DNA of 40,015 bases from a virus. Its lineage: Duplodnaviria; Caudoviricetes. A program made the position numbers and the translations under genes. The notes beneath the pieces are model-generated. The model saw only the letters and a list, made by a program, of their open reading frames with translations. It was not told the DNA's origin and made no database searches. Below are positions 1 to 40,015 of the stretch, piece by piece (position 1 is the first letter of the stretch; each line of letters starts with the position of its first letter). Where the stretch lies: positions 1 through 40,015 of the IMG/VR virus record IMGVR_UViG_3300039066_000012; one strand, given 5' to 3'.

Positions 1-86
1 GCCTCGTCGTCCGTAATCTCACGCGCTTGCAATGGGCTGAGCGACAACAATGCCGCTGCGCCAATGATAGATAGTTTCTTAATCAT
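1..86 (-). CDS. Partial N-terminus of the exported protein complete at 39154-39513
   Basis: Encodes MIKKLSIIGAAALLSLSPLQAREITDDE, identical to the end-of-window copy. Confidence 0.85.
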   Translation of the reverse strand, partial: MIKKLSIIGAAALLSLSPLQAREITDDE

Positions 87-133
87 GATATTTTCCTTAA
101 TGTTAAAGTTGCCCTTAGCGGGTGAGTTGAGAT

Positions 134-349
134 TTAGACGGGCCTGACAAAGCCGTCAACAGGTTTTTTTACACCAAGTGCTTTTGCACATTCGCCGGAC
201 CAATATTCAAAGCCATAGATGGGCCAACCGTCTTCGTCCAATGGATCAAGGCCACGCTTTGCAGCGCAGTCCAAGATAACCATGAGATTGTTTAGAAGGT
301 CCGTAGCAAACAAGTGCCGTGGGCCTTCGTGTTCGATATTGTCGTTCAT
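134..349 (-). CDS. Hypothetical protein (71 aa), allele 1
   Basis: AGGAG RBS; the second allele at 39558-39773 differs mostly at synonymous sites. Confidence 0.85.
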   Translation of the reverse strand: MNDNIEHEGPRHLFATDLLNNLMVILDCAAKRGLDPLDEDGWPIYGFEYWSGECAKALGVKKPVDGFVRPV

Positions 350-392
350 TTTAATCTCCTATTTATACAGACCCATCGTCTGGGTGTCCGTA

Positions 393-421
393 GAATTAGG
401 ACGCTTGGATTTCCATGTCAA
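393..421 (-). promoter_or_regulatory. Sigma70-type promoter TTGACA-N17-TAATTC
   Basis: Both boxes and the 17-bp spacing are conserved in the otherwise divergent second allele near 39818-39846. Confidence 0.65.
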
Positions 422-428
422 CAACTTT

Positions 429-1154
429 TTATAACCGGTCCATATATCTCATCAAGATGCGATCAACATGGCGCGGTAGGCTGTAGTTCAACTGCTTCTT
501 ACCAGCGCCGTAGTAGTCGAATTTCTTTTTATAGTTGGTCCCATCAACGAACACGAGCATCATCTTCATGTCGTCTTTGCCTTTGCGCTCAGCAATACCA
601 ATGGGCTTACCACCCCTGCTGACAACGAAGAACGTGGTGTTCTTGCGATCACGCTGTTGACCCTTGGGCAAGGTGCCACGTTTCTCTTTGGAGATAGCAC
701 CAAGAGCCGCAAGCATTTCGCTATAGCGCGAGCGGGTGATGTTGCCCTTGGCATCGCGTGGATAGTTTTTACCCTCAACGGTAAAGAAGCCAGCGGGCAA
801 TATGCCCTTGGCTGCTAGTGCCTTAGCCGACGCTTTGTTGCCGCGTGGGCCGCCTTTGATGTTTGGTGCAATGATTGCGGCTGGTGAGCCACGAGGCCCA
901 ACGTTGTTGAAGCGTGTTCCAGACTCTGCAATGCTACGGCCTTGTCCGTATGGCTGAATCTTCCACAGGCCGCGCTTCAAGAATGGCGATTGCTTGTCGA
1001 GGCTCATTCCCATCTCAGCAAGCTGTGCGGCGTGGACATCCTTCACGGTCTCAGCGACTGCGCCGATAACCGCTTTCTCTATGGTCCTGGGTAGTTCCAG
1101 CAACATCTTAAACTTGCGATCCAGATCGCCTGTGTCCACGCGCACTGATAGCAT
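429..1154 (-). CDS. Putative tail-completion/neck protein (gpZ/Neck1-like), displaced from the tail module
   Basis: Basic 241-aa protein; GGPRxxK, RDAKGNI and YKKKFDYY segments resemble the basic neck proteins often found upstream of terS in GpA-type phages. Confidence 0.55.
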   Translation of the reverse strand: MLSVRVDTGDLDRKFKMLLELPRTIEKAVIGAVAETVKDVHAAQLAEMGMSLDKQSPFLKRGLWKIQPYGQGRSIAESGTRFNNVGPRGSPAAIIAPNIKGGPRGNKASAKALAAKGILPAGFFTVEGKNYPRDAKGNITRSRYSEMLAALGAISKEKRGTLPKGQQRDRKNTTFFVVSRGGKPIGIAERKGKDDMKMMLVFVDGTNYKKKFDYYGAGKKQLNYSLPRHVDRILMRYMDRL

Positions 1155-1355
1155 TTAATCTTCCTCGAACAGGCTGCAAAAGTTATGCGGTGAAACCACG
1201 GGGTTAAAGAACCGTGGGCGTCCGTTGTCGTCAATGCCAGTGAAGACTGGTGGGTTGACCTTGCAGAATCCATGCACGCCGCTTGGGCTTTGGACGAACC
1301 ACAGGCAGTCGGCACATTTCTCTACACGTTGCACGTCATATTGTTCCATTTTCAT
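1155..1355 (-). CDS. Small Cys-rich hypothetical protein
   Basis: CADC...GFC...NPP...FCSLF; tightly coupled to its neighbours. Confidence 0.7.
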   Translation of the reverse strand: MKMEQYDVQRVEKCADCLWFVQSPSGVHGFCKVNPPVFTGIDDNGRPRFFNPVVSPHNFCSLFEED

Positions 1356-1609
1356 TCACTCTCATTGCTTACATCAATTTCGTCGTTCTGGCAAACCTCA
1401 ATGAGCTTGGCGATGTACCATTGAGACTTCTTCAAATCCTCAACGCCGTTTTTCAACTTCCAGCGCCAGAGATATTTTATTGCGTTGGCAGTGCAGACCG
1501 CCTCCATGCCACTGAGGCCATTCACCGCAACGGCGATTGCGTCGATACATTCGATGTTGCCCTGCTGATAGTGGCTTGGGCTGTTTACGTTATCCTTAGT
1601 CATATTCAT
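1352..1609 (-). CDS. DUF3310 protein (T7 gp1.7 nucleotide kinase/SaV-like)
   Basis: DNVNSPSHY...IECIDAI...NAIKYLWR..KNGVEDLKKSQWY signature. Confidence 0.9.
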   Translation of the reverse strand: MNMTKDNVNSPSHYQQGNIECIDAIAVAVNGLSGMEAVCTANAIKYLWRWKLKNGVEDLKKSQWYIAKLIEVCQNDEIDVSNESE

Positions 1610-1630
1610 TCTCCAGTTGTTTTTGTGTTA

Positions 1631-1917
1631 GGGGTCTAAAAGGTCCAATATTCCCCTTACTGCTACTATTATATAAAAATATTCTCACACCACCCTGTAA
1701 CCCTACCTTTTCCGTTAAAATATATTTTTCTCTATACGAACTAATATTTCTATTTATTGGACCCTTTTATATAAATATAGAGGTATAAGGTAATAAAAAC
1801 AGTGGTTTAGGGCGGGGGTCCAATAGAGGGGTCCAATGTTTTGAAAAACGCCTATTGGACCCCTGACGTTAACGTCAACCCACTGGCAGGGGTCCAATAC
1901 AAAAAACATTGGACCCC
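1631..1917. repeat. Iteron-like GGGTCCAAT repeats with an AT-rich tract; putative replication origin
   Basis: GGTCCAAT core at 1642, 1817, 1830, 1891 (+) and its reverse complement near 1756, 1854, 1908; palindrome TGACGTTAACGTCA at 1864-1877; directly downstream of the primase-helicase. Confidence 0.7.
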
Positions 1918-4335
1918 TCAAAATGGACAGTCATCGACACCCCCTGCGTGAAAGCTACGGACCTTTTGCACCAAGCCTTTTTCATCACCCTTATACCAGA
2001 TGTAATGCTTGCTTGCTGACTTAGCGACCTTGATCCGCCGCCCCTCTATTTGCTTATAGCCCATCTCTAACAGAATTGCGCTCATGGCCCTAGTCTTAGG
2101 CAACATGGTCCCTTCGCCCTCGCACAGCTTACCTAGCCACGTGACATCAAGCACATTGTCGTTGATGATGTCGCACTGGTGTATGTCGATGGCATCCTCA
2201 AGCAGCGACCTGTCAGGGGATATGGCCAGTGCAATCATTTCTTCACGCGCAGAGGTCTGTGGCGCACGTCCCTTGGCTGAGAACCCTTCGCTGATCTTCC
2301 AGTTGCGTAGGAAGTAGGACAGAGCGTCTGCACGCCGTTCGCTATCGTCGAACAGCCTGGTGAAGTAGGTATCCGCACCCTGCCGTCCGCCCAGTTCGTC
2401 AAACAACTGCTGTTCCGACTGCACGCGTGAGAATATTGGAGCATAGCGCCTGTCGTTCTCGTTTACTGGCAGCGCGTCCTTGTGGTTGGTCAAGAGCAGA
2501 TACGATTGGAAGTTAGGGACCGTGCGGTGATCTTGGCCCTTGGCTTCTATCTGAATGACATTGTTCGATACGAACGGCTTGAGCCTGTCGATCAGTTCAA
2601 AGCGGTTATCGCCTGAGATGCGGATTTCCTCAATGACCGCCAGCACAGCGCCGTATGCCCAACTGGTAAAGCGACCAGAGAGCGCCATGGGTTCAACGTT
2701 ACGGCACATTTCGCCAAGCAGGTTTTGCATGACCACAGCGAAATACGACTTGCCGACGCCCTGTGCGCCTTGCAGCAACAAAGCCCAGTTGATCTTGCTG
2801 CCTGGGTTCTGAATGATCCATGCCAGATAATCAATAAGCAGACGCTGTTCGTCCTCGTTCTCAATCATGAAGCGAACGTGGCCCATGAACATATCGACGA
2901 CGGCCTGTCCGTCATCATCTAATACGCCACAGGGTGCGATTCCCGTTTCTCTGTAGGTGTTAAGGTAGCGTTTGCCCTCATGCTGAACGAACTGACCAGC
3001 CCCAGGCCAGAACAGCAAATCGACCACGGTCTCAATGTCGCAGTGATTGGCGGCATAGACAGATGCGAGCATGGCATCATCACCGAAAGCCACGGTCATG
3101 GTGCGAGCATACTTTTGATTAAAGGCCTCGCGCTTGATGGCGTAATGCAACTCGCGCTCATAATACTCACAGGTCGATTCGATATAGACCCATGGTTCGA
3201 GCCAGTCAGGCTTCTCGACCTCATTCAGCTTACCCTTAGACGACGGCTTCAATTGCGCCTTGATGTCCGACTTCGTCAGCCCACGGTCTTTACCCCATGC
3301 GTCGTAGACCTCTTGGGCCAGCAGGGAGCGCTTGTCCAAAGGCAGGACAGTCGTAGAGATGTTCTGGATGCGTGCCTTGAGGTCATCATACTCGTCCATC
3401 TCAGAGACCTTCGAGGCCACTTCAAGCAGACGTTCGAATGCTGAGTTCTCAACGGCCACTGCCACAGAGCGTTCGACCTCAACGCCACTGGCGCGGGCCA
3501 GATGGATGACAGAGGCGAACGTGACGACGCGTGTAGAGTTGCCGAAGCTGCGCCACTTGATTTGCATCTGACTGTCATCGTGCTTGTCCGACTTGGCGGA
3601 CCAGTCGAACCAACGCTTGTAGCCAGTAGCTACATCGCCACGAAACTGATGATGTAAAGCCGCGCCGACCTTAATCCATTGGTCATATTCGAGACCAGCC
3701 GCAGGGTAACCGGCCAAGTAGGCATCGACCTCATCGTCCGAAATGTCCAAGGGCTGCTCAAGCACAGCGCGTTCGAGATCATCTGGCTCATTGCGAGCAG
3801 CACTATGTATAACGTCCGGCACTACATATGGTGCATCGCCTTGCGCAACGGACCATGCTATCGAAAGGTCAGGACATGCAGGCAGATAGACCGCTTGATT
3901 TGGCACGAAGCTACATGGATCGAAGGTGAGTTCGGGCAACAAGGCCGCGAAGTCACGGGCGACCTCGCGATACTCGCTGGGCGTCACTGTGCGCGACAAT
4001 GGCACGACGATCCTGATCTTTGGGTGCGCAGGCGTATGGCTGAATGTGCTATACGCAGCAAACGCGCAGTCCAACTGCATAATCAACATGAATTCGAGGT
4101 CATCGATAGTCATGCCTTCTGGCACATTGTCTAGGTCGAGCGTTATCAAACTGCGATTAAGCAAGTTTGCTTCTTTGCGCTGCGTCCCGTCGAATTCGCC
4201 GCCAACCATGAACTTACCGTGCTTGGTCACAGCAACTTCGTGCGTTGTCAGCCTTTCGACGATTGTGTCCCAAGATAGTGATTTGTTGGTCACAGAGCCT
4301 AAGCTTGTGCCAACGGCAATGGTATATTTAGTCAT
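1918..4335 (-). CDS. Primase-helicase (N-terminal prim-pol-like domain, PriCT-2, C-terminal SF3/DUF5906 ATPase)
   Basis: LITLDLD and YSTFSHT..HPKIRIVVP; YDQWIKVGAALH..FDWS.KS.K (PriCT-2); Walker A GAQGVGKS; IEE Walker B; LLTNH. Confidence 0.9.
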   Translation of the reverse strand: MTKYTIAVGTSLGSVTNKSLSWDTIVERLTTHEVAVTKHGKFMVGGEFDGTQRKEANLLNRSLITLDLDNVPEGMTIDDLEFMLIMQLDCAFAAYSTFSHTPAHPKIRIVVPLSRTVTPSEYREVARDFAALLPELTFDPCSFVPNQAVYLPACPDLSIAWSVAQGDAPYVVPDVIHSAARNEPDDLERAVLEQPLDISDDEVDAYLAGYPAAGLEYDQWIKVGAALHHQFRGDVATGYKRWFDWSAKSDKHDDSQMQIKWRSFGNSTRVVTFASVIHLARASGVEVERSVAVAVENSAFERLLEVASKVSEMDEYDDLKARIQNISTTVLPLDKRSLLAQEVYDAWGKDRGLTKSDIKAQLKPSSKGKLNEVEKPDWLEPWVYIESTCEYYERELHYAIKREAFNQKYARTMTVAFGDDAMLASVYAANHCDIETVVDLLFWPGAGQFVQHEGKRYLNTYRETGIAPCGVLDDDGQAVVDMFMGHVRFMIENEDEQRLLIDYLAWIIQNPGSKINWALLLQGAQGVGKSYFAVVMQNLLGEMCRNVEPMALSGRFTSWAYGAVLAVIEEIRISGDNRFELIDRLKPFVSNNVIQIEAKGQDHRTVPNFQSYLLLTNHKDALPVNENDRRYAPIFSRVQSEQQLFDELGGRQGADTYFTRLFDDSERRADALSYFLRNWKISEGFSAKGRAPQTSAREEMIALAISPDRSLLEDAIDIHQCDIINDNVLDVTWLGKLCEGEGTMLPKTRAMSAILLEMGYKQIEGRRIKVAKSASKHYIWYKGDEKGLVQKVRSFHAGGVDDCPF

Positions 4336-4523
4336 TCGCCAGCCCCATTCAAATAAGCTGCCAAGACGTTGAGCGTTTGGATTTTGGGGTTCTTTTCGAC
4401 CCCGTCCCTTATGCGCATGATCGTGTTGACATGCAGTCCCGTGCGTTCAGCGACGACACTAGGTCGACGGTCAAACAGGGCTTTCCGTATCCAGTCAATT
4501 TCTAACATTTTTTTAATCTCCAT
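4332..4523 (-). CDS. Cro/XRE-like HTH regulator
   Basis: VVAERTGLHVNTIMRIRDG..NPKIQTL HTH pattern; first gene of the leftward transcript. Confidence 0.8.
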   Translation of the reverse strand: MEIKKMLEIDWIRKALFDRRPSVVAERTGLHVNTIMRIRDGVEKNPKIQTLNVLAAYLNGAGE

Positions 4524-4540
4524 TTAAATGTGATTTTTAT

Positions 4541-4571
4541 GCTTTACACATGTGCGCAATGGTTGTAAAGG
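4541..4571. promoter_or_regulatory. Symmetric bidirectional promoter/operator
   Basis: CTTTACA-N15-TGTAAAG inverted repeat gives TTTACA-N17-TAAAG on both strands at the divergence point. Confidence 0.6.
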
Positions 4572-4605
4572 GTGATTATCAAATAAGGAAAAAGGACTAA
4601 AAAAC

Positions 4606-4911
4606 ATGTTAGAATCTGAAATCAAAAACCTCACCGCCGCCATTGAGCGCCTCATTGTCGCATTAGACAAACAACCTACAGCCGAGCAGCCTGTTGTCGC
4701 AGCGCCACCAGTCGAAGAGCCTGTCGTCGTAGAGCAGGATACACCAAGCGTCGATGCGCTCCAACAGCGCTGTTTGGAACTGACCCGCATAGACCGTGCC
4801 AACGGCGTTAAGATAAAGGCTATAATCGCAGAGTACGGTGCCGCATTGCTGAAGGATATCCCTGCCGATAAGCTAGGGGAGTTTAGCATCAAGCTGGAGC
4901 AACTGGCATGA
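4606..4911 (+). CDS. Hypothetical protein of the type usually upstream of DUF2800
   Basis: AAGGA RBS; helical N-terminus, P/V/E-rich linker, C-terminal YGA..LKDIP motif. Confidence 0.8.
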   Translation: MLESEIKNLTAAIERLIVALDKQPTAEQPVVAAPPVEEPVVVEQDTPSVDALQQRCLELTRIDRANGVKIKAIIAEYGAALLKDIPADKLGEFSIKLEQLA

Positions 4912-5108
4912 GCGAGGAAGAATGGCTAGAGTTCGAGTTGCGCTATATCCAAGCGGAACTGCTCGACGTTCGCCCCTGTGTTGTTGCACGGCGCACGGGC
5001 ATCGACATCGATGAAATCATGGCCATTCGTAATGGCACAGAGGCCAATCCCGATATTGTAACATTAAACGTCTTGGACGTATATCTAATGAGGAATGGCG
5101 AACAATGA
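4908..5108 (+). CDS. Acidic paralog of the HTH at 4332-4523
   Basis: 28/52 identical by manual alignment; GGAG RBS, ATGA overlap. Confidence 0.8.
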   Translation: MSEEEWLEFELRYIQAELLDVRPCVVARRTGIDIDEIMAIRNGTEANPDIVTLNVLDVYLMRNGEQ

Positions 5109-5332
5109 CCCCCCGCGAACAGAACTTGGCCGAGGTTGCCGAGATAGCCAAGGATTATGGGTACACTATCCATGACATCCTTGGGCCCCGGCGCAATAAG
5201 GCATTGGTCGCTGTGCGCGTTGAATGTATCAAGACGTTTCGTGATCGCGGCCTGTCGACGCCGCAGATTGGTCGCATTATGAACCGCGATCATACGACCA
5301 TATGCCATGCGTTAAATAAGGATGTAAAATGA
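5105..5332 (+). CDS. Stand-alone DnaA C-terminal (domain IV)-like HTH protein
   Basis: DILGPRR...VR...GLSTPQIGRIMNRDHTTICHA matches the DnaA signature (IG..F..RDHTTV.HA). Confidence 0.8.
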   Translation: MTPREQNLAEVAEIAKDYGYTIHDILGPRRNKALVAVRVECIKTFRDRGLSTPQIGRIMNRDHTTICHALNKDVK

Positions 5333-6456
5333 CAGCACACGCCAAACTCAGTGCCAGTGGCTCACACCGCTGGCTCGCTTGCCCTGCGTCGGTTGAGGCC
5401 GAGCGCAGCATAGCGGACAAGTCATCGCCGCACGCCTTTGAAGGCACGGTGGCACATGAGTTGGCAGAGGTTGCCTTAAAGAGCAACACGGACGCTGATG
5501 AATGGGTCGGCAAGGTTATGCCTGAGACCCATGCTGAAATTACTCAGGAGATGGCGGACCATGTGCAGGAGTACATTAACTATGTGCGCTATCACATACC
5601 GCCGAATGCCTATGCGGCCTACGAGGTGCGCGTTGATTTCAGTGACTGGGTTCCAGAGGGCTTTGGTACTTGCGATGCTCTGATTATCGCCGGTGACACA
5701 ATGCACGTTATCGATCTGAAATATGGTCAGGGTGTGCAAGTGTCGCCCGTCGATAACAGCCAAGGGATGCTTTATGCCCTTGGGGCCTATGCACAATGCG
5801 CTGGCATTGTCGATATACAAAAGATAATCATCACCATCGTCCAGCCGCGATGCAACCCTGACATCTTTGAGAGTTGGGAGATAAGCATTGAGCAGTTACT
5901 GGCGTGGGGCGAGTATGCCAAGTCCCGTGCGCTTATGTGCGGATTGCCTGATGCCGAGTTCAACCCTGGCGAGAAACAATGCCAGTGGTGCAAGGCCAAG
6001 GCCACATGCACTGCGCTTGCGGCCTTCACTAGCGATGTGATTATGAACCAGTTTGACGAGGTTGAGGAACTGACGCCTGTCAACCGCTTGACTGACGAGC
6101 AACTGGGCAAGGCGCTGTCGGCTAAGAAGCTCATTATTTCATGGCTTGACGCCGTTGAGGATGTTGTTGTAGAGCGTCTGGGCAGCGGCGTTGCGTTCGA
6201 TGGTTACAAGCTGGTGGCTGGTAAGTCTAATCGCCAGTGGTCGAACGAGGGCGCAGTTGAGAATGATATTTATGAATTGCTTGGCGAAGATGCTTATACC
6301 AAAAAGCTGGTAAGCCCTGCGCAAGCGGAAAAGATTGTTGGCAAGAAGCGTGCCTCTGAGATCGCAAAGTTTGTGGTAAAGCCCCAAGGCCGACCCACGC
6401 TGGCAAAGTCAGATGACCCGCGACCTGCCGTCAATATCACAGCAGATGATTTTTAA
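5329..6456 (+). CDS. DUF2800 PD-(D/E)XK (Cas4-like) exonuclease
   Basis: HAKLSASGSHRWLACP, EGTVAHE, FGTCD, IDLKYG, CQWCKAKATC. Confidence 0.92.
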   Translation: MTAHAKLSASGSHRWLACPASVEAERSIADKSSPHAFEGTVAHELAEVALKSNTDADEWVGKVMPETHAEITQEMADHVQEYINYVRYHIPPNAYAAYEVRVDFSDWVPEGFGTCDALIIAGDTMHVIDLKYGQGVQVSPVDNSQGMLYALGAYAQCAGIVDIQKIIITIVQPRCNPDIFESWEISIEQLLAWGEYAKSRALMCGLPDAEFNPGEKQCQWCKAKATCTALAAFTSDVIMNQFDEVEELTPVNRLTDEQLGKALSAKKLIISWLDAVEDVVVERLGSGVAFDGYKLVAGKSNRQWSNEGAVENDIYELLGEDAYTKKLVSPAQAEKIVGKKRASEIAKFVVKPQGRPTLAKSDDPRPAVNITADDF

Positions 6457-6539
6457 GGTTGCATCCTGTGTATTTTAGTATAATCTTAATCGGCCAATTG
6501 GCTTAAAACGTAAAACCAAAACCTAAAAGGAAAAAGTAT

Positions 6540-7055
6540 ATGAGCATTAAACTAAACAACGTTCGCCTTTCTTTCCCATCGCTGTTCCAAAAGGCTCAGT
6601 TCAATGGCGAAGAGACAAAGTACGAAGCGACATTTCTTCTCGACAAAGTAAAGCACGCTGCTGTTATTAAAGAGATCGAAGCAGCTATTGCCCAAAAGAC
6701 CGCAACTGACCTAAAGGGAGCAAAGATTCCTGCCAGCAAGCTATGCCTGCGTGATGGCGACGAGGTCGAGTACGATGGTTACTCTGGTCACATGACGCTG
6801 AAGGCCAGCACGAAGAAGCGCCCACTTGTTGTAAATAAGGACAAGTCGCCTTTGACCGAAGCCGATGGCGTTGTGTACAGCGGCTGCTACGTCAATGCGA
6901 TTGTTGACCTGTGGGCACAAGACAATAATTACGGAAAGCGCATCAATGCAACGCTGCTTGGCGTCCAGTTTGCTGCTGACGGTGAGGCATTCTCATCTGG
7001 CGGTTCGGGCGCAAGCGTCGATGACTTTGACGACTTAGACGGAGAAGCGTTCTAA
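6540..7055 (+). CDS. ssb: ssDNA-binding protein, DUF2815/T7 gp2.5-like
   Basis: VRLSFPSLF, LRDGD, YSGCYVNA, GVQF..DGE; acidic tail ending in F. Confidence 0.92.
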   Translation: MSIKLNNVRLSFPSLFQKAQFNGEETKYEATFLLDKVKHAAVIKEIEAAIAQKTATDLKGAKIPASKLCLRDGDEVEYDGYSGHMTLKASTKKRPLVVNKDKSPLTEADGVVYSGCYVNAIVDLWAQDNNYGKRINATLLGVQFAADGEAFSSGGSGASVDDFDDLDGEAF

Positions 7056-7063
7056 TCACCCTA

Positions 7064-7104
7064 GCCCGTGCGCTATCGTTGGGAGGCGCACGGGCAACCC
7101 TTTT
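7064..7104 (+). terminator. Hairpin after ssb
   Basis: 10-bp stem GCCCGTGCGC/GCGCACGGGC with a weak T tract. Confidence 0.5.
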
Positions 7105-7119
7105 AAGAGGCTACCCCTC

Positions 7120-7893
7120 ATGGATTATGTAAAAATATACAATGCTCTCATGGCCTCTAGGTCAGCACTAAGCCGAAGTGGCTATTTGGAGAAGCACCAC
7201 ATCATACCAAGGTCTTTGGGCGGCGACGATGATTGTAAAAATATAATAAAACTGACTGCTAAAGAACATTATTTTGCCCATCTGCTTTTAGCTAAAATTC
7301 GCGGGGGTCCTATGTATGCGGCCTTGCGGTTTATGTCAGAGCCAGATTCAAAATCAGCAAAGGGTTTTATTGTATCGGCCCGCACCTATGATCGAGCAAG
7401 GCGACTTTTTGCTGAATATTGCAAAGTTTCTCGATTGGGCGAACACAACCCTAACTTTGGGAAAAAATGGTCAGAGTCAGCGCGAGAAAAGGCGTCAAAG
7501 CGCATGAGTGGCGCGTATGGCGGCGATAAAAACCCTATGTTTGGGAGGAATCTAACAGACGAGCATAAAAGTAAAATATCGCAAGGGGTTTCAGGTAAAA
7601 GGAAAGGGGTTAGTTTTTCAGATAAACATAGGGAAAATATATCAAAATCCCTTACCGAGTATCATTTAAATAATGAGCACTGGGCGGTTGGTTACAAGCA
7701 CAAAAAGGAAACGATAAACAAAATGAAACTTTCCGCACAAGATAAAACCGTTTATAATTTTATACATCCTGTTTTTGGAGAATTTACAGGCACTCGAACT
7801 GAATTTAAGGAAAATTACGAATGCAACCAAACATGTCTGTCTCGCCTGGTTAACGGTAAAGCCAAATATCACAAAGGGTGGAGGTTGATATGA
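7120..7893 (+). CDS. HNH homing endonuclease with NUMOD3-like repeats
   Basis: EKHHIIPRSLGG.D...N...LTAKEHYFAHLLL; NPNFGK/NPMFGR and EHKSKIS/KHRENIS repeats; AT-rich relative to flanks. Confidence 0.9.
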   Translation: MDYVKIYNALMASRSALSRSGYLEKHHIIPRSLGGDDDCKNIIKLTAKEHYFAHLLLAKIRGGPMYAALRFMSEPDSKSAKGFIVSARTYDRARRLFAEYCKVSRLGEHNPNFGKKWSESAREKASKRMSGAYGGDKNPMFGRNLTDEHKSKISQGVSGKRKGVSFSDKHRENISKSLTEYHLNNEHWAVGYKHKKETINKMKLSAQDKTVYNFIHPVFGEFTGTRTEFKENYECNQTCLSRLVNGKAKYHKGWRLI

Positions 7894-9647
7894 TCTGCCT
7901 CGATACTGAAGTCTACAAAGACTATTTCCTGCTCATGGCCATGCACCTTGGCAGCGGCAAAATCGAAACATTTGAGATATACGAAGGCCACGTTGGCATT
8001 GACGGCATTCGCACGCTGATGACCCGCGATACGACCATTGGCTTCAACTCAATTAACTATGACCTTCCAATCATCTCCGCTGCCCTAAGCGGCAAGACGA
8101 ACCAAGAGATTAAGAACATCTCCGACAAGATCATTGTCGAGGGCCGTCGCCACTGGCAGCTTGGCATTAAGGTTCCACGCAACTGGGACCACATCGACCT
8201 TATCGAACTGGCTATCGGTCAAGCATCGCTGAAGATTTATGGTGGTCGGCTCCACGCCCCAAAGATGCAGGATTTGCCCATTGAGCCTGACGCCAGCATC
8301 AGCCCAGAGCAGAGGGCGCAGTTGCGCGAGTATTGCCGCAACGACCTTGAGATGACGGCTATCCTGTACAACAGCCTAAAGCCCCAGATCGCCTTGCGCG
8401 TGACGATGGGGGAGCAGTACGGTGTGGACTTGCGATCCAAGTCCGATGCGCAGATTGCAGAGGTCGTGATCGGCAGCGAGATAGAGCGCCTTGGGGGCTG
8501 CGCTGAGAAGCCTGTCATCAAGAAGGGTTATACCTTCCGCTACAACGACCCAGGCTTCATCAAGTTTGCCAGTGCGGACTTACAGGCCGTGTTTGAGCGC
8601 GTCCTCGCAACGGACTTCACGCTGTCGGCCAACGGCTCTGTGGAGATGCCTGAGTGGCTCAAGAGAGAACGCGTTACGATTGGCAACGCCCAGTATCAGA
8701 TGGGCATAGGCGGTCTGCACAGTTGCGAAAAGCGACAGTTCATTGAGGCCACATCTGACGAGGTCTTGGCCGAGTGGGACGTTGCCAGCTACTATCCGAA
8801 CATCATCCTTGGTCAGCGGCTCTCGCCTAAGCACCTTGGGGATGATTTCCTAAATGTGTTCCAGAGCATCGTGACGCGCCGCCTAGATGCCAAGCGCAGT
8901 GGCGACAAGGTGACAGCCGACGTTCTCAAGATCGTCGCAAATGGAAGCTTTGGGAAATTAGGCAGCAAATACAGTTACTTATACAGCCCCGACCTTATGC
9001 TACAAGTAACAATCTCAGGGCAGTTGGCCTTGCTGATGCTGATAGAGCGCATGGAGAACGCTGGGATTAAGGTTGTGAGCGCCAACACCGACGGTATCGT
9101 TCTGCATGCTCCCAAGGCGCTCAATGGCCCTATGGAGTGCATCGCTTGGGATTGGATGCTCGACACCAGCTATGAACTGGAGCGGACTAACTACCGCGCC
9201 ATTGCCAGTCGCGATGTCAACAACTATGTCGCGGTGATGCTGGACGGCAAGACCAAGGGCAAGGGGATATTTGCACCACCAAGTCTCGCCAAGAACCCAG
9301 ACTGCCAAATTGTCTATGACGCAGCCGCAGCACGCATCTCCAACGGGACGCCCATCGAACGGACCATTCGTAGGTGCGATGATATCCGACGCTTTGTGAC
9401 AGTGCGTAGGGTGACAGGCGGCGCGTTGTGGCGCGGGGAAAACATCGGCAAGGCGATCCGGTATTACTACGCCACAAGCGTGCCGTCTGAAGAAACGATC
9501 CGTTACGTCAAGAACGGCAACAAGGTTCCAATGTCAGAAGGCACAAGGCCGCTGATGCAGTTGCCGGATGCTTTTCCAAACGATGTGGACTATGATGTTT
9601 ACTTAGTCGCGGCTGAAAGGTTATTGTGCGAGGTCGGTTATTTATGA
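7890..9647 (+). CDS. DNA polymerase, family-B-type motifs with N-terminal 3'-5' exonuclease
   Basis: DTE and FNSINYD exo motifs; DVASYYP, KIVANGSFGK, NTDG polymerase motifs; GGAGG RBS before ATG 7890. Confidence 0.9.
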   Translation: MICLDTEVYKDYFLLMAMHLGSGKIETFEIYEGHVGIDGIRTLMTRDTTIGFNSINYDLPIISAALSGKTNQEIKNISDKIIVEGRRHWQLGIKVPRNWDHIDLIELAIGQASLKIYGGRLHAPKMQDLPIEPDASISPEQRAQLREYCRNDLEMTAILYNSLKPQIALRVTMGEQYGVDLRSKSDAQIAEVVIGSEIERLGGCAEKPVIKKGYTFRYNDPGFIKFASADLQAVFERVLATDFTLSANGSVEMPEWLKRERVTIGNAQYQMGIGGLHSCEKRQFIEATSDEVLAEWDVASYYPNIILGQRLSPKHLGDDFLNVFQSIVTRRLDAKRSGDKVTADVLKIVANGSFGKLGSKYSYLYSPDLMLQVTISGQLALLMLIERMENAGIKVVSANTDGIVLHAPKALNGPMECIAWDWMLDTSYELERTNYRAIASRDVNNYVAVMLDGKTKGKGIFAPPSLAKNPDCQIVYDAAAARISNGTPIERTIRRCDDIRRFVTVRRVTGGALWRGENIGKAIRYYYATSVPSEETIRYVKNGNKVPMSEGTRPLMQLPDAFPNDVDYDVYLVAAERLLCEVGYL

Positions 9648-9913
9648 CACTAGAACGAGATATTGAAGGCAAAGTTGTAGACATCGCCAAGAAGAATGGC
9701 TGGTTGTCGTTCAAGTTCGTGTCACCAGCCCAGCGCGGTGTGCCGGATCGCATCTTCATGAAGAGCGGGCGGATACTGTTCATTGAGTTTAAGGCTCCAG
9801 GGAAGCAACCCACACCACTTCAAGACCACATTATCCGCAAGATGGTTGACGCGGGCTGTGAAGTCCATGTGTGCGACAGCGTAGAGGAAGCCTGCCGTGC
9901 GTTATCGATATGA
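9644..9913 (+). CDS. VRR-NUC nuclease
   Basis: ERDIE, KFVSP..RGVPDRI, FIEFKAPG. Confidence 0.92.
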   Translation: MTLERDIEGKVVDIAKKNGWLSFKFVSPAQRGVPDRIFMKSGRILFIEFKAPGKQPTPLQDHIIRKMVDAGCEVHVCDSVEEACRALSI

Positions 9914-11246
9914 CCTTCACGAATACCAGAATAAAACCATAGAGTTTATTTTAGAAAAGAAGCGCTGCGCCCTTTGGTTATTTATGGGCGCTGGCAAGAC
10001 GACCTCGACGCTCACAGCCGTAAGCGACCTACGCGACTCGTTTGCTGTCGATAAGGTTCTTGTCATTGCGCCTTTGCGCGTGGCGAACACCGTATGGAAG
10101 CAGGAAGCGGCCCAGTGGCATCATCTAAAGCATCTGGACGTCGGTATTGTCACAGGCACTGAGCGCAATCGCATGAGCGTTTTGCAGCGCGATGCGGATG
10201 TTTACGTCATCAACCGCGAGAACGTCGAGTGGCTGGTCAATCACTACAAAAAGAAGTGGCCCTTCGACTGTGTCGTGATCGACGAAAGCAGTTCGTTCAA
10301 GAATGCCACCAGCAAGCGGTTCAAGGCGCTCAAAAAGATATTGCCAATGACTGAATACATGGTCTTGCTGACTGGTACGCCAAGCCCCAACGGCCTGCTC
10401 GACCTGTGGCCCCAGACGTATCTTATCGACCAGGGTGAGGCACTGGGCCGCACAATGACGGCGTTCAAGCAGCGGTACTTTGAGACTGACTACATGGGGT
10501 ACAAACACACGCCCCGTACCGGATCGGCTGAGCGCATTTACGAACTGCTTGCGCCCATGACCATTTCGATGTCGGCAGAGGACTATTTGGAATTGCCGGA
10601 TCGCATTGACCTAATCGAAAGCGTCGAGTTGGCCCCTGCTGCACTGAAGGCATACCAAGTGTTCGAGGACACGTTGCTGGCGCAGTTGCCTGACGGCGAG
10701 ATGGTCGAGGCCATGAACGCCGCTGTCCTTGCCAACAAGCTGCTACAGTATGCCAACGGGGCGCTTTACACTGACACACTTGGTAACTGGTCAGAGGTCC
10801 ACAGCACCAAGCTGGACGCCCTTGTTGACTTAGTCGAGCAGAACAGCAACGAGAATTTGCTTGTAGCTTATAATTATAAGTCCGATCTAGAGCGCATCCA
10901 GAAGAAGTTCCCCTATGCGCGGACGCTTGACAAAGACCCACAGACGGTGGTCGATTGGAACGCAGGCCGCATTAAAATGCTGTTGGCCCATCCTGCCAGT
11001 GCGGGGCATGGCCTAAATCTTCAGCGTGGTGGGTCGATGATTATCTGGTTCTCATTGAACTGGTCTTTGGAGTTATATCAACAGTTTAACGCCCGCCTGC
11101 ATAGGCAAGGGCAGGATAAACCTGTGCGCATTGTACATATGGTGGTAAATAAATCCCTTGACTTGCGGGTCATGGATGTATTAGCTGGCAAAGACAGGAG
11201 CCAAGCGGCCCTGCTCAACGCATTAAAACCAAAATCAAAAGGATAA
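9897..11246 (+). CDS. SNF2-family helicase
   Basis: MGAGKT, IDESS, LTGTP, SAGHGLNLQ, QFNARLHRQGQ. Confidence 0.93.
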   Translation: MRYRYDLHEYQNKTIEFILEKKRCALWLFMGAGKTTSTLTAVSDLRDSFAVDKVLVIAPLRVANTVWKQEAAQWHHLKHLDVGIVTGTERNRMSVLQRDADVYVINRENVEWLVNHYKKKWPFDCVVIDESSSFKNATSKRFKALKKILPMTEYMVLLTGTPSPNGLLDLWPQTYLIDQGEALGRTMTAFKQRYFETDYMGYKHTPRTGSAERIYELLAPMTISMSAEDYLELPDRIDLIESVELAPAALKAYQVFEDTLLAQLPDGEMVEAMNAAVLANKLLQYANGALYTDTLGNWSEVHSTKLDALVDLVEQNSNENLLVAYNYKSDLERIQKKFPYARTLDKDPQTVVDWNAGRIKMLLAHPASAGHGLNLQRGGSMIIWFSLNWSLELYQQFNARLHRQGQDKPVRIVHMVVNKSLDLRVMDVLAGKDRSQAALLNALKPKSKG

Positions 11247-11253
11247 AATTAAA

Positions 11254-11589
11254 ATGGACTCTAATCTAAAAGCTCAAATTCGTCACCTGTGTGGCTATAT
11301 CAAAGACCGATCAGCGGTCCTCAATTATGTGAATCGCGAAAACAATCTGCGCCTCACGCTCAAAGACATTGAGGCTGTTATGGCTAAGGTGCCGCGCGAA
11401 AGACGCGCCAACCTCAAGCCCCTGCGCTCTTGCCCTCCAATTCGCACGCACAAGGGTCGTGGTTATGACCCATTGGCACGTGCGCTGTTTCAATACCATG
11501 CTGATCGCACCACGGGTGCAGAGCATGAGTTCTGGTTGTCCCGGCTGCTTTCGCCCAAGGGTCGCCGTCGCAGCAAAGTTTCTGTTTGA
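11254..11589 (+). CDS. Hypothetical protein
   Basis: AAGGA RBS; fills the gap in the operon. Confidence 0.7.
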   Translation: MDSNLKAQIRHLCGYIKDRSAVLNYVNRENNLRLTLKDIEAVMAKVPRERRANLKPLRSCPPIRTHKGRGYDPLARALFQYHADRTTGAEHEFWLSRLLSPKGRRRSKVSV

Positions 11590-11614
11590 CAAGCACATTG
11601 CTTGGGGATAAGTT
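11586..11614 (+). promoter_or_regulatory. Promoter TTGACA-N17-TAAGTT
   Basis: Consensus -35 and 17-bp spacer ahead of the small-gene cluster. Confidence 0.6.
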
Positions 11615-11643
11615 GCACATATTAGCAATAAGGAGTAAATCAA

Positions 11644-11832
11644 ATGACATTAATTGAACTTAGAAACGTTGTCGCCGATCGCGTTGAGATGACGCACGGC
11701 AACGTAGAATTTATCCGTCAGATTAGAAATGGCGACCAAGACGATGGCCCATTTATAGTTGGTGCTTTGGCAGTTTGGGCCAAGTTTATGGAAGGGCTTC
11801 AGCCAGCGCCGGAGGAATTGGCAGATGATTAA
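11644..11832 (+). CDS. Hypothetical protein
   Basis: Strong TAAGGAG RBS. Confidence 0.8.
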   Translation: MTLIELRNVVADRVEMTHGNVEFIRQIRNGDQDDGPFIVGALAVWAKFMEGLQPAPEELADD

Positions 11833-12037
11833 GCCAGCACAAGCAGCCCCTGTGGGCAAAGCCTATCGCGTATCATCTGACAGCGCATGGCCTTTGCGCG
11901 GTGCGGACGGCAAGACCTTTGCAGAGCGCCGTATGTCATGTACCCACAGCTATGCGTACACCAGTGGCATAGGCATGGGCCATGCGCTTTATCGCTGCAC
12001 TTTGTGCGGTGATACTTACGAAAAGGACGTATCGTGA
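11825..12037 (+). CDS. Hypothetical protein with C-terminal Cys/His motif
   Basis: GGAGG RBS before MIKPAQAAP; CTH...CTLC. Confidence 0.7.
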   Translation: MIKPAQAAPVGKAYRVSSDSAWPLRGADGKTFAERRMSCTHSYAYTSGIGMGHALYRCTLCGDTYEKDVS

Positions 12038-12111
12038 CCCTACGCCAGTTCCTGTTCGACAATTTCGGCTGGGACATTTATGACTGGGCCGATGATGAGA
12101 TTAGGTTTTAA
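12034..12111 (+). CDS. Micro-ORF MTLRQFLFDNFGWDIYDWADDEIRF (25 aa)
   Basis: GTGA start/stop overlap, AAGGA RBS; not in the ORF track. Confidence 0.55.
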   Translation: MTLRQFLFDNFGWDIYDWADDEIRF

Positions 12112-12123
12112 GGAGCAAAGCAA

Positions 12124-12480
12124 ATGACAGACATTGAAGCAAAAGCCTTGGCGCTGGTGAAGGCGGTGCTGACCGAACGCAACCTAAGCGACAAACGCGC
12201 AGTGCGCCGTGAGGTTTCCCCGTATACCGAAGCGCTATGCCGCGCCATCGAACAGCACGAAGCCTTTAAGCAAGAGGTGAGCGATGCTGTAGAGGAAGCC
12301 ATTGACAGGGGGTTCTACGCACAAGCACTTCAATCCCTCATCATCCCCGCGCCCAAGCCTGACCCGCTGGTGGAGGCGATGGCCGATTGCGGCGTTGACC
12401 GCTTTGAAAGTTGGGCTGACCAACTCCGCGCCGCACTGGAAGCCCGTGGTCTGGAGATAAGGGAGAAGAACGGTGACTGA
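12124..12480 (+). CDS. Hypothetical protein
   Basis: TAAGGAG RBS. Confidence 0.8.
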   Translation: MTDIEAKALALVKAVLTERNLSDKRAVRREVSPYTEALCRAIEQHEAFKQEVSDAVEEAIDRGFYAQALQSLIIPAPKPDPLVEAMADCGVDRFESWADQLRAALEARGLEIREKNGD

Positions 12481-12799
12481 CGACAATTTCCAGAACCTTT
12501 CACTAAATGAAAGTTTCGAGCGCGTTGCAAAGGTGGCTGAAGAACGCGCAGCATTTAACGAGCAACTGACAGACCATCAGCGAGGACGCGCTGGCAGGGA
12601 TTACACTTGCACTTGTGGTTATGATGAGGTCAGAGACAATCGCCTTGAAGCCCAAGCGGCAGAGATTGAGCGGCTACGGGAGGCTTTGCGGTTCTATGCC
12701 GATGCTAAGAACTGGGCATATGTAAAGTCTGCTGGGTGCAACTGTATTGATGCTGATGGTGGCGACACCGCCCGCGCAGCACTGGAGCAAACCAAATGA
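12473..12799 (+). CDS. Hypothetical protein (AEIERLREAL...ARAAL type)
   Basis: GGAG RBS; coiled-coil motif common in phage accessory proteins. Confidence 0.75.
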   Translation: MTDDNFQNLSLNESFERVAKVAEERAAFNEQLTDHQRGRAGRDYTCTCGYDEVRDNRLEAQAAEIERLREALRFYADAKNWAYVKSAGCNCIDADGGDTARAALEQTK

Positions 12800-12984
12800 T
12801 GATTGATATAAAGCTAGATATAAATCAGCTAGACGACATTGTCCGCATATGGCTGAAGGAGACACTCAAGACGGTCGAGGGTAACCTCACCTATCACTAC
12901 GTCCATCCCGACGACGTTAAGCAATACAGGAAAGACATCAAGGCGTTGAAGCGGATCTTGGACTATATAGGGGAAGGCGAATGA
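12796..12984 (+). CDS. Hypothetical protein
   Basis: ATGA overlap, GGAG RBS. Confidence 0.75.
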   Translation: MMIDIKLDINQLDDIVRIWLKETLKTVEGNLTYHYVHPDDVKQYRKDIKALKRILDYIGEGE

Positions 12985-13049
12985 TCCGCCGCATCATTGA
13001 CTGGATCATAGCCCGCCTGTCCGAAGGCGTTACGGATTGTGAGCAGTAA
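12981..13049 (+). CDS. Micro-ORF MIRRIIDWIIARLSEGVTDCEQ (22 aa)
   Basis: ATGA overlap, GGGGAAGG RBS; amphipathic helix. Confidence 0.45.
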   Translation: MIRRIIDWIIARLSEGVTDCEQ

Positions 13050-13138
13050 CCTTGCCAACATCCAACGCCCAAGCGGCGGAGATTGAGCGGTTGCGGGGCT
13101 TGTTGGGTGCCCTTGCGTTACAGGAGAATGGTAAATGA
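13039..13138 (+). pseudogene. Frameshifted remnant of an AQAAEIERLR-type gene
   Basis: 13067-13097 matches 12650-12680 at 28/31 nt but is out of frame with the GTG at 13039. Confidence 0.4.
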
Positions 13139-13302
13139 TACATCCAAAAGGATCGCTAGAGTTGGGCGAAGTAGCTACCATGCCAGCGGCACGGCGAACG
13201 AATCGCAAGGTCTCGCGCTACGGCATACACAAGGGGCTATCATTTAAATGCCCCACTGTAGAAGGCGTGACATTCATTACTAGGTTAGGAGAAAGCAAAT
13301 GA
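13135..13302 (+). CDS. Hypothetical protein (55 aa, MIHPKGSLELGEVATMP...)
   Basis: AGGAG RBS; ATGA overlaps at both ends; not in the ORF track. Confidence 0.65.
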   Translation: MIHPKGSLELGEVATMPAARRTNRKVSRYGIHKGLSFKCPTVEGVTFITRLGESK

Positions 13303-14477
13303 CACCTTTAAAAATAGATGAGAACCTTTATCGATATTGCACGCCACGCCAAAAGGAGGTCTTGGAGACCATAGAGCGCCTTGGTAGTGCAAGGGCGGCA
13401 TCAGTCGCACTAGGCATGAACAAAGGCAGCGCAAGCGATGCATTCTTGGCCGTTCAGAAAAAGGCCGCAAAGATGGGTTATGCCCCAGAGCATGACTTCA
13501 CACGGCCTGTACCAGACGGCTTCACTGCGAAGGGTGTCTCAACCTACTACAACAAGGAAGGTAAGCCCACAGCACAGTGGGTCAAGGCCTCTATTGATAA
13601 CGAGCGTCAGCAGGAGCTTATGGCGGCAGCAGTCGCAGCGATGTGTGAAGACATTAAGCCAGTTGCTCCGGTTGGATCGCCCACGGCCTCGCTTGACCAG
13701 TTGCTTACGCAATACACCTTTACGGATTTCCACTTAGGTGCTCTTTGCTGGCATCGTGAAGGCGGTGCGGATTGGGATGTACAGATCGCATATGAGACCG
13801 GCATTGGCGTAATGAAAATGCTTGTCGAAGGTGCGCCTCAGTCCCGTTCGGCAGTTGTCAATATCCAAGGCGACTTCCTCCATGCGGACGGCATTTTACC
13901 AGTGACACCATCGCACGGTCACATTCTCGACGCTGACAGCCGCTTCGGCAAGGTCGTGGATGTCGCAATCAAACTGATCCGTCACCTGGTGGACATGGCG
14001 CTTCAAAAGCATGAAAACGTTACGCTCCTTATCTGTGAGGGGAACCACGACATTTCGTCATCCATCTGGCTGCGTAAAATGTTCGTGGCGCTTTATGAAA
14101 ATGAGCCTCGCGTATCGGTCAATGACAGCGATCTGCCGTATTATGTGATCGAGCACGGCAACACGATGCTTGCATATCACCACGGGCACCTCAAAAAGAA
14201 CGAAGGCCTGCCGCTGTTGTTTGCTGCACAGTTCGCTCCGCTTTGGGGCCGGACGACCAAACGCTATGCGAACTGTGGCCACCGTCACCATGCAGAGGAG
14301 AAGGAACATAGCGGGATGACCGTTATCCAGCATCCAACGCTTGCTGCACGTGATGCCTATGCTGCACGCGGTGGGTGGTTTGCAGAACGCGCAGCAACTG
14401 CTATAACGTTCCATAAGAAGTTCGGTCGCGTTGGCACAAACACGGCAACGCCAGAGATGCTGGAGGATGCGGAATGA
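13299..14477 (+). CDS. Calcineurin-like metallophosphoesterase with N-terminal HTH-like region
   Basis: DFH, GDFLH, GNHD, HHGH, GHRH metal-binding motifs. Confidence 0.85.
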   Translation: MTPLKIDENLYRYCTPRQKEVLETIERLGSARAASVALGMNKGSASDAFLAVQKKAAKMGYAPEHDFTRPVPDGFTAKGVSTYYNKEGKPTAQWVKASIDNERQQELMAAAVAAMCEDIKPVAPVGSPTASLDQLLTQYTFTDFHLGALCWHREGGADWDVQIAYETGIGVMKMLVEGAPQSRSAVVNIQGDFLHADGILPVTPSHGHILDADSRFGKVVDVAIKLIRHLVDMALQKHENVTLLICEGNHDISSSIWLRKMFVALYENEPRVSVNDSDLPYYVIEHGNTMLAYHHGHLKKNEGLPLLFAAQFAPLWGRTTKRYANCGHRHHAEEKEHSGMTVIQHPTLAARDAYAARGGWFAERAATAITFHKKFGRVGTNTATPEMLEDAE

Positions 14478-15079
14478 ACAAGGCATTTTTCGATAAGCTA
14501 CGCAGCGGTCTCATGGGGCCGCTGCTAGAGGAGGATGAGGTCTCCGGCACAACAGCAATTCTCAAGGCTATGGAGGGTCTCCCTACATCTTGGTGCGCCT
14601 ATGCCTTGGCGACTGCCTATCACGAAACAGCACATACTATGCAGCCCATCAAAGAGTTTGGTGGGCCTAAGTATTTTTTCCGCATGTATGATCCGCAAGG
14701 CGAACGCCCTGTGCTGGCAAAGCGCAATGGCAACATCTACCACGGCGATGGTGTTAAGTTTTGCGGGCGTGGCTACGTCCAGCTAACTTGGCGGGCGAAT
14801 TACAAACGCGCTGGGGACATTCTGAACGTGGACCTAGTGGGGAATCCTGACCTTGCCATGGACAAAGACATCGCGGCTCTCATCATGCGCAACGGCATGA
14901 AGGTTGGTTGGTTCACTGGCAAGTCGTTTGCCAACTATCTGCCATCGGACGGAGCGGCAACACGGGCGCACTTCCAAGCTGCGCGACGCATCATCAACGG
15001 CATCGATAAAGCCGATCTGATTGCTGGCTATGCAATGGAATTTCAAACCGCACTCAACATAGGGGATTGGCATGTATAG
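14474..15079 (+). CDS. Endolysin, glycoside hydrolase family 19-like
   Basis: LATAYHET, GRGYVQLTW..NY, ARRIING. Confidence 0.9.
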   Translation: MNKAFFDKLRSGLMGPLLEEDEVSGTTAILKAMEGLPTSWCAYALATAYHETAHTMQPIKEFGGPKYFFRMYDPQGERPVLAKRNGNIYHGDGVKFCGRGYVQLTWRANYKRAGDILNVDLVGNPDLAMDKDIAALIMRNGMKVGWFTGKSFANYLPSDGAATRAHFQAARRIINGIDKADLIAGYAMEFQTALNIGDWHV

Positions 15080-15326
15080 CTTATTGTTTACACCGGGTGG
15101 TCGCCGTGCCGCTGCGTTCTGCGCTCTAATGGGCGGCTGCATTATCATGACTATCTTTGCTGCGGTGGGGGTGTGGCTTGTCGCGGAAAACGCAAAGTAC
15201 AGCTTCTACCTAGCCTTGGCTGCGCATGTGCAAATACTACTTGGCCTGACTGCGTTTACTGCATTGTTTGTGAAGCGCACCATAAAGGCGGGCAGAGATG
15301 GGATTGAGATCACCGATGCTAACTAA
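15072..15326 (+). CDS. Putative holin (2 TM)
   Basis: Two hydrophobic segments and a charged tail; lies between endolysin and spanin. Confidence 0.6.
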   Translation: MYSLLFTPGGRRAAAFCALMGGCIIMTIFAAVGVWLVAENAKYSFYLALAAHVQILLGLTAFTALFVKRTIKAGRDGIEITDAN

Positions 15327-15804
15327 ATTCATTCCATGGCTGCGCCTAGCGCCATATGCCGGAATCGCCGTGTTTGCTCTTATTGCAGCAATCCAGTGGG
15401 GTGACGCACGCCACTGGGAGAAACGCTACATCGGCTCAGAGAAGGCGCACAGTGCCACCAAGGCTGCTTACACGGGCGCACAGATTGCTGCCAAAGAGAT
15501 CAACAAGGCCAAGGTCGCGCAGATTGAGCGCGAGTACGCCATCATTGCTGAGAAATCGGAGAAAGATTATGAAAAACGTATTGCTGATAACCGCGCTACT
15601 TTGCGTGAGTGGATGCGGAACCAAGCCCATCGAAGTGCTACCCAAAGCACCGGAGCAGGCGAAACCGCCCCAGTGCCCGGTGGAACTGTGCAAGGAGCCG
15701 AAACGGCCCTCGTTCCTGTTGCCGACCTCGAAATAATTGCTGACGCCTATGCGCAGCTGGATGCTTTACGGGCGTGGGCGTTAGGGGTTGGGAAAGTTAA
15801 GTAG
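15316..15804 (+). CDS. Rz: i-spanin (Rz-like)
   Basis: N-terminal TM followed by coiled coil; contains an embedded lipoprotein ORF. Confidence 0.8.
   Translation: MLTKFIPWLRLAPYAGIAVFALIAAIQWGDARHWEKRYIGSEKAHSATKAAYTGAQIAAKEINKAKVAQIEREYAIIAEKSEKDYEKRIADNRATLREWMRNQAHRSATQSTGAGETAPVPGGTVQGAETALVPVADLEIIADAYAQLDALRAWALGVGKVK
15569..15736 (+). CDS. Rz1: o-spanin lipoprotein (Rz1-like), embedded in the +1 frame
   Basis: GGAG RBS; MKNVLLITALLCVSG-C lipobox; Pro-rich mature part with two more Cys. Confidence 0.85.
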   Translation: MKNVLLITALLCVSGCGTKPIEVLPKAPEQAKPPQCPVELCKEPKRPSFLLPTSK

Positions 15805-15816
15805 TGAACCTTAATC

Positions 15817-15850
15817 TTTATGGGCTTGGTCAATAGGTCAAGCCCATAAA
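15817..15850. terminator. Bidirectional terminator between convergent operons
   Basis: 12-bp stem TTTATGGGCTTG/CAAGCCCATAAA. Confidence 0.7.
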
Positions 15851-16009
15851 CTAAAAATTATTTATGCCTTTTCTGGATAGCCTGCCGCACATAAATGCTG
15901 TTAATACAAAGGGTAAGAGCGCGGTGCTTGCGATAAATAGGATTGTGCCAAATGTCACCCATGCCGTGATCCAGAGCAGTGCGGCGATGAGTTCCAATAT
16001 ATCACGCAT
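15851..16009 (-). CDS. Small membrane protein (52 aa, MRDILELIAALLWITAWVTFG...)
   Basis: AGGA RBS; long hydrophobic stretch and basic tail; not in the ORF track. Confidence 0.5.
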   Translation of the reverse strand: MRDILELIAALLWITAWVTFGTILFIASTALLPFVLTAFMCGRLSRKGINNF

Positions 16010-16017
16010 GAAACATC

Positions 16018-16218
16018 CTATTCTTTTGGCAAACGTTTCCCTGCGAACCTTGCTTCAACCCAATCATATATACGTAGCGACATCCAAACTATCGTAAGAA
16101 GTGAGGCCAATGGTGGAAGTAACTGCGCCAACGTACCAAAAGCCGCTAAAGCAGCGGCACCATCAGCGATGTGCTTCACGTTGTCCTCCAAATGGTTCAT
16201 GATTGAATGGATGCTCAT
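16018..16218 (-). CDS. Small membrane protein, holin-like
   Basis: GAGGG RBS before MSIHSIMNH; LAQLLPPLASLLTIVWMSLRIY TM segment. Confidence 0.65.
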   Translation of the reverse strand: MSIHSIMNHLEDNVKHIADGAAALAAFGTLAQLLPPLASLLTIVWMSLRIYDWVEARFAGKRLPKE

Positions 16219-16223
16219 AACCC

Positions 16224-16550
16224 TCAACCCCAAGGCAGCGCGGGGTTGAGGATTGGCGGATTCTTTGCGTTTTCGATCTGCGTTGCAAGGTTCGCTTCGA
16301 TAGCGGCAACACCATCTTCGCCAAGTGCAGCGTGGACCCATCCGACAACTTGAGCCTTTGTCAGTTCAGCAAAAGGCGTGAAGGTCGCCTCTGGATCAAG
16401 CGTTAGGCCAACGGAGCCGTAGCTGTAGCCAACATACTCATCTTCAGTAGCCGTGACGCTCCAGTGTACGGTGAAGACAACATTCGTGCTGCCTTCGTAC
16501 TCAGGGTAGGCGTCCAGTTGGTTGACGTTCCAAGTGGTGGTAACAGTCAT
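16224..16550 (-). CDS. Tail fibre-associated protein
   Basis: NVVFTVHW, FTPFAELT..QVVGWV, LPW C-terminus, typical of genes following phage fibres. Confidence 0.7.
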   Translation of the reverse strand: MTVTTTWNVNQLDAYPEYEGSTNVVFTVHWSVTATEDEYVGYSYGSVGLTLDPEATFTPFAELTKAQVVGWVHAALGEDGVAAIEANLATQIENAKNPPILNPALPWG

Positions 16551-16551
16551 G

Positions 16552-16836
16552 TCAATTACTCCTGATGATCTTTACATTATTGTAGACGACGTAGGTGTAG
16601 GCCGCGCAGAGAACGACAAAGGGCCAATACTGACCATAGCCGTAGGCGACGTAAGTTGCGCCAATGACAACGACCATCTTGGCGATCAGCGCACCCATGA
16701 GGCCCAGCTTATCCATAAGGAAGGCCAGCACCGGGTTGCCCTCTGCCGCGTTAGCGATACGCTTCAAGGCTATGTAAGTTGTCACCGCGTCGGCTATGTT
16801 CAGCGCAGTAAGAATGAGCGCTAGTGCAATCAACAT
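16552..16836 (-). CDS. DUF5658-like membrane protein
   Basis: LNIADAVTT..L...EGNP motif; 3 hydrophobic segments. Confidence 0.75.
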   Translation of the reverse strand: MLIALALILTALNIADAVTTYIALKRIANAAEGNPVLAFLMDKLGLMGALIAKMVVVIGATYVAYGYGQYWPFVVLCAAYTYVVYNNVKIIRSN

Positions 16837-16847
16837 TATGCGGTTCC

Positions 16848-18146
16848 TTAAGCTGGTGCTATAGTGGTCACGGTTCCTGAAGAACCACGGAACTTAAGCG
16901 CGCCACCTTCTACGTAAAGTTGACCCATTCCGGCAGGCGATGTGCTTGGGGCCGTTGCGTTAGCCATGCCGATAACTGCTGCGGCACTGGTTCCCACACT
17001 CGTCGTCCCCACCAGCAAGTTGCCGCTGCTGTCGATGCGCATACGTTCAGCGCTGTTGGTCTTGAGCAGAAGATTGTGGTTTGTTGTAGTGCCGATTGAG
17101 CCTTGCGCCCCACCTTCTGCTGACATAAGTATGTTGCAAGAGCCAGCAGTTACCGCAGCATCAAACTGAACTTGCAGCCTATACGCCGGAGCAGTCGTAC
17201 CAATCCCGACGTTGCCGCTGGCGTCTATATAAAACTTCGAAGCGTATGTGTTCCCCGTTTGTGTGGTTGATTGCGAAATTGAGAAGTCGCCGTAAGCGTT
17301 CAAGTCATTGAGGATGCGCCAAGAACGGCTGTTCGCATTACCAGCATAAGCCATGTTATAGTGCGCGCCAGAAAAGCCTGACGGAATGCCAATCGCGCCA
17401 TTAACATCCAGCTTATATGCTGGCGAACTCGTGCCAATCCCGACGTTGCCGCTGCTGTCGATGCGCATACGTTCTGTTTCACTGCCGCTGAAACTATTCT
17501 GCGTTGTGAAAAGAAGGTCATTTACAAATGAACCCGCTGTCCCGCTCCCAACTGCCTTAACTTGCCAAGCAGCTACGCGGCCAGCATCCCCGTATCCGCC
17601 AGATAATTGAATACCGCCCGTGCTGGCCGAGCCATATGCGCCAGCGCGAACAATGGCAAAGTTACCCGCTGGAACGGGAATATCCGTTGCGGATGCGGTA
17701 GTCCCTATATGCAGCAAGCCCCTTGGGGTTGTGTTTGCAATCCCGACGTTTCCACTGCCAAACACACCAAGTACGCCGCCAGAACCAATAAGCGTTCCGT
17801 ATCCATCAGCATCTATAATAACTTGGTCGCTGGAGTTGCGCCCTATAAGGCTTATGGAAAGTGTATTTGCTGCGTTGCGGCCTGACAGATAATAGGCATT
17901 AGACAGCAGGATGTTTCCTGTATCAACATGGAGCTTGGCACTTGGCGAACTGGTCCCAATCCCGACGTTGCCCGAAAAATACCCAACACCAGCCTTAGTA
18001 ACACTAAAATGCTCAGTGCCGTTGGTCTGAAGTGTCACAAGTTTGGAAGAGACAGCCGAAGAAGTGTCAGTTACGTTCAGCTTAATGCCGTTGAACGTGG
18101 TTCCCCCTGCGTTCCAAGTGTCGGTAAGATCATAAATGTAAGCCAT
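16848..18146 (-). CDS. Tail fibre/receptor-binding protein
   Basis: Repeated GNVGIGT.SP and ERMRIDSSGN modules; Gly/Ser/Thr rich. Confidence 0.85.
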   Translation of the reverse strand: MAYIYDLTDTWNAGGTTFNGIKLNVTDTSSAVSSKLVTLQTNGTEHFSVTKAGVGYFSGNVGIGTSSPSAKLHVDTGNILLSNAYYLSGRNAANTLSISLIGRNSSDQVIIDADGYGTLIGSGGVLGVFGSGNVGIANTTPRGLLHIGTTASATDIPVPAGNFAIVRAGAYGSASTGGIQLSGGYGDAGRVAAWQVKAVGSGTAGSFVNDLLFTTQNSFSGSETERMRIDSSGNVGIGTSSPAYKLDVNGAIGIPSGFSGAHYNMAYAGNANSRSWRILNDLNAYGDFSISQSTTQTGNTYASKFYIDASGNVGIGTTAPAYRLQVQFDAAVTAGSCNILMSAEGGAQGSIGTTTNHNLLLKTNSAERMRIDSSGNLLVGTTSVGTSAAAVIGMANATAPSTSPAGMGQLYVEGGALKFRGSSGTVTTIAPA

Positions 18147-18170
18147 AACATATCCTTATCATTTTATCGA

Positions 18171-20633
18171 CTAGCTGCCAACTGCTGACGCTGTTCCGAT
18201 GAAGTAAATATCCTTGGTTGTTGTAGACGATGTGCGCCGTGCGAATAGTTGCACTTCATAGTCTGTGCTTGCCGACAGTCCAGTCTTCAATGGCGAGCAG
18301 TCAACGAAGCCGTCGTCTGTAAAGTAATCACCATCGAAATACACTTGTGTGTCAGGATCAGAGTTCACGGCAGTGGCCACATCGGCAAATGAGCCGCTGA
18401 TAGCGCGATATTGCCACTTCATCTCAATGTTCGAGTTGGCAGTGCTGATTGTTGGACTTGACGCAAGGGCTGTGACCGACAGGGCCGCTGAGAACTGCAC
18501 CTGTCCACTGGTCCCCGTCTTTACGGTCATGAGGTCAGAGATGGCCACAAAGCTAGTGCCGCTCACTGAACTAAAGGTCGAGTCGGTCACAGTCGTACCA
18601 CCGCCGGTCCCCGTGCTTGGAGGCGCAGCATCATTGCGCGTTACGCCAATGCGTGCATCAAGCGTTGTGCCATCGCGCACTGAGCGCACTTCAATCGCAG
18701 ACGATGCGCCAATGGTCGCGCCCGTTGGTATCGATACAATGCCGCTGGACGAGATGGTTACTGTGCCAGTGATACCTGTTTGCGAAATGATGCTCCACGT
18801 TGTCGTTGATGACACATCCGTCCCACCGCGACGACGAACAACGTTTATGGTCTTGGGCAATTGGCCGTCTGCGAGTACGCCGAGATAGTTGGCGGCGAAG
18901 GCCACAGGGGCAGCCTGGTCGAGCGATGGTACAGCGTTGGCCGTAACGTCAGCATTGTTCTCCGGCTTGTCGCCATTGTCATCAATGACACCAGACCAAT
19001 CTGCCGTTGTGCCAGCGACATCAATCCCAAGGATAAACGGGCTGTTGAGTGGGTTGTATACGGTCGGAGCGGTTGGGGTTACCGGGGCAACATCTTCAGC
19101 GTCCCATGCGTAGATCGCAGCGCTCTCTTCGACCAGTGCGAGAGGCACTTGGCCGTCAAACCGTATCTCTTGGCTGACTACGCGGAACGGCTTGTTCGAC
19201 CAGCCAAGCGCCTCAAGGCTCATAAGCACAACGTCACCAACCTGACAGCCGAGCGCCTTGGCGTTAAACACCGCAGAGAACATGCCCCGATATTGGTTGC
19301 GCTGAAGTATTTGCTTTGCGAGACGCTGCGCCCTGCGCCCATCCTCGACATAGTACAGGTCAACGCTCATGACGCGCTCAACGCCATCCGGCGATGCGAA
19401 ACCGACCTCCGGGTAATCGACAAGCTGGTAAAGGCTGTTCTGCGACGGGTCAATAAAGCGGCCACGGGCAATGTTGTAGTTCTCAGTCAGGCCACGGGTC
19501 TGCTGCCAATCGAACTCGCCCAGCATGTCCTGCTCGTCAAGGCTCAACGTGTAGTCCGCAAGGTCGTTCTTCATGACGGTCAGCGTCAACTTGCCGCCGC
19601 TATCCCGAAGCGTGGCGTTCATGCACATTAAGAAGTTATTAATAATGTCCATGCGGTCATCCGCATCTGACGCAGTGCCACTGGTGCGATAGCGTTTCTG
19701 CGTACCGCCTGTGGCGAGGGTGACGGTCTCGTCGCAAATATTTGCAGCCGTGATGAACGACTCCATATCGATGCGGGTATAAGGGACACCGCAGCCAACG
19801 GACAGCTTGCTGTTGATATTCCAGCCTATCAGCCACCAGAGCAACTGGAGAGCGGGGTTGTCAGTGTCGTCAGCGTCAGTGTATGCGCCCCAAGTCGTTT
19901 GGTCTGTGGCGCGGTGCGATCCTGAGCCACCGGGGACCGTGCTATCTTTACGCGGGTCGTACAGCGCAGCGCCGTCGCCGATGATGGTCACACGGCTAGG
20001 TAGGCCACCCACCAATGGGCTTTCGGCAGTCTTTGTGTTGCCAGTGCGCTTGATGCGCAAATGCACATAGGCACAGCCCGTGAGGCGGCGAGATGTTCCC
20101 CACTTTGACCCACCGTTGATGGAGATGGTGTTTGCCGCTGTACCTTCAGTGCGCGTTGTAACCGTCAGGTAACCTGTGTACGTCGCCGTGACACCACCAC
20201 TGGCTGACCATGCCAACTTCTCTTCGAACCAAATCTCGTCAATCGATGCGACCTTGTGCGCAGCGACGGCGACTATGTAATCCACATATTCTTGGTTCGT
20301 TCCGCTGGACTCATGGTAGCGCAGGTCAAGAGGCATTGCCGTAGTGCCGAAGACCGCCTTGCGTGGCGTGCTGGGGTCAAGGCTGACGTTTAGGCGTGAG
20401 AGTTGGGACTTTGGTGCTTTAGCTGAAAAGAATTGTTGAGATACGCCAGACAAAAGAGCCGTCGCGGCCATCCCAAGAAACATTGAGCCAATACCGCTTA
20501 TGGCGACTCCGCCGATGACGGTGGTTCCACCAAGGCCGATGACGCCAGAGCCAGCTACAGAAAGCCCCCCTGTTGCAAAGCCGACACCTATGAAAACGGC
20601 AGCAAGTGCTACACCCTTCAGAACCTTACCCAC
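18171..20633 (-). CDS. Tail tip/host specificity protein (gpJ-like)
   Basis: PRKAVFG, LYDPRKD, DNPALQL, VGDVV motifs; position after the NlpC-like gene; GTG start at 20633. Confidence 0.85.
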   Translation of the reverse strand: MGKVLKGVALAAVFIGVGFATGGLSVAGSGVIGLGGTTVIGGVAISGIGSMFLGMAATALLSGVSQQFFSAKAPKSQLSRLNVSLDPSTPRKAVFGTTAMPLDLRYHESSGTNQEYVDYIVAVAAHKVASIDEIWFEEKLAWSASGGVTATYTGYLTVTTRTEGTAANTISINGGSKWGTSRRLTGCAYVHLRIKRTGNTKTAESPLVGGLPSRVTIIGDGAALYDPRKDSTVPGGSGSHRATDQTTWGAYTDADDTDNPALQLLWWLIGWNINSKLSVGCGVPYTRIDMESFITAANICDETVTLATGGTQKRYRTSGTASDADDRMDIINNFLMCMNATLRDSGGKLTLTVMKNDLADYTLSLDEQDMLGEFDWQQTRGLTENYNIARGRFIDPSQNSLYQLVDYPEVGFASPDGVERVMSVDLYYVEDGRRAQRLAKQILQRNQYRGMFSAVFNAKALGCQVGDVVLMSLEALGWSNKPFRVVSQEIRFDGQVPLALVEESAAIYAWDAEDVAPVTPTAPTVYNPLNSPFILGIDVAGTTADWSGVIDDNGDKPENNADVTANAVPSLDQAAPVAFAANYLGVLADGQLPKTINVVRRRGGTDVSSTTTWSIISQTGITGTVTISSSGIVSIPTGATIGASSAIEVRSVRDGTTLDARIGVTRNDAAPPSTGTGGGTTVTDSTFSSVSGTSFVAISDLMTVKTGTSGQVQFSAALSVTALASSPTISTANSNIEMKWQYRAISGSFADVATAVNSDPDTQVYFDGDYFTDDGFVDCSPLKTGLSASTDYEVQLFARRTSSTTTKDIYFIGTASAVGS

Positions 20634-21024
20634 GGCCAACACTCCAGCATTTGTCCCACAGTGCGCGTGGAACTCTCTCTAAGCCGTCATCCGAAGCGAA
20701 ATAGGCGAAGCCACCCATTACTACACCAACAGAGCCATCAAAGAAAGCCAAGTCACCTCTTTGTGCGTGACCAATTCCGATTTCTGGAAACTTTCCGTCA
20801 AGCGTTGCTTCAAGTGTCCCAGCGCCAATCTCTTTGATTACCTTGAGGCTACCCTTGAGGCTGTCGTACTTGCCGCGAAACTCAGACATAGGGTCTTCGC
20901 CCGTGATCTCAATCACAGCGCCAGCAGCGAACAGGCAGCAATCGTTTACGCCATACTCAAATGGTTCATGCCGCTTTGTCGCTATATAGTTGACTAGCGC
21001 GTCTTCCCAAGCTGATATTCTCAT
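20626..21024 (-). CDS. NlpC/P60-like tail assembly protein (DUF6950-like)
   Basis: PFEYGVNDCCLFAA..V..ITGED, AQRGD. Confidence 0.8.
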   Translation of the reverse strand: MRISAWEDALVNYIATKRHEPFEYGVNDCCLFAAGAVIEITGEDPMSEFRGKYDSLKGSLKVIKEIGAGTLEATLDGKFPEIGIGHAQRGDLAFFDGSVGVVMGGFAYFASDDGLERVPRALWDKCWSVGRG

Positions 21025-21731
21025 CGGAAGTTTTCCATTCCATTAAATTCACCTTGGTTACTGCCACCGCCTCCAGCGCCATAGCCATAAGCACCAGCCG
21101 CCGCCATGCCGTTGGCAGCAGAGATGGCAGCCTCACCGCTTAGGTCGCCAGAATCATATATGTTCTGGATGAGGTAGGTCTTGTTCTGCGCCCCTGCGAT
21201 GCTGACCAGATAATTCTCAATCCTCAGCGCCACGACTTGATTATCTGGCGAGCCAGTAATGCCGACCTCATTCATATAGCCAGTGTAATAAGGGATGATG
21301 GAGCCGACTTGGTTTTCATTCTGGTCAACGCAATAGAACCACAGCCGAGCAGTGCGTCCTTGCCAGCGGGTCTTGTCACCAATGATGTTAAGGAAGTCGG
21401 ACGAACGCATCCGGATTAACTCCTCATCGCGTGTGTAGACGTAATCACCATCGCGCTCTTGCAGATAGTCAAGGTTGACAATCAACCCGCCCATTGAAAT
21501 CGATACAGTGTCAGAGCCAGTTTCGTTATGCTTGACAGATGATACGCTAATCAGATTGTGATCGAAGCTGTCGTATGTGCCATCCAACTCAGCGTCACCG
21601 GAGCCAGAGATGACCTTCTCGTAAAGGCCGCTGGTTCCACGCAGCACATCGCCGTCAAAGTCCGCATATATCAGCACACGCCAATTGACGACTTGCGCCT
21701 CAAGCGCGGCTTGCGTGGTTGCGTCAACCAT
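21021..21731 (-). CDS. Minor tail protein
   Basis: WQGRTARLW, YTGYMN; position between Dit and the NlpC-like gene. Confidence 0.7.
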   Translation of the reverse strand: MVDATTQAALEAQVVNWRVLIYADFDGDVLRGTSGLYEKVISGSGDAELDGTYDSFDHNLISVSSVKHNETGSDTVSISMGGLIVNLDYLQERDGDYVYTRDEELIRMRSSDFLNIIGDKTRWQGRTARLWFYCVDQNENQVGSIIPYYTGYMNEVGITGSPDNQVVALRIENYLVSIAGAQNKTYLIQNIYDSGDLSGEAAISAANGMAAAGAYGYGAGGGGSNQGEFNGMENFR

Positions 21732-22321
21732 TAGAAGGACTCCCGAAGATTCAGCGAGAGGCTATACACATAGCCGTTCTCAACCGAAAGCGTTGGCTCC
21801 TCTACCATGTACATTAAGCAATAAGGGTTCTTGAACTCTATGGCCGCATTGTCAGAGGGCGCGGTGCGAATAGGCGGCTCGAACGTGAGCGTTGCGACAC
21901 CAGAGCCGTTCGACGTTACGTTCTCAGTCAACTGCAAAAGCTGGTTGTTGATGGTGACAAATTGTCCAGCGACAAGCACTGTGGATGACACAGGCCAGCC
22001 GTCGGTGGCTAGTGTGCGACCAGTCTGCGATGCACCATTGACCAACGGTGTTGCTGATGCGGATGATTGCGCCGTTGGGTCAACGGGTATCTGAAAGTCA
22101 TTGGCCTTGCCACGGCTCTTCGCTATGAATGCACGCCATGCGTTGACGTTCGTGGTCCCGACGATTGGCGGCAATGACAACTGGCATTCCCACCAGCCGC
22201 GTCCAGATGCGATGGTCTGGCGGCGACCCGTCCATTCCGACACGTTGGTCTGCGCTGGCATAACCAAGCGCCATGACATGCCGTTGGGCTTAGGGGTCGA
22301 AGGGAACGTTACTGTTGCCAT
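21731..22321 (-). CDS. Distal tail protein (Dit-like)
   Basis: Follows the TMP; SEWTG..QT, FEPPIR, C-terminal LRESF. Confidence 0.75.
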   Translation of the reverse strand: MATVTFPSTPKPNGMSWRLVMPAQTNVSEWTGRRQTIASGRGWWECQLSLPPIVGTTNVNAWRAFIAKSRGKANDFQIPVDPTAQSSASATPLVNGASQTGRTLATDGWPVSSTVLVAGQFVTINNQLLQLTENVTSNGSGVATLTFEPPIRTAPSDNAAIEFKNPYCLMYMVEEPTLSVENGYVYSLSLNLRESF

Positions 22322-24090
22322 TATTGCATAACTCCACCAAGGCGCGGTCTACGCAGCCCTGCAACCGTGCGCGACTCTGCCGCAGCGATGATGGCCGGCG
22401 CCGCTTCCATAATGCCCTGCTGCACTTGAGCGCGAACAGCCGCAGGATCGGATGCACCACGCGCATCGACGCTGATGTTGAAGTTGCCGCCACCGCCATT
22501 GCTGGACAAATTGCGGTTAGGGATGATCGTCCCACTGCCGCCAGGGATGAACAACTCTGGACCTTGCTCGCCGACCATATAGGGTTTGTTCTTACCGACA
22601 GAACCACCGATGGCTTTGCCGGTTAGGGCCGCTGTAGTCCCTGATCCAAAACCCTTTACTGGCGTGCCGGTTGCCCCACCAAGTGCGCCACTGATTAATC
22701 CAACAATTTTCTGCACAACAAACAGCTTCCACAGTTCATCAATGACTGTTCCAATTAGGCTGCGCATTCCGTCTTTCCAAGAAGTCGCACCCGTCAGCAT
22801 ACCCTTAAAGGCATTGCTTACCGATTGACCCACTGCTTCAAACGAAGAGTTAAGTTCGTCAGTGCGGGAGATGATTGCTTCCATTTCCTTGCTTACAGGC
22901 TGCTCTCCCAAATCAGGCAAGGCATCCTTAACCATGCGGTCGGCTTCTTTGAGGTCTTCCTTGAGCATATCGCTGTAAGCGTTCATCTCAATGGACTCCA
23001 CCGCAGCCTTGAATGGCGCAATGGTAGCGGCCTGTCCGACCTTAGACAGTTCCATAAAGTCTTTTTCCAACATGGCAATTTCACGCTGGTAGGCAGGGAT
23101 TTCCTTCATCCCAACTTTTCCAATCTTATCCATGAAGGATTCAATTGACTTAGCTTCTTTTTCACGTTCAGCTTCGGCTTTTTTAGCGTCTCTTTCGGTT
23201 TGCGCTTGCAATTTATTGGCAGCAGTTTGCGCGGCCCGCAAGGCCTTGTTGCTTGCTGCCGTGTCTTCCTTGGCATGACGTTGCTTCATTTTAGCAACCG
23301 TATTTTGCAACTGGAGCATTTCAGTATTTATGTCTAAAGTTTTGGTAGTGGCTTCATTGTATTTGCCAGTCGCCACGGTGTTTTGATACATGGCCGCACC
23401 AACTTGCCATACGGGCTTGGTCCTCCAATTATCTAAAACTTTTTGGCTGTCTTGCATTTTACGGCCAAATTTACCGGCCTCAGTTGCTGACTTCTGAAAC
23501 TCAAATTGCAGTCCTGCTAATTTGGTCTCATATAATGCCAGTACCTCTTGGCGAGTTTGCGCCAAGGTGACTTGATAATCAAACAAAGCATCGCGAGAAC
23601 GTTCAAGCGCATTCTTAAATTTATCATTAACCTCTGGGGCTTGGCTCATCATGCCCCAGAGTGCGGAAACAGCCATTGTGCCAATAACAAGAGCAGCGCC
23701 CCAAGGGCCAGCTAGAAATGCACCAACTTTACCAGCCACACCGCCCATTTGCTGCATGGCGATACCGACTTGACCAATTTGCTGGTTAAACGCTTGTACC
23801 GGACTTGCACCTGTTGACACACTGGTTGCAAAGTCGTTGATCTGCATACCAAGCTGCTGAGTGCCCTGACGGTTTTGGCGCAGCGCCTTAGACTGCGCAT
23901 CTAACGCATTGTTGTAGCGAACACCATTACGCACCACGGCATCAGTAGAAGCGGCAACTCCAGCGTTAGCCGTCTTCAACGCGTCCATTTCCTTGCGCAG
24001 CTTATCAACAGAGTCCGTTAGCTTTTTAAGCTGCTCGTTCCCAGAGACCTGAGCGGCAAATAGAAACTCAACTTTTTGGTCCTGAGCCAC
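22321..24090 (-). CDS. Tape measure protein
   Basis: QQLGMQINDFA..V..G; helical Ala-rich body; GG.V...KPYMVGEQGPELFIP C-terminus. Confidence 0.9.
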   Translation of the reverse strand: MAQDQKVEFLFAAQVSGNEQLKKLTDSVDKLRKEMDALKTANAGVAASTDAVVRNGVRYNNALDAQSKALRQNRQGTQQLGMQINDFATSVSTGASPVQAFNQQIGQVGIAMQQMGGVAGKVGAFLAGPWGAALVIGTMAVSALWGMMSQAPEVNDKFKNALERSRDALFDYQVTLAQTRQEVLALYETKLAGLQFEFQKSATEAGKFGRKMQDSQKVLDNWRTKPVWQVGAAMYQNTVATGKYNEATTKTLDINTEMLQLQNTVAKMKQRHAKEDTAASNKALRAAQTAANKLQAQTERDAKKAEAEREKEAKSIESFMDKIGKVGMKEIPAYQREIAMLEKDFMELSKVGQAATIAPFKAAVESIEMNAYSDMLKEDLKEADRMVKDALPDLGEQPVSKEMEAIISRTDELNSSFEAVGQSVSNAFKGMLTGATSWKDGMRSLIGTVIDELWKLFVVQKIVGLISGALGGATGTPVKGFGSGTTAALTGKAIGGSVGKNKPYMVGEQGPELFIPGGSGTIIPNRNLSSNGGGGNFNISVDARGASDPAAVRAQVQQGIMEAAPAIIAAAESRTVAGLRRPRLGGVMQ

Positions 24091-24570
24091 GCTTTTTCTG
24101 CCTCTCTGCGTCTAGCTTGAAATAAGCCACCCATTCGTTATAGTGTGAAATTGGTATTTCTTCAATCTCTGAGATGCTTTTCCCAAGTCGATCCGCCAAG
24201 GTCAGTAGATTAAACCTAAACGGATCGTCTGTTAGTTTTTTTCATGCTCCTCGACGCTGGTTCCGCTCATGAACGCAGCGGCAACAGTCGAGATAACGCC
24301 AACCTCTTCGCGCATCAAAATGGCCTTGTCTTCAAGCGTGAACAACTTGTCGCCTTGGCCTGTCTCTGCCTTGAGGATAATCAGATCGACCATCGCCTCA
24401 AAGGATGCGGAATTAAGGAACTGGGGGTGCTTGCGCTGGATGCGGTTCAATTCACCAGCGAGCAGGGGGCCGTAGTAAACCTTCTCCGGCGCTCCCTTTT
24501 CACCCCATTCTGCGACCTCAATATGTGTCTTGGTCGATGTACGCTCTGCAATACGCTTTGAAATACTCAT
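24068..24570 (-). CDS. Tail assembly chaperone G (24232-24570) with -1 frameshift extension GT (to 24068)
   Basis: A AAA AAC slippery site before TAA; the -1 frame reads LTDDPFRFNLLTLADRLGKSISEIEE...EWVAYF. Confidence 0.8.
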
Positions 24571-24588
24571 AAATTATATCCTTCTAAG

Positions 24589-24981
24589 TTAAACCGTAGC
24601 AGCACTCAATGAACCAGTACCCTGAAGCGTGATCGCTGACTCCACCAGGCCATCGAAGCTACCTGTTACAGTTTTGCCGGTAACAATGGCGCTACCTGTC
24701 AAATACGAGTCGCCGGATGATGCACCTTCTGGCATGAAGCGAACTGTGACTTCCGAGCCAACGACCAAAGCGCCTTGGCCCGTGGTGTCAGCTTCATCCC
24801 AGAACACATCAACCGAACCTGTCCACGCCTTGAGCGTAGTCTTGAAGGTCCGGTAGCTGTCGCCCATTGATGTGTCTTCCGCAGTGTCAGCGGTCTCTTC
24901 GATTGAATACGAGCGGATTTCAAGGATGCTGTTGGTCGCGCCAACTTTGACAGTGCCTTCTGAGCCGGTATGCGTTGCCAT
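24589..24981 (-). CDS. Major tail tube protein, copy 2
   Basis: IRSYSIEETADTAEDT.MGD, WTGSVDVFWD, LQGTG. Confidence 0.85.
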   Translation of the reverse strand: MATHTGSEGTVKVGATNSILEIRSYSIEETADTAEDTSMGDSYRTFKTTLKAWTGSVDVFWDEADTTGQGALVVGSEVTVRFMPEGASSGDSYLTGSAIVTGKTVTGSFDGLVESAITLQGTGSLSAATV

Positions 24982-24992
24982 CTAAGTAGTCC

Positions 24993-25391
24993 TTAAGCTA
25001 AGGTGGAGAGCGTCAAAGCACCTGTGCCTTGAAGCGTGATTGTGGATTCGACCATGCCGTCGAAGCTGGCCGTTACGGTCTTACCTGTGACGATTGCGGT
25101 CCCAGAGTAATACTTCTCAGAAACGCCAGCCGACGCGCCCTCAGGGTAGAAGTTCGCAGTGACCTCCGCGCCAACGACAAGAGCAACCTGACCGTTCGTA
25201 TCAGTCTCGTCCCAGAACACATCAACCGATCCGGTCCATGCCTTCAGCGTGGTCTTAAACGTGCGATACTCATCACCCATTGCGCTGTCTTCAGCGGTAT
25301 CCGCTGTTTCCTCAAGCGAATAGGAGCGGATTTCGGCAATGGCGTTCGCGCCAACGCGAACAGTGCCTTCGCTACCAGTATGAGTTGCCAT
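24993..25391 (-). CDS. Major tail tube protein, copy 1
   Basis: Same motifs; roughly three-quarters identical to copy 2. Confidence 0.85.
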   Translation of the reverse strand: MATHTGSEGTVRVGANAIAEIRSYSLEETADTAEDSAMGDEYRTFKTTLKAWTGSVDVFWDETDTNGQVALVVGAEVTANFYPEGASAGVSEKYYSGTAIVTGKTVTASFDGMVESTITLQGTGALTLSTLA

Positions 25392-25534
25392 TACTCTTTC
25401 TCCTCTTTCGCCGCAGCCTTAGCCTTGGGTTTGTCTTCAGCGGGTTTCCAGCCGTTAGCGGCATAGCGTTCTAAATCAACGGCACAGGCGAGTATCTCAT
25501 CGCCAATAGCATTATAGACCTTGACCATCTTCAT
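25391..25534 (-). CDS. Small protein (47 aa, MKMVKVYNAIGDE...)
   Basis: ATGA and TAATG overlaps with both neighbours; not in the ORF track. Confidence 0.65.
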   Translation of the reverse strand: MKMVKVYNAIGDEILACAVDLERYAANGWKPAEDKPKAKAAAKEEKE

Positions 25535-25974
25535 CGCGCTGTCTCCACATCCGTTATGCTGGTGATATATTCAACTGTGTAAACCAGCCTTGCGGACGCA
25601 ATTGATTTCTCGCCTTCTACATTAATATCTATCTCAGTGCTAGTCAAAATGCAAGATTTGGCGAGGCCATTAAGCGTGAAGTCCGCAGCGATGGCTTCCT
25701 CCGCCGATACGCATATCGTATCAAGCGAATCTGACACCGTGGTGCTGCTACCCTTAATCATGATGTCGATGGCGACGTTAATCGCCCTCCGTAGAGTGCG
25801 TGTGCCGATGGTAATCATCGAACTGCTCTCGTCCATCGTGTAGACGCAGATGGCTGGCAGCTTGGCATCGTCAAGCGCATAGCGGCGCATCTTATAGACG
25901 CTGGTTCCAGTTGTGGGGAGGCCAGTGACTAGCGTTGCTAGGCGGTCTCTGATTTGCTGCCTAACGTGGCTCAT
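25531..25974 (-). CDS. Tail terminator-like protein
   Basis: MSHVRQQIR, LPAICVY..E, position before the tube genes. Confidence 0.75.
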   Translation of the reverse strand: MSHVRQQIRDRLATLVTGLPTTGTSVYKMRRYALDDAKLPAICVYTMDESSSMITIGTRTLRRAINVAIDIMIKGSSTTVSDSLDTICVSAEEAIAADFTLNGLAKSCILTSTEIDINVEGEKSIASARLVYTVEYITSITDVETAR

Positions 25975-25975
25975 A

Positions 25976-26287
25976 TCAAACCTTTTCTAAAACAAGTGTG
26001 CTTACGCCAGTGCCATCGTTCAAAACAACGCGCACAGTGTAGGTCACGGCGCGAATGATAATCTCGTCTCCGTCAGCAGCCGCTGGAACGTCAGCCGTGC
26101 GGCAAACGAACTGGGGCGACGGGATAGTAATGTCCATAAGGTCAGTTGCATTGCGGCTTGCCTGTGGTGCATCAAATATGCCCAGAACAGACGAAGCACT
26201 GCCGCCCACTGGTGTGTAGGTGGCAGTGTCCGCGAAATCGTCGAGTTCGAAGAAATCTAAAATGTCAGCGGCAGACTCAACGCCCAT
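25976..26287 (-). CDS. Head closure/head-tail joining protein (gpFII-like)
   Basis: DFADTATY, GIFD, DGTG.S.L.L. Confidence 0.75.
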   Translation of the reverse strand: MGVESAADILDFFELDDFADTATYTPVGGSASSVLGIFDAPQASRNATDLMDITIPSPQFVCRTADVPAAADGDEIIIRAVTYTVRVVLNDGTGVSTLVLEKV

Positions 26288-26483
26288 TGCGCTTAGGTCC
26301 ACGCGAGATCACAGGGTCGCGATGCTCAACCTTTGGGGCTTCAGCTACGCGAACTTCCTCGTGAATCTCCAGCTTCTTAGCAGCCATCAATACGACGCCC
26401 TCATGCGCAGGAAGCGTGACAATATCGCCCACACTAACTGGGCCTTGCGACGTTACAACGCCACGGATACATTCATATTGCAT
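26277..26483 (-). CDS. Small post-capsid protein
   Basis: AGGAGG RBS before MQYECIRG; GDIVTL motif, basic tail. Confidence 0.7.
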   Translation of the reverse strand: MQYECIRGVVTSQGPVSVGDIVTLPAHEGVVLMAAKKLEIHEEVRVAEAPKVEHRDPVISRGPKRNGR

Positions 26484-26494
26484 CAAAACCTCCT

Positions 26495-26537
26495 GAAAAG
26501 TGGGGGACCGAGATGACTTCCAAATCCCGGTCCCCAA
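26495..26537 (-). terminator. Rho-independent terminator after the capsid gene
   Basis: GGGGACCGGGAT/ATCTCGGTCCCC stem followed by CACTTTT. Confidence 0.7.
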
Positions 26538-26544
26538 CATTCAA

Positions 26545-28458
26545 TTATACGCCGTCGTTGTTGTATGCGAACGAGACTGGGTTGCGAAGTGCAACGTCAA
26601 CAGTCTGGAGCGCAACTACGCGGACCGTACCGGTGTTCGAGGACGTATAAGGATCTACAGTGAGATCCAATCCGCCCCACATTCCGATCATGCAGTCACT
26701 GAAATTCCCAAAATAAACGTTACCAGCAGTCGCCTGTTGTGTGCGAATTACTGGGTAGCCGTTTGCTTGGTTGCCTTCTGCAACGAACATGCCCGAACCT
26801 GTGTCCTTGCTCTTCGTCTTCAGACCACCGAGAGTTGCGGCATCTGTGATGTAGGCAAGGTTACCGAACAGTGCGTTGTCTTCTGCAACAGCAGTTTCCA
26901 AAGCAACCATTTCAGCAAAGGTTGGAACAGCAGCAGCAAAGCTGGTTGGCTTGTTGACACCGACGGTGTTCAAGATACCAGTTGGCTGGCCGCTCAGGCC
27001 TGTGCCTTCAAGTGCGCCCTTGTCGATTGCCAATGCGAGAGCCTGTGTCAGGTCATCACGCACCAGTGCTTCGATGGAAGGCGTCGATTGAAGGATCAAC
27101 TGACGGGTCATGTCGGTGAATGCACCAACAGTCTTTGGCGTCAGCGATACAGTACCGAAGGTTGGTTCCGACTCAGAAGACGCGCCGCCTTCTGTGCTGA
27201 TCCATGCGCCAGCCGAAGCAGCGGTCTTCTTAGGGATCGCAACGTTACCAACAAGACCGGGCAACATACGAGCGCCTGCACGCATGACCGAAGCCGAGTT
27301 GCGCAGAACGTCGATAAACTCGTTAGCAAGCAAGTTGGTTGCAACGATTTCGTTGTCGTCCGAGGTATTGAGGTCACGCTGCTTCCAGACGCCGAGAACG
27401 TCGTTAGGGATCATGAGACCCTGTGCAGTGCGACCATAACGCTGCGCAGCGGCATCCGATGCTTCAAATTCGAAAGCAGCGGCTTCACGCAAACGGCGAT
27501 CACCGGGGTTGGCAAGAGCGGCAATTGCACGGACAACCGAGAACTGACGAACTTCTTTACGGGTCAAGCCGATGTTTTCGCTGTCCAATGGTGTACCCGA
27601 GCCGATTTCTTCAAGCAGTTCGCCACGGAACTGTTCGATTGATTTGCCAGACTTGATGGCAGCTTCGGCCAATGAGCGCTTGTTGTGACGAACGCCCAGT
27701 TCGAGGATTGCGGATACGTTGCGAGCAGCGGCTTCAGCAGCTTCTGCGCGGACGTTGTCCAGATTGACTTCAGACATAGTAACTTCCTTCTTCAAAACAG
27801 GTTGAACTTTAAGTGTTGGTTCGAGAGCGGCTGCGCTGCGACCTACACCGACTGACGGGTCGGCGGGGATAGAAACGACAGATACCTCAAGGGGCGACCA
27901 TGAACGAACTAGATATTCATCTTTGTTCGAAGTGGAGCGCTCCATTTTGTTGACGCGGTAGCCGACGGAGACATTCCCCCGAATACCATCGACAACATCC
28001 TGAAAAATCTCTTGCGCTAACGCAGAGCGCCCGAAGCGGACATTCGCCCGTAGCACCCTATCAGCATCGAGACCAACAGATTCAATAACACCAATCTGAC
28101 GCTCCATGTCGTGATCGAGGAGCAGCGGTGCGCGGCCAGACTTGAGAAACGCCATATCGATGGACCTCTCGTCGTGGACCAAAACTTCTTTGCCAAATGA
28201 GCGTTCGACTGGTAGTTCAGACGAAACCGCAATGGAAACAGTGCGCTTCTTTTCATCGACGCCACGCACAGAAATGTCAACAACAGCCGAGCGCCGCTCG
28301 ACATTGGCTTTCTTACGCTCACCATCGTCCTCTGTGACTTCGGCTTCAACGACCTCTTCAGTCGATTCAACTTCAACCGCCTCAGATTCAGCGGTCTCTT
28401 CGACTACAGCCTCTTCGGCTGCAATCTCTTCGACCGGTTCTTGGACTTCTTTTTCCAT
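26545..28458 (-). CDS. Prohead protease-major capsid protein fusion (HK97 fold)
   Basis: APLLLDHD, NVSVGY, EVSVVSIPAD protease motifs; capsid motifs LTPKTVGA, GQPTGILN, YFGNFS, VDPY. Confidence 0.93.
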   Translation of the reverse strand: MEKEVQEPVEEIAAEEAVVEETAESEAVEVESTEEVVEAEVTEDDGERKKANVERRSAVVDISVRGVDEKKRTVSIAVSSELPVERSFGKEVLVHDERSIDMAFLKSGRAPLLLDHDMERQIGVIESVGLDADRVLRANVRFGRSALAQEIFQDVVDGIRGNVSVGYRVNKMERSTSNKDEYLVRSWSPLEVSVVSIPADPSVGVGRSAAALEPTLKVQPVLKKEVTMSEVNLDNVRAEAAEAAARNVSAILELGVRHNKRSLAEAAIKSGKSIEQFRGELLEEIGSGTPLDSENIGLTRKEVRQFSVVRAIAALANPGDRRLREAAAFEFEASDAAAQRYGRTAQGLMIPNDVLGVWKQRDLNTSDDNEIVATNLLANEFIDVLRNSASVMRAGARMLPGLVGNVAIPKKTAASAGAWISTEGGASSESEPTFGTVSLTPKTVGAFTDMTRQLILQSTPSIEALVRDDLTQALALAIDKGALEGTGLSGQPTGILNTVGVNKPTSFAAAVPTFAEMVALETAVAEDNALFGNLAYITDAATLGGLKTKSKDTGSGMFVAEGNQANGYPVIRTQQATAGNVYFGNFSDCMIGMWGGLDLTVDPYTSSNTGTVRVVALQTVDVALRNPVSFAYNNDGV

Positions 28459-28534
28459 AAATTGCTCCTAAAGCACTTTCCGTAAGACATTAGCACCCAA
28501 ACGGAAAACAATCAACTAGCTAACGCTTGTCAAG

Positions 28535-28852
28535 TTAAATCGTCTCCAGTATCCCAACGGCGCGGGACGTGCTGTCCCCCTGGAGAACAATGCGAACGAA
28601 TACCACGTCGCCTTCCAGTGCAGCGCCGATATAGTCCTGCTCCTCGTCTGGCCCTTCTGTGCGGCTGTCGAAAATGGGGCTGTAGGTCGTCACCGTGTTG
28701 CGCGTAACGCCAAGATACGCCCTGGCCGAGCCGTCAATCTGCGTAAAGCGAACACGGACAATCTCACCAGCGGCTAGGGTCAGAGTGCTGCTGTTCTGCG
28801 CCTCTGCTCCACCGCCTGTGGCTGACGAAATATCGAAAGTTTGCGATCCCAT
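28535..28852 (-). CDS. Hypothetical beta-rich protein (possible head accessory)
   Basis: Lies in the virion operon between the 413-aa gene and the capsid gene. Confidence 0.65.
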   Translation of the reverse strand: MGSQTFDISSATGGGAEAQNSSTLTLAAGEIVRVRFTQIDGSARAYLGVTRNTVTTYSPIFDSRTEGPDEEQDYIGAALEGDVVFVRIVLQGDSTSRAVGILETI

Positions 28853-28862
28853 TGCAAGTTCC

Positions 28863-30104
28863 CTAGTTCAGTGGTTCAACAATTACGTTGAGAAATGTGA
28901 CCGTCACGTCAGTGTTGCTCGTGTCGTTCTCAACGAATATCTCGACATAGTCGTTGGTGGCAAGTTCCGTGATCGTCTGGATTGCGACCGATTCCGCACG
29001 TGCAGACGCGTTTGTCGTAACGTACATCTCCGACTCGTCAAGAACCGTGCCGTTCTTAGCCACATAGAAGCCTATTTGAAGGTTCTGGGCCGAGGCGGTA
29101 AGGCTTGCAACCGCCGTAACCTTGAAGTCACGCGTAATGCCGCCCGTATACGTTGCGCGATTGCTTGTTAGCGAGAACTTTTGTGTAATGGCGCTTGAAG
29201 CTGTGGTCCCAGCAATCTTAAGCGGGACGGCCACAGTCACAACATCCGTGATGGTAGCATTGTCGCTCATATAGTAATTTGTGATCGCGGAACTGTTCTT
29301 GATACCCTTACAGTTTGTGAATAACGACTTGTTATCCAGATACGTCACGCCAGTTGTCGCTGTGCCCGCACCTGAAAAGTTCACGGTGTCAAGGATATAT
29401 CCCTCAACCGGCACACTCGCACTGGTGCTAAAGTCAATACCCGTTCCGCCCGATGGCGTTGACACCGCGCTATAGGTCATTCGGAAACGACGCGTAATGG
29501 TGCAAGTTGACGCCACGATCACAGACTTCTGAGACGCAACGCCGCTAAACAAACACTGATTGAAGCCGATTGTTCCAATCGTCCCGTCAAATGTCATCTT
29601 GGCGCTGCTTAACAAGGCGCAGTCGGTCATAATGAAGTTGGAGTAGTTGGCGATTGTCCCAACGGTAGCGCAATCGGTAAAGTTGACCCCAGCCCAATCA
29701 AGCGCCGCTGTCGATGTGCCTGAGCCGTTAAGGTTCAGAGCGATAGCAGCCTCAATGGTGATATTACGCATCGGCAGCGAATATGCAGACGTAATGAGCG
29801 CAGTTCCCGTAAGCCCTGTGGACTTGATGCGGCAGTTTTCCGATGAGCCGCCCAAGATTGTGGTATTTTGCCCACCGACAAGACGGTCACCTGTCAGATC
29901 GACAGTGGTCGTGAAGTAATATGTGTAGTTAGCCAAAAGCGTAATCACACCGCCGGAAGCAGTTGGCAAATCCGCCTTGCTGTCCACAAAAACAAAATAT
30001 TGGCTGCTGGCGACGCCCTCTAGTTCATCAATGCGCTGCAATGCGCTGCTGGATTTAGCCAGTGCAATGAGTGCCGCCGACCTTGTGCTTTTGTCTAGGG
30101 ACAT
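28863..30104 (-). CDS. Putative head fibre/decoration protein
   Basis: Thr/Ser/Gly-rich beta-type sequence; C-terminus (FYVAKNG...ELATNDYVEIFVEN) resembles C1q/TNF/BclA-like domains. Confidence 0.55.
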   Translation of the reverse strand: MSLDKSTRSAALIALAKSSSALQRIDELEGVASSQYFVFVDSKADLPTASGGVITLLANYTYYFTTTVDLTGDRLVGGQNTTILGGSSENCRIKSTGLTGTALITSAYSLPMRNITIEAAIALNLNGSGTSTAALDWAGVNFTDCATVGTIANYSNFIMTDCALLSSAKMTFDGTIGTIGFNQCLFSGVASQKSVIVASTCTITRRFRMTYSAVSTPSGGTGIDFSTSASVPVEGYILDTVNFSGAGTATTGVTYLDNKSLFTNCKGIKNSSAITNYYMSDNATITDVVTVAVPLKIAGTTASSAITQKFSLTSNRATYTGGITRDFKVTAVASLTASAQNLQIGFYVAKNGTVLDESEMYVTTNASARAESVAIQTITELATNDYVEIFVENDTSNTDVTVTFLNVIVEPLN

Positions 30105-30106
30105 GT

Positions 30107-31597
30107 CTAAGCCTCGTCGTCCGCGTCGTTATTGTCTGGGGTCTCAACACCCTTGGTCGCAGCATTGCCGCCGAACGGCAAGAACGCCAACTCAAGGCCA
30201 TATTGTTCGGCAGTCTCCTTGTCACGCTGCCACTGGGCAAACGTTTCGTCGAGGTCCTTACCATATTGGCTGGAGACGTCCTGTGGCGACAATATACCGT
30301 TGTGCATGGCAGTAACCGCAGCGTTAATTTCCTTCTGCGGATCGACCCACTGCCAACCGCGTGCGCGGAACTGGCTTGCTGCGAAAAATTTGGGGAAGCG
30401 GGTCGCTGGAATTGAGACGTAACCGAACTCCATAACGTGCATCAGCCATGCTGAATAAGCCGGCACAACGAAATGCTCCATCAGGAATTGCTGCATCATC
30501 TTATACGCATCGCGCTCTTCCAGTGCACCTTGGCGAATGGAACTGTACGATGTACCCTCAAGGTCGTTCGACAACGAGGCATAGGAAACGCCAAGGCCGG
30601 ACGAAATCCCGCGCAATACACCCTTCTGGAACTCAGCGAACGCCGTCGCAGGGTGCGTTGGGTCGAATGGTTTGAAGTCAACGCCGTTTGGCAACTGGTG
30701 GAATGTGCCGGGTTCTGCGTCAATGATCGGAACGCCATTGTCGTAATCGTCCGCAGGCGTATCCTCGCCGCTGTCCGACGTAAAGAAACCCATCTTCGAC
30801 GCTGCCATGCGCGATGCGACCAATTCAGCCTCGCGGTGGGCGTTGAGCATCTTCAACTGGGCAATGACAGCTGCCATCCAAGGCTCACCGCGTGTCTGCC
30901 CTGCGCGAAGCGGGTCGTAAACGTGGATAATGTTCTTTGCTTCAATGCGCTGAGACACGTTGACGCTTATCGCCGCGTAATCAAGGTCTCCGGGGTGACG
31001 CTTCTTTACCCAGTAAGCAACTGGGCGCTGGTACGAATCGATTTCAATACCCATGCGGATTTCATTGCCGTTCTTGGCCCGCTCGTTCTTCTGCTCGTCA
31101 ATGAGATCAGCTTCAAAGGGGTGGAAGGCAATGCCATGCACGAAATTGCGGTTGGGGACTATTTGGATGAACGCCTCACCGTCACGTGCGGTGGACTCAA
31201 TGACGTATTTCTGCAAGTCAACCCAGCTTAGACGACCATCTGCTGTGCAGTTACCCTTCATGCAGAACATGGCCCATGCGTCTTCGATAATCTGGTTGCC
31301 GATAACATCAAGTGAATTGTTGGTGTTACGCGCCTTGACCTGTAACGTCATGCCCTTTTCGCCAACTACGTTGGTTTTGAGCAGGGTCAAATACCGTTTT
31401 ACGTATGTGTCATCGCGCGACAGTGCACGTGCGCGGTTACGCATTGTGACAAGATCAGACTTTAACTCGCTGTCCGGACTACGGCTGGATGCCATGAAGT
31501 CGGCGAACAAACGCCCAGTATTTGCTGCATGATACGACCTTTTGGCCGTTTTGCCTTGTTTCTGAGGCAATCCCAATGCTTCGCGCCAAAAACTCAT
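30107..31597 (-). CDS. Portal protein, lambda gpB family
   Basis: RNRARAL, RDGEAF, RMGIEID, GQTRGEPW, SYSSIRQG, WQWVDPQKE. Confidence 0.95.
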   Translation of the reverse strand: MSFWREALGLPQKQGKTAKRSYHAANTGRLFADFMASSRSPDSELKSDLVTMRNRARALSRDDTYVKRYLTLLKTNVVGEKGMTLQVKARNTNNSLDVIGNQIIEDAWAMFCMKGNCTADGRLSWVDLQKYVIESTARDGEAFIQIVPNRNFVHGIAFHPFEADLIDEQKNERAKNGNEIRMGIEIDSYQRPVAYWVKKRHPGDLDYAAISVNVSQRIEAKNIIHVYDPLRAGQTRGEPWMAAVIAQLKMLNAHREAELVASRMAASKMGFFTSDSGEDTPADDYDNGVPIIDAEPGTFHQLPNGVDFKPFDPTHPATAFAEFQKGVLRGISSGLGVSYASLSNDLEGTSYSSIRQGALEERDAYKMMQQFLMEHFVVPAYSAWLMHVMEFGYVSIPATRFPKFFAASQFRARGWQWVDPQKEINAAVTAMHNGILSPQDVSSQYGKDLDETFAQWQRDKETAEQYGLELAFLPFGGNAATKGVETPDNNDADDEA

Positions 31598-32181
31598 AGG
31601 AACCTAACCTTCATTGTGGTTTTAGTTTTCTTACCATCCGATATGGCTTTGTCGCGGCGCTCTTTGACCACTTCTTTGCGGTAGTAGTCCCGCCATAATA
31701 GCAAATCGGAGATCGTCATCTTGGAGATGGAGCGACCTTGAATGGAGTAAGACGAAACATCTTTATCCGCACGCCCTATCAGCAGACCTTCAATCTTGTC
31801 CAGCATGACTTCAGCGTGGGTACGGGGGTCTGCGCCGTTGTTGTCAAGGTCACCAATGGCCTCAAACTCACCGGTCTGCACAACAATGCGGTTGCCGCTC
31901 GAAGTCTGTGTAATCTCAAGTTGCCAGTGGTAGTAACCTACTTCGAACGCAGCCGTCGTCGCACTTGCCGCCTGGAACAGGTAATAACCATCGCGCTCAA
32001 TAGCGGCAATCTTGATTTCAGCCGACGCACCAGCGGCCACACGGGCGACATACTCAGCAGAGTGGGTTGCGGGCGCGTAAGTCTCAGCAAGGGACGTCTT
32101 TTTCCACTGAAGAAAGTCGCCAACGACAATCTTTGTGGGTTCCCCTTCCGGTGCATTGCTCTCGTCAAAAAGATTTGCCAT
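31594..32181 (-). CDS. Head-tail adaptor, gpW-like, with N-terminal extension
   Basis: SYSIQGRSISK...L..WRDYY and C-terminal VRF; lies between terL and portal. Confidence 0.75.
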   Translation of the reverse strand: MANLFDESNAPEGEPTKIVVGDFLQWKKTSLAETYAPATHSAEYVARVAAGASAEIKIAAIERDGYYLFQAASATTAAFEVGYYHWQLEITQTSSGNRIVVQTGEFEAIGDLDNNGADPRTHAEVMLDKIEGLLIGRADKDVSSYSIQGRSISKMTISDLLLWRDYYRKEVVKERRDKAISDGKKTKTTMKVRFL

Positions 32182-32187
32182 TATACC

Positions 32188-34044
32188 TCAACGCCAGTTG
32201 TTCGCAAAACCACCCCGTTTTGGCCCCTTTTTCGTGGCCAGTGGATGTGGCTTCACCTCCTCATGCCCAGACAAGGCTTCCGCTTTACGGTTTATAGTAG
32301 CATGAAACCGCTTGACTATGCTATCTATATTAATATTCAAGATATGGAAAGCGGCAATCGCATAAACCCGAACGTCGAGCGCCTCATTTCGAGTGCGCGT
32401 TTTGATCCAAGTCCGTGCAGGATAGCCCTTATGGTAGCGGATAACTTGCTTTTCAGCCGTTAGCTGGCGGAAATATTCGTCATCGCGCTTGGCTTGGAAG
32501 TGACAATAGCCGCCGCCAGGCTCTTCGATGCGCAGGCGCGAATAATGCACTTCTTTCGCCGTATCAACGCCAATTGGGTATAACGGTATCTTGCCAATGT
32601 TGTTCCGCGATGGTCGTCCAACGATGGGCTTACCCTCACCGCCGACACCCTTGATCGCGAACACCCTGTGCCCTGCCCGCGTCTTGGCGTAGTTGTACAC
32701 AGCACGGGTATGGTGACCGCCGGAGTCGATACAAGTTGCGCGGATAAGCATTGGCTCACCACTTGGGTGTTCGTATGTCGCTAAGAGAACCTCGTCCAGC
32801 TTGGCCCAGAGCGCAGGGGACGACGGGTCGCCGTACAGAACGTGATATTCAATCTGCCAACTCTCTTCGCCCGCACCCCAGCCGACAATCTCGACTTCCA
32901 GACGGTCATCTTGGACGTCAACGCCACAGGTGAGGACGACTACGTCATCAGGGACGCCTTCATAATCCTCTTTGCGCTTGGACACGGCATAATCATCAAT
33001 GCCCTCGCCTTGGTCTTCCCAAGTTTCGGCCAATATCGTATTGGTGAACGTCTTTAGCCGCATAGGGTCTTTGCGTGCGGCCAAGAACTCCTCAACCGTA
33101 TCGACCAAGTCAACCCACGGCGAGTAAAGCGCGTTGAACCAGAAGCCCGCAACGCCGTTGAATGGCTTTGTTGCGACCCAATTGCCCTTGGACACAGCTT
33201 GGTGGCGCTCAGGCTCGTTCCAACCAGCCCCACACTCTTCGCAATAATAGCGTGCGGTCTTGGGGTTCGAGTCCTCCCATTGCACATTGCGCCAAAGCAT
33301 AATCTGCACATGGTCGCAATGAGGACACGGGACCATGAACTTGCGCTGGTCGGTTTCCTCATACGCGGACTCAATGCGGCTGGCCCCGCGATTAGTGGGT
33401 GTCGATACTAGAACGACCTTCCTGTTCCAGAATGTTGCGGCTCTTCGTTTGGCAAGAGAGATAGGATCGCCCTCCTCACCAGCAGAAGCAGGGTATCTAT
33501 CGACCTCATCACACAGAACAACGCGAATCGGACGAGAAGCAAGGGAACTAGGAGAATTAGCGCCGACAAGAGAAAGAGCGCCACCGGGAAAAACTTTATG
33601 AAGCGTAGTGTTGTTTGCATCTTTAGCCTTACTGTCTTTGACAAGTCCTTGGAGGGACGGGGTTGGACGGATTAAACCTGCTGTAATTCTATCTTTCGAG
33701 AACGCACTTGCCATATCCACGGTGGGTTGTAGGACTAGGATTGGGCAAGGGTCGTGGTGCATGTGGTAGCCAACTGTATTAAGGATGGCTTCCGATTTGC
33801 CGGACTGTGAGCCGCACATAACGACCACCTCTTTGACGGTAGGGTCAGAGCAGGCATCCATGATACCACGTTGATATTCTGCACGGGATGTGTACCAGCG
33901 CCCCGGCTCAGCCGATGACTGGCTATCAAGCCTGCGCTCAAGGTCAGCCCATTGCGATATGCTCAAGTGCGGAGGTGGCGTCAGTTGCCGCATGGCCTTC
34001 GCCATGTGTTCCAAGGCTTGCTGTCTGGTGGCTTGTTCGATCAT
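32188..34044 (-). CDS. terL: Terminase large subunit, lambda GpA family
   Basis: SQSGKSE Walker A, DEVDRY, STPT, CPHC/CEEC, GVDVQ, IDSGG, RNEALD. Confidence 0.96.
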   Translation of the reverse strand: MIEQATRQQALEHMAKAMRQLTPPPHLSISQWADLERRLDSQSSAEPGRWYTSRAEYQRGIMDACSDPTVKEVVVMCGSQSGKSEAILNTVGYHMHHDPCPILVLQPTVDMASAFSKDRITAGLIRPTPSLQGLVKDSKAKDANNTTLHKVFPGGALSLVGANSPSSLASRPIRVVLCDEVDRYPASAGEEGDPISLAKRRAATFWNRKVVLVSTPTNRGASRIESAYEETDQRKFMVPCPHCDHVQIMLWRNVQWEDSNPKTARYYCEECGAGWNEPERHQAVSKGNWVATKPFNGVAGFWFNALYSPWVDLVDTVEEFLAARKDPMRLKTFTNTILAETWEDQGEGIDDYAVSKRKEDYEGVPDDVVVLTCGVDVQDDRLEVEIVGWGAGEESWQIEYHVLYGDPSSPALWAKLDEVLLATYEHPSGEPMLIRATCIDSGGHHTRAVYNYAKTRAGHRVFAIKGVGGEGKPIVGRPSRNNIGKIPLYPIGVDTAKEVHYSRLRIEEPGGGYCHFQAKRDDEYFRQLTAEKQVIRYHKGYPARTWIKTRTRNEALDVRVYAIAAFHILNINIDSIVKRFHATINRKAEALSGHEEVKPHPLATKKGPKRGGFANNWR

Positions 34045-34496
34045 ACGATAATCGTCCGACCCTTCTTGGGGCGACCCACCCGGCGCTTTGGCTTAGGCGC
34101 TTCACCCTCAACATCAGGCTCACTTTCGACAGCGCCGCCACCTGTCCGAACGGGGTCAATCTCCGGCTGGTAGTTCGCCAATTCGGTCAGAGCCTCGCGG
34201 ATAGCCTGCTCAATAACGTTTTTCACCTTCGCCGTATCGCTCTCGTTCGCCACGACAGGTGCAACCTTGGTCGGCAGCGACAGGAACTTGGCCTTGCACG
34301 CATGAAGCACACTTTCCCATGCCTTGACGACATCTTCCGTCATGCACAGCGTACCGCGTATCTTCGCCAGTTCGAGTTCGGCGATCTCAGCTTCGGCGCT
34401 TAGCTTGCGGGTGCGGGCTTCTTCGTATGTCTGAATAGACACCTCCGGCCTGAGCATACTTTCGCTACCAGCTTTTTTTCTGCCTTCATGTGTCAA
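34041..34496 (-). CDS. terS: Terminase small subunit (Nu1/DUF1441-like C-terminal part)
   Basis: YEEARTRK..AEAEIAELEL...RG.L, LSLP, ALTELA; ATGA overlap with terL. Confidence 0.85.
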   Translation of the reverse strand: MTHEGRKKAGSESMLRPEVSIQTYEEARTRKLSAEAEIAELELAKIRGTLCMTEDVVKAWESVLHACKAKFLSLPTKVAPVVANESDTAKVKNVIEQAIREALTELANYQPEIDPVRTGGGAVESEPDVEGEAPKPKRRVGRPKKGRTIIV

Positions 34497-35361
34497 AGTT
34501 CAAGCCCATCTTGTTATAATGTATTCTCATTCTATCTGCCGCTTCAGGTCTCAGCATTTTAAGCCATTTGGACGGGTGATGTGCATGTTTAGCTGAATTA
34601 CAGGTCCAGCACAACACCGTTACATTTGTGGCACTGTGTGCGCCGCCAAGTTTGAGCGGGACAATGTGGTCAAGCACTTTATCGTCGCGCTCCATCCAGC
34701 CATCGCAGCACGGGCATACTTTGACCGAAAACAGCCTGTTGATTAGTTCGCTTGTAATGGTCCCGTCTGTTCTTTCGTTAATCAGGAATTGCCTTCTTAC
34801 GTTACCATTCCATTCACCAGAATGAACCTTTGCGGATCGACATGGCTTACATGTCGCCTGTCGCCCGTCTTTTAACGACGTATGTGGTGAGTAATCGCTA
34901 AAAGGTTTGCGGATGTTGCAAGATTTGCAAATCTTTGTTTGCGTTGCAATATCACTTTCAATATCTTCTTTTGAACGCGCTCTATGTGAGCAACAATATT
35001 TCAAAATCTTGCTACTTCCCTCTCGCGGCCATTCAGAGCGTGGCTTAGATTTCCCACACCTTCCGCATTCGAGCAACTGGTTTTGACGCACCGCCATTCG
35101 TTCAGCCTTTCTTTTTGCTGCTTTTTCCGCCAGTGACGGACGTTTAAGTGCAACATTCCGTTTATTCATTTCACCAAGGCATTTTCTGCAATTGCTGCCC
35201 GGCATTTCTTTGACAACTGGAAAAGCAGAGGCATCCTTGATTTGTTCGCAATTAGTGCACAGCCACAAACCATTCTTAAATCGCCTAGATATAGCGGATT
35301 TCCTAGCCTTTTCGCCATTAAACTGCCGACCATCGGGCATTCCGTCTTTTCTCAAAATCAT
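34486..35361 (-). CDS. HNH endonuclease with multiple CxxC zinc ribbons
   Basis: CPCC...LDHIVPLKLGGAHSATNVTVLCWTCNSAK; five upstream CxxC motifs; ATG at 35361 below TTGACA at 35397. Confidence 0.85.
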   Translation of the reverse strand: MILRKDGMPDGRQFNGEKARKSAISRRFKNGLWLCTNCEQIKDASAFPVVKEMPGSNCRKCLGEMNKRNVALKRPSLAEKAAKRKAERMAVRQNQLLECGRCGKSKPRSEWPREGSSKILKYCCSHRARSKEDIESDIATQTKICKSCNIRKPFSDYSPHTSLKDGRQATCKPCRSAKVHSGEWNGNVRRQFLINERTDGTITSELINRLFSVKVCPCCDGWMERDDKVLDHIVPLKLGGAHSATNVTVLCWTCNSAKHAHHPSKWLKMLRPEAADRMRIHYNKMGLNFDT

Positions 35362-35425
35362 AATGCTGTATATTCCATTTTTAGGGTTCGCTGTCAACAG
35401 GAAATGCCTGCCAATCTTTTTTCAT

Positions 35426-35469
35426 CGCGGTCGCTATTACCCCCGGGGCATATCCGGCTGGAAGGACCC
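35426..35469 (-). other. Putative cos site (cosQ plus cosN-like)
   Basis: Minus strand GGGTCCT-N23-TAATAGCGACCGCG; GGGTCCT equals lambda cosQ and GCGACC falls at the same offset as in lambda. Confidence 0.65.
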
Positions 35470-35717
35470 TACTTTCACAGCGGCCCATAGACGCCCATAG
35501 GGGGCCGCTAGGGCATAGGGACGCCCTACCCTGCCACCTAGCTAGCGGGCGATATAGGGCACGCCTGAAAAGGCTTGTATGGGGTTGTATGGGGAAGGGT
35601 GGCGCTATCGCCTAGGGCTGGCAGGGCAGGGGAAGGGCTGGCCAAGGGCCAAGGGCCGCGCCCTCATATGTGCGCGGCGATTGACAGCTTGCGCATGAAC
35701 CTATGCGCAAGGCAAAG

Positions 35718-35743
35718 AAAAGGCCCGCACAATGGCGGGCCTA
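35718..35743 (-). terminator. Terminator, copy 1
   Basis: AGGCCCGC-6nt-GCGGGCCT followed by TTTCTTT on the minus strand. Confidence 0.8.
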
Positions 35744-35771
35744 GGTTGTTTCGATTGTATGTTGTGATTGA

Positions 35772-35927
35772 TTAAAGGATTGATAGCAATCGCTCAACGC
35801 TTCCCGATAGCTTACTGTGCCCTGCCTCTAGTCGCTGATATTGACGCCATGACAAGCCCAATAGAAGGGCCGCGCCCTCTTGCGTTAAGCGTCGCTCTTT
35901 GCGCCATGCCTTAAGATCAATTGCCAT
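35772..35927 (-). CDS. XRE/Cro-type HTH protein (51 aa), Aca-like position
   Basis: MAIDLKAWRKERRLTQEGAALLLGLSWRQYQRLEAGHSKLSGSVERLLSIL; TAATG coupling; not in the ORF track. Confidence 0.85.
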   Translation of the reverse strand: MAIDLKAWRKERRLTQEGAALLLGLSWRQYQRLEAGHSKLSGSVERLLSIL

Positions 35928-36241
35928 TATGCTTTCCCTTTTCCGTTTATCGCCGTTGCACTATCAATAATTGACCAAGCCTTTTCCGGCCCAATTTTAT
36001 TCGATAAATCCTGCAATGCCAACATTGCGTCAATGCGCTTATTGCGCTTGCGATATGAATTATGGCTTAAAATCATATAGGGCCGTAAATCGCATATACG
36101 CCTGCCCGACTCATAATGCGTCAATGTTTCGCCATGAATAAAGGCTTTAAGCTTGCGATCACCTAGCAGTAAAATCATAACTTGCCCGGCAACAGATCGC
36201 TTTGAACCGTCAACGCAAATAATATCAATTGTTTTTGCCAT
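35927..36241 (-). CDS. Hypothetical protein (104 aa)
   Basis: TAATG-coupled at both ends; contains LTHYESGRRI. Confidence 0.8.
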   Translation of the reverse strand: MAKTIDIICVDGSKRSVAGQVMILLLGDRKLKAFIHGETLTHYESGRRICDLRPYMILSHNSYRKRNKRIDAMLALQDLSNKIGPEKAWSIIDSATAINGKGKA

Positions 36242-36438
36242 TATGCTTTCCCTTCCATTTCATATCCATAATCTTTCCAGCGCGGGCCGCTTAAGGGCCA
36301 AACAATATTGCGCTTAATCCAATGATAGCGCCATTGCGCTTGCCCATATGTTAGGCCGCGCCATACTAGCGTTTCGCCATTATCAAGATTGATATATGCG
36401 CGAAACCTATCGCTTGTTATTTGCTTTGCCATTGCCAT
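36241..36438 (-). CDS. Hypothetical Trp-rich protein (65 aa)
   Basis: TAATG-coupled at both ends. Confidence 0.75.
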   Translation of the reverse strand: MAMAKQITSDRFRAYINLDNGETLVWRGLTYGQAQWRYHWIKRNIVWPLSGPRWKDYGYEMEGKA

Positions 36439-37304
36439 TATCCCACAACAAAACCGGATTGATCGCGGCGAGCCTTGCCCTTAGCGTATAGCGCCACAAT
36501 AACGCCATTAGGCTCAATATGCCGGATATCGCTATTATCGCCGTCAACGATAGGCAAGCCCAAAAACGTATCGCCATTGGCTAACATTGCCTCAACGATT
36601 GCACGATTGCGAAAAACGACGGCGATACGCTCGCCATTATCGACTGCCTTAGCGATATAGGGCGCATAATCTGCGACGCCTGAATAACTAAACGTCAAGT
36701 CATAATTGGCAGGGATATTGCGACGGTTCGCAAGCTTTGTATAATCATAAAATTGGATATCTGGCAGGGCTTGCATAATGTTGCGCCCGGCATAGCCAGC
36801 AACAGGGATATTTTCCCAGCGGATATCGCTTGTCCCATTAAGCCTAACAATAAGCTTGTATCCCTTGCGCTTTGCCTTGGCCCGTTCACGAATAAGCTCA
36901 TTATGCAATTGATGCATAAATTGTTCGCGATATTGATTAAAATATAGCGTTTTACGCAAGCGCGATAACATAACGTTAGACATAGCGCCGCGGCCCGCGG
37001 TGAATAAGCAAGCCTTTTCACAACCCGCTATCTTTGCCATTGGGCACAATTGCACGCCCGATTGCTTGGCTGGCATAAGGTACAATATCGCCGTTTTTAT
37101 GCCATATTTTTCACCCTTGATAGTTTTGGCGTTAGTGTCGATCCCTAGCAATTTTTCGGGCAATCGTGAAAAGAGCGAACGATTATGATCATTGCCTATT
37201 ATCTGCAATTGGATATCCAGCGAAAGCGCCGATATATCATAAGCAAGGGATTGATCGCCGAAACGGTTATTATATGCAAACGGGTGATTAATGAAATGCA
37301 ACAT
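36438..37304 (-). CDS. GP88-like protein with a three-Cys motif (radical-SAM-like)
   Basis: CPMAKIAGCEKACL; RLNGTSD; QFYDYTK; NYDLTFS; AAGGA RBS before MLHFINHPF. Confidence 0.7.
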   Translation of the reverse strand: MLHFINHPFAYNNRFGDQSLAYDISALSLDIQLQIIGNDHNRSLFSRLPEKLLGIDTNAKTIKGEKYGIKTAILYLMPAKQSGVQLCPMAKIAGCEKACLFTAGRGAMSNVMLSRLRKTLYFNQYREQFMHQLHNELIRERAKAKRKGYKLIVRLNGTSDIRWENIPVAGYAGRNIMQALPDIQFYDYTKLANRRNIPANYDLTFSYSGVADYAPYIAKAVDNGERIAVVFRNRAIVEAMLANGDTFLGLPIVDGDNSDIRHIEPNGVIVALYAKGKARRDQSGFVVG

Positions 37305-37424
37305 GTTAAAATATCCTTTAATGTTAAAATTAATGTTAAAATTGCGGGCCAAAGATAAACGCGTCAAGCGCAAGGGCCGCGATCAAGTAAAGCGCGAATA
37401 GGGCGCAATGGGTTATTGTTTGTT

Positions 37425-37655
37425 TCATGACGCCCAATATCCAAGCTTGCGAGCGTTATCCTTTAACCGGGCAACGTCGCTTGTCTTAACGCGGCGCGTA
37501 GTAAGCTTGCGCCCATTTTCGCCATAATAACCGATTGTACTATGGAAAGTCCAATGAGTAACGCGAACATGTTTGCGCGAGCGGCGCATAATAATAGGGC
37601 GCGGCGCGGGCTTGCGCGATAGTGAGGCAATTGCCTTCTTGATTAGGTTGATCAT
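37425..37655 (-). CDS. Small basic hypothetical protein
   Basis: TAAGGG RBS; first gene after the promoter. Confidence 0.7.
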   Translation of the reverse strand: MINLIKKAIASLSRKPAPRPIIMRRSRKHVRVTHWTFHSTIGYYGENGRKLTTRRVKTSDVARLKDNARKLGYWAS

Positions 37656-37690
37656 TGTTTTGGTCCCTTACTGTTAAAATCAATAAAGCC

Positions 37691-37763
37691 CTCTTAAACA
37701 CGTCATTATGACGCGTCAATAAGAAAATGACGCCCGATGCAAATTAATTTGCACCTTATGACG
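37691..37763 (-). promoter_or_regulatory. Promoter TTGACG-N17-TAAGAG with palindromic operator
   Basis: CGTCAT-T-ATGACG palindrome (37701-37713) in the spacer; more ATGACG at 37727 and 37758; perfect palindrome TGCAAATTAATTTGCA at 37738-37753. Confidence 0.6.
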
Positions 37764-37881
37764 CGGCGTCGTTGTGCCCCTATATATAAAGCCTAAAATC
37801 GCTGCATTGACGCAAGCTTGGCGCTTGGCAGGAAGCCAGCAACATTATTGCTCAATATTGATATATTATTGCGCCATTGAG

Positions 37882-38060
37882 CGATAGGGCCGCATCGGAC
37901 CTAAATCGACCGATAGGGCCGAACCGGACCTAAATCGACCCCCCCATACGATTTATGGAGCAAAATTTAGGGGCATACGATTTATGGGCCAAAATTTAGG
38001 GGCATACGATTTACGAGGCAAAAATACCCCGCCTACGATTTCTGGGCCAAAATTTTCCGC
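37882..38060. repeat. Two convergent arrays of 29-bp tandem repeats
   Basis: Unit A at 37882 and 37911; unit B at 37945, 37974, 38003, 38032. Confidence 0.9.
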
Positions 38061-38078
38061 CATTCATCCACCCATAAA

Positions 38079-38104
38079 AAAAGGCCCGCACAATGGCGGG
38101 CCTA
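38079..38104 (-). terminator. Terminator, copy 2 (identical 26 bp to 35718-35743)
   Basis: AAAAGGCCCGCACAATGGCGGGCCTA; longer T tract on the minus strand. Confidence 0.85.
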
Positions 38105-38124
38105 AAGTGAGAGAGTTTTAATAA

Positions 38125-39114
38125 TTACTTACGACCCCGCGCTGGCTTAGGCGAGAGGCACGGTGTCCCGGCTGCGGCAAACGCCATCCAGACATCAACA
38201 TCCTGACACATAAGTTCACGTGCAGCAGCACCCTCACCCATTGATTGCAATTGACGCGTCTGCTTCAAACGGACGCAGTTTTTGTCGGTCCATGATGTCC
38301 CAAGCGAAAAGCCAAAGCCAATCCCCTGACCGCCTGCGCTGGATGAACCCATGCAAGTGTCCGAACCAGCCACCAATTGCGGAGCGTATGCCGTGGAAGC
38401 CGCTGCGCGATACTGATCGCCCTCGACGTTGACGCTAGAGTTATTCGCGTTCGCCGTTGATTGGCTTTGGTTTGAATTTGACGCAGTATTGCTGGTGACG
38501 GGGCCTGTGGTTGCAGACGCCGTGCCACCTTTGGCATCAATCGAATTGACATTGGTGCTGGTAACCGGACCAGTTGTGGCTAACGCCGTGCCACCAGTTG
38601 CGTTATTCGCGTTGCTGTTGGTGCTAGAAACAGGCCCAGTGGACGAATAAGCCGTGCCGCCGGTAGCGTTGTTCTCGTTGGTGCTCGAAACAGGGCCAAC
38701 ATATGCGCTGCCCCCATCACCACCAAACGCCGTGTTCTGGTTACTTGCAGAGACGTTCACAGCGTTGTCCAGTGTGTTGGTCAGTGGACCTACGTTATTT
38801 GTGTTTTCAAGCGCGTTGGCGTTGCGATTTACGTTGCGGTTGGTGTTATCCACGGCATTAAACGCAAGGGCTGCACTGTCGCTGTTGCTCAATGCCGCTG
38901 CACCGCTGCTGCTTGTAGAGGCCACTGGACCAACATTGACCGATGGCGAGGTGACCGCCGGGGTTGTTGGAGTTGTGGGCGTTGTGGGCGTGCTACCGCA
39001 AGTAGTTTGACCGTTGCCGCAAGTCCCGTTGCCGTTGGCCGAAGACACTGCAAGTGCTTCTACAGGGATTGTTGTTGCTGCGAGTAGTGCAGCCGCGATG
39101 ATTGTCTTCTTCAT
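38125..39114 (-). CDS. Exported Thr/Asn/Ser-rich repeat protein with Cys-containing C-terminal domain
   Basis: AAGGAG RBS; Sec signal MKKTIIAAALLAA...ALA; GPV(S/T)STN..NATGGTA repeats; DTC...DKNC...LMCQD. Confidence 0.8.
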   Translation of the reverse strand: MKKTIIAAALLAATTIPVEALAVSSANGNGTCGNGQTTCGSTPTTPTTPTTPAVTSPSVNVGPVASTSSSGAAALSNSDSAALAFNAVDNTNRNVNRNANALENTNNVGPLTNTLDNAVNVSASNQNTAFGGDGGSAYVGPVSSTNENNATGGTAYSSTGPVSSTNSNANNATGGTALATTGPVTSTNVNSIDAKGGTASATTGPVTSNTASNSNQSQSTANANNSSVNVEGDQYRAAASTAYAPQLVAGSDTCMGSSSAGGQGIGFGFSLGTSWTDKNCVRLKQTRQLQSMGEGAAARELMCQDVDVWMAFAAAGTPCLSPKPARGRK

Positions 39115-39153
39115 GATATTTTCTCCTTGGGTTAAATTAACGTCTACAGGTTT

Positions 39154-39513
39154 TTAAAGGCCCCATTCTAAACCAGCCTCATGCTCATCGCGGCAAAGTT
39201 GCTCCCAGTCCATCCAGAACTCAACCTCTATTTCGCTCTGACGCCAAATGGTGCTAAAGACTGGGCGGGCATAAGCCTCCTCAATCATATTATCAACGAT
39301 AGTTGCCCAGTGGGGGGCGGACTTAATCGCCCGCATAACAGTGGCCTTGTTGGTCTGAGCCGTCACGCCTTCTTGTCTGCCTGTCATAATGGCCTTTGCG
39401 ATCAAGCCGACCAGTTCACAACGCTGTGCCTCGTCGTCCGTAATCTCACGCGCTTGCAATGGGCTGAGCGACAACAATGCCGCTGCGCCAATGATAGATA
39501 GTTTCTTAATCAT
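39154..39513 (-). CDS. Exported helical protein
   Basis: Signal MIKKLSIIGAAALLSLSPLQA; two Cys; IMTGRQEG, AYARP. Confidence 0.8.
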   Translation of the reverse strand: MIKKLSIIGAAALLSLSPLQAREITDDEAQRCELVGLIAKAIMTGRQEGVTAQTNKATVMRAIKSAPHWATIVDNMIEEAYARPVFSTIWRQSEIEVEFWMDWEQLCRDEHEAGLEWGL

Positions 39514-39557
39514 AATCATATTCCTTAAAGTTAATTCCCCGTTTGGGTGGTTGGAAG

Positions 39558-39773
39558 TTAGACCGGACTGACAAAGCCGTCAAGCGGAATCTTTACACCT
39601 AGTGCTTTTGCACATTCCCGCGACCAATATTCAAAGCCGAAGATGGGCCAACCGTCCTCATCCAATGGATCAAGGCCACGCTTTGCAGCGCAGTCCAAAA
39701 TCACCATAAGATTGTTTAGAAGGTCCGTAGCGAACAGGTGCCGTGGTCCTTCGTGTTCGATGTTGTCGTTCAT
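39558..39773 (-). CDS. Hypothetical protein (71 aa), allele 2
   Basis: Five amino acid differences from 134-349. Confidence 0.85.
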   Translation of the reverse strand: MNDNIEHEGPRHLFATDLLNNLMVILDCAAKRGLDPLDEDGWPIFGFEYWSRECAKALGVKIPLDGFVSPV

Positions 39774-39853
39774 GTTAATCTCCTATTTCTAAAACCCCAA
39801 TCGTCTGGGTGTTTGCAGAATTAGGACGCTTGGATTTCTGTGTCAAGCGATTT

Positions 39854-40015
39854 TTATAGGCGGTCCATATAGCGTGACAATATGCGATCCACGTGCCTTG
39901 GGAGCGAATAGTTCAACTGCTTCTTACCAGCGCCGTAGTAGTCGAATTTCTTTTTATAGTTGGTCCCATCAACGAACACGAGCATCATCTTCATGTCGTC
40001 TTTGCCTTTGCGCTC
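39854..40015 (-). CDS. Partial C-terminus of the neck-like protein, allele 2
   Basis: Ends YSLPRHVDRILSRYMDRL versus ...ILMRYMDRL at 429. Confidence 0.85.
   Translation of the reverse strand, partial: ERKGKDDMKMMLVFVDGTNYKKKFDYYGAGKKQLNYSLPRHVDRILSRYMDRL

Follow-up and report, generated by a model that had tools for sequence, protein, structure and literature searches.

What is the small operon at one physical end of this phage genome for, and why is the DNA that carries it so poor in certain short words, a depletion we call the purge? We favor the reading, at a probability of about 0.6, that it is an optional, autoregulated anti-restriction operon at the cosQ-side end of a lambda-type cos phage. 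The window analyzed here is the whole of a 40,015-nt virus genome record, rated 100% complete, with genes for a gpA terminase, a lambda portal, a protease-capsid fusion, tail proteins, a primase-helicase and a polymerase-like protein; no integrase was found among the 41 ORFs scanned in it. Prohead protease and major capsid protein form one fused 637-aa ORF (26545-28458, minus strand). The closest isolates by terminase are Roseobacter phages (identity up to 60%), and our guess is an alphaproteobacterial host. GANTC sites are few in the whole window (48) and palindromic hexamers are avoided, which is compatible with such a host.

The position of the end is physical. Sequencing run X1 has one contig terminating at 35441 and a second beginning at 35430, both with adapter-like extra letters that we take to be sequencing adapter, and contigs from X2 and X4 likewise end at 35441 (X1-X4 are four runs of one study, and X1 may be the source sample). 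Contigs of relatives start or end at the equivalent 12-mer, and 19 relatives' contigs begin with a cos-like word. Because the 12 nt occur in both end contigs, cosN likely has a 5' overhang as in lambda. With 12-nt cohesive termini, a cosQ heptamer upstream of cosN and a gpA-type terminase downstream, the arrangement is that of a lambda-type cos end. An earlier note on this DNA had placed a cos-like site about 250 bp from the cassette, on the cosQ side; the contig ends and a lambda heptamer 249 nt from the unit bear this out. The features of this end are as follows.

35430-38104, no strand: terminal segment purged of words, running from the cos end up to the outer copy of the terminator, with its change point some 2660 nt from cos
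35430-35441, no strand: cosN, 12-nt cohesive end, shared by both end contigs, with an equivalent 12-mer at relatives' contig ends
35463-35469, minus: cosQ-like heptamer, identical to lambda's by sequence match
35470-35717, no strand: non-coding tail between terminator and cosQ, also purged by word counts
35718-35743, minus: intrinsic terminator at the operon end, exact 26-nt repeat of 38079-38104
35772-35927, minus: 51-aa XRE-type HTH (HTH_3), predicted autorepressor, in 22 of 24 cassette-bearing relatives
35927-36241, minus: basic protein of 104 aa without a known family; 46 clusters at 90% when its own is counted
36241-36438, minus: 65-aa protein, only in cassettes with GP88 or DUF7227
36438-37304, minus: GP88 (PF17338) by Pfam GP88 / PHROG 1617 match, 288 aa, radical-SAM-like
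37336-37428, minus: 30-aa hydrophobic ORF, with similar peptides in relatives
37425-37655, minus: 76-aa basic protein, first gene (K+R 19, D+E 3), with relatives in three GP88 loci (L031, L033, L035)
37701-37713, minus: predicted palindromic operator of 13 bp between -35 and -10, covarying among relatives
37714-37719, minus: conserved -35-like hexamer of the predicted promoter, TTGACG/C, kept in relatives
37752-37763, minus: imperfect second operator-like site upstream of the promoter, found by eye
37876-38055, no strand: array of 29-bp-spaced repeats, cores at 37947, 37976, 38005 and 38034
38079-38104, minus: outer terminator copy, where the purge stops; cassette-less siblings hold one copy

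All the cassette parts that the earlier note named are present where it put them, on the minus strand, and the three junctions of the last four genes all read TAATG, the coupling it described. Its five genes stand, with the addition of the 30-aa hydrophobic ORF that it overlooked. The 288-aa gene, described only by its cysteine motif, does have the cysteines and can be assigned to a known family, Pfam GP88/PHROG 1617, and the supposed orphans of 65 and 104 aa both have relatives. The 65-aa gene occurs in 9 of 16 cassettes with GP88 or DUF7227 and in 0 of 13 others, and the predicted fold of the 104-aa protein is the same as that of uncharacterised Enc34 and JS26 proteins. The five window cassette proteins are all net basic. 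An exact 26-nt direct repeat of one terminator hairpin brackets the unit (35718-35743 and 38079-38104). Between cos and the small terminase lies a 303-aa HNH/endonuclease VII-like gene (34486-35397, minus) that is itself optional, being missing in close siblings (X3/X4 joint 34431-35418; L090). Beyond the outer copy is a gene for a low-complexity 329-aa protein that starts like a signal peptide and has internal repeats of 66 nt (38125-39114, minus; PHROG 20531), adjoining a gene for a 121-aa secreted-looking protein (PHROG 2315); the cassette-less siblings L090 and L171 share this pair, both with extra paralogues.

The operon is probably autoregulated by its own HTH at the promoter palindrome, as the earlier note proposed from sequence. 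In relatives we again find a TTGACG/C hexamer with a 13-bp palindrome immediately after it (a script located the promoter in only 15 of the 39 loci, and the site in the window was seen separately). Positions 3 and 5 of the palindrome vary on both arms together. Of the 55 cells in 11 distinct operators, 49 pair, whereas shuffling gives 36.6 on average and never as many as 49 in 5000 trials; the test ignores relatedness, and one of the 11 operators is a wrong pick. The HTH recognition helix tracks operator type in most, not all, of ten phages. The case for the promoter and its palindromic operator is this recurrence and covariation; a generic sigma-70 scan made no call at the cassette promoter.

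From cos to 38104, seven pairs of asymmetric, adenine-containing trimers are depleted: GAG, CAG, GAC, CAC, AGA, AGT and ACC. Their observed/expected ratio (O/E) is 0.25-0.46 in the 2.5 kb next to cos, whereas the terminase side has 0.74-1.00. GAGA occurs 0 times in the purged segment where 16.5 are expected, and ACCA twice where 27.8 are expected; 78 of 512 5-mer pairs are absent, compared with 8-26 in 33 other windows. The seven trimers were chosen from the purged segment itself and then tested elsewhere; because of this choice we examined nine relatives, excluding the window and the GP88 gene, and there too they rank lowest. Resampling with genome codon usage gives z scores of -2.2 to -7.9 in the five cassette genes, compared with -0.1 to -0.4 in the small terminase and 329-aa genes and -2.0 in the HNH gene. 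Shuffling each gene's own codons still gives z to -4.8, the depletion crossing codon borders. Both strands show the purge equally, and it includes the untranslated tail. Since it survives codon resampling, is strand-symmetric and extends into untranslated DNA, we take the purge to reflect selection on the DNA itself. It is far stronger than in T7 or T3, and we found no paper on a comparable purge in cos phages in the open-access literature.

Palindromes behave differently from these asymmetric words. GC-rich palindromic hexamers are avoided genome-wide, unlike the asymmetric words, which are avoided at the cassette end; observed over expected counts of palindromic hexamers are 53/76 inside the cassette and 265/645 outside. 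Some AT-rich palindromic hexamers that the backbone avoids are common in the cassette, and we read their tolerance alongside the purge of asymmetric words as a trade-off.

Does the purge belong to the cassette or to the genome end as such? A terminase-anchored search (best 80 of 212), which avoids the bias of anchoring on GP88, yielded 28 loci with at least 1.7 kb of the cosQ side, 24 with a cassette and 4 without; four of the 28 contigs are also in our GP88-anchored set. The 24 cassettes carry GP88 (9), DUF7227 (4) or other cargo (11), and 22 of them have the HTH. A GP88 match was seen in 1 of 19 hand-picked relatives, and GP88 is therefore one cargo option among several. Gene content, whose invariance would have told against the earlier reading, is thus variable, and the self-contained operon with exchangeable cargo at the cosQ-side end is supported by relatives and physical ends together. 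Next to cos, O/E among terminase-anchored relatives is 0.31-0.60 with GP88 (n=8), 0.47-0.60 with DUF7227 (n=6), 0.42-0.76 with other cargo (n=14) and 0.82-0.94 with no cassette (n=5), a comparison that adds six more genome ends and omits L155, where no cos was found. The sibling L090 shares the window's cos and 99.9% of its bases over 1431 nt of terminase; it holds one terminator copy and has neither cassette nor purge, a layout repeated in an X4 contig.

In the GP88-anchored search (best 80 of 253 loci) the purge was found around close GP88 homologues, and S-A-S word use is lower near GP88 in 65 of 65 loci with enough flank, the window included. Many distant GP88 loci are depleted only weakly (0.72-0.93), and protein composition may contribute to this. 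The purge is also present in a second phage group, in which the cassette again lies upstream of the small terminase. In this group (L002-L006, L008, L010, L014, L018, L036) a purged GP88 and 65-aa cassette precedes a different HTH and a PHROG 1482 small terminase. Twelve type IIG/III m6A motifs (the first 12 of table S4 of Blow 2016, PMC4752239) stand at 0.46 and 0.48 of expectation in the two phage groups, with p 0.045 and 0.053 when random sets of hexamers serve as the control; four of the 12 show no depletion in the cos family.

The alternative cargoes deserve description in their own right. DUF7227, another three-cysteine family, occupies the GP88 slot in L095 (5325-6020), L138, L147, L163, L173 and L174. 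Acidic proteins of 117-139 aa, one with a weak DUF7222 match, lead GP88-less cassettes (L098:5162-5521, L104:4519-4869, L119:5205-5621, L126:960-1376) and may be DNA mimics. In L116 (4207-6164) about seven small, mostly acidic proteins, one DUF7249-like, share the same promoter region and HTH; these are the best Acr-like candidates that we met.

At its inner edge the purge coincides with the 29-bp-spaced array, whose cores occur nowhere else in the window. Such an array is present in 10 of 10 GP88 cos loci, with the purge ending just past it, and the change point follows the outermost repeat at a median gap of 155 nt (rho 0.82, n=19). The array is a candidate injection-pause or boundary signal: a purge edge at this point would fit an injection pause like that at the T5 stop signal (bioRxiv 10.1101/866236), and it equally fits the edge of a module.

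GP88 forms 4723 virus clusters at 50% identity. Its invariant residues are C87, C95, C99, R154, N156, D160, Y188, S206 and D259, and all three cysteines, after the first barrel strand, are present in 138 of 138 sequences. Their spacing is Cx7Cx3C in the window, not the canonical Cx3Cx2C; across the 138 it is Cx6Cx3C in 55, Cx7Cx3C in 47, Cx5Cx3C in one and not parsed by the pattern in 35. Variant cysteine spacings occur in real radical-SAM members. The predicted structure (pLDDT 91.7) matches radical-SAM enzymes at all of VIA ranks 1-22, and no SAM-lyase fold is among the matches listed. Like the small radical-SAM enzymes (PFL activating enzyme 3c8f, QueE 5tgs/4njg, spore photoproduct lyase 4fhc), GP88 has three invariant cysteines after the first strand, and its predicted fold may be a partial barrel. 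Because its spacing is not Cx3Cx2C, we class it from the model as radical-SAM-like only. In T7-like HTVC120P and Lo5R7ANS, homologues (565-1311 and 1734-2552) sit in the early slot ahead of RNA polymerase, and in other isolates GP88 lies near record ends. A 79-aa helical family (PHROG 13953) often follows GP88 (L011:8028-8264 and 24 other GP88 loci). GP88 also occurs as a domain in proteins of 1043-2192 aa and fused to L5 gp82 (P0258, P0260, P0267, P0129), which adjoins it in HMO-2011. No paper on the function of GP88 or DUF7227 was found in the open-access literature.

The course of events that we propose begins with the physical end and the purge, which are observed. Because lambda's cosQ end is ejected first and the purge lies on this side only, the cassette end would very probably enter first, and 35430-38104 is likely the first-ejected DNA. 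Once about 2.3 kb is inside, host RNA polymerase would, with equal confidence, transcribe towards the DNA end, after which the HTH would shut the operon off. The purge would then probably reflect selection by restriction, an investment that pays only if the segment encodes a protector of the remaining DNA. Local avoidance with protective early DNA is described for type I sites in murciaviruses (PMC12455610), and the same principle for types I-III in BF23 (PMC10644984). The sites of type ISP, IIL, III and BREX systems are asymmetric and several of these systems depend on SAM, while depleting it blocks type I and BREX (both bioRxiv 10.1101/2023.02.27.530186). Taken together, these points lead us to predict an anti-restriction cassette directed at systems with asymmetric m6A sites (type IIG, III, I and BREX). 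The earlier note's counter-defence role is supported in general terms, with the DNA signature favoring restriction-modification or BREX-type defences over its emphasis on CRISPR. Where that note looked to three small proteins, the likeliest effectors are the large GP88 gene and its 65-aa companion; GP88 as the inhibitor, perhaps with the 65-aa protein, we would put at slightly less than even odds. That it would destroy or sequester SAM, the cofactor of those systems, by analogy with the T3 SAMase but with another fold, is the mechanism we place first, though as a tentative and rather doubtful extension.

It is also conceivable, though unlikely, that within an early anti-restriction unit GP88 directs radical chemistry at another substrate, whether a nucleotide, the entering phage DNA or a defence protein of the host; the odds for the latter two come close to those for action on SAM. 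These cassettes yielded no methylase, glycosylase or nucleotide enzyme, and the top structural rows, tied within 1 Z unit, point to no substrate. The odd composition might instead be the foreign dialect of an acquired module, or a codon or mRNA effect, and so be silent on restriction. The purge does travel with the cassette, its edge is the module edge, and palindromes avoided elsewhere are tolerated inside. We nevertheless consider this improbable: the same words are missing from non-homologous cargo and from the second phage group, the effect spans both strands and codon borders, and the count of purged trimers in the 190 nt before cosQ is 17.2 where a cassette is present (n=17) and 30.3 where it is absent (n=3, including a truncated contig).

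The earlier note leaned towards an acr-aca operon, with an Aca as its HTH and CRISPR-Cas inhibitors as its small proteins. Small variable genes, a terminal HTH and a promoter inverted repeat, here covarying, are indeed shared with such operons (PMC13551039). We judge this quite improbable, since neither an Acr nor an Aca model in Pfam, PHROGs, NCBIfam or PADLOC matches the cassette proteins, the HTH drawing only generic HTH_3/XRE matches there. The proteins are basic, the main cargo is a 288-aa enzyme, the purged words are asymmetric, 3-6 nt long, on both strands and not obvious PAMs, and Aca-like control is described for non-Acr genes as well (PMC13551039). Early position, basic proteins and tight autoregulation would also suit a unit for host takeover: its product would attack or modify DNA at these words, and the cassette would lack them as self-protection, a hypothesis of a kind raised for T5 A1 (bioRxiv 10.1101/866236). 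This is very improbable, as the words are missing regardless of cargo, the other 37 kb retains them and no nuclease family was found.

The anti-restriction reading has its nearest parallels in two known systems. In the first-step-transfer region of T5 and BF23, as here, restriction sites matter in the terminal segment and are tolerated elsewhere, and repeat-rich non-coding DNA lies at the inner edge (bioRxiv 10.1101/866236, PMC10644984). Unlike theirs, the segment here is 1.7-3.5 kb long and optional, and it lies at the 12-nt cos of a lambda-type phage of 40 kb that lacks a long terminal repeat; nothing in it matches A1/A2, and its two-step entry is a conjecture. The gene 0.3 slot of T3 (SAM lyase) and T7 (Ocr) and the murciavirus early region place an early gene against SAM-dependent asymmetric-site defences (10.1101/2023.02.27.530186, PMC12455610), and the same is predicted for GP88, which in the two T7-like isolates holds the slot where T7 has ocr and T3 its SAMase. 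It differs in its radical-SAM-like fold and three cysteines, in transcription towards the DNA end and in being basic, unlike Ocr (D+E 34, K+R 6), whose acidity the window proteins lack. A bolder version, which we regard as distinctly unlikely, would have small lambda-type cos phages inject in two steps with a pause at the 29-bp array, and a restriction-proof cassette making GP88 or DUF7227 as the first radical-SAM-type anti-restriction enzyme, removing SAM or disabling SAM-dependent defences; the purge would then be a sequence-only flag for anti-restriction genes in any phage genome.

Anti-restriction by early DNA is a principle already known. Nearly identical siblings, some with the cassette and some lacking it, serve as a natural control, and suggest that local avoidance of asymmetric sites comes with the early module. 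Such a local signal is missed by whole-genome surveys of type I/III avoidance (PMC12455610). The purge is a simple means to mine for unknown anti-defence genes, and these relatives alone give dozens of candidates. Moreover, an anti-restriction role for GP88, if true, would annotate the family in mycobacteriophages, pelagiphages and freshwater phages at once.
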